A DNA stretch of 63,098 nucleotides, filler included, from Craspedostauros australis (GCA_030167865.1; 13 parts of 13 records of this genome joined end to end with filler, not necessarily neighbours in it), one strand, 5' to 3'. Numbered from the whole stretch's first letter, positions 1-63,098 are shown. Numbers and translations are program-made. Notes: a model not told the origin generated them from the letters alone.

Positions 1-594
1 AGTTTAACTCCGCTTCGTGATAACAGGACAATTTCGTTTCGTTGTTGTGACTGTCGCGGTTCTCATTGATGGACACATTGAAACATGAAACGACGTGGAC
101 ATTCCCAGTATACAGAATAGTTCGATTCTGTCGTATTTGTGACAGAAAGGTTGTCCCACTTAGCCTGTCACGTCAACTGACAAGTTTCGCTGTGGATACC
201 AGCATAATCGTAGCCAATTGGCCTGGCTGAATTGTGTTGTTGTTTTTGGGAAGTGTTGATTTGTGATTTGTGATGTATAAGTACCGCACCTTCCGATGTT
301 GCTGTTTTCGAATAATTTCCAATTCGTGTAATAGTGTATACTCTCCTCTCTTCTACTCTGCTCTACTCTACGCTAGTCTACTCCCTGTACAACACGCCAT
401 GATTTGTCTTGATTCGGAGTGAGTGAGTGAGTGAGTAGTGAATGGAGGGTGTCAGAGGAGGCGCATGGGATTGGGGTGAAGTGATAGGTGGAAGCAACTC
501 ATTGAAGTCATGCGCCGTACTGGAACGAAGCACCTGCTGGTGTGGAGAGCGCAGGAGGGTCCATCACCATGGCCAAGCACGGGTGCATTAGCAG
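1..594. repeat. Long inverted repeat, left copy (runs off the window start)
   Basis: The reverse complement of 1..594 aligns colinearly with 12203..12805, with scattered substitutions and small indels. For example, 1-15 AGTTTAACTCCGCTT pairs with 12791-12805 AAGCGGAGTTAAACT. Confidence 0.95.
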
Positions 595-1185
595 GTCTTC
601 CTGCTTCATCAATCCTTTGCCCTCCTCCTTCGATTGCCTCAGCTCCATTCTCATGAGCCAGTTTACCGAATGGAGTGCTCTGCTTTCTTCATTGTTCTCA
701 TTCTACTTGTTGAATCGCGACTAATAGCATGCTGCTCTCCTATTCTGGCCGCAGGAAAGCGCCAGCCAATATGGGATGCGAGAATTGGAGGTGGGCATCT
801 GTGCTGTTCGTCGTCTGAGTGTTCCGGACGCACGGTCTATCTGCCCACCTTCCTTCTCTGTGGATACGTGAAATCCTCGCGTTGTCTGCGTGACTGTGTG
901 CTGGACTGTCTGTTCAAACGTTGTATGTTTATTCGTCGATATGTCTGTCTGTTTATCGTCGTGTTCGAGAACATTGACGAATTTGAAGACTGCCGTTGTA
1001 GTCGATGTAGTCAGTTATCTCGAATCACAACACGAAACAGAACGGCCAAACCAAAACCACACAAACCCCCATGGCCACAAAACAACAAGGAACAGCACGC
1101 ACAAAAGCAGCAGCGCATTTTCGTAATTACATCAAGTGTCGCAGCACCATCCTCATACTCCGAAGTGGAGAGGACAGGATCGACG

Positions 1186-4100
1186 ATGGGGAGGCTCAGG
1201 ACGGGTCACCAGGAAGCGGAGGGATCATCCTCCTCGGAGGATGAAGATGCCTTCAGTTCCATGTCCAGAAAGAAGAAGCAGAAGCAGAAGCAGAAGAACA
1301 AGAACAAGAGGAAACGGTCAGAAAATGGGATCGAGCAATCGAAACCCGCCAAAGGAGCACCAGGAGGTGATGGCCATGGTGATGCTGCTACTGCTACTGC
1401 CGACACGCACAAGCAGCAGAAGACCGAGGAAGTTGGAAAGCCAACAGATAGCGCCAAACTGCCAACATCCAACACATCTTCCACGAAACGACACCACAAC
1501 ATCAATGACCAACGCAAAGCCAAGATGGATGCGTTGCTGTTGGAATTGAACTCTGACAAGCAGCAGCAGCAGAGCCATTACGGTCGGGCATCGACATCGC
1601 GTGACAACGCAAAGGGATCGTACGTGGAACGCGGGCAAGAGCATGCGACCACCAACATCTTCGTTGGAAATTTGGATCCAAGCATCACGGAAGAGCAACT
1701 CAGCGAATTGTTTGTCCAATTTGGTAAGAAATCCAAAACCCGTGTTGCGCAACGTTCCCGACGCTGCTGCTTGTATCGATCTCCATGTGCAACGGATGGA
1801 TGGAGATTGGAACTGAGACTTCTGTTGGATTTACGTCGGTAGATAGACAGATGGATCGGTGGATAGATAGGTGGATTGGTCAATGAAACGAAGCCTTGAA
1901 TGACTTCGGATTGTGATGCAACATTGGGACGGACGGGAACGAAATTGAACAGTCACAAGCGTGTGGAAGATGTAATGTGGTGTGTCGTATTGTGCTGAGA
2001 GCTGGCATCTCAGTCAGATGGATGATACTGCCTGGATCTGCCACAAAATCGCTTGGAGACATGCAACGAAGGTGACACAGTTTTGGAATTGCATTTCAAA
2101 ACAATTGATGGAACGGAGGGCGGGACCACCCCGGCAGCATCCACGCATCTCGTCGCAACCATTGTCGTCATATCTGCTCAACTCTCATCATCGTTTTGAA
2201 CACCCAATCAGGCGAATTGCATTCTGTCAAGATCATGTGGCCAAGAACTGAAGCGGAGAGAATGAGGCAACGAAATACCGGTATGTGCATGTTGGTTGGG
2301 CAGATTGCGGGAGAGTTCTGAACATAAGTGGTATACTCGTCGTATGTATGATGTGAGCCATTCGCAGCGTTCGGAGCAAGGGTGGTGACTTGTGTGCAAC
2401 ACTGAAACAGCCAGCAGAGGGTGTCATTCGTCATTCAGACAACGGACGAGAAATTGATCAAGAAACTGAGTATCTGGGCACTTTGTCGGCTGAGGACGAG
2501 GTCGCCGCCGTTGCGTGAAACACTGACAGCCTCATCCGATGCAAAACGACCAACTACACAAAACACACATACACACACATACCCGCGTGCTCCTCTCTTC
2601 CCGATTGACGTCCATCTCCCCGGGACCGCAAATGGATAGGATTCGTTTGCTTCAACAAGCGGTCAGACGCAGAAGAGGCTTTGGACGCATGCAGTGAGAC
2701 GGATCCCTTCCGAGTAGGGCGACGTCTCATGTTGCGTTGGGGCAAGGATATCCGACACAAGGTGCGGAAGGGCGCAGGCGCGAGCAACCATTTGGATGTC
2801 AGACGAAGAGACCGCAAGGATTCCACGTCGAGTCAAGGCGGTGCCGATGCAGAAGACAAGCATGCGAGTAAGCATGGAGGAGACACGCACGCGGCGAAGC
2901 CCGCAGGGATGCCTACCATCAAGACCGAAGCAAACGATCCAGGCCAGCAACATATTAGCAACCATCGCTCTTCCGCAAACGATCCCAGACCGCCGATCAA
3001 AGTTGTCGCTCCAGCCGACCCTGCCCGGTGCCGTTTCATCACGACGGTGGCACGATTTGTTGCAGGCGACGGGTCTCAGTTGGAGAATCGTCTGATCGAG
3101 AAGCACAGGGCTGACGATCGTTACGCCTTCCTCAAGCCGTCCATGAGCGATGCACAGTCCCTGGAAGAACACATCTTCTACCGCTGGCGTGTCTACTCGT
3201 TCTGCCAAAATGACTCCGTTTCTGCATGGCGGCCCGAGCCATTTGTCATGCTGCACTCCGTCGGCGGGTCATGGGCTCCACCAGCCGTCGATTCTGTGGG
3301 TGGATTAGTCGAACCAAAGACAGTCATCGAGAAGCCCACTGTGCAGCGCGTACAGTACGCGACAGGACGGCAGCGTGAACGCGCCCGCGCAAAGCGCGGC
3401 TACGGGCGTCACCACAAGACGGACGGCAGCGAGGATCTGGACAAGGAAGACAAGGAGGAATTTCACAAACTCACCAGAATCCATCTTTCCAACTCGAGGC
3501 GGAGCATCTGCGAGGCCATGGCATTCTGCTTCGAACGAGGTTACGCCGCACGCTCCATCGCGGAGCTCCTCCGCATCCTGGTCATGGACAACGGTGCTGG
3601 CGTCGATGTCGGCACCAAAATCGCACGATTGTTCCTCATCTCCGACATTCTCTTCAATTCCCAGCAGCCGGGCGTCCGCAATGCATTCTTGTACAGGGAC
3701 GCAATTGCAAAGATGGCGCCGGATGTGTTCACCAATTTGGGCCAGTACGGCGGTCCAGAAATTGGTCGTCTGTCCAAACACAAGCTCCGCACGGCCGTTC
3801 GGGGTGTGCTAGGAGCATGGACGGAATGGAGTGTGTACAGCCCTACCTTCATGGAGGAGCTTCAGGGCCGATTTGAAGGTCGGCCTGTCGAAGAGAAAGG
3901 TAAGCCGAAGGCTGGCTCCAACTCGCAGTCAACTTCTTCGTCTCCTCCGTCTGCATCAGGCCAACTTAGGCTGAGGCAGGAAGATGATAACAGCAATGCA
4001 CGACAGCAGCAGGCATCACCCACGCAGTCGCATGATGCTGGCAACAAGCGCGAAGAGGATCACAGCATTCTAGCAAAGCCCAACCATGCGCCACGGCCAT

Positions 4101-4330
4101 TCGTCTTCGAGCAAAAGCAAGCGGACCTGAACACGAGTCTCAGCCATTACGGCAGAGACGCAAGTGCAGATGCTGTGAATGGTAGAACGAACCATCAGGA
4201 TGACGACACAATTTCCATTGACAGCATTGATGGCGAGCCCCTTGGCGAGGATGATGTGATCGCAGGACCTGATGACGATTTCGAAATGAGCAACGGCGAA
4301 GCAATAATAATGGAGGGCATCTCATCGTAA
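1186..4330 (+). CDS. U2SURP: U2 snRNP-associated SURP motif-containing protein (SR140-like; RRM + SURP + CID); join(1186..1723,2212..2280,2640..4330)
   Basis: Splicing at GTAAG(1724)..AG(2211) and GTATGT(2281)..AG(2639) rebuilds a continuous RRM: TTNIFVGNLDPSITEEQLSELFVQFG-ELHSVKIMWPRTEAERMRQRNTG-FVCFNKRSDAEEAL. It is followed by SURP (FITTVARFVAGDG..HIFYRWRVYSF) and CID (KIARLFLISDILFNS..VLGAWTEWSVY). Confidence 0.92.
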
Positions 4331-4517
4331 AGCATTTAATTCAATTCAATTCATCTTCTGTGCCTTACTAAAACTCAGTTTTGCATGACGAGGCATGCTT
4401 CATCATTCCCACGGACGTACTCGCAGTCTAGCTGCATGCCGATCATCAAAAGGATGCGACGGATAGCTGTTTGGTTCGCACCTACCATGATAGTACATAC
4501 CACACTTCACGTTCGTG

Positions 4518-7500
4518 TCAGCCGCTCTTCCTCTTCTTCGTGCTTGCATTGAGCAGCGCCATTAGCGCGGACCTCCCACGAGCACTCGAGGCTGTGCTCA
4601 TTGCATCGTGGTCCATGGTGCTGATCGTTTCGGAAACAGATTCATGATCGGACGATTCCGCTTGCCCTGGTATTGGTGATTCTGCCACTTCTACATCAGG
4701 AGCAATGACCCTGCTGTCCGATGTTTTGGGCTGCTGCTTTGTTGCGCTCAGATCTGTGCCTGGCGTTTGCTTTTTCTTGCGTTTGTTCCGTCCTGCAGTT
4801 GCATCTGCAGAAATGCCCTCTTGGCCTTTGTTGGATTCATCAGCCTTCTTTCGCTTCGCTGTCTTCCGCTTTGGTGGCAATTTCTGGTTTTGAACACGTT
4901 CGAGTAGCGCGGAAAGTGCTCGCTTACCATGAGCGGTAGATTGCGAACCAACCGACTGGCCATCGCTGAGATCAAAGTTCTGCGGCGACAGACGAGCAAC
5001 CGCCCTCCTTGCTCTCAGCGATCGACGCCGAGAAACTGGGAGGGGCGATTCTGCATCTGCTGGCGATGATTCGGTCGGCTTGGATCGGGCCTTGTTCTGT
5101 GATCGAGTTCCAGTTCGAGTTCTTGCGGGGAGCCGAGCCTGGCTATCTTTTTCAACAACTCCAGATAGCAATGTTGCGAGCGCATCCTTACCGGCTCCAG
5201 CGGACCTTGATCCGACTGAGCGCGCATCGCCATTGGTATCATCTTTGTGTTCGGCGGGTGGCTTTGCTCGAGATGATCTCGTCCTGCGGCGAGCTGGGTG
5301 TCCCGTTTGACGTGCCGAAGCTTGTCGCAACAATGATGCCAATGCGTCATTGCCAACTGTAGTGGATTTCGACCCAACGGAGTGCTCGTCGTCAGCACCG
5401 TCCAGATCAGCGCTTGGATCATTTCTACGTTTTGCGGGTGCCGTTGCCCGGGACGGCCGCGCCTTCCGCCTGATCGGCTGCTTGGCTGGCCTCTGCGCGG
5501 CCTGCTGCAACAAAGAAGCTATTGCATTCTTCCCAACTGCGGTCGATTTTGTTCCAATGGATTCAGCATCATCCCTTTGCTTGCTGCCAATATAGTCTTC
5601 GGTCGTGCTCTGCTGAGGCCGTGCGACGCGGCTTCTCTTTGCTCTTGTGGGACGTTCGCCACGAGCGTCGTCGCGCCGCTTGCGAACCGATCTTCGGTGT
5701 TGGCTGCTTGCTTCCGCAAGAAGAAGCTTCAACGCATAGTCTCCCGCAGCTGTGGATGCTACCGAGACGCTGTCATCGACAACGTCATTGACTTCGTTCA
5801 AATCATCGTCGCTGTCTTGCTCGCCACGATCCATCCCCAATCCAGTGAAAACATCATCTTCGTCGCTGTCATTTTCTTCGATCTCACGGAGGAGGATGTC
5901 TTCATCATCACCGACATCGGCACTGCCATGATCATCTCCCAAGGAAGAGGCCGACGATAAGTCAGATGCACTGCTGCCGTCATCCTGGCGGTGATGAGCT
6001 ATGAGCAATGGAAAGACACTCTTTTTGTTCGCCTTTGGCCGTGCTCTCCTACGTGCCGTCAACTCCTGATTATCGTTCGATGCTTTGGCTTTGGTAGTAC
6101 GAGTTGACATGAGAAGACGCCGCAGCGCTTGTTGACCGTCGCCGGTGGCTCTTGATTCATTCTCGGCTGCCATTGTATCGTGATCTGTCCTCCGGCTGTT
6201 CTCATCACTCCCGTCAACCTCTTCAGATTCGATGGATACGTTCCCTTTTCTTCTCGCCGCCTTCTGCGCAATGGCGTCCGTTGGGGATCTCCGCTGACTA
6301 CCCCTCCGTTTCCGTCTCTGCACGTTCGCGCTATTTTGCTTCGGCTCTTCAGCATCTGCCAAGTGCGCCATGAGCAAACGGCGCAGGGCTCTCTGACCAT
6401 CCCCAGTCGCATGAGAGAGATCGTCGTTGTCGACGGCATTGGTGTTTCGTTTCCTCCCACCTGCGCTTTTCGTTGCGGTTGCATCGCCTCCAGAGTTCCC
6501 CTGCATCGCATCGCTCGAGTCTTTTCCACGATGAATGACCTTCACCACTTTCTTCTTTTTTGCCTGCTGCTCTTTCTTCTTCTTTTGCTTGGCTTCCTTG
6601 CTGCGTTGCTTGTCGGCGATCTGTTCTTGCAATTCTCTTCGTTCTTGCTCCGCCCACTGCTTCTGCCTGCGTTGATGCATCTGACGTTGAACGTGCGGCA
6701 ACACCGATACCTTGAGCATACTGAGAACGGCAGGGTTGATACGTTTCGGCAACTTGAAATTGACCCCAGTTGTTTTGTCTCCATCGCATGTCACTTTCAA
6801 CACAGCGCTTTGCATTTCTGTCGAGGTTTGGGCTGCCTGGGCGGTAACCTGACCCGTGATTTTGGCGCCCTGTTCCAAATTGGCGGATGCTTCGTTTGGC
6901 GTCGATCGGTCGGAGGCTCCAGCATGACGATCATGAGTCGTGGTTGCAATATCATCTTCGCGCCTGGCGTTCTGGTCCACATCCATTGCGCTCGCGTTTG
7001 AAGTGTCATCACTAGCATCATCGTGATCGCTGTCGTCATCTACATCATGTTTCTGTTCGCCATTACTGCCGACGACCGCAGCATCATCCCGAAAGAGGCC
7101 AGCCAAATGTTTCCGCACTCTCGCCATCTTTTTCGTTTGCCCTTGTCTCAATGGGAAGCGAATCGCGCGAAGCTGCGATTGATATGAATCTATGGCAGCA
7201 TTGGAGTTCAATAATAGCTCGTCGATGCTCTTCCTCGATGCAGCTTGATCGTCTGCAGTGATATCCTCCTCTACAGAAGCATGCGGCGGTGGGTCGGAGC
7301 GAACAGCACCGGTGTTCTGCTGTCCATCTGTCTTCTTCGCCTTCTCTTGCGACAGCAACCTTTTGTTCCAGCATTTGGATTCGTAGTCGGCATGCCCAAC
7401 GAGTCCTTCCAATGATGCGGGACCTGTGTACTCGCATAGATCAAGGCTCGGCTTCAGCCGATCAAACACGCATGTGAAATCTCTTGCAATTCCACAAGTG

Positions 7501-8231
7501 CAGATGTGCGAAAGTGTTTGATGCTGAGGACCACCCACCGCTTGCGCAGGTTTTTGCGATGCTGTTTGACGCTCCGCTTCCCTGCATACAATCTCCAGCA
7601 TCTTCCAATAGCCCATGCGACATTTGTTCGTCTCGGCGATCGCTTTCTCTTGCCATTCCTGAATGCGGAGGTAGCATTCTCGATCGATGCGAATGCGCTG
7701 ATTGAAGGGCCGCCGATACATCATCTTGTAATTCTCCAACGACATCAATCGTGTTGGGAGCAATCCTTTTGGTTCGAGATGCGTTGTCATGGGATGAGTC
7801 TCCTTGAGCGTGTACAGCAAGAATACGACGGCGGCAGCTTCCTCCACCGAACTCGCTTCGCGCAGCAATGAGAAGCACGATGCGTACACCAGCTGCGAGA
7901 AAGCTTGATGGCTGGATCGTGATGGAATGGTCTGGAACACTTTTGCGACGTCGCCATCGCGGAATAATTCACCGAATGCACGGAACGCGGCGCCGAGTGC
8001 AGCGTGCGGAGCATCCCCCAACGATGAGTCCTCTTTTGCTGCTGCGGCGGTGGCGGAGGCGTTGTTGGATCCTTCCGCACGATAGCTCTGCAGGAAGAGC
8101 TTCAAGATCTGCCTCATGTCCTTCTCCATCGCGCGCTGCAGTGGCCCGCCACGCGTCAAGCCGCCCTCCTTTGTGGCTGCGCTGACTTTGGTCCTGCCAT
8201 ACGCCGCGGGTCTCAGCTTGTACGACAGCAT
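4518..8231 (-). CDS. SNAPC1/SNAP43-like N-terminal domain protein with long disordered, repeat-containing C-terminus
   Basis: Long open frame, with likely ATG at 8231 (MLSYKLRP). The N-terminus MEKDMRQILKLF..AFRAFGELFRD..AVVFLLYTLKETHP..RIRID resembles the SNAPC1 pattern (F..F..LW..GALYLLY.LY.TQ..KIRV). The family assignment is by eye. Confidence 0.6.
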   Translation of the reverse strand: MLSYKLRPAAYGRTKVSAATKEGGLTRGGPLQRAMEKDMRQILKLFLQSYRAEGSNNASATAAAAKEDSSLGDAPHAALGAAFRAFGELFRDGDVAKVFQTIPSRSSHQAFSQLVYASCFSLLREASSVEEAAAVVFLLYTLKETHPMTTHLEPKGLLPTRLMSLENYKMMYRRPFNQRIRIDRECYLRIQEWQEKAIAETNKCRMGYWKMLEIVCREAERQTASQKPAQAVGGPQHQTLSHICTCGIARDFTCVFDRLKPSLDLCEYTGPASLEGLVGHADYESKCWNKRLLSQEKAKKTDGQQNTGAVRSDPPPHASVEEDITADDQAASRKSIDELLLNSNAAIDSYQSQLRAIRFPLRQGQTKKMARVRKHLAGLFRDDAAVVGSNGEQKHDVDDDSDHDDASDDTSNASAMDVDQNARREDDIATTTHDRHAGASDRSTPNEASANLEQGAKITGQVTAQAAQTSTEMQSAVLKVTCDGDKTTGVNFKLPKRINPAVLSMLKVSVLPHVQRQMHQRRQKQWAEQERRELQEQIADKQRSKEAKQKKKKEQQAKKKKVVKVIHRGKDSSDAMQGNSGGDATATKSAGGRKRNTNAVDNDDLSHATGDGQRALRRLLMAHLADAEEPKQNSANVQRRKRRGSQRRSPTDAIAQKAARRKGNVSIESEEVDGSDENSRRTDHDTMAAENESRATGDGQQALRRLLMSTRTTKAKASNDNQELTARRRARPKANKKSVFPLLIAHHRQDDGSSASDLSSASSLGDDHGSADVGDDEDILLREIEENDSDEDDVFTGLGMDRGEQDSDDDLNEVNDVVDDSVSVASTAAGDYALKLLLAEASSQHRRSVRKRRDDARGERPTRAKRSRVARPQQSTTEDYIGSKQRDDAESIGTKSTAVGKNAIASLLQQAAQRPAKQPIRRKARPSRATAPAKRRNDPSADLDGADDEHSVGSKSTTVGNDALASLLRQASARQTGHPARRRTRSSRAKPPAEHKDDTNGDARSVGSRSAGAGKDALATLLSGVVEKDSQARLPARTRTGTRSQNKARSKPTESSPADAESPLPVSRRRSLRARRAVARLSPQNFDLSDGQSVGSQSTAHGKRALSALLERVQNQKLPPKRKTAKRKKADESNKGQEGISADATAGRNKRKKKQTPGTDLSATKQQPKTSDSRVIAPDVEVAESPIPGQAESSDHESVSETISTMDHDAMSTASSARGRSALMALLNASTKKRKSG

Positions 8232-9024
8232 GATGTCCGCAACTCTGAGGCATGAACATGGAAGATGCTGCGTCGGAGTCAGCCTCGGGTGCGCGAGGAT
8301 GACGCAATGTCCGCACGCCCCAGATTTCGGTGCGCATACAACCGAATGGGCGACCTGCGTCCTCGCGAGAGTTTGTCTCGAAGCTCCGCAGTCTCTGTGT
8401 GTTGCCTGTGTTACTACTATTATGGTTGTTGTGGTTGTCACCGTTGTTGTTGTTGGTGGGAGAACAAGGAAGATCCATCACGATTCAGTTTTGGCGCCAA
8501 ACCATGACAATAGACTCATTGGACCAATGGACGTTTACTGACTCACTGGATCGCAAGATTGTCTCGTGTCATTTTGGCAGAACTTGGCTCGGAAGATCGC
8601 AAGTGCGACACAGATTCGACACGATTGCCATTAAGTATTGAGGAGATGGGAGGTAAGAACACCAATGAACAAAGTTCTTCGTCATTCTTGATGCTTCCCA
8701 CGTCATCGCCTCCGAAACAACCAAAATGATGCCGAAAACAACGAACAACACACGAGAGAAACGCACTACTGCCACCGCGGACACCAACGACGAACAACGA
8801 TCCTCATCCATTCCAACTGCTTCATGCATCTCCCTCCTCTCACAATTTCATCTCAAGAGAGGAGAGATCCAGCAACATCAGCACGAAACAGTAGCACGAA
8901 ACAAAGACCACAAGACGCGTCTCATCCATCTTCGAAGGTGAAGAACCCATCAAACCACACGTACGACAACGGCAGCAAATACCCGTCATTCGTCATTCGT
9001 CATTCTCAGTCGAAGTCTTCCGCG

Positions 9025-12000
9025 ATGGACAAGTTGGGCAACTCGGTGATCTTCTTCGTCGCAACCGTCCTTGCCGTAGCAGCGGCCATCGTCACCACAG
9101 ACAGTCCAGCATCTCGCAGCAGCGTGCAACCGGGAACGTCGATTCCCAACGTCATCCGAAACAGCAACAGGAACAACACTGGCAACGTCGACGGCGTGAC
9201 CAACGACACATCTGCCAGCACGAGCGCCAACATCGACATTAATATCAACAGCAACAACATCGGTGGCTTTGGCATCAAGCAACGCCGTCGCAAAGACCAA
9301 GAGGAGACGTCAAACACGCGGACCATGCTGTGCGGTAACAACGACGCAGTCGACAGCGGCAATACTGGTGCGGCCACCAGACGCGACGAGCCAAGCTTCT
9401 TCGTCAAGCAACGCCGTCGCATCACCGTCTTCCGCATGGCAATCCAGATCTACATCGAGTACCAATTTGCGAAGCGCAAGGCGAAGCGCATGCAACGCAA
9501 TCTCCAATTGACCGACGCGCAAGCCGAGGATCATCCGGATATCATCCAATTCTGGAGCCATGTGAACCGCAAGGTGGCGCAGCGCCTCACGGGCCAGATC
9601 AAGGCGCTAGAAGGGTTCTGGGTCAAGGTCGGGCAGTACCTCAGCTCCCGCGCCGACGTGATGCCGCTCGAATATATCCAGGAACTATCGGCGTTGCAGG
9701 ACAGCATGCCGGAGCGTAACTTCGAGAAGGATATCATGACCACGCTTCGAGAGGAGCTCACGCCTGCCCAGTTTGAGGCCCTCGAATCCATCGATCCCAA
9801 TTCCCTCTCGACTGCATCATTGGCGCAGGTGCACCGTGCCAAGCTGACGAATGGGCAGGATGTGGTGATCAAGGTGCAGCACCGCGGCGTGGCTTCATTG
9901 ATGAGGCAGGACATTGAAAATCTCCGCGTCATCATGAAAGTTCTGGCCCGTTTCGAACCTGATTTCGATTATGAGCCCGTCGTCAAGGAGTACTCCACGG
10001 AGGTGGAGAAGGAGCTGGATTTCCGCACGGAAGCCGTCAACATGAACGAGGTCCGGCTACTGCTGGCGGAGAACAAGGTCGATGCGATCGTACCGCGGGC
10101 CATTCCAGACCTGGTCACGGAACGCGTGCTGGTGATGGAGTTCTGCCACGGATTCGCGGTTCGCGACCTCAAGGCGATGGATGAGCACAACGTGGACAGG
10201 AGGCTGCTGCTGGAGCGCATCTGCGCGGCTTGGGCAGTCCAGATGCACGTTGGTGGCGTTTTCAACGCAGACCCCCACTACGGCAACATCCTCGTCTCGA
10301 CGGCACCGGGAAAAGATAGCTCCGTCCCCGTCTTGCTGGATTTTGGACTGACCAAGCGCCTCGATGACAACATGAAGGTAGCATTCTCTCGTCTCATGCA
10401 TGCATCGGATGTGGGTGACGTCGATGAGATGCTTCGGAGCTTCGATGAGATGGGGCTCAAGATGAACGATCATGATCCCTTTGAGGACATGGCATCCATG
10501 CAGCGCTCATTCAAGGAGACCGTGCCACAGACAGAAGCCAAGGAAGTTCAGAAGCAGCGCTCTCAAGACTACAGAGCGCGCGTCGATGCAATGAAGAAGG
10601 ACCAGGGCCTGGGTGAGAAACAGAAGCTCCGCAACCCCGTCGAAGCATGGCCGTCCGAACTGGTCTTCTTCGGTCGGGTCAGCGGTCTGCTCCGAGGACT
10701 GTGTTCCTACCTCGATGTCAAGTATCCGTACCTCAACACCATGGCGAACGCGGCTCGTGTCACGATCTGCGAAACCGTCCCGATCGATGACCAAGCCAAG
10801 TCTTTGGTCCACCGCGAGTCATCCATTACCGATGTCACTCTGCGTGAGAAGTTGGAGAGTGCGATCGGGGACATGCAGAAGCAAGGCAACATGGTGGGTC
10901 TTCAACTGAACGTTCGTGTCGCTGGCGAGGAGCTCATAAACGTTGCAGCCGGCGTGCTAGGATCTGCCAATCCGCGCCCGGTCACTCCTTCGACGCTGTT
11001 CAACATCTTCTCCGTCGGCAAGGCGTACCTGACGATCGGCATCCTCCGACTGGTCCAGGACGGCAAGGTCCGTCTGGATGAGCCAGTCGCGACATACTGG
11101 CCAGAATTCGGAAAGAAAGATATCACCGTCCGACACGTCTTGTCGCATCAAAGTGGATTGGCGAATGCGATGCCACGAGAAGGTACGCTCGACACCATGC
11201 TGGATTGGAACGGCATGAAGAAATTCATGGAGACAACAGACGCTGAGCACCCGGCTGGGCAACAGACAAAGTACCATTACCTATCGTTCGCGTGGCTATG
11301 CGGAGGCATCATCGAGGCAGTGACGAAGCAACCGTACGATCAGTATCTGAAGAGCATCCTTACCCAGAGCGACGGCGACGATGTCCTGCACTTGCATACG
11401 GGAGGACTGCCGGAGGAAATTGAGAGCGATGCGTTGGCGGTTTTATCCATCGTTCGAAGTGACTTGGAAGGGTCAATGGATGCGGCAGCCGAAGCCGCGA
11501 AGCGAGAGAAGATGGAGAAGATGAAGCAGCTGAAGGCCAAGCAAGAAGCTCAAAGCAAAGAGATCGAATCCGTCGAGAGCAAGGATGACAAAAAAGAAGG
11601 CGAGGAACACAAGCAGGTGCTGCAGAAGTACAAAGGTCGCGAGCAGCTCATGAATCCGTCGGTGTTTAACATGAGGAAGGTGCGAGACGCCAAGCTCCCA
11701 TCGGCCAACATGCACGCATCCGCGTCATCGCTGGCGAAGGTGATGGATGACATCATTACGAAAGAGCATGCCCTCACGACTGACACCATTGCGATGGCCC
11801 AAAAGCAACAGGGCGAAGTTCAGGGAGCAGAGAACGCCCTGCTGGATGACTCGTCCGCTTTCTTTGGGCTTGGTTTCCAGGTCCACGAATTCGAGCATGA
11901 AGGCCGCAAAGTCTTCTCTTTTGGCCATGCTGGATTGGGCGGCAGCTTGGTGATCTGCATCCCGGATGCCAAGTTGTCAGTCGCTTTCACCACCAACCAG

Positions 12001-12090
12001 CTTTCCCAGAATCCAGCGACCCGCAATACTCTGCTGAAGATCGTGTTTGAAGAATTCAACTTGAAGGCCCCGGACAGCGTTCTGCGATAA
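9025..12090 (+). CDS. ABC1/UbiB (ADCK) atypical kinase fused to a serine beta-lactamase-like domain
   Basis: Kinase motifs are VKVGQYLSSRAD, TASLAQVHRA, VVIKVQ, ELDF, FNADPHYGN and LLDFG. Beta-lactamase motifs are FSVGK (SxxK), LSHQSGL, YHY and FGHAG. The N-terminus after ATG 9025 is hydrophobic. Confidence 0.9.
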   Translation: MDKLGNSVIFFVATVLAVAAAIVTTDSPASRSSVQPGTSIPNVIRNSNRNNTGNVDGVTNDTSASTSANIDININSNNIGGFGIKQRRRKDQEETSNTRTMLCGNNDAVDSGNTGAATRRDEPSFFVKQRRRITVFRMAIQIYIEYQFAKRKAKRMQRNLQLTDAQAEDHPDIIQFWSHVNRKVAQRLTGQIKALEGFWVKVGQYLSSRADVMPLEYIQELSALQDSMPERNFEKDIMTTLREELTPAQFEALESIDPNSLSTASLAQVHRAKLTNGQDVVIKVQHRGVASLMRQDIENLRVIMKVLARFEPDFDYEPVVKEYSTEVEKELDFRTEAVNMNEVRLLLAENKVDAIVPRAIPDLVTERVLVMEFCHGFAVRDLKAMDEHNVDRRLLLERICAAWAVQMHVGGVFNADPHYGNILVSTAPGKDSSVPVLLDFGLTKRLDDNMKVAFSRLMHASDVGDVDEMLRSFDEMGLKMNDHDPFEDMASMQRSFKETVPQTEAKEVQKQRSQDYRARVDAMKKDQGLGEKQKLRNPVEAWPSELVFFGRVSGLLRGLCSYLDVKYPYLNTMANAARVTICETVPIDDQAKSLVHRESSITDVTLREKLESAIGDMQKQGNMVGLQLNVRVAGEELINVAAGVLGSANPRPVTPSTLFNIFSVGKAYLTIGILRLVQDGKVRLDEPVATYWPEFGKKDITVRHVLSHQSGLANAMPREGTLDTMLDWNGMKKFMETTDAEHPAGQQTKYHYLSFAWLCGGIIEAVTKQPYDQYLKSILTQSDGDDVLHLHTGGLPEEIESDALAVLSIVRSDLEGSMDAAAEAAKREKMEKMKQLKAKQEAQSKEIESVESKDDKKEGEEHKQVLQKYKGREQLMNPSVFNMRKVRDAKLPSANMHASASSLAKVMDDIITKEHALTTDTIAMAQKQQGEVQGAENALLDDSSAFFGLGFQVHEFEHEGRKVFSFGHAGLGGSLVICIPDAKLSVAFTTNQLSQNPATRNTLLKIVFEEFNLKAPDSVLR

Positions 12091-12202
12091 TTGAAAATAG
12101 CAGGCATGTTCCGAATGAATGCACATCCATCGTTTGCCCTGCATATCGTGCTGACTCAGTGAGCAAGTCTAGAGAGTGTAGCGTAGAGGAGCCGCTGAGC
12201 AT

Positions 12203-12805
12203 CTGCTGGGTAACCCGTGGTTGGCCAAGGTGACGAGCTCTCCCGCGCTCTCCACACCAGCAGGTGCTTCATTCCAGTACGGTGGATGATTTCAATGAGT
12301 TGCTTCCACCTATCACTTCACCCCACTCCAATGCGCCTCCTCTGACACCCTCCATTCACTACTCACTCACTCACTCACTCTCTCACTCCGAATCAAGACA
12401 AATCATGGCGTGTTGTACATGGAGTAGACTAGCGTAGAGTAGAGCAGAGCAGAAGAGAGGAGAGTATACGCTATTACACGAATTGGAAATGATTCGAAAA
12501 CAGCAACATCGAAAGGTGCGGTACTTATATATCACATATCACAAATCAACACTTCCCAAAAACAAACAACACAATTCAGCCAGACCAATTGGCTACGATT
12601 ATGCTGGTATCCATAGCCAAACTTGTCAGTTGACATGACACGCTAAGTGGGACAACCTTTCTATCACAAATACGACAGAATCGAACTATTCTGTACACTG
12701 GAAATGTCCACGTCGTTTCACGTTTCAATGTGTCCATCAATGAGAACCGCGACAGTCACAACAACGAAACGAAATTGTCCTGTTATCACGAAGCGGAGTT
12801 AAACT
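12203..12805. repeat. Long inverted repeat, right copy
   Basis: Reverse-complement match to 1..594. It may extend further right, but the partner sequence would lie outside the window. Confidence 0.95.
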
Positions 12806-13599
12806 CTTGGTGGCGGAATCGGCGAACTTTCAGAACCAGAAACCAACAAAGTAAGCGGTGGAGGCCACCAACCGACAGAATTGTCAGTCGAAAGCGTGTT
12901 CAGCACCATCAGCCTTTGTTCATCGGCCACTTCCTTGTTCTCTGTTCTGTACTTCTGTGGTTCTGTCCCCCTGTCCCCATGCTATCACTACAAATTCCGT
13001 GCCATGGATACGAACCATGACAAAGAACAAAGCAGGGTGGAGCAGAGCAGAGTCGTGTAGAGTAGAGTTGTGTGGTACCATCGCACAGAATCCTCCTCTC
13101 ACATTTTGGCATCCTCATCTTGGTGTCTGCAGTTGCACCGTCCAATAACTCCGCATGGAGCGGCATCACATCCACTTTCCTGGGAGAATGCATCTTTCTG
13201 GTCAAACATACTTCCTGGCTTCTTTACGCCCTTCGTTGTCTGCCGATGGTATCAGGCAGCTGCGTCCGTCTTCCTTCCCACTTTCCTCCTTGTCTCACCC
13301 TCCCTACCTTCCTGATCCTCACCACTTTCCTCTCATTCCTCCATCCTTCCCACGCAGTCGCCAATCCACATACACGACGGAATTCACGGCACCGGAACAG
13401 CAGGCAGACACTTCTGGCATCACTGACATGTTCCTCCGGAATGGAGCTGAAACAGGGGCTTGTATGACCATGATGATGCGATAAAGCAGAACAGAACGGG
13501 GCAGAACAGAGCATGGTGCGAGCAGAAGTGAGAGTGGAGTATACCTGCGGACTGTTGTATCACCGTCACTGTTGCTTCCGTTGCCTCCGCCACATCGGC

Positions 13600-13699
13600 N
13601 NNNNNNNNNNNNNNNNNNNNNNNNNNNNNNNNNNNNNNNNNNNTTAATTAATTAANNNNNNNNNNNNNNNNNNNNNNNNNNNNNNNNNNNNNNNNNNNN
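13600..13699. other. Assembly gap with artificial TTAATTAATTAA linker (first of many)
   Basis: N-run/TTAATTAATTAA/N-run recurs at ~36211, 38002, 40869, 42158, 43395, 49381, 51941, 54008, 58064, 59709 and 61513. The linker puts stop codons in all six frames. Confidence 0.97.
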
Positions 13700-13719
13700 G
13701 GATGGCTGCTCTGTCGGAA

Positions 13720-15357
13720 TCATCGTTGGGGTATCGCTTGCCAGCGGAGAAGGGGGCGAAAGTTGGGCAATCTGTTGGGCGTTGGTCTTTGTTGATGCAG
13801 AATTGATCGACCCTTTTCACTGGTTGGGTCGCCATCGACGTCTTTGGGGCAGGCGACGGCAGCATCGCAGATAATGAAGACTTCGTCGCTGTCGCAGTTG
13901 GTTTTTGTCATGCATTCGTAGCATGCGCCGCTGCTGTCACAGCCATATTCTGGCACAATGATGTCAGTCGTCATTGAGTCACCGAATCCCAATCCTGCGC
14001 AAGCGTAGGCTGNGGCGCAGGCATTGTCGCTGATGATCAAGCTGCCCTGAATCTTCCCAGCTGACGGCGACGGTGTGCATGTGCAGTCGTAGTAAAAGCT
14101 CGCATGTGCTCCAGTGCATGCAAACTCACCAAGGCATGCATTGAACCCAATTCTGACGTGGCTCTGGGAACAACTGGGCCTGTACTGTTCAACGCGGTAG
14201 CCATCGCCCGCACAGGCGTAGGGTCCAACGCAGGCGCCACTTTGTATGATGACGTCTCTGCAGGAATAATTGCCAACGAGGGTGCAGGAAAGATAATCAG
14301 TGCAGGCCAGTTGACCAATGAAGGTGACGCCGTACGTTGGGTGAGGACCATAGCAATCGGAAACATAAAGAGAGTTCATGCCGGCGCATGCCCCTTTGCT
14401 GGTACAGGATGAATCCAGGACCAATGTGTTTAGTCCCATCCTGTCGCAAGATCCAGACCCAATGCAGGCAGTGGTGGCAATGGTTGTGAAACTGTAACCG
14501 TCGGCGCTGGTACAGTGATACTCCTCTGCACAGCTTGGAGCCCCAGCGTCCTGGCACATGTAGTAGATGTCCTCGCCACCGAGAGCTGTGAGCAGAGTGG
14601 TGCCGGCGGCGGACAATAGCGTCAGCTCCTCAGCTAGCAAGGGGTTGGATGCATATCGGTTGAATAGCTTGCGCACATCCCCTTCGGTCAAGAGGTCAGC
14701 GCATGCGAAGTAATTCTGCAATCCTGGTGTGCTTCGAACAGCAGTGACGGCCTCGCGGCATGATGTCTTGGATGGATTGCAGATGATGGCATTTGGGTCG
14801 AATGCATCTGGCGGAAAACATGGCGGCGCAACATCTGGCTCGCAGGCCACGGAGATGCTGGAATCAAATGCAAACGAGGCGGTAGTTGATGCAGATGTAG
14901 GCCCCGATGTCGGCATGCTGGTTGCTCCGCCTGTTGGCTGGTCGGTCGGTGATGAGGTAGGCCTCAAGGTTGGATTGCTGGTCGCCGAGGCAACTGGCCG
15001 CCCAGTTGGCCTTGAAGTTGGTGCCCCAGTTGGTGGCAAGGTTGGTGTAGAAGTCGGTGTTGTCGTCATTATTCCAGCCAATGCAGTTGATGCCAATGTA
15101 GGAGAGCTGGTAGGCGAACTGGTTGGTGCCACGCTGGGATTGCTGCTCGGATTGTTGGACGGTGCTCCCGTCTGTTTGTTACCCTTGAAGTTCTTTGGGA
15201 TGAAACCGCCGTCGCTCTTCAGCAGTCTGGTTGCCTGCATCGCGACATGAAGTTCGTCGGTTGGGTCAACCAATCTATGGCCGCGAAGGATGGCATCGAT
15301 TGTCTTGCATTCGGCGAGCAAGATCGCCGTGATGGTCGCTGCCTTGAACTTGAGCAT
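13720..15357 (-). CDS. Secreted protein: signal peptide, Pro/Thr/Ser mucin-like stalk, Cys-rich [A/S]CxGxxAC repeats
   Basis: The leader is MLKFKAATITAILLA, followed by a PTSSPT-rich tract. Repeats include ACIGSGSC, SCTSKGAC, ACVGPYAC, ACLGEFAC and GCDSSGAC. The C-terminal end near the gap is uncertain. Confidence 0.75.
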   Translation of the reverse strand: MLKFKAATITAILLAECKTIDAILRGHRLVDPTDELHVAMQATRLLKSDGGFIPKNFKGNKQTGAPSNNPSSNPSVAPTSSPTSSPTLASTALAGIMTTTPTSTPTLPPTGAPTSRPTGRPVASATSNPTLRPTSSPTDQPTGGATSMPTSGPTSASTTASFAFDSSISVACEPDVAPPCFPPDAFDPNAIICNPSKTSCREAVTAVRSTPGLQNYFACADLLTEGDVRKLFNRYASNPLLAEELTLLSAAGTTLLTALGGEDIYYMCQDAGAPSCAEEYHCTSADGYSFTTIATTACIGSGSCDRMGLNTLVLDSSCTSKGACAGMNSLYVSDCYGPHPTYGVTFIGQLACTDYLSCTLVGNYSCRDVIIQSGACVGPYACAGDGYRVEQYRPSCSQSHVRIGFNACLGEFACTGAHASFYYDCTCTPSPSAGKIQGSLIISDNACAXAYACAGLGFGDSMTTDIIVPEYGCDSSGACYECMTKTNCDSDEVFIICDAAVACPKDVDGDPTSEKGRSILHQQRPTPNRLPNFRPLLRWQAIPQR

Positions 15358-16877
15358 CTTCGGTTTCCACGTGATCTTTGCTTGGTTGTGGTTTGCTGGA
15401 ATGCTGTTTCTTTCCTCTCGAATTTGGACGAGCGGTTTACCATTGCTCGTATTTGCTTCAAGGCTCCTTCACACTCGTGGCTGGATTGGTACTTTCGGTT
15501 GTGTTGATGTCGTCCCTTGCGCCTTGGCGTTCTTGCAGGAGGATCGTGCTGCACGGTTGCGCAGGATGCATACCGTACCATGTTGATCATGTGCGCACCG
15601 CATGTTATCGGAGAAGAAAAATGGAAACCGCAACAGTGGCAAGAATGTGGATTGGGTGAGCTGTGCATGCATCATTCACAGGATTGGCAGCCAAGGTGAA
15701 GACGATGTCGTGGTGATTGGCGAAGCACTGTCGTCTGCGTCGTACAGATCGCCAATGCGCTTCGTCGTATTCCGAGACGATTGGATGTTGCTGGTTTCCA
15801 TTGTGAGACTGGTCAACGTGGAGTGTTGTTGGCTGTCCTGGCATGGCACATTCTGTTGTTGCCGCGCGCAGTCATCATCTTGTCTTGCAGAGGAAGAGTC
15901 ACACGATGTCTCTTCCTCTGTTGTGACTCGTTTTTCATGACGTGGAATCCGTTCGCTGTGACGTAGAAGACGGATCAGCGAGAGCAAACACACAATAGCT
16001 CCAAATATCCAATCGCCGTTTCTCCCAAAAGCAAGCAAACCAGTGGCAACAAGGGGCCAAAACTCTACAACTAGTGTTATCGTGAGTGCATCAACTGCGA
16101 CCTGGAGGTAGTAGAATAGAGTGGAGCGGCATGTCGCAGAGTAGGTCGTTGTCGGTTCCAGGTTTGGATTCAGTCGTCGCTATTAATGTGTCAGCGACAC
16201 TCTCGGGAGGTCTGCATAGTTCCAATCGATCCACTCCATTGAGTTGCGCCGGCGGAACTGCAGCCAAAGCTGACGAAAGGCACAAACGCCACCGAGATTG
16301 CAAACGCCAAGAAGTCCGAGAGGCACGGATCGGCGTTGGACTTTTGCGTGTCTGGTCGCACGCAACTAACGGAGAGATCCATCATGATGTTTTTTCACCT
16401 GATGCATCATCATCGTCGTCGTCCTGGTGGGTCTGGATGAGAGCATTGTTGCTCCCTGCGATGGTCGGTGCCAAGCTAAGGAATAGGTTTAACCTGATCG
16501 GCCATCTGCGTCGTGGTGTGAAAGAAAGAGGGACTTTGTGCTCGAGGGGTCAGGTCGCCGCCACGCGCCCAGTCACTGTTGACGAATGACCTGTGACATG
16601 GTATTTAATGACAACAACGACGTTCACAAAGGCGGACAACCAAAACAACAAGACAAAAGAGCACAACAGAGGCAGAACAAGGAGGGCAGGAGCGAACATG
16701 CATCCAAGAAAAAGTCGTGAGAAACGAGAAGACCGTGGCGCCTGTGTCAGCGACAACAGCAACACCAACAGCAACACAATTTCGCCAAGGCAGATGGGAG
16801 CAAGATGACAACGGCACGAAGTCCCGTCGCTCCACATCTCATCGATTCACTTTTGTTGGACATTCAAATCCAACTTC

Positions 16878-16940
16878 GCATTGAGTTGCATCCGCTTGCA
16901 TTGAGTTGCATTGAGTTGCATTGAGTTGCATTGAGTTGCC
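16878..16940. repeat. 10-bp minisatellite (TTGAGTTGCA)n
   Basis: About 6 tandem units, one degenerate, ~220 bp upstream of the 17161 ATG. Confidence 0.9.
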
Positions 16941-17160
16941 TCACCCTCTGGCGAACACAACCTCGCTCACCTGCGAAGAGGCAATAGCAACAAAGGATAG
17001 CAAACCGAAGGGCCATTTGATCCAATCCCGTCCATCACGTTAATGCTGCCTATTCTGCTCATGCTGTCTATTCTGTTCATCTGTTGAGTTACCAATAGCA
17101 GACTAGCATCGACACTACCATCGACACTAACAACAACACCACCACCCCCCAACAACAACC

Positions 17161-20100
17161 ATGACGGGCGTCGGAGCTGTGTTCGAGCTGTACGAGAGCT
17201 GGACGGACAAGCGTGACAAGAAGAAGAAGGCGAAGTCAGAGAGGCAACTGCAGGCCAACTTGGCAGCCCAGGAGGCCGAAGATGACCAGAGCGGCAGCAC
17301 CCAGCAGAAGCAGCAGAAGAAGGAGGAACCGCAGATAGGATACCGCATCGAGGACCGGCTGGCCGCCTTCCAGGAGCACAAGCGGCGGCAGCGGCAGCTG
17401 GAGCTGCACCAGAGCGCGGGCGGCAGCACCGGGAGGCCGCCCACGAAGCTGCAGTCGCTGGCCTCCACGGACGACGAGTACATAGACGAGGCCGTCTTCT
17501 ACCACGCCTGCATCCGCAACAACGACTGGGACGGTCTCTGGGAGCTGCTGCTCAACTACGACTTCCAGCACTACCAGGAGGAGCACAAGAAGCACCAGGA
17601 GATCGTCAAGAAGGCCACCGCTGCCGCCGCTGCCAAGCCCAAGCGCCGCCTCCGCATCGTGCGCGGCGCCATCAACGTCAAGAACTACCTCCTTCCCGAG
17701 AAGGACGACGACGACGACCCGGACCTGCTCATCAACGACCCCACGCGCCCCATCTCGCCGCTGCTGGGATGCGACGCCATCGGCAGGACGTCGCTGCACT
17801 CCCTCTGCGCCATCCGCGAGGTCGGCGATCGCATCCTCCTGCGCACGCTGCAGTCCGAGAAGATGGCCGCGCAGGTCCGCGACGACTACGGACAGCTGCC
17901 GCTGCACATCGCCACCAAGAGCGGCAAGTCCATCAAGGTCATCGACAAGCTCATGCGGGCCAACATACCTGGCATCGCGCAGGAGGATGCGTCGTCGCGC
18001 ACGGCGCTGTGGTACTGCATCCAGCGCACCATCCTCACGGCGGAGTACGGCATGGAGCATCATGAGGAGATTCCCGCCGTCAGGCCCGTGGACGATATCG
18101 ATCAGCTCGGACTTGAGCATGATAGTGGTCATGACGCAATGCCCATCGCGCACGCGTCCATCGTCGATGCTTCCATGGTCTCTGACGACAGCCTGTTTGG
18201 TGGCAGCAGGTCCACGTACCACGACAACAGCAACCACAACGGCAACGACAACGGCAACGCTCATGACGATGCGACCGTCATCACGGCAACGCACGGCAGG
18301 AGCTTCCGTGGAGACTCGTCGATGCGGGATTTCACGTCCCGTTCCACACGATCGTACTACCGCAACCAAGACGATTTCGTGGAGAAGGAGGACGGGACGA
18401 CGCATTATTCCACCGTCGCGGATGCCGTGGTGACAGCCATCGACGAAGATGACGATAATGCTGGCCATGGCCATGACGATGATGCCGCTGGTTTGGGCAA
18501 GTCGATGGCATCCATCATCTCCAACGTCGGCCAAGTCAACGACCCGAGAGCGCACCTCATGATGCAGTCCATGTCCCTGCGTTCCACGCGCACCGCCATC
18601 ACCACCAAATCATCGGCCTCGGTGCCCGAATCATCCTCCAAGCTATTGACCTCCAAGATTCACAAGATCAAATTCACCTCCATCACCAACGACCCCTACG
18701 CCAAGACCACGTGGGGCATCCCGCGCACGCAGGATCAGATTCAATGGCAGGAGCTGCAGGAGAATCACTGGAAGAAGGTGCGATTCATGCTGTCGGCGTA
18801 CTCGGCGAGACGCAAGATCTTCAAGCCCAGCGAGCGAGAGCTCCTCCTGTGGGTCATCGATCACGCCGCCCCGCCCTCCGTCATCGAGGTCGCCCTCTTC
18901 GCCTCGCAGAAGCTCCTGCAGACGGATCCCACCCTGGCATCGGCGGCGCTGCATCTATTCATGCGCCGACAGTATCCCATCAAGAACCTGCATCTCCTCC
19001 TGCATCATTTCCCCGTCCAGAACAAGGAGACCATGGAGGCCGCCAGGCGATTGCTCACCAAGTACTACACCTCCGGGTGCCAGCTCGCGGACGACGACAC
19101 CATCCCCACGTTCCGCAAGGAGATGGAGCAGAAGGCGCTCGGCAACCGCAAGCCATCGCTCGCCTGCGCGGAGTGGTGGGACAAGTGCACGGCCCTCATG
19201 AAGCTCTGCGGTCACGAGAACGTGGAGACCAATAAGACCAAATTCCGCAAGGTTCATCTCCTGCATGCCGCTCTATCCAACCCGGAGACGCCACCGTCGC
19301 TCATCCAGCTCTGCATGGTCCTGTCGCCAAAGTCGCTCGCGCTGCCCCATCCAGCCAACAACGCCCTGCTCATCCATCTCATCTGCAAGTCGTGGCGCTA
19401 CAATCTCTTCCCCCATTCCAAGGGCCTTGGCATAGACTTCCCCATCGACCCGGAACCGCCGATGGATCAGGTGGTCCGCATCATCCTCGCCTCCGATCCC
19501 TCCCTCACGCGCAACCGATACGAAAAGAGACTGCCGTTGCATCATGCCATCGCAAGCTACAAAACATGGGACTTCCTCCAATCGCTGACGCAGATAGACC
19601 GCCTCACCTTATCCCAACGCGACCCAATCACCAAGCTCTATCCGTTCCAACTCGCGGCGACCCTCATCACAAACGAGAACAACAACAACAGCCTCTTCCC
19701 CACGAACGCCGTCGTCATCAACCGCAACGCCGCGCTGTGGGCACACGCGCGTCATTCTCAGGAATGGACCCACATGACGCCCAGACAGCGCGCCATCGCG
19801 GTGCAGAGCATCGTCGAGAAGCAGGAGCTGGAGCAGTTCAGCATCACGTACCAACTGCTGCGCATCTTTCCGCAGGCCATTGCCAGCGGGGCCTCGTTGG
19901 CGCAGCCATCGGCCTTTCGTGACGCGACTGGCCGCGGTATGGTCTCGGCGCATTATTTGCAGTTCTGTTACAGGCACATGGTGCCGGATGTCATCGGGGT
20001 GGAAGACGAAGACGATGACGACGAGGAGGAAGGAGAGGGTGAAGTCGATGCTGATGGAGACAATGAGGACAAGGCGAAGGCGAAAACCAAAGGCAAAGGC

Positions 20101-21963
20101 AAGAAAGGAAACGATGATGAAGATGGGAGCAACGCGGATCCCGACAGCGACGACGATAGCAGTGTTGACGACAAGAAGAAAAAGAAGTCAAAGAAGAAGG
20201 ACAAGAAAAAGAAAAAGAACAAACAGAAAGAGAAAGAGAAGGAAAAGAAGAAGAAAAAGCGAGGCAAGAAGGAGAAGAAGGGCAAAGCGCAACAGACGCA
20301 AGATGAAGATGGTGAAGAGGAGAAGGTAGAGATCGGGGAAGATCAAAGGATGGCAATCAGCGAACACCAAAGCGATGATGACGCCACGGGAATTTCGACG
20401 ATGCACTCGCGGATGAACGACTACAGCTACACCATGGAGGATGATGCCACGGAATCCAAGAAGACCATGGTCAGCTCCATGAATCAGTCCTTCGCATCAC
20501 GGAGCTTCGTTGTGCGCGGCGATCTGATCATGACAGAGGACGAGATCGAAGACTGGGTACTGATTCCGCAGAACTACGACCTGATCCGGCATGCCATCGA
20601 TACGAGGGCAATCCCACCACAGCTGGGGCCATGGTGGGAACGATGCAAGTTCTGGATATGGTACTGCACTCCGACGAACTCGAGCGAGATAGCAAAGTCA
20701 CCGAAGGATTCGCTCCTGCTTCATGCGGCACTGGCAAATGAGGACACCCCTCCGATTATCATTCAGCTCATCCTGGCAATCCACCCGCTTTCGGCGTCGT
20801 TGCCATCGTTCGGCGTGCACGGGGCGTTCGAATATCCATTGCACATAGCCGCACGCACGCCAACGTACGTCGCACAAGACTTCGAAGAGCTCTCCTCAGC
20901 GTCGGCATTGCAGATGGTGCTGGAGGCATTCCCGGAAGCGGCCTTCGTGGAGAACGCACAAGGTCTCCCCATCCAAGTTGCGACCGCGGCAGGGAAGACA
21001 TGGTACGAAATGCAAGCGCTGGTGCGTGTGACCAACCAAAACCCGGATGTTTCCAAACGCGCCGATAACTTGATGGTGGGTGCGCAGCAACCAAATCAGA
21101 GAGGTGCCGGGGGAAGCGCCGCAGCCGGCCATGTCGCGCAAGCTCCTTCGGCAAGCATGGCACGGGCCTCAACGAATGCAAACAGCGCACGTGCACAAGG
21201 CATGGCTGGCAACACTGCACCACCTCAGCAGCAGCAGCAGCACCAGTCGGACCCGCGCCTCGTGGCTGCAATGCCACCGGTTGTCGATGAAGTTGAAGCG
21301 GAGCCGCCGGCATTTGACTTGGGACTCACGCAACCGTCGACAAGTCAGGCATGGAGCGATCTGCGCAAGAACTTGACCAGCTTCGACTTGACGGGCAGCT
21401 GCGGTGTGGGCGATGCATCCGACGCGATCGCGGAATCCTTCGATGAAGTGGAGTACGAGTACAACGACGGTGGCGGCAGCAATGACGGTGGTGGAAATGG
21501 GAGTATGCCGTACAGCCAGCAACAATTCCAAACGACCGAACCAATGTCGACGAGGACGCCATCCGACAACCTCCTTGGTCCTATGTCGAACCATACGGCG
21601 GACGATTTCGCATTTGCATCTACTGGAAGCTCAGATGATGACTCGTACTCGGCACGCTACGACGCGGATGCGGCCTCATTCGACACGGACACGAGCTCAT
21701 GGAGATCCATGTCACAAAATGAGGGTGCTGGTCGTTGGCATCAGTCGGCCTCCTCCGCGAACATGTCGACGTACTCATCTGCCAGCTCCACCCAAGACTT
21801 CGCCCGGCAAAATCTGGATACGACCAACATCAATGCGGCTGCGTGGGACATCAGCACGATTCCGGACATTCAAGAACTCAGCGGTCCAGCACCAAGTCCG
21901 CAGGATGAGCCGGCCATGAGACGACCAACAAGCAAGAATCGTGTGCGAAGGAAGCAAGTGTGA
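17161..21963 (+). CDS. Large ankyrin-like (LPLH-type) repeat protein, 1600 aa
   Basis: Uninterrupted ORF with GRTSLH, GQLPLHIA, RLPLHHAI, LYPFQLAA and YPLHIAA motifs, an acidic/lysine-rich insert and a disordered tail. Confidence 0.85.
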   Translation: MTGVGAVFELYESWTDKRDKKKKAKSERQLQANLAAQEAEDDQSGSTQQKQQKKEEPQIGYRIEDRLAAFQEHKRRQRQLELHQSAGGSTGRPPTKLQSLASTDDEYIDEAVFYHACIRNNDWDGLWELLLNYDFQHYQEEHKKHQEIVKKATAAAAAKPKRRLRIVRGAINVKNYLLPEKDDDDDPDLLINDPTRPISPLLGCDAIGRTSLHSLCAIREVGDRILLRTLQSEKMAAQVRDDYGQLPLHIATKSGKSIKVIDKLMRANIPGIAQEDASSRTALWYCIQRTILTAEYGMEHHEEIPAVRPVDDIDQLGLEHDSGHDAMPIAHASIVDASMVSDDSLFGGSRSTYHDNSNHNGNDNGNAHDDATVITATHGRSFRGDSSMRDFTSRSTRSYYRNQDDFVEKEDGTTHYSTVADAVVTAIDEDDDNAGHGHDDDAAGLGKSMASIISNVGQVNDPRAHLMMQSMSLRSTRTAITTKSSASVPESSSKLLTSKIHKIKFTSITNDPYAKTTWGIPRTQDQIQWQELQENHWKKVRFMLSAYSARRKIFKPSERELLLWVIDHAAPPSVIEVALFASQKLLQTDPTLASAALHLFMRRQYPIKNLHLLLHHFPVQNKETMEAARRLLTKYYTSGCQLADDDTIPTFRKEMEQKALGNRKPSLACAEWWDKCTALMKLCGHENVETNKTKFRKVHLLHAALSNPETPPSLIQLCMVLSPKSLALPHPANNALLIHLICKSWRYNLFPHSKGLGIDFPIDPEPPMDQVVRIILASDPSLTRNRYEKRLPLHHAIASYKTWDFLQSLTQIDRLTLSQRDPITKLYPFQLAATLITNENNNNSLFPTNAVVINRNAALWAHARHSQEWTHMTPRQRAIAVQSIVEKQELEQFSITYQLLRIFPQAIASGASLAQPSAFRDATGRGMVSAHYLQFCYRHMVPDVIGVEDEDDDDEEEGEGEVDADGDNEDKAKAKTKGKGKKGNDDEDGSNADPDSDDDSSVDDKKKKKSKKKDKKKKKNKQKEKEKEKKKKKRGKKEKKGKAQQTQDEDGEEEKVEIGEDQRMAISEHQSDDDATGISTMHSRMNDYSYTMEDDATESKKTMVSSMNQSFASRSFVVRGDLIMTEDEIEDWVLIPQNYDLIRHAIDTRAIPPQLGPWWERCKFWIWYCTPTNSSEIAKSPKDSLLLHAALANEDTPPIIIQLILAIHPLSASLPSFGVHGAFEYPLHIAARTPTYVAQDFEELSSASALQMVLEAFPEAAFVENAQGLPIQVATAAGKTWYEMQALVRVTNQNPDVSKRADNLMVGAQQPNQRGAGGSAAAGHVAQAPSASMARASTNANSARAQGMAGNTAPPQQQQQHQSDPRLVAAMPPVVDEVEAEPPAFDLGLTQPSTSQAWSDLRKNLTSFDLTGSCGVGDASDAIAESFDEVEYEYNDGGGSNDGGGNGSMPYSQQQFQTTEPMSTRTPSDNLLGPMSNHTADDFAFASTGSSDDDSYSARYDADAASFDTDTSSWRSMSQNEGAGRWHQSASSANMSTYSSASSTQDFARQNLDTTNINAAAWDISTIPDIQELSGPAPSPQDEPAMRRPTSKNRVRRKQV

Positions 21964-22468
21964 AGTGCACTGTATTCGTACGACCATGCAGAACAGCTCG
22001 CCATGGTGTGTGGCAGCTGAGTGTAGTGTATGACATGATAGTCTACAATGGTAGTGAAGTATTTAGAGTAGAAAAGAACACGGCAAAACAGAGTCGAGAT
22101 GCATCTCCTGAAACCAGTGATAAGAGCGTGGAACAACACGCTGTGGCACCACGTAACACCGTTCTCCTGACACAGAGTGAATAATCCTATGCTGGACCTC
22201 TATGTTTGTCTGTTGCGTGTACTACTCCAGTACGTGATGAGCTATAACACTCTCTAGAGCAGAATAATGTTATATGTATGAGGAGGTTAGAAAAGCAAAA
22301 GGTTTGCGGCGCATGGCCGTGCGCAACTCGCGAACAGGTGACGCCTGCGATGTTTGTCTGACTGATTGGTTGACCTCGCCAGTGCCCTCAACAATCTCAT
22401 CTGAGCCAACCCCGTGTTTGCCCAGGAGCTTCTTTATCACATTGATGTTGATGCTACGCTGCTGAGCG

Positions 22469-25400
22469 TTAGAGGAAATGGACGGTGTTCTTGAGCTTCT
22501 TGGCATTTATCGACCTGCCGCAATCAGGCATTCCTCCTCCAAGCTCAGCCAGTCTGTGCGTATGTGCATGTGCGATTGAATCGAGTAGAGTTGCGTTTCA
22601 TCATGCGACGGTACGCAAAACGATACACCAACGTGCGTGCAGGGGAAGCAGGCAACACCAGAAGTATGAAAAGCAGGGAGGTGAGAAGCGGAAGTGCTTG
22701 ACGTGTGCAACAGAAAACCGACACAAGCACAATACGTGCAAGGCAACACACGCACAACGATTGCAAAGGCATCCGATGCGGTACATTGCATTGTGCTGCA
22801 TTACAGCCCATGACACAAATGACACGAACAATCATCATCCTGATACCAATGCGCCTATATCTGCAGCGCATTCCAGCACGCATCAACCCGCAGCGACTTA
22901 CTTGTGTGCCATCTGGCATACGCTTGGGACCTTGATTGGTCCTGCCCAATTGGGATAGTCATGGCACAGATCCCAGGTCAGGTTGGCAAGGTGGACGTTC
23001 CTCAATGCAGGGTCTTGCTCCACCACGATGAAACGGACAGGTTTTGGCGTGCTGTATGGCGGCGCGCGACCGTTGATATAGAAGGTGTTGTAGTTGATGC
23101 CCTGGATGCCCTCGACCAGCGTCCCCGATGGAGCTCCGTACTTGCCATCTTGCTCGCCTGCCACATCCTTCGTGAGGAATTTCGTGGCGATGCGCTTCTG
23201 GCACACCACGTATGACAGCGGCACGTTCCTGGCCTTGCCTCCTGCCGTTGCTGCGCCCCCTTTCTGGCCCACAGACGTTCCGTTCAGGCCTTCGCGGATG
23301 GCCCTGATCTCCTCCTTGGCCTGCAGGTCGAATGCGGCGTCTCCGATACCATCGCGCCACACGATGCATGACATGGGGTTGACCTTGAGCTCACTCATGG
23401 CCTCCGCCATCGTCTCCTTCAGCGCCACCCCAAGATCGTACTCCATTCCAGCCTCCCTGGCGTACGTCTTGGAGTAGATCTCGATCTTTGAAGCGGCCGT
23501 CGAAGTGGACTTCTTGCTACCACCCTTGCCACCGTCGCGCACGACTTGCACGATTATTGCTGCGCAGGACGCCTTCGCGCGTCGTTCCTTGGCGATGGGG
23601 TCGTACTTGCGAGGAGCGTGGAAGACGTCGACTCCGACAAAGACTGTTGGCGTTGGCAGTGGCTTTGGTAGCGTCACGTACCACAGACGGACGCCCGCCT
23701 TCTGCAGGATTTGCCTGGATACGCCCTGCAGGATGATGTCACTGCGCTTCATGTCTCGTGGCTCGTCGTGCCGGTAGTTGCTGAAGTTGACGAACTGCGA
23801 TAGATGCCCCTTGGACGCCAGCATCTGCTTGACCACCGAGTACGCTGGATCTGTGCCTCCCTTGGGATAGTTGAAGTCCAAGACGAAGATGTTCGGCTTC
23901 TTCTCGTTGGCCATGGATTTCTCCACAGCGCCCCAGTGCTTCTCCGCATGTCCAGCTTGCACGATCTTGTACGGTCTGTCGCCGAGCCGGAAGTAGGTGT
24001 TGAACTTGTTGACGGTGTTGCGGATGCGTTGGTACACCTTGTCGGCTCCCTTGGAAATCTTCTCATTGCACACGAGCACCACGTTGAGCGTGTTGGCGCT
24101 GTTGGCTTGCACGTTGAACCTGGCCATGCCCACATTGGGTGCCCAGTTTTCGCGCTTGTGCTTGGGAATCTCCACACCGGCCGCCAGGATCTGCGGCATG
24201 GGCATGACGTTGGCTGTGGCAGGCAGCCGGCCGTTGCTCACCATGATTCCCAGTGCTGGGAGGAATCCAGACGCGCCTCTCGTTGTTTGCGCGCCGGGGA
24301 CGAGGTACTTGCGGATCTCCTCGATGGCGGCGTTGCGTTGATCTGGCTTGTAACTCGCGATCATGGGCAGCTGCTCCTTGACGCGGCGTTCGAGTTCGTT
24401 GCCGGCAACAAGCTCTGCTGGGAAGTAGATGGTGTCGTTGCGCCTTCCCTGAACAGCCACCACGGGGACGGCGTTGGGGTACTTGAGGTCGATCTTGCGA
24501 CGTTGCTTGAAGTACTGCGCATGCGACATGCCCAGACCTTCCACGGGCAGCGTTGCTGCGCTCTTGTTGAAGATGAGGTCTGTGACGGAGTAGCACTTCT
24601 TGTCGTGCATGGCGATCACCACCTCCCCGATCCATTCTCGGCGCAGCCTCTTCTGCTCCTTCTCGTTGGGGCGGAATGAGCTGGGTCTGTCGGTGATGTG
24701 GTCCAAGACGCTCATGGTGCGGACCACCTTGGCTCGAAGATCGACCGTGAGCGCCAAGTGGCACATGTTCGTCTTCTTGGATCGCACGATGCCGAATGTG
24801 CAGGATATGGCCTCGTAGACTCTGACGCCCATCGAATTGCCCTGCCGATCGGTCGGCTCGGTGAACTTCTTTGGATCAATGAACTCGGATCCCCATCGAG
24901 AGAGCCGTTCGCTGAGAGCGCGTTCCAGCGCAACGTTGACGTAGGATGAGAACATCGGAAGGGTCGCGGGTTGGGGCTTGACATCGGTCGACTTTGTGTC
25001 GGGATCGAGGTAGACTGGCTGATGCCCTTGTTGTTGGCTGTCATGGTCATGGCATGGCGTGTTGCAAAGAGCGTGATGAAGTGAGATTTACATGATACGA
25101 CAAGTACGGTGTACAGAGCATTGGATGGCATTGGATAGCACTGGATGAATGATGAGAGTACAACACTCCTGAAATGAATGGCACGATGTACCATACATAT
25201 ATGATATAACGCAAGACACAGTCACTCTTACTCATGCTCGTACGTAGAAGAGCATGATGTTGCAACTCACCAATGCTGAAGCATGGAGGAGACGTCCGTG
25301 AAGGCCTTGGTGCAGTTGGCGCAGCGCAGGTCGAAGGTCACGTCGAGCTTGCCGCCAGCAGCTGCTGCTTTGACCGGCTGCCTGAGCTCGTTGGGACACA

Positions 25401-26236
25401 GGTAGTGCACGCAGTGCTGCACTTCCAGCGCATCGCCTTCTGCCACCTTGTGTTCAATGGGTAGCTGGAGGGGCAGATTCTCTGGCTCCAGACCTGGAAT
25501 GACTTGCGACGAAAAGAAGAAGGATCCGTTGAAGAAGACGCGTCGCCTGAGATCCTTCTTGGCAGCCTCCGACATGCCAGTGAGGAGGCCGTCCCACATG
25601 CCGGCATTGAAGAGCGCCGTGCGACGATGGCGACTCTCGATCTGCCCGCCCTTGGCATTGGTGGAGTTGACGGAGTAGAGGTAGAACTTGAAGCCTGGGG
25701 TGACTGTGGCCAGGATGATGTTGGTCATGCAGGACTTGAGACCTGAGAGATCTGGTCCGCGGCCACGGCCTCCTCCGCGGCCTCCTCTCCCGCCGCCCCT
25801 TCCACCACCTCTGCCTCCGCCTCTGCCGCCACCACCTCCTTTGCTCGTGTGCAGAATGATGGTTGCAGTGGCAGTGAGGGGCAGTAAGGAAGATATGGAT
25901 ACAGAGATATAGTTTAATAGAATAGTTGTGTTGACGAGATGTTGGGATGGATTGTTTGAGATGTAGTCGAGGGGAGATGAAACGCATTGACAGACAGTGG
26001 ATGAATCTGTCGCACCCATCACACGCATCACATGTATGATACTGATAACACAGACTCCGAGTGGAGTAGTCGCATGGTATGGTGGACTTACCTCCGTAGC
26101 CGCCTCCTCCACCTCTTCCGCCGCCACGGCCTCCGCGACCTCCTCTACCGCCACCATATCCTCCGCTGTCATATCCCCGGCCTCCACCTCGACCGCGTCC
26201 GCCGCCTCGACCGCCTCTGCCGCCTCTTCCTGGCAT
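22469..26236 (-). CDS. Argonaute/PIWI-family protein, 977 aa; complement(join(22469..22553,22902..25037,25271..25838,26092..26236))
   Basis: Three GT-AG introns give a 2934-nt frame. It encodes an RGG-rich N-terminus, PAZ (HAQYFKQRRKIDLKYP..YFPAELV) and the MID pocket (YSVVKQ..SQFV..QILQKAG). PIWI motifs are VGVDVFH, WRDGIGD, VVCQKR, GTLV and PIKVPSVCQMAHKLA, and the protein ends VHFL*. Confidence 0.95.
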
Positions 26237-27095
26237 CCTCTCTGCGTCCTGCCTTTCGCACTAGAGTATTACTATACTCGTAGCGGTGTACGCGTGAAGC
26301 CTCGCGTTTCTGTTCTTTGCCTCTGTTCGAATCAAACAGATTTGCTCGGTTGTCGTCTTCCTCTCTTCAGCGATGATGCCAACACCGACGCAAAGTGCGT
26401 GTTGCACCTTCTTACTTGCCACTTTGCTTTGCTCGTTTGTTCGTTCTTTCTCGCTTGTTCCAACTCCCAGAGCTGACTCGCAACAGCAACGGATTGTGAG
26501 ATTGACATCAAAGCAACAAGCCAAGGAGAGAGCCCGTAACTACTGTCAATTCAGCGCCTGGTGTTGCCGTTGCCATTGTCACGTCTTGGCGGGCAGTTTG
26601 CGCGCGAGAATTGATGCTGTTTGTGTTTTGCGAACGCCTCATCGACCAACTCGATTGACCATTTTTCGGCTGGTACGATTTCTACGCGTGATGTTCACTC
26701 AAGAATGCGCGAATGGGATGAAAAACGTGACTGCATGAATCCACGAATCAACTGTTGCGATTGAAACGTTCCAAGACTTGCAATACGGATGCTACAACTG
26801 ACAAGATAGGAGCGCTTTGTGGTGTTGCTTTCCATCGTTTGGTCAACCAAGAGGAACACCCAATTGCATGCCCGTTGCTGATACGAGTAGTAGTACGACC
26901 AATGCTATTCTATTGCTGTGGAAACCAACAGAAGTAAGACTGCGGAGCTATCATGGCAGAGTGGTCAAAATTGGAGTGATTCTATTGTGTGTGTCCTCTA
27001 TGGTATTGTGTTTGTATGTGTTTGTATGTGGTGGCATGGATACTTGCTCATGATGTTTGACATTGCACTGCACTGCATTGCATTGCACTGTATGT

Positions 27096-27989
27096 TCATG
27101 CAGCGAACAGATACTGCTGCGCATCCCGCATGGCACGGTTGATGGCGATCTGACGATGGCATTGGGAACTGCGCAGGGAGACGAAGTACAGGATCTCTGG
27201 GTTGGTGCACTTCATCTGGACCTGCACGAGGCGCCTGGCATGCTGCCGGCGGCTCTTCTTCGTGGCCTGCGCGACGGCGTGGGTGAGATGTCCCTCGAGT
27301 CCGCGCGTGCAGAACCCGCCGTCGTGCAGGACCTGCAGGATGGCCGGCGCCGGGATGGAGGTCTTGCTGTACTTGTTGTACTTCTTGATGGTGCGGATGA
27401 TCTCCTGCTTGTTGTTGCGCAGATCCGAGCTGTGGATCCACGTGGACTTGTTGGAATGCGCTGTTGCGGGCATCACGGAAGGTGGCGCCGTGGAGAAGGC
27501 GACGCGCTTCTTGTGCGTTCTGCGTCTCTTGGTGGGCATGGATTCCATGTGCTGCTGCTGTTCTGCGAGTGGCATCATGGGGCGTTTGCTGCCGCATTGG
27601 GCGAGGTGGATGGCAGCAGCCACGGCCGTCGATTGGTTGTGCATTGCCATGGCGGATTGGCTTGCCGCGAATGGCAATGCGGTGCGCAACGAGGGAGGGG
27701 CAGCACACGAGCGCATAGGAGAGAGCGGGAAGTAGTTGGCGCCCATGCGGGTATGGGAGCTGGCGCTCATCTTGCCCAGCAGGAATGCTGCTTGGTTGCT
27801 GGCCATCCGCATCTGCGTCGCACTTGCGATGTTGGCTGCGTTGACAGAGGAGAAAAGCAGTGGGTTCATCATTGGAGCTGTTGCAGGTGCTGACACGGTC
27901 GCTGTGCTGAATTGGAGCTGCTGTTGCTGCTGCTGCTGCTGTTGTTGTGGCTGCTGTGGGTATGGCTGTGGTTGGATGGCGCAGAGCAT
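27096..27989 (-). CDS. Diatom-type hypothetical protein of the 'KKxVxF..W..CxRGLE' family
   Basis: Gln-rich N-terminus from ATG 27989, then KKRVAFS..TWIHSSDL..GFCTRGLEGHL..ARRLVQVQ. Confidence 0.7.
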   Translation of the reverse strand: MLCAIQPQPYPQQPQQQQQQQQQQLQFSTATVSAPATAPMMNPLLFSSVNAANIASATQMRMASNQAAFLLGKMSASSHTRMGANYFPLSPMRSCAAPPSLRTALPFAASQSAMAMHNQSTAVAAAIHLAQCGSKRPMMPLAEQQQHMESMPTKRRRTHKKRVAFSTAPPSVMPATAHSNKSTWIHSSDLRNNKQEIIRTIKKYNKYSKTSIPAPAILQVLHDGGFCTRGLEGHLTHAVAQATKKSRRQHARRLVQVQMKCTNPEILYFVSLRSSQCHRQIAINRAMRDAQQYLFAA

Positions 27990-29010
27990 GTTGGGAGTGT
28001 TTGGATGATACGTGGGCTTGTGTAGTATACTAGGTCGTACTTGTACTTGGACTTGCAACAGATGAAGTGAGTGCTTTGTGTTGGTGTTTGGATTGTGCTA
28101 TTGAGTGTGCTTGGATTGGTGCTTGTGGAGTTTGGATTTATGATGACAGGAGAAGCTCTCTTGGTGAAGTGAAGTGGGAGGTCCAGTGAGGAGGAGGAGG
28201 AGGCGAAGCAATGCCAGTGGAGGTGTCTGATCGCGGGAACGGCACCAAAGTATGGAACAAAGAGTACCACTGGGTATCCCTTTGCCCTGCGAGGAGTGTC
28301 TACAATTATGTTTCGCCACTGGCTCCAGCCACACAATTAGTGCAGGTTAGAGAGATGAACGCATGTCTCGAACGGAGCCGAAAAGGTTCAATGTCCCTCC
28401 TCGACCACGAGTATCTATGACAGCAGAGTGGTTAGTTGTGCGGCGGGTCGGACTGCATCGCGCCCACCAAGAAAGCAGCAACGAGGAACAGCCTCTCGTG
28501 CCCACAATTTGCGCGACGACGTCGTTATCAGCAGAAACGGATAGGTACAACACGAACAGAAGTATTGCAGGGAGGGGCTTGTCTGTACCTGCGGCGTTTG
28601 CTAAATGATGATGTTCTCGTGAATGGTTTGTGACACTTGGAGCGTTTCGGATAGCAAGTGACATATTCGATGGTCGCTTGGTCACAAAAGCCTCAATCCT
28701 GAGACATGCAGGCATGGCATTCTGCACTGAGAAAACGAAACACCTGCGCCGCAAATCACGAACGAAGCCACAGACATTTCAAAGTATGTATGTACGCACT
28801 ATTTGTCGTAGCAACTGATTTTTCGGTGCTCGGGCTGTTGGCAGGTCTGGACGCCAAATGACCACGATCAAATGCCGCTGGCAGCGGTCACAATTTCAAC
28901 AAACGCGAAAACGCACCAGAAACACAGCATAACAACAACCGCGACGAAACGCTCCAACTTGTGACATGGAAAGAGGATCACTACATCGTCGGTTTGTTGT
29001 TTTCTTGTTG

Positions 29011-29043
<33 letters not shown>

Positions 29044-32000
29044 ATGTCAACCGTGGCGAGCATGCGACAAGATGCAACAACTATGGCAATGGCAACAGAG
29101 CGGAGTTTCAAGTTGCAGATTACGATCTAAAGCACCAACCCAAAGACCATGCCTCTTCGAGCCGGTGCCTGTCTGCTTTTATCTTCGAGTACTCTGCTCG
29201 AAAGAGCAACAAGAGCGGCCGTCTCGCGTGATTTCTGTTTCTTTTCCGAGTGCAGGTGAGCGCCCTCTCATCACATTGGAGGGGTTCGAGTGGCCTTGTG
29301 TTCACACAGAGCAAGGATGACCATTGGCTCCAGAGGGACAGGGGATTGTGCCATGAAACGGAAAGGGGGTGCCATGCGTTGTGCGTTGCGAAGGAGGAAA
29401 GAAGGCCGTTGGATCCTTCCGCTCCCTGGATGTCGCAAAGCAGAGAACAGCACCGATTCAGGGACAGTCTCTTGTGTCGGTCAGATGACGCTGTTGGGTT
29501 CACGCCCAAGGACATGGTCTCCCTCCGCAAGTCTTAGAATACGTACGTGCGTTCGTACGCTAGCGCAATGACCAGCATCGCGCCCACACAACAAACGATG
29601 CCCCCGCCTTGCCGACGAACTTTTCCATTTTATCACATTTTTTCTTCATGGATGTTCCTTGTGGTCATGGGGGTCGTCGCGGGTGGGAACCGACCGTCTG
29701 GTCTGAAGGCTATGATTGTTCCACATCTGTCCATTCCCCAGTCTTGGTTGCGGTTGATGTTCAAGCACACATCTGACTTTTCCCCTCTTCCTGGAGGCCT
29801 CACCAGACACTCTCTGGAACAGACATCCTCTCTTGATTCATCGTACGAGCTATGCAAGCAGCCGCGCGTCGGTGTTGAGGTTGCTATTCCTGTCTTTCTT
29901 GAATTGAAGATCTCAGGATCACGCAGAGGCTGCGATGCAAACAGAGAGTCCGATCAAGGAACAGTTCATGGCAGCGCAAGAGAGAGAAAGAGAGGCAGCC
30001 ATCATGAATCAGCAATGCCTTGGAACTCCTTATCGCCTTGGATGTTGCGAGGGACACCGAATGAGTCATCGCAGTGTCAATGGAACAACAATGGACCATG
30101 GTCACGACGGAGGGAGAGTCTGTACGACCAATGGCATCTATGGTACTCGTGCAAGTGAGCGTGCTGTTAGAATTACTCCGCTCCGCATCAGCAGACAGCG
30201 CATCGCAAAGCGAACGTCCATCCCCATGAGCAACCACAGCTGGTCGCGCATCGTGGCTGCCATTGCCGATGAAGCTGCTTCGCAACGGACATGCGGAAGA
30301 GCGATCATTTGATGCCACAACAGATGAGCGTCGCGTATTGGTAAGCTGCGGAAGAATCGTCTCGAAGGATGGTGCTAATGCACGCAGAGAAAGTTTGCCA
30401 CATGCGCATCCTTTGCGTTGCTGACCCCGCCTTCGTGATGGCGAGTGGTTCCATGATCTGGAGTTGCTCGCTGTTCGCATGATCCAAGCATTCCAAGAGA
30501 ATCTCAATCTGCAGTCCACCAATACGACTATTCAGTGTGGAGTGGCCGTATCACGTTGATGTATTACATGAAGCATGGATGGAGCAAGAGCTGTGTTGCA
30601 GGAGCAACGTGCCATGCCGTCTCTCAATCCTCGTAGATTGCTGCCGACGTCGCGAACCAGCAATCAAGCAGAGTGTCGTACGAGTACTCTGGTGAAGAGT
30701 GACCGCAGAGAAAGAGGCAAAGCGCATGTCGTTTCCTGGATTCGATTCACTGTTGGCAAGCCAACCAACTGAGCAGAGCATGTTCTCGTCCTCCATCACC
30801 CGAGTCGTCGACCGATCCCTTGTCCATCGCGGCTTTCGACAGTGTGTGACTCGTTGCCTCTGCCATTCACACTCGTACGAGTACAACCGCTGTGGATGTT
30901 ATAGGTGTAGCGAGTGTGGCTCTCATCCTGATGCCCTTGTTCCTGCTCAAGATGATGATGCTGACCCAAAGTCAACACCGGACAACTGTGTCTGTGACTT
31001 GTGTGTGTGCGCGCAATGCAACTGAGACTGCCCAGAGTCCCGATCGCACCAGTACCGTCAGCACCATCACAGCACAGCCTTCTCGATACCTCATCTGATC
31101 TTGCGTTGCTGCGAACTGTTGTGCATTGTACCATGTCACACGTTCGCTACGATAGACATCCCCGGTTGACCGGTGTTGTTGTTGTTCCACCATTGAACCG
31201 ATGCAGTGGCAATACAGAACCAGCAGGGCATGGTATGTAGGTGAGCACGACGTCATCTAGTTTCCGTCCTTCTTGGCTGCGTTGTGACTTGGAGACATGG
31301 TGAAGGCCGGTGATCCACAGTTCGCATGATTCCCATGCTTCTCATCAAAGAGGACTTGCTCAAGTTGTGGATGGACGTGGAAGAGTAGGCCTGGCTGCCG
31401 CCCACTTCAGCTCCGCTTGTGAGAAGAACATGCACCATTATATCATATAGTGTGTGTGCATGTAGATCGTAGACCCATGAGAGTAGCATGAACCGCAGCT
31501 TTCTATCGTGGTGTGATGTGATGATCCACGGTCCACGGTTCAACGCTCGGCTCTTCCCATGTTCATCTTCAAAGCATCTGTATCTGCGTTGGTTGCCCTT
31601 CCCCTTCCTGTGATTGTGATTGCAATTGTGATTGCGGCAACCATGCTGTGCCGGTCCTGTTGTTGCGCGCATCCCATTTTCTCCTTGTGCGTCTGTTTCA
31701 CAGTTCGATTGACTCATGCGCCATTCCGCTGTTCTCTCTTCACCATCATGGTTGTGCGCGTGTGTCTGTGTTTGGAACCGCACTTCGCACTTCGCAGGCC
31801 CGACTGTTGGAACTGTCGTTGTTTGCTTCTTTCTTGCTTTGCGTGTGCTGTTGGTGTGACAGTCGCAACAGTGACACCATTTCTTGGCCGGCCAACACGA
31901 ATGTTTGTCGCTCAGGCAGTGATCGGATCGACAGGGCTTCCATGTCCTCAGCGTGTCTCATCCATGTCTATTCAGTAAGTATGTCGTGGTTGGAAGAGCA

Positions 32001-32812
32001 AGAATGCACCATACGGTACTCAGATTCCAAGAACGACGATCTGAGTCAACAGTTCTTCGACTACAATCGTACATTCATTTAAGCTGATGGTTGTAAACCA
32101 AAGGACCAATCACATGTGTGAGCGGAGTCCAAGCCCAATCGACGTTTTCTTTGTTCTGTGCTGACCAGTCACCGTTGAGCATCGCGCCTTGTGCGAGCGT
32201 CCGATCGTCCGGTCGGCAAGCGGAAGAGTTACTTGGGCGACAGGTGCCAACTTGTGGAACGGGATGAGTACTCTGGAGTACTTTATGGCAATGCCATGCG
32301 TACGTTGTGTGAATGGCGAATCGCACAAGGACAAGCGTGCGTTTTACCAGACTGCGGACTATTTACGACTAATTGTTTTCGATTGCCGTACTCTGTTCGT
32401 GGTTGCGCACACGCTGCCGAAGTACCAACCGGCAAGAAGAACACAGAACGAAGCACGACGAAGAGCACACGGACAGCGGTTCTCACTTCAGTGTGACAGG
32501 TTGCCGTGCTCATCCGCTATCGCGATTGACATGACGCAGACGGACTGCACCAACCAAGATACAACTGCCTGTGTGTCATACCCACATCGACCGACTTGCA
32601 CGCAGTGTGGGTACGACTACCACAACGAGAGACCAAGAACGAGGAGAAGTGTGATCATCAACCAACTCACAAAATCCCAATTGCACTCGCTTCTCCGACA
32701 ATCGCAACCCTCTCAACTGTCTCAAGACTCTCAACGATCACAAAATCAGTAACAGCAAGAACCAAAACGCAATACATACACACGCAACAGCAGTAGCAAT
32801 AGCAGTAGCAAG

Positions 32813-33475
32813 ATGATCTCCTTCCCACAGCAACACCAACAAGTCATGCTCTCCTCCACAATCTCAGCACAATCGATGATGCCATTGGCGCCACTCCCCG
32901 TCTCTCCATCATCATCATCATCATCATCATCCACAGCATCGCCTGCATCCACAAGCACCGGCGGCATGAAGCGACGCTTGGACGACAGCGCATGCACGTC
33001 GCCTCTGCCTTCGCCATGCCACGACGATACCCTGCGAACCACCAAACGCCAGCGCCGCGCCAAGAAGACCGTGCGCTTCGCCTGCAGCCGCAACACCGTC
33101 ACGCGCTGTGCCGGATCCCTCTGGATGTCCAAATCGGAGCTCACCGCCTGCAAGCAGGACATTCAGACCACCATCCGAACGTACCACCAATCCGAACAGG
33201 ACATCACGCGGTTGGACGCCGCCTCCATCTGCCTGCGCGGCCTCGAGGACGTCCTCACGCCGCAGGCCTTCCAGCAGTCGCAGAGCAAGCGCAAGCAGCA
33301 TGCGCGCAACGTTCTCAAGGCGCAGAGCCTTCTGCGTTCGATGAACGGCAGTCGCAGCGATGAGCAGACCTGCTTGCGGTACATCGCGCAGCAGTCGTCG
33401 CTCGAAGCCACGCGCGTCGCCCTGCGGCGTGGTGCTCTCGATGCCATGGATTTCAGCGTTCTTCTTGGCTTGTAA
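32813..33475 (+). CDS. Second CxRGLE-family hypothetical protein
   Basis: KKTVRFA..LWMSKSEL..ICLRGLEDVL..KQHARNVLKAQ, with the same motif order as the 27096..27989 gene. Confidence 0.75.
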   Translation: MISFPQQHQQVMLSSTISAQSMMPLAPLPVSPSSSSSSSSTASPASTSTGGMKRRLDDSACTSPLPSPCHDDTLRTTKRQRRAKKTVRFACSRNTVTRCAGSLWMSKSELTACKQDIQTTIRTYHQSEQDITRLDAASICLRGLEDVLTPQAFQQSQSKRKQHARNVLKAQSLLRSMNGSRSDEQTCLRYIAQQSSLEATRVALRRGALDAMDFSVLLGL

Positions 33476-33895
33476 GCAGCAGCACGCTAGAGTAGAGGAG
33501 AGTAGAGCACAATGCTCATACCCATACTCACAAACAATCAATGTAACGCAATGGTAACAGCAACAATCACAATGTATTATATGTACAATAGTATTAGAAT
33601 ATATTATTACATGCCATATTATACAGACAAACAGTCATGTGTTCATCTCTCTCTGGACAGAGTAGTTGTATTGCGCGCGGCTCAATCCCGACATTCTGTC
33701 AGTACCGCTCTCTCGGCATCAAGTTCTGGATCAGCCATGTGAACGCGAATGAGGATGTCTCCATCACCTCAACCTTCCGCGCCATCCTCTCACCCACTCA
33801 TCCGCTCATTCACTCAGCTCTGCTCTATTGTTAACGATTCCTACCCCCACACCGCACTACCCTTTTGAACTGCATTGCAGCACACTCACCCACAC

Positions 33896-35344
33896 TCAGT
33901 ATGAGTTCATGTGACATATCTGCACAATGTCCCACCGCACTTCTCCATCCGGGACCAGGTAATGATCCAAACCAGGATCCGCCTCTATGGTGCTGTCCAG
34001 CAGCAGCTCGCCGCGCCGCGAATCCGCGAACTGCGCGTAATGCCACGGCACACACAGATCGTCATCCTTGCGCATGACACCGGGCGGATAGGCGCGAATG
34101 AGATAGCGCAACGTCCGCAGCGCGATCTCGTTGGGATCATCATCGTCATCATCGTCGACGACCATGTAACCGTCCGGGTTGGATCTTGGCAACAGCGGCG
34201 ACAGCGCCGCGTAATGCAACGGAAGCCGCCCGCGCGCGTCGGCGTGATCCAGGCTCTGCGGTGCCAGCTCCGCGATGCGCTTCACGATGTCGAACGCCTC
34301 ATGGGACCTCGACACGGCCGCGTAGTGCAGCGGCAGGCGGCCGTGCGAATCGGCCTCGAGGAAGTCCTGCTGGCTGTAGCAGTGCGCCCACTGCTCCACC
34401 ATCTCGGCGCTGGCCGATTTCGACGCCACGGAGCTCAGCAGCATCTCGCCGTTGCACCGGCTGCTGTCGAAGATCACCGTGGACCACGTCGGCAGCACCT
34501 GCTCCGGCCACTTGCGGATCAGCGAGTACACCGTCGACAGCGTCACCTCCTCGTTGAGGCAGGCCGCGTGAAGGGGCGTCTGGCGCTGAATGCAGCTCTG
34601 GATGCGCAGGGCCCGCGGGAAGGCGTCGATCAGCACCTCCACGAGCCGCGGCGACACCTCCGGCGACATCACGGCGCGGTGCAGCGGCAGGTAGCCGTCC
34701 TCGTCGGGGATGGTCTCCTTCAGAACCTCGGGACACTTGCCAATGAGGTACGCCACGGATTCGGGAGACTGCCTCCTGCCACGACCGCGGCTGCGCAGCC
34801 GGCCGTCGGCCTTGGGCGTCTCCTCGCGCATCGCGTGATGCAACGGACACATGCCCTCGTTGTCGGGATGCACGAGCGCCGAAGGATAGGCCTCCACGAG
34901 GATCCTGAGCACCTCGGGGATCCTGGTGTACTGCGACTGGCACGCCATGTGCAGCGGCAGACCGCCCGTTCGCGGGTCCTGCAAGGTGAGCACCTCCGGG
35001 CTGCTGGCATCCATCATCCTGCGGATCACCTCCGCCATGTTGTTGTGCTCCGGCGCCGCCAGCGCGATGTGCAGCGGCAGCAGGCCGCCGTCGTCCTCGT
35101 GCGCCAACGCGGCGGGATTGCCGTTGATCAGGCAGTCCAGCAGGGTCAGGTCCTGGAAGCCGTAGTGCTCCACGCATCTGTGCAGGAAGGTCTTGCCGTG
35201 CAAGCCCACGAACTTGGATGTCCTGGGCTTGCGGCGGAACAGATCACGCACTTCCGCAGTGATGGGAGGTCCCATCTGGTTCCACTTGTCCAGCAGCTCC
35301 CACACTTGGAAGCCATCGTCGTAGACTCCGTTCGCCATAATCAT
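33896..35344 (-). CDS. Ankyrin-like LPLH repeat protein (start uncertain: ATG 35344 or 35482)
   Basis: Tandem GLLPLHIA, GGLPLHMAC, GMCPLHHA, GYLPLHRA, QTPLHAAC and GRLPLHYAA (x2) repeats in GC-rich coding sequence. Confidence 0.85.
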   Translation of the reverse strand: MIMANGVYDDGFQVWELLDKWNQMGPPITAEVRDLFRRKPRTSKFVGLHGKTFLHRCVEHYGFQDLTLLDCLINGNPAALAHEDDGGLLPLHIALAAPEHNNMAEVIRRMMDASSPEVLTLQDPRTGGLPLHMACQSQYTRIPEVLRILVEAYPSALVHPDNEGMCPLHHAMREETPKADGRLRSRGRGRRQSPESVAYLIGKCPEVLKETIPDEDGYLPLHRAVMSPEVSPRLVEVLIDAFPRALRIQSCIQRQTPLHAACLNEEVTLSTVYSLIRKWPEQVLPTWSTVIFDSSRCNGEMLLSSVASKSASAEMVEQWAHCYSQQDFLEADSHGRLPLHYAAVSRSHEAFDIVKRIAELAPQSLDHADARGRLPLHYAALSPLLPRSNPDGYMVVDDDDDDDPNEIALRTLRYLIRAYPPGVMRKDDDLCVPWHYAQFADSRRGELLLDSTIEADPGLDHYLVPDGEVRWDIVQICHMNSY

Positions 35345-35863
35345 CCGCAGCAACGCCTCTTCCGTATCTCTATCTAGCTGTCTGTCTATCTCGTTCTTTC
35401 TCTCTTTGTGTCCGTGGCAGACCAAATGAGCATGAGAGATGCAAAGTAGAGTAGAGTCGAGTGGAGTGACAGAGTACTGCATTTCTTGGGTTGTTTTGAT
35501 CGCGCTCTGTGTTTGCTCGGAGTTGCGCGCGAGCTTCACAAAACTCTCTTTGTTTTGTCTTTGAGCGTTGCGGTAAATACATGATCCAATTCCATTCTTT
35601 CCAAGATTGGTCTTCTTTGGTTTTGCGTTCTTGGTCTTCTGGTGTGCGTTTGTCCGAAGATGGTATATTTTTGAGTTGGGTGTTGTACGGATACCTCTTG
35701 CCATGTGTCGGTTAGCCCACCGATCGCGGATATTCTCCCTCCAACACGTCAGCGTTCGCCACGGCATCTTGGAAGTATGGTTCGTGCCAAGAGTACTCAC
35801 CACATCATCATCACGTGACGTGATGCCTTTTTTGGCATGTTGGAAGCATTTATGCTTCCAACA

Positions 35864-36161
35864 GTGAGTCGACCTGCACTTTGTCATGGGACTCAATAAC
35901 TTTTATCTAGTAGATCCAAACCAAGCACATATTAGTAATCCTTATAATCTTCTTACAAATAATTAACCGATCGATTTTTGTTGTATATCCTTTTTTAAGT
36001 TTTATGTACAGTCAAAGATATGCTAAAGTCCTATGAGTCGACCCCATGAAACTCCTGCTTGTTTTTCAGAAGGTTCTATGCTGTTCCGAAGTATTTATCG
36101 CCGGGTGATCAGTCACGGACCTGCCTCGGAAGGAGTCGTTCGTTTGGTACACGTTAAATAC
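35864..36161 (+). repeat. AT-rich ~300-bp dispersed repeat, solo diverged copy
   Basis: Colinear with 61132..61431. Shared blocks are GTGAGTCGACC, ATCCAAACCAAGCACATAT, TTTTAAGTTTTATG, CAGAAGGTTCTAT, GTATTTATCG, GGTGATCAGTCACGGAC and CGTTTGGTAC. Confidence 0.85.
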
Positions 36162-36310
36162 ACGTTAGCATCTGCGACATGATCTCACATTTTGCTCGTC
36201 ACAAAACACANNNNNNNNNNNNNNNNNNNNNNNNNNNNNNNNNNNNNNNNNNNNTTAATTAATTAANNNNNNNNNNNNNNNNNNNNNNNNNNNNNNNNNN
36301 NNNNNNNNNN

Positions 36311-38001
36311 ATGGATGACGGGTGAGTAATGCTCTTGGAAGTCTACTCCTGCAACTTGTGAATAGCCACATGCAACGAGCCGCGCTCGATGTGTCCCGTC
36401 ATGCTTCAGCTTGAAGACCCATTTGCATTTGCAGCATCTGCGGCCGCGTGGGATGGCGTCTCGTTTGATCTTGCTATACACCTTGCGTGTATCCATGGAG
36501 TCGAATTCCTTCTTGATGGCTGCTCGATATCCCTTTCGATGGATAGGATCTGGATGATTGAAGGCTCCGTCGAACGTTGTAGGTTCGATGTGCTTCTCTG
36601 GTTCTTTCTTCTCGTCCTGCATCGATAATCCAATATCGATCGCTGGTGTCTTGGTGATGATTGCGTTCATCCCGTATAGTCCAGTTGTGCTATGGTGAGC
36701 GATCTCGATCTCTTCTTTATCCATGATTTCTTCATCATCTGTGATTTCGTTGTTGGAATCATCGATTATCTCGTCGCTGAGTTCGTCACTCGCCTCATCG
36801 GATGATGGATCGCTCTCATAGCCTTCTTCCTTTCGGCCTTGTTCGTTGAAGTCTGCGAGCTCACGCAGAGCTCTGGGAATACTCTTCCCTGCAGTTGACT
36901 TGGGATTAGCTTCTCCCTTCCTGCCTCGTGCTTCGTGACATCGGATCCTCTCCTTTCTAGCTATATCACGCTTGTTTGGTTTGCTCGGTGGAGGTCTGGA
37001 TGGTGTGTCATGTGTAGACCTCGCTGGTGTATTCGGAGGGGTGACGCCTGTGTCATCATCGGCTTCGTCGCTGGATGGTGTGATCTCGTCATCCTCATGA
37101 TTGGATTCGCTCCGATCTTCCTCGTCGTTATGGATTAGTTGGGTTACTGCTCCATCGTCCTCATCATCCTCATCGTCGCTGTCCGATAGGATGTAGTACC
37201 TGTTGCTGTCAGCGAAAGATACTCTCTTTGCTTCCGATGTTTGACGCGTTGCCGTCCTTGGCGTTGCTCCCTTTCGTCCGATGGTTGTGAAGCCGTCTGC
37301 GTCCGTCGTTCCTGTTTCATTGGATATGTTCGGTGCTGGTGCCCAGCCACGGAACTGTCCGTATGACTGGTTGAGCCATTTGATGTCACGAGAGCAGACC
37401 AGTGATTTGGTCGATGGTCTGTACATGTTGTAGACCCCTGATGCGTGCTGGTGTGCATATCCGATGAACACCATTTCTTCTCCTCTGTTCTTGAGCTTAG
37501 CGGTAATCCCGCCGTAGGTAGTCTTCACAACACCCACCTCTCCAAATGTGCGGAGTGCATCCGCGTATGGTGGATCACTTCCGAAGAATTGGCGGTACGG
37601 TGACTCTTTCTGGTTCTTCGCTACGGTGATGTTGGCGATGGCAGTGGCAGTGCTCGCAGCTGCTGCCCACAGGCCATGCCTATACTCTTCGTCGAGCTGT
37701 GCTCCGTTGAGCATGGAGCGGACCTTGGTGTAGAGGTACGCGAACTTGCGTTCTACTCTACCGTTCTGTTGCGGTGTGTTCGATGCTGTGAATTCGAATT
37801 TCACGTTCAGTCCTGCATCGATGAGAATATCCTGCGTGGATTTGTTCTCTCCGCTGTTGTCTCCACGGAAGATGATTTGTTGATCACCAGTCTGTGATTT
37901 GATCGTCTGGACGAATTGTTTGATGTACCCTGGTTGATCACTCTTGTTCTTGAGAAAGAAACTCCAGCAGTGATCCGTGCAGTCGTCCACGATCAGGGTC
38001 C
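36311..38001 (-). mobile_element. Ty1/Copia LTR retrotransposon pol fragment (integrase to start of RT)
   Basis: Integrase motifs are VDDCTD, RGDNSGE and TPQQNGRVER. RT motifs are CKWVFKLK and RARLVACGYSQVAGVDF. The integrase-before-RT order is Copia-type. The fragment is bounded by gaps. Confidence 0.95.
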
Positions 38002-38230
38002 NNNNNNNNNNNNNNNNNNNNNNNNNNNNNNNNNNNNNNNNNNNNTTAATTAATTAANNNNNNNNNNNNNNNNNNNNNNNNNNNNNNNNNNNNNNNNNNN
38101 NAGATCATGGATACTGAAGGTGAACTTCAAATGGTAAGTACTCATGGAGTAGGAACCAGTACTGAACAAACGGAGTGTCGAATGCGGAATACGCATCGAA
38201 CACGGAGTATCGTGTAGCATGAGTACACGA

Positions 38231-38471
38231 TGTTGAGAGAGAGAGAGAGAGAGAGAGAGAATACAGAGAGGAGCGAGAGAGGATCTCGCGTACCGACTCA
38301 TAGTCGGAGACTGAATCTACGAAACAGATTGAAGCGCCGAGAGCATCGGGCAAGACAACTGGTGTACACCGAGAGGATCGGAGTAACCAAGTAATGAAAT
38401 AGCAAGCAGACGACTATCAACCAACACCATCTTCCACGATCGTAGGTTACCGTGAGCGGAACTTGCCAACA
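38231..38471 (-). mobile_element. Putative LTR (family A, 241 bp, TGTTG...CAACA) with adjacent internal sequence continuing to 38102
   Basis: It has 5-bp inverted termini and a CT-rich 3' part. The same terminus recurs at 49300 (+) and 58501 (-), each with a different flank. Confidence 0.75.
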
Positions 38472-39326
38472 ATCACCATAGGTCCCTCTGTTGGCCTAGC
38501 ATGCATCCGTCTTGCATTCATCGCAAATTCACCATGGACATGCATGCACCACCGGGTGCCCCATATCCGTGCACACAAGCACGTTGTCCTCCGCTGATAG
38601 TTTCGTTGCCTTAGACATCGCCGAGTCGCAAGCATCATACAGATCGGTTCATTCAATCAGATCACGATTGCCCATTCGTCACGGGAACACATTGGTTGGG
38701 AGCTCATTCAGCTCCTCATCGTCACACATCTCCGATCATCTCCGATGCTTCTCCGATCGTTTCTCCGATCACTTCACCGATCACTTCACCGGCTTCCTGC
38801 AGGTTCGTCATCACTGATTGGTTCACAGGCCATCTCACTCTTCGTGGCATCGGCCTTCCTCCAGTACTCTTTTCTCATTGGGTGCGACATGAGGGCCGTA
38901 GTCGCGTGTATCGTGATGTTGGTCACGATTCCAACATCCCTGCCCCCTGCGACATTCACGTGTGATTGGCATTCCTGCATTGAGGTCACGAACATCAAGG
39001 TATGGTTCGCATTCGGCACGTGTCGTTCTCCATCGCGAAACACGTGCAGCTCACATTTTCCTGTCACAAAGATCCAAGGGTGGTATTTGCGGTAAATTAT
39101 CATATCACGACGTTCGGCTCCTTACTCCTGGGAGGTGCGGCAATTCGGTGTTTCAGAACACCCGATCCCTGACAGATACTCTCAGAAATCGTTGTTGACG
39201 AATTTCTCCTGAAATTCTGATCGGTTTCGTGTGCCCGAATCTGTGATGTGATTTTGACAAATCACAGCTCAATGTCCAACACGAGTGTAGTTGTACCGTC
39301 TGGACATGAGTATTAGAGAATAACGG

Positions 39327-40187
39327 GTGAACGATGCACATACACATATGCACATCTCAACACACGTCTGCAACAGCGTCAATGATCTGCTTGCCTTGGT
39401 GGAACTGCCGGATCCGGAGGACACGGATCCCAACGACATTCGTCTCGTCACGACCGATCCATGGACGCAGTTCGCCCTCGTCTTCGCCGCCCTTGTTCAT
39501 GGCATTGATCATTCCGGCGTCCCCAATGCCCAGCTCATCAAGGAGAAGACGCACGTTGCCAACGCCTACCAGAACAAGAGCGTCGCAGAACAGAACTCGG
39601 TGGAGCTGGCGTGGAATCTGCTGCTGGAGCCGTGATACAGAGATCTGCGCAATTGCATCTTCCGCACGTCGCAAGAAGTCAGCAGATTTCGTGGATTGGT
39701 CGTCACGGCCGTCATGGCCACGGATATTGCTGACAAAGAGCTGGCGGCATTACGCAAGGGTCGTGCTGCTGGCGTCATGAACGCTGCTGCGAATGGCGAT
39801 GCTGCGTTACCGGCGTCATCGTCCGTGGCGGCATCATCATCGTCCCCGTGCATTGATGCAGTCAGCCGCAGGGCAACCTTCGTGCTCGAAACCTTGATCC
39901 AGGCCGCCGATGTCTCGCACACGATGCAAAGCTTTTCGATTTACAAACGATGGAACCGCAAACTGTACAGCGAGATGTACGCTGCCTTCAAATACGGACG
40001 CGCCGAGAAGGACCCCACCGACGGCTGGTACAAGGGCGACATCGGCTTTTTCGATTTCTACATCATCACGCTGGCGCAAAAGCTCAAGCTGTGCGGCGTC
40101 GTCTCGTGCGAGCAGTACATCGAAGGTGCCAGATCCAATCGCAGCGAATGGGAACGCATCGGAGAGAGTCTCGTCAGAGACTACAAC
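39327..40187 (+). pseudogene. Cyclic-nucleotide phosphodiesterase (class I) domain of diatom cyclase-PDE type, disabled
   Basis: DPWTQFALVFAALVHGIDHSGVPNAQL..SVAEQNSVELAW..VMATDI..LIQAADVSHTMQ..WYKGDIGFFDFYII. There is an in-frame TGA at 39633-39635, the HD motif reads HG, and no cyclase domain is visible upstream. Confidence 0.8.
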
Positions 40188-41724
40188 ANCNCACGCAACG
40201 ACGCCATTCCACGGGNTTCCACGAGCGGCCTGATGACAGCCAAGATCGCCAAACCACCCAGCCAGGATGTTCGCAGTCCCAAGATGTCTTCCAACAACAC
40301 AGGCGCGTCGAAACCTGGACTTCGCAAGCAATCCTCCAAGATCAAACGTGCGACGCCACCATCAGCGACACCGAAAATGAAGAATACCAAGAAGACAAGC
40401 AACAACAAGAGCAAGACGAAGAAGAAGAAGATCACCGCCACGTCGAAACGCAACGGCAAAATCACACCAGCAGCAGCACCGCAGGTTGTGTTGAACATGT
40501 CCAACGTCATTCCAAGGAATTCNNNNNNNNNNNNNNNNNNNNNNNNNNNNNNNNNNNNNNNNNNNNNNNNNNNNNNNNNNNNNNNNTCGTCTTGTTCGGT
40601 GTCCTCTGTGGATTTGGATGTTTCCGTTTCATCTGATGAAGAATCGTCGGATTCATCATCATCTTCATCTTCATCTTGCGGATCATCGTCATCCTCATCG
40701 TCGTCATCTTGCTCTGTGTCGTGCTCTTCGTCATCCGATGACAATGAGCAGGAGGAAAAGAAGGTGGAGCAACTTGCGATGGCAGCCAGACGCCGCAATA
40801 TGTTCAAAAAGACAAAGGCAACCTGTGACAAGCACCAGCATCAGCAGAAGAAGAGCAAGGGTCGGAAGNNNNNNNNNNNNNNNNNNNNNNNNNNNNNNNN
40901 NNNNNNNNNNNNTTAATTAATTAANNNNNNNNNNNNNNNNNNNNNNNNNNNNNNNNNNNNNNNNNNNNAATAAGGATATGCACGACGAGGTGCATGGCAA
41001 GAATGCCTACGGATATGCACGACGATGTGCATGACAAGGATGCCTGCGGATAAGATCTCATGCATGCAAGCGTTGATTCATGATGATGAGATGCATGAAT
41101 ACAACAGTCTAACACGATGCTGCTGCAGGAGATGCTACATGAGAAACGAAAGGCAAAGGAGCTGAAGAGAATGAGCTCACAGTTCTGAATAGTACGGTCT
41201 AACAACGAATTAGGTCTTACTAACACTAACCCCGGATTTCCAACAGACATCATGCACGAACTGCAGCACCAACAACAAGCTGACTGTTGCAGTACGCTCC
41301 ACTTCATCAAGTTGGATTCGAGCCCTTCTAGCCAGGCATGATGCCCGCGAGGTCCACCATCATTTCCCACGCAGCTCCTTCCATACCCATCTGCAATTCA
41401 TGCACAGAAGACCATGCGTATCTCGCAGTTTAGCCAGACCATGCTGCGAATGACACAGGAGTGCATGGAGCAGCATGCCGCATGGATCAGCAAAGGTGAC
41501 GGTGAAGGCATGCCGGACGCACCATTGAATGAATGGATCATTAATTGCTCAGGTTCCTTTTACACGGTTTCTATCCTAATGACTATTCTGACGACTAGGT
41601 TTATCCATCAACTCAATTCTGCCATGCGTTCACTTCTCGAGGACTGCTGTGATAGTATGGTAAGGTATGGTCTGGCACTTCACTCCTCTTCTTCAGCAGC
41701 GCCGTCCGTCTCAACCACTTTGGA

Positions 41725-42157
41725 TCAATTGGTTCTCATTGAGCGGACGAGGTCCACGAGTGTTGCCCGATCCATGTATGAATCAATCTGTGCTGTACCC
41801 TCGTCCTCATCTATGATCTTGTACAGCTCCATCATGGACATGTGGCTGTACTCATCATCACTCTCTGCTTCCCCACTGCAAAACGCCTGGGTCTCCGTCA
41901 TCAGTTGATGGTGCGGAACCAGTTTCTTGAAATCTGGATGAGTGAACAGATTTTGATCATATCCAGCTGCCATTCTCATCGCGGCATCCTTCAACACCAC
42001 GCAGTTGTGTTGATCAGCGAGTATCAATGCATCCATCATGGTGGTCTGTGTGAGATATTTGTGGGCCAACTCCGCTTCAAGAACAAGCTTGAGTCGCCAG
42101 AAGCCGAACTTGTTGGCCACAAGGATCAGCTGTTGCAGATCGTGCCATCCAGTGAGG
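41725..42157 (-). CDS. BTB/POZ (SPOP-like) protein, C-terminal fragment
   Basis: LILVANKFGFWRLKLVLEAEL..DALILADQHNCVVLKDAAM. The 5' part is lost in the gap. Confidence 0.7.
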
Positions 42158-42257
42158 NNNNNNNNNNNNNNNNNNNNNNNNNNNNNNNNNNNNNNNNNNN
42201 NTTAATTAATTAANNNNNNNNNNNNNNNNNNNNNNNNNNNNNNNNNNNNNNNNNNNN

Positions 42258-43394
42258 GGCCGTCATTGCATATTTAGAGGTCTCTCCGTCCAATTTGGTG
42301 ATTCATATGACTGTGAATATTCAGAGGCAATGTATATCGTGTTCTGGCCAGAATTGCATAGGAATGATCAATGCGCGAGCAAATCAACGATGGTGGGCCA
42401 TGGTATGGTCCCCAATGGGTGCGTTCCGAGTGGCTATAGGCCATCATTGCATATTTATGGGGTCCTCCGGTCAAATTTGGTGATTCATATGACTGTGAAT
42501 ATTCGGCAACACTGAATATCGTGTTCTGGCTAGAAGTGCATAGGAATGATCGATCCGCGAGCAAACAAACGATGGTGGGCCATGGTATGGTCCCCCATGG
42601 GTGCGTTCCAAGTGGTTATAGGTCGCCAATGCATAGTTAAGGCGTCCTCCGGTCAAATTTGGTGATTCATATGATGGTGAATATTCAGAGGCAATGTATA
42701 TCGTGTTCTGGCCAGATGTACATAGGAATGATCAATGCGCGAGCAAATCAACGATGGTGGGCCATGGTATGGTCCCCCATGGGTGCGTTCCGAGTGGTTA
42801 CAGGCCGTCATTGCATATATAGAGGTTCTGCGGTCCAATTTGGTGATTCATATGACTGTGAATATTCAGCACCACTGAATATCGTGTTCTGGCCAGATGT
42901 ACATAGGAATGATCAATGTGCGAGCAAACAAACGATGGCGGGCCATGGTATGGTCCCCGATGGGTGCGTTCCAAGTGGTTATAGGCCGTAATTACGTATT
43001 TATAGGATCCTCCGGTCGAATTTGGTGATTCATATGAAGTTGAATATTCAGCACCACTGAATATCGTGTTCTGGATAGATGTACATAGGAATGGTCAATG
43101 CGCGAGCAACCCAACAACGGGGGACGATGGTATGGTCCCCAATGGGTGCGTTCCGAGTGGTTATAGGTCGCCAATGCATATATAGAGGTCTCTCCGTCCA
43201 ATTTGGTGATTCATATGATGGTGAATATTCGGCAACACTGAATATCGTGTTCTGGCTAGAAGTGCATAGGAATGGTCAATGCGCGAGCAAACCAACGATG
43301 GTGGGCCATGGTACGGTCCCCAATGGGTGCGTTCCGAGTGGTTATAGGTCGCCAATGCATATATAGAGGTCTCTCCGTCCAATTTGGTGATTCA
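42258..43394. repeat. Tandem satellite, 181-182 bp unit, >6 copies
   Basis: TTTGGTGATTCA recurs at 42294, 42476, 42658, 42839, 43021, 43202 and 43383. The array fills the whole contig. Confidence 0.97.
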
Positions 43395-43494
43395 NNNNNN
43401 NNNNNNNNNNNNNNNNNNNNNNNNNNNNNNNNNNNNNNTTAATTAATTAANNNNNNNNNNNNNNNNNNNNNNNNNNNNNNNNNNNNNNNNNNNN

Positions 43495-44330
43495 CCAGAG
43501 GCGGCCGGTTTGTGTAGCGTCAGCACGGCTTGCTCCACCCATACCGTGACCTGTGCCATCTGTGCCTCGCCGGCCAGCGCCGTATGTAGCTGTCATAGAT
43601 GCTTGGTGCGGTCCTGCTCAAGGCAAAGACGGAGTGATTCTGCCCTGTCATGTAGGGCTTACACCATCCCAGCTTCAGCCGAGTCTTGACCTTCGAACAA
43701 TGTCTCGTTGCATGCTCCCCATTGCTCCCAGGCATTGCGCCAAATGCAATGTATGAGCTGCCTGGACCACTTGTCTTCCAATTTCCAAGGCTGTTGCTGC
43801 TGCAGAAATTTGCTCTGCATCGGTTCCCACTTCCTGTCTAGGAGTCCTTTTCCGAGCGCCTGTGGACCCACAGCAAACTGCTGCCACACTGCCTCATGGA
43901 GAGAGCTGCCCAGGCTGGTAGCCCTGAGATGGACCGACCCCTCAAGCTGGCTTTGCAGGATGGCGGTCATATTGATGGCAATTTCAGGCTTCGTGGGATA
44001 TCTCCGCATCCAGCGCCGCAACTCCCATAAATGCCTCGTCGAGATTTTACCCGGCCCTCCCCTGCACACTGCCAGAAGTGCAACGTATCCTTGCAGCCTC
44101 CGCAACTGGGGCATTGGTCTGACACACTGGCAACTACCACTTGTTTTTCTTCACCAATCCAGTTCCAGAATATCACCAGCAACTGCTTTCATTTCATTAC
44201 GTTTTCATTGCAGCTGTGGCCCTTTCCGTTCCTACTTGCTTTTGTTCTGTGGCTGTCGCAGGTCTCACACATCGCGTCAACACTGCATTTATACAAATAT
44301 CTTGCGCCTTGATTGATTTCTGAATCAGTG
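43495..44330 (-). mobile_element. Degenerate non-LTR retrotransposon ORF2 C-terminus (L1/Ambal-like)
   Basis: A CPSCGGCKDTLHFWQC zinc knuckle is followed, in a shifted frame, by QQFAVG..GLLDRKW..WSRQLIHCIWRNAWEQWGACNETL. This resembles the 'IGW..W..LW..W..RN..LH' tail of LINE ORF2. Confidence 0.6.
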
Positions 44331-45046
44331 TTACACTCCTTTGCAGTTGGATCCAATCTCATACAACGGCGCAACTGATTGGGAGTTTGTATTCATGCTC
44401 TTGTCGTCCAAGAGGAGGCTTCTTATTCTACCCAAGCATATGACTGATATGTAGTGAATGATGGAGTATTGGTTTTCAATGCAAGAGGGATGGAATGAAT
44501 AGTAGCTTGCACTTGCACGGTATTGCGGAGAATATTACAGATGGTGAACTTGCTATGATGGATGGGCGCAGACAAGCATCAATCCTTGCACTCGCCACAA
44601 CACTGGAGAGATGGGACGAAGCAAGCAAGCGAATGGACGTGCCCTTCCAACAGAGCAGGTGCAATAATAGTCAACAAAGCAAGCAAACAGTAAGGTTGGT
44701 TTGCACGATGAACGTACACAACAGCAGAGGGGACGAAGATACCTGACTCTTGCCCCCTCAATCCCATAGCAAGCAAGTACAGCAACAGCTAGACAACACC
44801 ATGCATATTCTACACAAGAACTATGTCATTCATGTGCTTTGTAGTGAGTAGTTTAGTCAGATATCAACGAAGCCAGCATATCACTGCTGATGGTCAAAAA
44901 GCACGGGAAAGTACGCAGTATTTGGGTTCCTAGTCGGAAAAGCACAGGAGACAATTTGCGGTTTTGGGTGTTGTTGTTTTTGGTTTTACTCGATTGAGTC
45001 CGCTGTCTCTCGGCTCCGTGTTAATTTACCGCACTATTTTTGAGTT

Positions 45047-45129
45047 TGTCTCCTGAGACAACAATCTTGGTCCACATCCGGGTGCCTTGTCTCAGGAGAC
45101 AAAAAGGCCTGATTTTGTCTCCTGAGACA
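45047..45129. repeat. Three copies of a 14-bp quasi-palindrome TGTCTC(CT/AG)GAGACA in alternating orientation
   Basis: Copies lie at 45047-45060, 45088-45101 (inverted) and 45116-45129, where the Copia coding sequence breaks off. Confidence 0.85.
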
Positions 45130-46229
45130 TGAAAATTTCCTCGTGGATATCGGAATCATTGTGTTTCAGTATTGGACCACTGCACATTGAAGTGTAGATG
45201 TCCGTCTCGGAATGCGTGGCTGAGGATGGATTGGACTGCCAAGTCGTCAGATTTCGCGTTTTCGACCTGGTTTCGGAACAGCTCGTCATGCTCTCGCTCG
45301 ATGAGAGAGGACTCACGCCCCTGAGAGCGGTGCTCTGGAGGATCTGGCATTGCTGTGACTTCGGAGTCATCGGTCTCCTCAGAGATGTTACCTGTGGATG
45401 TGTCGCCGTCATCATCCGAGATGACGCCGTGCGCATTATGTTCCAGCTTGTCGCCGTCATTGGGTATGATATTGGGTTGACTGAACCATCGGTCAGCCGT
45501 ACCTGCTGGTTTATTGGAAGCGGATACGCCCCTGACCTCCATTGTCGTCGGCTCCGGTGGACCCGCCGCTGCCCCTGATTGCACAGCAATCGCGTCGATG
45601 GCCTCACGGACCTGTCGAGCGAGCTCCGCCGGCAATGTCTTGGTTCTGGCGCGTTCGCCGGACTCGCCGCGCGTAGTGGTGTGGATGATATCCAGTTGAG
45701 CAATGCGGTGTATCTCCTCGTCTGTGATGCGTGGAGGGATGGCGTCCTTGACAACACGTGGCTTGACGATGTTGCATACAAGCGCGGTGCTCTTCGTGAT
45801 GTCATCGCCTCGTGGCGACCAGATGTTGTAGGTGAACGGATCTCCGTGATTCCATGCGATGCCAAGGAAGTACTCTGGCTTGAATGGATGGTTGGGAAAT
45901 TTGGTCATGGGTTCGAAGAACCATACGGGTTGGAAGAACGCGAAGCGAAACATTGAGATGTCAGGAGTGTTCCCGCGAAGAATCCCAATCGGAGTACGCC
46001 ATTGGAGGCTTGCCTTCGCCGTGTAATTCCATGCGTCGATGGCATGTAGCACAGCGTAGCACCAGAATGCGAGTGGCTCCAAGGCCGCCCACAGTAGCTG
46101 GTATGCATGCCGCTTGACATCGCTGATTGCCCGTTCTGCGTGGTTCTGGTTCTGGTTCATTGGCACGGTGAACTGGTGTTTGATCAAATATCGTGTGGTC
46201 ACCGCCTTCCATGCCTTGCCCGATTGCAC

Positions 46230-46773
46230 CAGTTGGGACACACTTGGTCCGGGATCCACCCGCGACTCAATCGTCCATGTTGCGTACACGGTACCCGGTA
46301 TCCGAACCCGATACTGCAATGAAAGGCTACCGCGCGCATGGTATATAGTTGAACCACAATCCATGCTCTGCTCACCCTCCAGCTCATGCAACCGTGCCAC
46401 CTGTTCAGCTAACCATCTTGCAAATCCTGCAGGCATCTTGAAGCATATCCATACCCATGGATCAAGCACTGCTCTACGGATGGGACTACTGAACAGCTGG
46501 GCGTGTGCAGAACCATCACGGCATGTTGCTGTACAACACAAACGGCTCAAGCACGACAGCATCAACCCTGCCCTTTGACTCGATCGTCCTGTCCACAGTA
46601 AGCTTAACACATAAAACAAGCAATCAGAAACAATCTTCACAGCTTACTTTCGAGTCTACTACAGTTACATCATCATCTGAAACAGCTTTGTTCTCAACAT
46701 CAAACGGTGTCAAAACCGGTTGAAGGACAGATCATCCACCTGACAACGTGCAAAAGACACGGAATACCAACTG
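46230..46773. mobile_element. 544-bp non-autonomous insertion with CAGTTGG terminal inverted repeats and 3-bp CAC target duplication
   Basis: The structure is CAC(46227-46229)[CAGTTGG...CCAACTG]CAC(46774-46776). Removing the insert and one CAC restores the integrase frame ...SENSQVQ-SGKAWKAV... Confidence 0.85.
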
Positions 46774-49247
46774 CACCTGTGAATTTTCCGATACGAGTAG
46801 ATCCGGAGCGCCGACGCAAACGATGAAGTCCGCGAGCGCCCCTGGCGCCATGGCCTCGCGGCTCAGTGGCTTCGCCCAGATGAATTTCGATTGGTTGTGC
46901 GAGAAGAGCTGAAAGCATTTGTAATGCCGGATGGATTGAACCGTGAAGAAGAACATGTCCGTGTCGACTCTGCCATTGATTCGTGTGGGTTGCAGCACGC
47001 CTTCCCGCTGTGCCCGATACTGCCGCGGTATGATTCTTGACTCTGCTTCGATCGGAGTATCCGCCAGCTGAGTGGATGCCGCCATTGTTTTCTCCACCAC
47101 GTGTGGTGGAAGGTGTCGGAATTTTTGTGTGAAATCGATCCGACCCGCATTGCGTCGCAGACGCTGATGTCTGTCGCATATGATGATATGCTTCGCCGTC
47201 GCCATCTCGTGGGATGTCGGCTTTCTGATGGGAATTCGGAGCGTGTTGCCGTCATGGTTCTCCAGTGGTAAGCTGATAGCACCCAATGAGACCCGCTGCT
47301 GTCCCTGATGTTCAATTAGGTGATCGTAAATGTTCAGTCCGGACGCGCACATATGATGTTTGTTAAACAGTGATTACGTCTGCTGTGGATGCTTGTCGAG
47401 AGCCACGTAGTTCGCTTTGATGAGGGCCACGCCGCCTGATAGAGGCTCGTATGCTGCCACTGCGTCGACCATCTGGAATGTCTCGATTGGTGAGTCCATC
47501 GTCGCCCCTCGGGCACGAAACTCTTGTTGGTGTGTATGGGTCACCTCCCAGCCTGATGCATGAACAATGTCTCCGTCCGCCCCTGAGTCTAGGATGATAA
47601 TGCCTTGGCTATTGTTCGTTACTCTGGCCCTTCGGATGCAATGCTTCACTGTCGGGTGGGTTGTGCACGGACGGGACTCTTGTGGTACCTCCGGATGTGC
47701 ACGTCCGGGCACTCCCGCTGCGGTCGTCACGCTCGCCCCCTACAGTCGCAGAGTTTGAGGTGTATGACAATCTCCGACTGACGGCGAGTTGTGCCCGTCT
47801 TTGATTGTCAAGAACCGGCGTTCCATGGTCCTTGGGTGCCGGGTCGTCCGGTCTTGTGGTCGCCCGTGTGAGGACTCTTGGGCCCTCTTTGGGTCATCGG
47901 CAACTCGAGGTTGCGGCCGTACTCTGCTGGTTTGTTGCGCTTGAGGGTTTCCTCATCGATTGGTTTCCCGGTGTTGCGGAAGTGACGAGACGCCTCGACG
48001 AGGAGCACTTGAGTGCTCACCGGCATTCGTCGGAACACGGAGTCCGGTACCCCAAACGATGCGGCGCCCTTGCGATCCCACTTGGAGGATTCGCGTGGCC
48101 TCTTGCGATTGTCCTTGTTTTCCTTCTGCTGGTAGCGACGATTTCGCTTGGGAGAGTAGTGTCCTTTAGTCTTCATGAGGAGCGCGTCATGTTGCATGAA
48201 TGCCTCGCGAATTGCGTTGAAGGATTGTTCCGTATTGCGGAATCTGGACATCTCGCTTGTGAAGAAGTCATCCGTGATGTTGCAAAAGAACTTCGCGATC
48301 TTTTGCTGGTCGGTCATCTGCTTTCCATTCTGCTCCATGACGCGGATGCATTTGGAGAAAGCATTGATGAATACTGGGAAGGGTCTGGATCCGTCGTAAC
48401 AGAGTTTGGTGATCTTCTGTTCTTCCACTGCGATGGCCTCAGCTTTGTGATCAGTTGACTTGTACGTGTGCACAAGCGCCTGGAACGCATCCTGGCCGTT
48501 GGGGTCATGTGCTTCCATGATGAATGCCGTGCATCCTTGTTCTGTCTTTGTGTGCATGAAAGTGCACAGCTGCTCATTGATCTCCACATTGAAGTGAAAG
48601 GGTTTGTCTGGCTTGAGGTATGCTGCGTATCTGGATGTGACCAGCTACTGCTTGAACACAATCTTCCAGTCATACCAGTTGCTGTTCATCCCTGTGAACT
48701 TGGGTGCTTCTGGCATGCTGACCTTGTCAAACTTCCATCCTGATGGGGTTCTGGGGGTTTGTGGTGATTGTGTTGTGCGTGTCACTCGGTTTGGAGAGCT
48801 GACTGTGATCTTGCAATCTGTTGCATCAGTGATCTCCACTGCTGCTGCCTCTCTGATCGCAACTTCTGATTGGACTTGAGCGGCTGCGTTCGTGACCGGT
48901 GTGCTGACTTCTGGCGGCACATAGTTGTTTGCTTCGTTGAATGTGTCGATTGCTGTCCAATTGGTTTGCACGGTGATGGTGTTTGACCTTGCATACGCGA
49001 AGATGCGGAGGATGTTGGTAATGTTTATTGATGACAGCATTGGCAAGAGTGCCAATGCTGCCACGATGGTAACGTCTGGATTGCAGATGGCATGATAGAT
49101 TCTTCCAAGCTTCATGCCAAGGAACGCCATCTCTTCTTCATTGAGCTGAACCAGCTCTTGGATGATCTTGTTGAAGGTGTTGATGTTGGTTGGGCGGTCC
49201 ATGGTGATAATTTGTAAGATGGTAAAGGTGGTGTGGTGTTGGGTGTT

Positions 49248-49277
49248 GCTCAGTGTTGGTAAGCACGACTCTTAATC
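49248..49277 (-). promoter_or_regulatory. Primer-binding site complementary to the 5' half of tRNA-Lys(CUU)
   Basis: The plus strand reads GCTCAGTGTTGGTAAGCACGACTCTTAATC, resembling the D-arm plus anticodon arm of tRNA-Lys(CUU). It directly abuts a putative LTR-terminal CA (49278-49279) and lies 46 bp upstream of the gag ATG. Confidence 0.7.
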
Positions 49278-49299
49278 TGTCAAACATGTACAAGTAACT

Positions 49300-49380
49300 T
49301 GTTGGCAAGTTCCGCTCACGGTAACCTACGATCGTGGAAGATGGTGTTGGTTGATAGTCGTCTGTTTGCTATTTCATTAC
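49300..49380 (+). mobile_element. LTR family A terminus inserted into the LTR of the preceding Copia
   Basis: TGTTGGCAAGTTCCGCTCACGGTAACCTACG... is near-identical to the reverse complement of 38391-38471. It is truncated by a gap. Confidence 0.85.
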
Positions 49381-49480
49381 NNNNNNNNNNNNNNNNNNNN
49401 NNNNNNNNNNNNNNNNNNNNNNNNTTAATTAATTAANNNNNNNNNNNNNNNNNNNNNNNNNNNNNNNNNNNNNNNNNNNN

Positions 49481-49991
49481 GGACAACGATACTGATACCC
49501 GCGATGGCGCTCATGACGATGATGATGGCGCTGACCAGCCAACTCCCACCCTCGATGGACAGGACGATCTACAACAGCTGATCCTTGTGGCCAACGAGTT
49601 CGGCTTCTGGCGACTCAAGCTTGTTCTTGAAGCAGAGTTGGCCNNNNNNNNNNNNNNNNNNGACACCATGGTAGATGCGTTGATATTCGCTGATCAACAC
49701 AACTGCGTGGTGTTGAAGGATGCAGCAACGAGGATGGCAGCTCGAAACATGCAGACTTTACTCGCTCGTGAAGATTTCAGCAAGTTATGTCAACATCCTC
49801 GACTGATTGAAGGCATCCATGTCATCTGCAGTGGGAGAGCGGCAAGCAATGAAGTTGATGACAAGTACAGTGCCATGTCCATGATGGATTTGTACAAGGT
49901 CATGGATGAAAGCGAGGGTACAGCACAAGTGGATTCATACATGGATCGTGCAACGTTGATGAACCTCGTGCGGTCCGTCGCACCTGGCTGA
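49481..49991 (+). CDS. BTB/POZ (SPOP-like) protein, C-terminal fragment; paralog of 41725..42157
   Basis: LILVANEFGFWRLKLVLEAELA..DALIFADQHNCVVLKDAA..EGTAQVDSYMDRATL. It is highly similar to the 41.7-42.2 kb copy at DNA level. Confidence 0.7.
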
Positions 49992-50239
49992 GGCCGATGG
50001 CGCTGCCGCTGGAGAAGAGGAGTGAATCACAACAACAGTAGACAGAAGTGAGCGCGAAATGAAGAAGAGGAAATGGATAGGCTGTAATCAGAGAAGTAAC
50101 TACTTCACCATATTTCGCAAGATAGCTATCAGTGATACATCCAATGGAGCGCCCGGCACGTCTTGGATCTCGCCTTTGGTGACTCGCGCAGCGTGATGTT
50201 CTACGCACGACCGTATCGTTCGCAGCACAGCCTGACTGG

Positions 50240-51126
50240 CTGGACAGCAAGGCATGCTCTTTGGCCAATACATTGCTGATGATCATGCCGCTGCGTTGCA
50301 GATGATCCTGGTGAGTGAACAGCACGTTGGTGTACCATACAGCATCATTGGGCAGTGTGGCATGACGACGATGGTCTGGCCACCACTGTTGTCGCCGAGA
50401 TCGTCGTCGCCAATCAAATGCTTTCCGCGTTCGTTGGTTTCAATGATGTGGGAGGAATTGTGCGGAAGGAATTGTGTGGAAGGAGTTGTGTGGAAAAGGA
50501 AGGTGGTATCCGCTGGCGTCATGCATGGATCGTCGTACTCCACTGCAACTGGACGGCGCAGGATGAATGTATCGCGACTGTTGGCTTGTTGGTGTTGCTT
50601 CCGCCATGTTTGGATGGTATCACGCAAGGCACAAGCGCACGCCAGCTGCCACACGGGCCCCAATGCAGCCGGCAAGGATGGCGAGCCATGGGAAAAGTTG
50701 CTGATGTCTTGGCAGATGATTTCTCCGACTTGTGGATCCGATGACACAGTGCCTCCATCTCATCGTTTGCAGTTGTGGCTGCGATGCATCGCTTTGAGCT
50801 TCAGCATGAGCGGGCGTTGGTGGTAATGGTGCACGTAGTGGTGGCGTAATAGAAGGAGTATCTCCGAACAGCTGGTGCTCCAGGCCCCGAAGAAGTTGCT
50901 GCGTCCGATCTCATGAATGCAGTCGTCCAGCAGGTATTGAATCTCAGCTGTCGACGGCACATCCAGCGTGGGCGCTGCTGCTGATCATGTGATTGTTTAC
51001 CTATGCAATTGCCTTGATATCTTCCTTTCTGATGTCGCTGATTGATGCGATACGTTTGCAGTCGCTTCTCATCACCACTTCCCATTCGTCATCATCAACA
51101 TCATCTCCATCTCCGTCTCTTGCCAT
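50240..51126 (-). pseudogene. SRR1-domain (sensitivity to red light reduced 1-like) gene relic
   Basis: Pieces in several frames read DDEWEVVMR; IICQDISNFS..WQLACACALRD..YDDPCMTPADTTFL..NERGKH..TIVVMPHCPMMLY; and MIISN. They match the SRR1 motif order (C.G.GNFS, QLA, YDP, NE.G, MPHC..LY, GNS) but carry stops and frameshifts. Confidence 0.55.
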
Positions 51127-52040
51127 GGTCGCCTTCATCCATCCTTTTCGGTATGCGACGTTGTGCGTGGCTGCTTGTTTCACCCATGCATTGCTTTACT
51201 GGTCATGTATGCGTACGACTATGACACATTGGCTGACACCTCCATCAATGCATGTAGTTCTACACAAGTACAACCATGATCTCTTACGGCCCCATTCAGC
51301 GAAGTACAGTATTTTTCTGCGGATTTGAGATACTGAAACGTGATATTATTAGAACATGATTTTTCGTGTTGTACATTAGGGTTAGATAAATCTAGCTAGC
51401 TTCTACGACACAAATACCTGGCTGGATTGTCTTCACCGCGGACGAAAATGATGACGTTGTTGACGGTCGATATCAGACGGCGATGACACCCAACAGGGTG
51501 GATGGTGACGTTGTGGCAGATTCGATGTTGCGTTGATTTCTCGCGTTGTTGGTGATTTGGCTCGGTTTGGTGTTTCCTCCTTTGGGCGTGTCGTGTCAAA
51601 CAGCACAGCGTCGGCGGCATCCCTGCGCATCAGCTGCAACAGCAACACTTGCGAATACCACACAGCACAGTATTATAGAATATAATGTAATGGAGCACAA
51701 TGACTTATTCTGTGGTGTGCAAAACATTGTACTATTTAATGCGATGCTTAGTTTGTCAATACAAAGTCCTGCGCAACCTGCGTTGCTCCCCTTGAACATG
51801 GGACGTCATGTTCATCTGCTGAGCTGATGGCACGATGCGGAAAGAGACTGGTGGCAGCAGCGTCGTTTCCTTTGTTGTTTCTCGTGTTGTGTTTTGTGTC
51901 GTTGTCGGTTGATTTTGACCTTTCCTGTTGTGGCAGCCATNNNNNNNNNNNNNNNNNNNNNNNNNNNNNNNNNNNNNNNNNNNNTTAATTAATTAANNNN
52001 NNNNNNNNNNNNNNNNNNNNNNNNNNNNNNNNNNNNNNNN

Positions 52041-53566
52041 ATGTGCTCGTGACTGGCAAAGCAACACGCGTTATCGCTCTGTAGGATGATTTCAGTCACG
52101 GATGGGTGCATGTCTTTGACCTTTGTTTGCACAATCTCCAGCAGTCCACCAACTTGAAGTGTGTCTTGCGTTGGTCTTCCATCGACCACAATGTCGATGA
52201 ACCGATAAGTGAAAATGTCGTTGCGACACGTGATGACCATTGCCCCGAGCAGTGACATCCCCTTCTTCCCCCAATATTCTTGTTGGGCTTCGCCTTGGCC
52301 TGTCGGTAGAATTTTTTGCTTATGGTCGAGTACCACATAGGCTCTTTCAGGCTTTTCGTTGAGCTGGGATTGATAAAAGGCGATTTTTCCGAATTGCACT
52401 TTGGCACGCACTTTGTGAGCCATGTAGTTAACAATTTCATTGGCGAATCCCGGTGCTGCTGCAAGCATTGATTCCAATTCGTCTTTGTGTTCTTTGAGTT
52501 CGTTGTCCTTAAGCATTTCGACAAAAGGGACAAAACTATCATTCACAAATCGCATTGTTGATCCACAACGGTTGCATACTTTACGTNGTTGNTCGCTTGC
52601 AGTGGTGGGAGAAGTGTCATTTGTGACAGTGGCTTTCTTCTTGCTCTTGTGCTTGTTGGTGCGTGGTTTGCGTTGGTTGGTTGATGTGGCTGCTCCCTTC
52701 TTCGCCTTTTCGGTGGTGAGAGCGAACGCTGCCGAATGCATTGGATCGTCGCACTGAAGCTGCATGTGGGAGGCGGTGAACTCCCATTTGAGGAACACAA
52801 CAAGCAATTCGAGTGCATGCAAGAGAGAATCGGCTGTGCGCACATAAGGCGCGATGACGTCATCGGGCTCATCGTTGTCGTTGTCGCTCTCGTCATTGGC
52901 ATCGTTTTGTTCCTCCTCGTCTGCTTCATACTTAGCCTTCAGTAGGTCTACTAGGCGCGAAATTGCCTGTTTGAGTTTCTCCGTCGCCATCCAGAAGTAG
53001 CTCTCAAAGGAAGAAAGCCCTGTCTTGATCTTGCTTTTGCGTGTGAGTAGGTGAGTAATGGTGGTGAACGTGGGCATTCCAACCGGAGTATTGGTGGTAG
53101 GCGCGTACATGTCGAATAATTCTTGGATGGTAGTGCTGCCACGATCGAACACTGGGACATTTTCGAATTGAACCCCACCATACTGTACCATGTGACTCAA
53201 CCCTGCCTTGTATGTAGTCGTGGTCATGAGGAAGGAAACCACACCGGAGAGATCACAGGCACGCACACGGTACTGAAGAACTCGCGGCGGGATGCTTTGG
53301 CCGTGGCTCAACATGACGTAGTTGCGACGCAAAGTGCAGGCCTGGCTGTGCGTGATGATGTCGCGTTTGGACAGCATGCGCACCTTTTGTTCCTCCGATA
53401 GTCAATGTGCGTGCTTAGCAAGAATAGCAGTACACAGTGCATCTGACGCAGACTTTGCCAAAGTGGCTCTTGCTGTGTGGGATGACGTAGATTCTCCGAG
53501 CAAGCATAGGGTGTAGAGGTTAGATGCTAACATCGTTGGAGGAACCTCCATGTTGGCACGTACGTA
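52041..53566 (-). mobile_element. DDE/D DNA-transposon transposase fragment (Sola3-like by motif), with in-frame stop
   Basis: VVLDHKQKILP..EAQQEYWGKKGMSLLG..QDTLQV..LQSDNACCF resembles the D.AMK.LP..E.Q..WFGKRG.S.H..QD..SDNAGCY pattern. There is a TGA at 53402-53404, and the fragment is cut by gaps. Confidence 0.6.
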
Positions 53567-54108
53567 NNNNNNNNNNNNNNNNNNNNNNNNNNNNNNNNNN
53601 NNNNNNNNNNNNNNNNNNNNNNNNNNNNNNNNNNNNNNNNNNNNNNNNNNNNNNNNNNNNNNNNNNNNNNNNNNNNNNNNNNNNNNNNNNNNNNNNNNNN
53701 NNAACCCTTTTTTCGGCATCAGCAGCAACAGTTTTGGATCTAGGTTAGACCCAAGCGCCGCCATCGCACGAACGATGGCACCACGCCTCCAGCTCTCCTC
53801 CTCCTCCAGATCACACCCGAGCTTGCCGCCTCTCCTGCCCCAGCCGGCGCGCGTCTGTTCCTCCTCATCGTCAACGAACGTGCTGTCGCTGTCAATAGAG
53901 GGATCTGCGTACCCCCCAGCAACAACAGTGTTGCAACGCCGGGGAAGCCTCCCTGGTGGGGTAGGCTTCACAGGGGGTGCAACATCAGCTGCAGCAGGCA
54001 GGGAGGGNNNNNNNNNNNNNNNNNNNNNNNNNNNNNNNNNNNNNNNNNNNNTTAATTAATTAANNNNNNNNNNNNNNNNNNNNNNNNNNNNNNNNNNNNN
54101 NNNNNNNT

Positions 54109-54532
54109 ACTCGTACTGCATGGTTGCAGCGCGCAGCTCGGTTGCATCCAGTAGCGTGTAGTTGACGGTAGTTACGCCATCGTCTGTCGTCAGGAACTTG
54201 CGGACCTTGTTGACTTCGTGGAGTGCAAACAGTCGTTTGAAATCCATGCGTAGTGCGATGGTGGCCACAGGGTAGTGGAGTTCTGCGAGGACGGACGTCA
54301 GTGGTCGTCCAGCATGGAAGAGCAACATGATCATGATGCGGTCTTTGTTGAGTCCTTCATCCAGTTCGCTCTGTTCGAAGAGCGGTACGAGAGTCACGAA
54401 CGCCTCAGAAAATCCAAGGGTCTTTGTGAGGTAATCCAACACATCGACGGTGACTGGAGGTGGTTCGGCTGGGAGCCGGATTGGTGAATCCAGCAACCCG
54501 CTCAGCGACACATCATCCGACGCTCGGCTCAT
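54109..54532 (-). CDS. Truncated hypothetical ORF (possibly the N-terminus of a retroelement gag)
   Basis: ATG-initiated, protein-like frame running into a gap, with no diagnostic motif. Confidence 0.3.
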
Positions 54533-55277
54533 CCTTGCTCGCTTTCAGCAGCAGCACCAGGAAACCCCCCGTGAACCGACGACGGATGCGATGGAAAACC
54601 CTCAACCGGCAGCTGTGTCGACACTCACGGCCTCGCTCCCTCAACGCAAACCTGCTCAACGGGAAAACGGCCAACGGGTCGCGCTGTGTACCAAGCGACG
54701 GGGTTGTATGTCCAAAGCAAAAGCGACGGAGCGGAAAGCCTGATAAACTATTGAAACGGAGACGGTGGTAGGTATAAAGTCGTATCTTAGTGTGTTGATT
54801 TGCGGATTGTGTCCGGTTTGTTTCTTTTTCCTTTTCTTTGCGTTGCACCTTCTGTGCCTTTTCTGTGGCTGTTGTCGTTTGCTGCTGCTCGTGACTCAGC
54901 CGAGTCCTCGTGACTGGTTTCGCTCCAATAAGTGAGCAATCATGAACATCGCCGCGAACCAGAATGCCGAAGGGCTGGGAAAGAGGACGAACTCTCTGGC
55001 GACGGTGCGCACAAACTGAGGAGCAAGTGAGGACCAAGCGAAAAGGACAGGAAACTGGCGCGATGTTGTGAGCGTCGCCGGCCAATGGATGTGCATGTGT
55101 GGCTCAGAGCGCACCACCTCCCATTTGGCCTGTAAATAGGTACGACTACTCCACCTGTCTGGCTTCTCAAGGACGGCATAGCCATACGACTACACTGTGC
55201 TCGAGAGAGAGAGAGAGAGAGAGCGGAGTCAGAGTGGAGTAAGAAGCAGCTCGAGCGTGTGAAGAGACATCGAAACG

Positions 55278-58063
55278 ATGGAAGGAGACGGCACCAGGAC
55301 AGATGCATCAATCAACGGTCATGAAGGCGAGCATGACCATGAGCATGAGCACGAGAGTGACTCTGGATACGACAACGATCGTATTTCTGAGCATGGGTTT
55401 GGGCTTGGCAACGAGCAGCAGCAACAGCAGGTGGATACTGGTGGACACCACAACATAACGCGGGCCGCATATCCCAGATCATCGTCGCTGACGGCAGGCC
55501 AGGTGCTCGCGCTCGTGTCAGACGGAGATTTCGCTTCCAACATGTCGGATGATTCATCCGTTTTCGAAACGGGCAGATTGCACGACAACACTACTGACCC
55601 TGAAGTGGGTAGTATCGAAGATGGAGGTACATCGGCGATGGGCGAGACAGAGATCCCTAATGCTCCAATCTATGAGGATTATCGTGGGGGCGATCAGCCA
55701 TCATGGTCAACGAATCAAATGACGCAGCCACCAGATGAGCAAGAGCATCACCAAGTTGCAAACGCGAGATCAACCACCAGCCGGGGTGCTACTCATGGAC
55801 AAACGAGCTCTGCGCGGTTCGAACCGCAGAGAAGAACATCGTCGCTCACTGCGGGACAGATCTTGGCCTTGGTGGGTGATGAGGATCTAGCTGCACTCGT
55901 GAGCGATGATGATGATGGTGACGATGATGCGGAGGAAGCTGGTGGCGCAATTCCCTCTCCGCAAGAACACCTACAAGTCCATGTCAATAGGCAGGATGCC
56001 AGTGTTGATGACGGCGAGGCTGGCAGCGGCGGAGACCCCTGTGATGAAGAAAGCACCGACCATGGCAGCCAAACACGAGTGAACAAGAAGGAGAAGGAGC
56101 CTGAAGACATCGATGCGGACATGTCCATCAAAGACCACACACTTGCAGATGAGAATGAGGACAGTCGTACTCATCCACACATTCAAAAGATGCAACCATC
56201 CAAAAAGCATCCCACGGATCCCAGGAAGATGATTCTGGATGATCCAAAACCAATCAAAGCGACCGATGAACCCAAAAAGGTCGCCTTCCTCGGAGCTGGC
56301 GACAACAAGAGCAAGACGCAAGATCCGCAGGATGGGCCAGAAATCGATGACTTCCTGCATCATTCCATCCTTCGAGACCCGAACACGACCGATCTGCCCA
56401 GTGCCACCTTGGGCGATTCTGTCATGTCACCGAGTGTCGTCTCGGCACTCTCCAGTCATGCTGAAGCCATCCACCACGATAGTCAAACCTCGCAGGATGC
56501 AGGCAGCGAGACTGGCACTCAAGACGAAACCAGCGTTCCCCAAACAGCAAGCGTCGGTGCATTCCGCGTTTCTTCGTCATTCCAACCACCTGAGAATGAC
56601 GACGTGGAGACTCTGTCCACACAGTCAGCTCGACTGCAGCAAGCTAACGATCCTGCTGTTGTCGCCGAGCTGGCGCCTACGAGAGACGAGATGAGGGATG
56701 AGTTCCGGGAAGAGTTGGAACGCGAAATGGAAGACCGGCTTGATCGTGAAATTCAGGAGCGCATGACGACGAACATCGTGCTCGCAGAATCCGTTCGTCC
56801 CGTTGAACCAAATCATCACGAGGACGGTGATGGTGATGGCGATGGTGATGATGACCCAGATGGTGATGGGGAGATGAGAGTCAGGAAGACCGACGACGAT
56901 AGTGGCAAGTGGAAAACACTGGGGCAGAAGGGACGGTGGATGGCTTTTGGTGTGGTACTGATCTGTTTGATCATTGTCGCGGTTGTCATCGGCGTCATCG
57001 TGGGTGGCAGCGACGGTGGCAACGACGGTGGCAGTGACGGTGGCAGTGACTCTGGCGCTTCAACCTCTGCCAGTGATGGCCCATCGACAGCATCTCCAAC
57101 AGCGCAGGTCGGCACATCCTTCCCAACCCTCACGCCGTCCAGCTTTCCCACCACTCCATTCCCGTCCGCCATACCCACGCCAATGCCAACACAGACCGAT
57201 GACTTCTTCATGATGCGTGACAGGCTCCATCCCTTGCTCGAAGACCCTCCCGCCTCACTCAATCTGTCCGTCTTTGATGACCCAGATTCCATCCCGTATC
57301 GAGTGCTCGATTGGATGGCAAATGATGATCCTGAGAGCAAGGCAATCATGGCGAATGAAGCTGATATGGATATGGATGTGGATGTGGATATGAATATGGA
57401 TGTGAATGCGAATGAGTATCTGCTGGACAGATACATAATGGCGAGCATGTATTATTCGTGGGATGGTCCGAATTGGCCAGATCAGATGGGATTTCTGTCC
57501 AACACGACCATTTGCAGTTGGAAGGGCCCTGAAAATCGAGGAGTCACCTGCAACGATGATGGATTTGTGGATAGGATCTATTTCGAGAAAAGTGGGCTGA
57601 GCGGTCCTTTCCCAAATGAGTTCTTCCAGATCAGGCGCTGGACGTACATCATTCTCCGCAATGATGCCATCACAGGCACGATCCCCAGCTCCATATCTCC
57701 AAGCCTCGTTCAACTTGATCTGGCTCTGCAACAGCTCACTGGGAGCATTCCAACTGAAGTGGGGTTGCTCACGTATATGCAGCACTTCTCAGTCCTCGAA
57801 AATTCTCTGAATGGTACCATCCCCACGGAGTTTGGGAATTGCACGAGCCTTATTCTGTTGCAGATGTTTCGCAACTACTTGAGCGGACAGATCCCATCCG
57901 AACTGGGATCATTACCCGCCATCGACACTCTGCAGGTCTACAACAATACGCTGACTGGCACCGTACCAACAGAACTTGGACAATTGAGCACGTTGCGGAT
58001 CTTTGAATTTCCAGAGAACTACATCATCGGAGACATCGATCCGATCTTTTGCTCAGCTTCCAG
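55278..58063 (+). CDS. Diatom-type single-pass membrane leucine-rich-repeat protein (3' end in gap)
   Basis: Disordered N-terminus with VGAFRV, a TM helix (AFGVVLICLIIVAVVIGVIVG), a PT stalk and an LRR cap (LDWMANDD..RYIMASMYYSWDG..ICSW.G..VTC). Plant-type LRRs follow (LTGSIPTEVGLL, LSGQIPSELGSL). Confidence 0.9.
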
Positions 58064-58262
58064 NNNNNNNNNNNNNNNNNNNNNNNNNNNNNNNNNNNNN
58101 NNNNNNNTTAATTAATTAANNNNNNNNNNNNNNNNNNNNNNNNNNNNNNNNNNNNNNNNNNNNTGGCGAGTACTCATGGAGTAGGAGCCAGTACTGAATA
58201 AACGGAGTGTTGAATACGGAGTACGTATCGAACACGGAGTATCGTGCACGACGAGTACACGA

Positions 58263-58501
58263 TGTTGAAAGAGAGAGAGAGAGAATACAGAGAGAGAGAG
58301 AAGCGAGAGAGTATCTCGCGTACCGACTCATAGTCGGAGACTGAATCTACGAAACAGATTGAAGCNNNNNNNNNNNNNNNNNNNNNNNNNNNNNNNNNNN
58401 NNNNNNNNNNGAGTAGCCAAGTAATGAAATAGCAAACGAACGACTATCAACCAACACCATCTTCCACGATCGTAGGTTACCGTGCGCGGAACTTGCCAAC
58501 A
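58263..58501 (-). mobile_element. LTR family A copy inserted in a Copia RT coding region
   Basis: Same TGTTGGCAAG...CAACA unit as 38231..38471, with shared internal flank to 58164. The junction directly follows RT codons FRARLV. Confidence 0.85.
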
Positions 58502-59708
58502 CAACCAGTCGGGCGCGGAACACGCCGTTCCTCTTCTCCTTGAACACCCACTTGGTCTTCACGCATCGTCGATCGTCTGGCATCTCGCTCTTCTTGATCT
58601 TCTGCCATACTCCTCTTCTGGCCATGTCGGTGAACTCCTTATTGATAGCCCCACGCCACTTGTCTCTCTTCTCGGGATCAGCATGATCCCAGCACTCCTC
58701 GAACGTCGTTGGATCCAACATCACAGCTGTGTTGGCTTGTTCGGACCATTCACCATTCCGTTCGTTCTCAACATCCTGACTCACAGCGATGAAGTCGATA
58801 AGTCTCATCCTCCCTTGGGTAGTATCGATCATCATGCTAGCGACGTCCCTGTTGAACATCGACCCATCTGTGTGGAAGCTGGGCCCTCCAGTAGCCGCGG
58901 GGACTATCATCGTCTCCTGCGCAGTGTCGTAGCCATCCTCATCCCCTGATGCTGATGCTTTGCCTGCCTCCGATTCCGAACCCGATTCTGATTCTCGTTC
59001 CCTCTCCTCTTGGGGAATCGGTGAGTTGTTATAGCCAGCCAGGCTACTCACCATTCTCGGTACGCGCGCCAATGGTCTCATGGGAGTGCGTGCAATCGAT
59101 TGCTCAGTAGCCAAATCGATCTGCCCCGCACGGTCGTTGTCCCTTCCGGTTTCATCGTCCTTATCGTTGATCGATGGTTCTTCCCCTTGGGTAGGTAGCA
59201 AATCATCTTGCTTGTGAGCGGTGTCGTCTGTGTCTCTTGTTGTGTGTCCGGCTCTTCCGCTCCTCTCTGCAACGCCGATCTTCGCACTTCTTGCGATGTT
59301 CGAGCTTCGCCCCCAAGTCACTCTCTTTCTCTGGAATGCATCTCCAGTGTCAGAGTCGTCGTCTTCCAGATCATGNNNNNNNNNNNNNNNNNNNTTCTCA
59401 ACACCCTTGAACTGCCCATACGACTGGTTCATCCATGTCACGTCTCGTGTGATTAGGATCCTTGCCGTTGCGAGGTTCATCATTCGGTATACACCGCTCG
59501 CGTGTGACTGTCCGTATCCGACGAACATGGCAGGCTTGGACCGATCGTCCAGTTTCGCCTTGATCACTCGGCCTCCGATGAACACCATGCCAATCTCGCC
59601 GAACAAACGCAGTCCGTCCACGTATGTGGGAGTCTGCCCATTGAATAGTACGCAAGCCGGTTCTCTCGACTTCGTTCCAATGATGTTCTCGAGTTGCGTT
59701 GCTGTTCT
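58502..59708 (-). mobile_element. Ty1/Copia pol fragment (integrase C-terminus to RT start)
   Basis: LRLFGEIG..KLDDRSKPAMFVGY..TRDVTW..DPTTFEECW..WRGAINKEF..TKWVFKEKRNGVFRARLV. It is related to, but distinct from, the 36.3-38.0 kb element. Confidence 0.92.
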
Positions 59709-59809
59709 NNNNNNNNNNNNNNNNNNNNNNNNNNNNNNNNNNNNNNNNNNNNTTAATTAATTAANNNNNNNNNNNNNNNNNNNNNNNNNNNNNNNNNNNN
59801 NNNNNNNNA

Positions 59810-59888
59810 TATGCAATTAGTTTCAAAATCCCAGAAATTTGATTAGACTCTTGATTGCAAACAGTTGGTCGACTCACTGATCGGGCTC
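59810..59888 (-). repeat. AT-rich repeat family, inverted partial copy at contig edge
   Basis: The reverse complement GAGCCCGATCAGTGAGTCGACCAAC... matches the unit start at 61121 and 61432. Confidence 0.75.
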
Positions 59889-61120
59889 TTATATTATTAT
59901 TATACGAGGTAGGGTAGAGAACCTGCCTGTGACTCGTGCGATGAATGCAAATGATGGGGTTGCATCAACCGTCTTGATGGGTCTTCCTGTCGGCTCGCTG
60001 TGGGATAATATATTATTGCACGTGGCGACAGGAACGTGGACATAGACATGATGGGATCTATCGCCTTGGAGGTTGCGGTATTGTTGGGATATCGCACCGT
60101 ATTTCGGACATTATGCCGTATTGTCCGATTTTGAATACACATTGATCGTACTTTAGTCAACAGTTGTGCGCATATCGGACATTGTGAAATAGCACGTTAT
60201 CCCACGTTGGTCCTACATCATGTTCGTTTGTCCGTTCAATGAAAATCAGTTTTAGCCCAGATTCCTGGTTTCGAACTGCTGACCAAAGTAGGATGTGTTT
60301 CATGATTTCCANCACAACATCAACAGCACCATCATCATCCGATGTGTTGATTGATAGGAGTTCTCTGTGTGGCCAACTGTACTATGTCTGAGGGAACGCA
60401 CATTGCCACCGCACCAATGATTGCGTAGAATGATGCTGTGCCACAATCCATCGAGCAAGCAAATCGAGTGAAACGCAAAACGTCATGCAATCGGACCGTG
60501 GCTTTGCCGGACCAAAAATGTCTTGACACAACACAGAGGAAATGTCAAGTCAAACCGTACCCGCACAATGCTTGTATGATGTTTGAGTGAACCGCACAAC
60601 AGCCATTGCATCAGCGGTAGGGGGAATGTCACTGTGACCGCCACGGCGCCATCACCTGCGGAAGCGGAGTTGTCCACGTAAACAGGTGGCAACGACACCT
60701 GCGGACAGAACATACAGTGTGACTGAGGACCGCAAAGCACACAACAGTGGTTGCGAAGGAACCAGCCCGCTGTCGTGTTCATCGCGGTGTCTCGTAAGAT
60801 GACTGTCATCCTACTGTTTCACCAGAATACGAATGATCGTGTCTAGAGTACAGCATTGTTGAAGAGAGGAGTGTTGCTCGGGGTGTCATTCGCAGCCGTA
60901 CCGCAAATGTAGTTGCCTGGTGATACACCTGTCTGGTAGTCGATGTTGCTTGTGATGTTGCGGATAATAGATCTTGCGCGCATCCTCCTTTCTGGTATTG
61001 GCATGATAGCGCCCAGTTCGTTGACACGTGCGCAGTTCAGTTCTTCCTGAGCAACCCCCGTTCTGCGCCGAAATGACGTGCGCAAACAGGGGTCGCCCAC
61101 CACTGCTGACCTATGACTAT

Positions 61121-61512
61121 GAGCCCCTCGAGTGAGTCGACCAACACTTTGAAATGGACATTCTAACTTTTCATCTGCGATATCCAAACCAAGCACATAT
61201 ACGTAATCCCTATAATATGATTATACATAATTAACCGTTACATTTTTTGTTAGATCCTTATTTTAAGTTTTATGGAGTGATCTATGTATGTATAGCAGTC
61301 ACGTTGGTCCAACAGCACAAAACCCGTTGTTGTTGGCAGAAGGTTCTATCATGTTCCCATGTATTTATCGTGAGGTGATCAGTCACGGACTTGCTTCCGA
61401 AGGTGTCAGTCGTTTGGTACGCGTTAATTACGAGCCCCCCGAGTGAGTCGATCAAGACTTTGAAATAGACCTCGCAACTTTTTTCCTGCGATTTCAAAAC
61501 TAAGTACATATT
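61121..61512 (+). repeat. AT-rich repeat family, one full 311-bp unit plus start of a second tandem unit
   Basis: GAGCCC..CGAGTGAGTCGA starts at 61121 and again at 61432. Confidence 0.85.
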
Positions 61513-61613
61513 NNNNNNNNNNNNNNNNNNNNNNNNNNNNNNNNNNNNNNNNNNNNTTAATTAATTAANNNNNNNNNNNNNNNNNNNNNNNNNNNNNNNN
61601 NNNNNNNNNNNNC

Positions 61614-62045
61614 AACAAGAAGTCGCTCGTCACCGCCGATGTCACCAAATCCATCTACGACGAGCAGGCCACCTTCAAGGACGGATCCGACCTCGACGGC
61701 AAGTACTACCGCGAGCAATGGGTCCGCGGCTGCCGCATGCTCTTTGACGCAGCTGAATGCGAGTCGCGACTCATCGAGGACACCCTTTCGGTGACCAAGC
61801 ACGCTGTGACCTTCCGCTTCGAGGAGGACTTGACATTCCGCGGTCCATTCTCGCCCAAGTGCTTCCTGAGCGGAACTGTCGTCATGAAGCGCTGCCCAGT
61901 GTCCGGACTGATCAAGTCTTACGAGGAGATCTGGGACAAGGATGTGTCAAGCATCGTGAAGTCTGCGAAGCTTCAGGGTGGCAACCGCATGACTGACCTC
62001 TTCATGGCTCGTCTTCAGTCTTCGGATGACAGCATCATGGCATAA
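61614..62045 (+). CDS. NTF2/SnoaL-like fold protein, 5'-partial
   Basis: LVTADVTKSIYDEQATFKD..VTFRFEEDLTF..FLSGTVVM..GLIKSYEEIWD. The frame is open from the gap. Confidence 0.65.
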   Translation, partial: NKKSLVTADVTKSIYDEQATFKDGSDLDGKYYREQWVRGCRMLFDAAECESRLIEDTLSVTKHAVTFRFEEDLTFRGPFSPKCFLSGTVVMKRCPVSGLIKSYEEIWDKDVSSIVKSAKLQGGNRMTDLFMARLQSSDDSIMA

Positions 62046-62383
62046 GCAAATGCGCTACAACACCACGAGGCTTGTTGTGAATCCTCGCGCATCCCTGTGC
62101 ACATTCTCGCACATCTCCACACACACACAATTTTTCACGCAAGGAAGTGCATCTCATCACGACCGAGCATCAACACCAATACAGCAACCATATACACAGC
62201 AACCATACAGCACCCCATACACCATAGAACATAGAATACAATAGAATACAATACACAATCGACCACTCTACAATCATCATCTTGTACTCGCAGAGCATTG
62301 AGCAGTCTACTCTTTGGCTTGATGTCAAATCCACAGTGACAAGAAGCGACAACCATCACCAACTCATCCCCAACCAAGTAACC

Positions 62384-63098
62384 ATGGATCCGCTTCAGCT
62401 CATCAAGTCGGTGTGTGTTCCACCGGACTCCTCATCTTCTCGATCACCATCGTCTGTGGACTCATCTTCAATGAGCAGACCAAGGTCTCATCCGAGGTCC
62501 ACCCAGTGGTGGCCGTCGTCATCATGATCACGGCCCTCGTCTGGCTCAACATGGTTGAGGGAGGACAGGGTTCCCTCGTCGGTCTCCCACCCGTCGACCG
62601 CGACCTCTACGTCGAATCCCACCCAACTAGCCACAAGTGCACCTCCCTCGCCCACAAGGGTGACAACCTCGACCGCTACCTCATGGGCGTCAGTTCATGG
62701 TCCTCCTCATGGTCTTCACCATCAACCAGTGCGGTGCCCCCCTCGCCGACGCCGAAGTCTTCGGACTCCCAGACATCATCATCCAGATCTTCCTCGGATC
62801 CGGAGCCGCCATGATCCTCATGACCGCTCAAGCCGGACAGCTCAACTCCCAAGTCAANGCCTCCCTNTGCATGCTTGACTACATCAACAACTTCTTCGCC
62901 GTCTTCACCCTCTACGTCGCCCTCGCCATCGAGTTCTCCGGACTTCTGCACTCGTGCTACCTCGTCCAGATGTTGTTCGTCTGGGCCTCCGGCAAGGAAA
63001 TCGAGTCGAAGGGGCCACCACGCGACGGTGCCCAGAACCTCTTCTACTGGGGCCGCATCCTCATCTCCCTCGCCATCCTGTGCTACGCCATGGCCGTC
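62384..63098 (+). CDS. SIT: Silicon transporter, 3'-partial, with two apparent frameshifts (~62410 and ~62687)
   Basis: LLIFSI..NEQTK..WLNMVEGGQGSLVGLPPVDRDLY.ESHP..KGDNLDRYLMG(R)QFMVL..GQLNSQV.AS..MLDYINN..IEFSGLLH. These include the EGXQ and GRQ motifs characteristic of diatom SITs. Confidence 0.93.

Follow-up and report, generated by a model that had tools for sequence, protein, structure and literature searches.

An intron-split C2H2 zinc finger in a PIWI-like Argonaute family of diatoms

A PIWI-like Argonaute of Craspedostauros australis (GCA_030167865.1) almost certainly carries a genuine, conserved C2H2 zinc finger that is assembled only when the second intron of its gene is removed. 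In the spliced product the finger occupies residues 221-243 and reads C221-x2-C224-x3-F228-x8-H237-x5-H243 (C-x2-C-x12-H-x5-H); judging from structure predictions for two relatives, the segment is a classical beta-beta-alpha C2H2 finger with C221, C224, H237, and H243 as its ligands, and it probably binds one zinc ion. The preferred reading of its function, to which a probability of roughly one half is given, is that of a structural element or protein-docking surface. Few domain architectures in RNA biology are as conserved as that of Argonautes. A finger fixed across pennate and centric diatoms would be a lineage-defining addition to it, with four ligands that provide a sharp, mutable handle on diatom small-RNA silencing.

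The window, that is, the whole stretch of 63,098 nucleotides that was analysed (filler included), contains on its minus strand, to which all coordinates below refer, a four-exon gene whose 977-aa product is an Argonaute that combines RG/RGG repeats with an N domain, PAZ, and Piwi; this gene was the sole match when the 977-aa model was compared with the window by tblastn. Exon 1 (26092..26236) starts with the ATG at 26236..26234, encodes RG/RGG repeats in 48 codons plus 1 base, and is followed by the donor GTAAGT of intron 1 (25839..26091), a GT..AG intron of phase 1 placed by frame continuity. Exon 2 (25271..25838) encodes further RGG repeats, a family-specific N domain of about 160 residues, and the start of the finger; exon 3 (22902..25037) encodes the remainder of the finger, followed by L1, PAZ, L2/MID, and the greater part of Piwi. 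In the exon 3 translation, PAZ (PF02170; 24356..24667, residues 124-227) scores 46.2 bits (cut-off 28.8; E 5.2e-12) and Piwi (PF02171; 22902..23854, residues 395-712) 93.9 bits (cut-off 28.9; E 1.4e-26). Piwi runs on across intron 3 (22554..22901; donor GTAAGT after AA, acceptor CAG, phase 2) into exon 4 (22469..22553), which supplies the last 27 residues and the stop codon.

The finger is encoded by 25323..25271 joined to 25037..25022, the same limits as the interval 25022..25323 of the preliminary description. Its first part (25271..25323) holds C221, C224, F228, H237, and the TG of the Cys238 codon; its second part (25022..25037) holds the third base of that codon, four residues, and His243. 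Between them, after His237 and within the codon for Cys238, lies intron 2 (25038..25270), of 233 nt and phase 2, with the signals GTGAGT...CAG. Exon 2 ends in ...CAT TG and exon 3 begins with C, so that the split codon is TGC. On the exon 2 side there remains C-x2-C-x3-F-x8-H and on the exon 3 side C-x4-H; exon 2 alone yields a weak Pfam match to Zf-C2H2_ZNF451_C (E 0.0071) over the truncated motif. Exon-split motifs of this kind can hide whole domains from ORF-based or prokaryote-style annotation.

That this join is real is confirmed by the agreement of splice signals, reading frame, and homology. The GC content of intron 2, 0.44, is below that of the exons on either side (0.62 and 0.59). Of the 14 AG acceptors from 25265 to 24976, a single one allows the frame to stay open across exon 3 when paired with the donor at 25271, and of four GT donors a single one does so when paired with the acceptor at 25037; with 25271/25037 as the only pair that keeps the frame open, alternative donors and acceptors for intron 2 are rejected. 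A retained-intron product is likewise rejected, as the frame then reads W and stops immediately. The preliminary description had proposed the finger across the intron 25270..25038 of a 977-aa product, had called it invisible in single ORFs, and had considered that use of another acceptor might remove the second His. The finger, the length of the product, and the invisibility are all borne out; as for the acceptor, the single one that keeps the frame is the one modelled. When the 977-aa protein was shuffled 200,000 times, 17 of the shuffles contained the strict finger pattern and 432 a looser one, C-x2-4-C-x12-13-H-x3-6-H.

A total of 205 proteins, gathered by searches with the exon 3 product and with the N domain, were aligned to the spliced model, and 122 of them span residues 215-250. 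All four ligands (C, C, H, H) are kept in 118 of these 122, in keeping with the conservation among diatom homologs that had been put forward as a check; in the same 122, F228 is found in 115, C238 in 111, and P245 in 111. This is the sole unbiased count, since the alignments A2 and A3 were selected by the motif and their invariant ligands are consequently circular. Two of the four exceptions (P0153 and P0192) are spurious low-score matches, and in a third (P0030) the finger region resembles a retained intron. The fourth, P0058 from Cylindrotheca closterium, has all four ligands substituted together with flanks that can still be aligned, a joint loss that would be expected if the four ligands act as one unit. 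A similar loss is seen in the fragment P0137, which extends only to the intron site: both of its Cys are substituted, and the first His is kept. Spacing varies among relatives (C-x4-C, x13, and H-x6-H). Among 107 distinct fingers, which were selected by the motif, R220 is present in 94%, F228 in 96%, C238 in 93%, G242 in 83%, and P245 in 94%, and L234 is also a strongly conserved non-ligand residue. In relatives known from transcriptomes (MMETSP entries P0044, P0081, and P0120) the motif is uninterrupted and matches the spliced model without gaps.

Among the named sources the finger-bearing, PIWI-like Argonaute family is, by its sequence matches, one of diatoms only. A search with the exon 3 product returned 152 relatives, the best 64% identical, and the source names in the 120 matches listed are all of diatoms, pennate or centric: Nitzschia, Cylindrotheca, Fistulifera, Seminavis, Epithemia, Mayamaea, Attheya, Odontella, Stephanocyclus, and Bacillariaceae MAGs, together with MMETSP entries whose names start with 'Chae' and 'Thalass'. 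Four source names checked in the taxonomy belong to Bacillariophyceae and Thalassiosirophyceae. For the 161-aa N domain, an exhaustive HMMER search found just 90 clusters among 1.84 billion representative proteins, and the domain is therefore regarded as family-specific. A search with the N domain for longer proteins gave 5 matches, a comparison with the ESM Atlas gave no usable match, and Pfam ArgoN was detected in only one of 60 motif-bearing relatives (E 0.081). Together with the count of conserved ligands, the narrow distribution of the N domain supports the suggestion of a distinct Argonaute subtype made at the outset, in that the finger marks a distinct Argonaute family. In 18 of 207 proteins, derived from prokaryote-style ORF calls on genomic DNA, the sequence reads H-W, often followed by Y, and then stops or drifts at the donor codon; the position of intron 2 is therefore common to these 18 relatives. 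Eight C-terminal ORFs show the complementary arrangement, beginning with intron read-through and continuing into the second half of the finger.

Profile E-values lend indirect support to a PIWI-like rather than an AGO-like affiliation, as the family profile matches solved chains of the PIWI clade at E 1.9e-44 to 2e-40 and the best of the AGO clade at 2.7e-31. Structure prediction was carried out on relatives. The AlphaFold2 model of P0009 (885 aa, 58 aligned sequences; 60% identical to the exon 3 product) has a pLDDT of 89 and a pTM of 0.86, and it is predicted to adopt the bilobed N-L1-PAZ-L2-MID-PIWI fold. Its top Foldseek matches are MILI, HILI, and Siwi (TM 0.63-0.68), and over MILI, HILI, Siwi, and hAgo2 the values range from E 1e-45 to 1e-40 and TM 0.6-0.68. 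The family consensus aligns with the MIWI motifs at the residues D, E, D, and H, which we take to be the catalytic tetrad; all four are present in the ORF of the window and nearly invariant in alignment A1.

The finger itself is predicted with good confidence in the same P0009 model, where C144, C147, H160, and H166 are framed by two strands (143-144 and 150) and a helix (154-164), and where the pLDDT by block is 91, 89, and 93, compared with 64-71 in the preceding linker. A model of P0175, a 147-aa fragment, has the same beta-beta-alpha pattern at pLDDT 87-95. Of the N-terminal relatives aligned, P0124 is the closest; P0009 and P0175 share 56% and 37% identity with it, respectively. With the 147-aa P0175 model as query, Foldseek found nothing at E 0.001 or better, its finger matches lying above E 3, and VIA-align found nothing at Z 5 or more. 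All 21 of the VIA-align rows ranging within model residues 61-120 (the finger being 85-107) are nonetheless solved zinc fingers, among them EEA1, IKZF1 ZF2, ubi-d4, and NDP52, at a Z of only 2.6-3.8 and with a best rmsd of 1.4-1.8 A over 28-29 residues. As to its position in the protein, alignments of the family profile to solved PIWI/AGO chains begin just past the finger, at the first helix of L1, and about 120 residues separate the finger from PAZ; for these two reasons the finger is probably located at the N-to-L1 junction and not in the N-domain core. The earlier view that the finger is extra to the standard Argonaute architecture agrees with profile alignments that start only after it. 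A complex prediction pairing the finger (P0009 136-171) with the N part and with the remainder of the protein gave no verdict (score 0.00).

The kind of finger is less easily named. When 60 motif-bearing relatives were run against Pfam (E-values only), zf-C2H2_2 was matched in 28 members (best E 0.0012), zf-C2H2_OTU1_C in 22 (1.1e-6), zf-C2H2_4 in 14 (0.0058), zf-C2H2_jaz in 7 (0.021), zf-C2H2 in 2 (0.00019), and zf-met in 1 (0.01), and no match to a U1 or matrin family was found among the 60. In nine proteins scanned singly with scores, every finger match fell under its curated cut-off, those to the zf-C2H2 families included; the nearest was OTU1_C (PF24560) in P0048, at 26.4 bits versus 27, for which P0048 also has a precomputed match. 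JAZ and zf-met scored 13-16 bits (JAZ 13-15) against cut-offs of 22.6 and 21.2. The Pfam matches are weak, sub-threshold, and scattered among several C2H2 families, and neither they nor the fold searches allow a finger subtype to be assigned. The 107 distinct fingers have a mean net charge of -0.36 (range -4 to +2) and 1.76 K+R per 23 residues. The usual numbering of the C2H2 helix defines the positions that read nucleic acid, and in these 107 fingers most residues at those positions are D, E/G, A, and Q. An Arg precedes the first Cys in 94%, and K/R is frequent at two other positions; these residues could still contact a phosphate backbone.

On the preferred reading, the finger would act mainly as a zinc-stabilised strut, a protein-docking surface, or both. 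It would do so at the hinge between N and L1 in the N lobe, which would hold the N domain where solved Argonautes have it, at the distal end of the guide-target channel, and a partner protein might bind there; the finger is unlikely to read nucleic acid in canonical fashion. This structural or docking role is favoured because the charge is near neutral, the recognition residues are acidic or small, and conserved residues extend beyond the ligands, and also because the commonest of the weak Pfam likenesses are zf-C2H2_2 and the C-terminal finger of OTU1. Somewhat less probable, and still a serious competitor, is the nucleic-acid-binding module of the wide-His-spacing JAZ/matrin/U1 kind that had first been suggested; such a module would make contact, close to the N domain, with the guide-target duplex or with an RNA:DNA hybrid. 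The H-x5-H spacing speaks for such a module, as do the JAZ matches in 7 and the zf-met match in 1 of 60 relatives, the conserved Arg before the first Cys, and a probable N-lobe site adjoining the duplex-capping domain, a placement that draws partly on known Argonaute structures. Against it, the JAZ and zf-met matches are weak and below cut-off, U1 and matrin are absent, other C2H2 families match more members, and dsRNA-binding fingers are basic whereas these carry a slightly negative mean charge and few K+R; assignment to the matrin/U1/JAZ dsRNA-binding type is consequently not upheld.

Two further explanations are much less probable. Decay to a relic, a segment without zinc binding or a function of its own that is retained merely as a linker, would be consistent with the apparent tolerance of ligand loss in P0058 (all four) and in the fragment P0137 (both Cys), and with the failure of any Pfam finger model to reach its cut-off; it is highly improbable given that the ligands persist in pennate and centric diatoms alike despite an overall identity of only 40-60%, and decay would not hold four ligands plus F228 and P245 in place. 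That the finger is an artefact of a wrong splice model or of chance is scarcely credible. In its favour it can be said that no RNA read of this organism crosses the junction, the one contig from a presumed-RNA run (word share 0.12) covering 22400..22882 only, away from intron 2; the unique frame-preserving donor/acceptor pair, the gapless match to an uninterrupted motif in transcripts of relatives, an intron placed identically in 18 relatives, and a chance probability of about 1e-4 all argue otherwise.

With MIWI, MILI, HILI, Siwi, and EfPiwi of the PIWI clade the diatom protein has in common PAZ, Piwi, and N-terminal RG repeats; it differs from them in the sequence of its N domain and in its host, which is a unicellular alga rather than an animal germline, and nothing in solved PIWI or AGO proteins aligns over the finger. 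With classical C2H2 fingers, whose general pattern C-x2-4-C-x12-H-x3-5-H it fits, it shares the C-x2-C-x12-H spacing, an aromatic residue three past the second Cys, the Leu of the helix, and the predicted hairpin and helix, whereas it occurs only once, enclosed in an enzyme-like scaffold, has H-x5-H in place of H-x3-4-H, and bears acidic or small residues at the DNA-reading positions. JAZ/ZNF346, matrin, and U1C have the wide His spacing in common with it, and 8 of 60 diatom members show weak JAZ or zf-met matches; the diatom finger nevertheless scores far below those cut-offs and is without a basic surface. The finger of OTU1/YOD1 (OTUD2; PF24560) is likewise a single finger appended to an enzyme, gives the best likeness by E-value (1.1e-6), and is among the two commonest Pfam likenesses; it is C-terminal, whereas the diatom finger is internal, and no OTU domain was detected in any Pfam-scanned member of the diatom family. 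The OTUD2 finger is reported to tune diubiquitin linkage preference, and binding of mono-ubiquitin was undetected by NMR (PMC3705208). As a finger that tunes the substrate choice of its enzyme, it shows that single fingers of this sort can work without nucleic acid.

GTSF1/Asterix offers a further parallel, in that there, too, a small zinc-finger module cooperates with a PIWI-clade protein; the parallel is one of analogy only, as no homology was found. According to a preprint, GTSF1 is a separate protein with tandem CHHC fingers, reported only in animals, that engages the PIWI domain (bioRxiv 10.64898/2025.12.23.696163). By this analogy, the diatom family could conceivably be a diatom-wide PIWI-like Argonaute with a built-in zinc-finger cofactor at the N-L1 hinge that does in cis the job of a GTSF1-like partner, locking or sensing the target-bound state or recruiting downstream silencing, chromatin, or ubiquitin machinery. 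Such a proposal is speculative and rather unlikely. If true, a cofactor finger in cis together with RG repeats would hint that a single-celled alga has a piRNA-like effector system.

A zinc finger in an Argonaute, of diatoms or otherwise, is described nowhere in the full-text literature searched, which mostly lies outside subscription journals, and the finger appears to be previously undescribed in a diatom Argonaute, although the automated name of one relative already flags the domain: P0073 from Odontella aurita is entered in UniRef as 'C2H2-type domain-containing protein'. The effectors of diatom small-RNA silencing have been presented as canonical in domain composition (PMC3145265). In Cylindrotheca fusiformis the two halves of the finger are filed as separate proteins from one scaffold (P0125 and P0022). 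Many database entries of this Argonaute family end exactly at intron 2.

In the zinc-finger Argonaute family, many database entries hold just half of the protein and break off precisely where the intron (25270..25038 in this gene) interrupts the C2H2 finger, a set comprising the relatives P0001-P0004, P0010, P0020, P0022, P0026, P0121-P0129, P0206, and P0207. These truncations arise because prokaryote-style gene calling has been applied to diatom DNA. The finger would escape domain surveys built on such entries. Degeneration of the finger is also seen within the family. In P0058, from Cylindrotheca closterium, none of the four Cys and His ligands survives, although the residues on either side are retained, and in P0137, a fragment ending at the site of the finger intron, both Cys are replaced. 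The two proteins may represent a paralogue that no longer binds zinc.

At the 3' end of the Argonaute gene, a contig from run X1, a public sequencing run presumed to be RNA, was the sole public contig found (22400..22882). It carries the 3' part of intron 3 (22901..22554) and exon 4 (22553..22469) unbroken, with one base omitted at 22682, and is therefore genomic or unspliced and uninformative on splicing. Convergent with the Argonaute gene lies a plus-strand open frame of 1610 codons (17131..21963) containing long low-complexity stretches, acidic and lysine-rich, whose sole domain match, to ankyrin, is sub-threshold (E 0.00012, 23 bits against a cut-off of 27.3).

The Argonaute N terminus carries RG/RGG repeats over approximately 75 residues, encoded on the minus strand by exon 1 (26236..26092) and part of exon 2 (25838..25756). 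Repeats of this kind in the PIWI proteins of animals undergo arginine methylation at sites read by Tudor proteins. For the family profile of the Argonaute gene (22469..26236) and for the model of one relative, the matches to structures of the PIWI clade are somewhat stronger than those to the AGO clade. These PIWI-leaning matches contrast with a 2011 review, according to which diatoms had yielded no Piwi-like proteins (PMC3145265).
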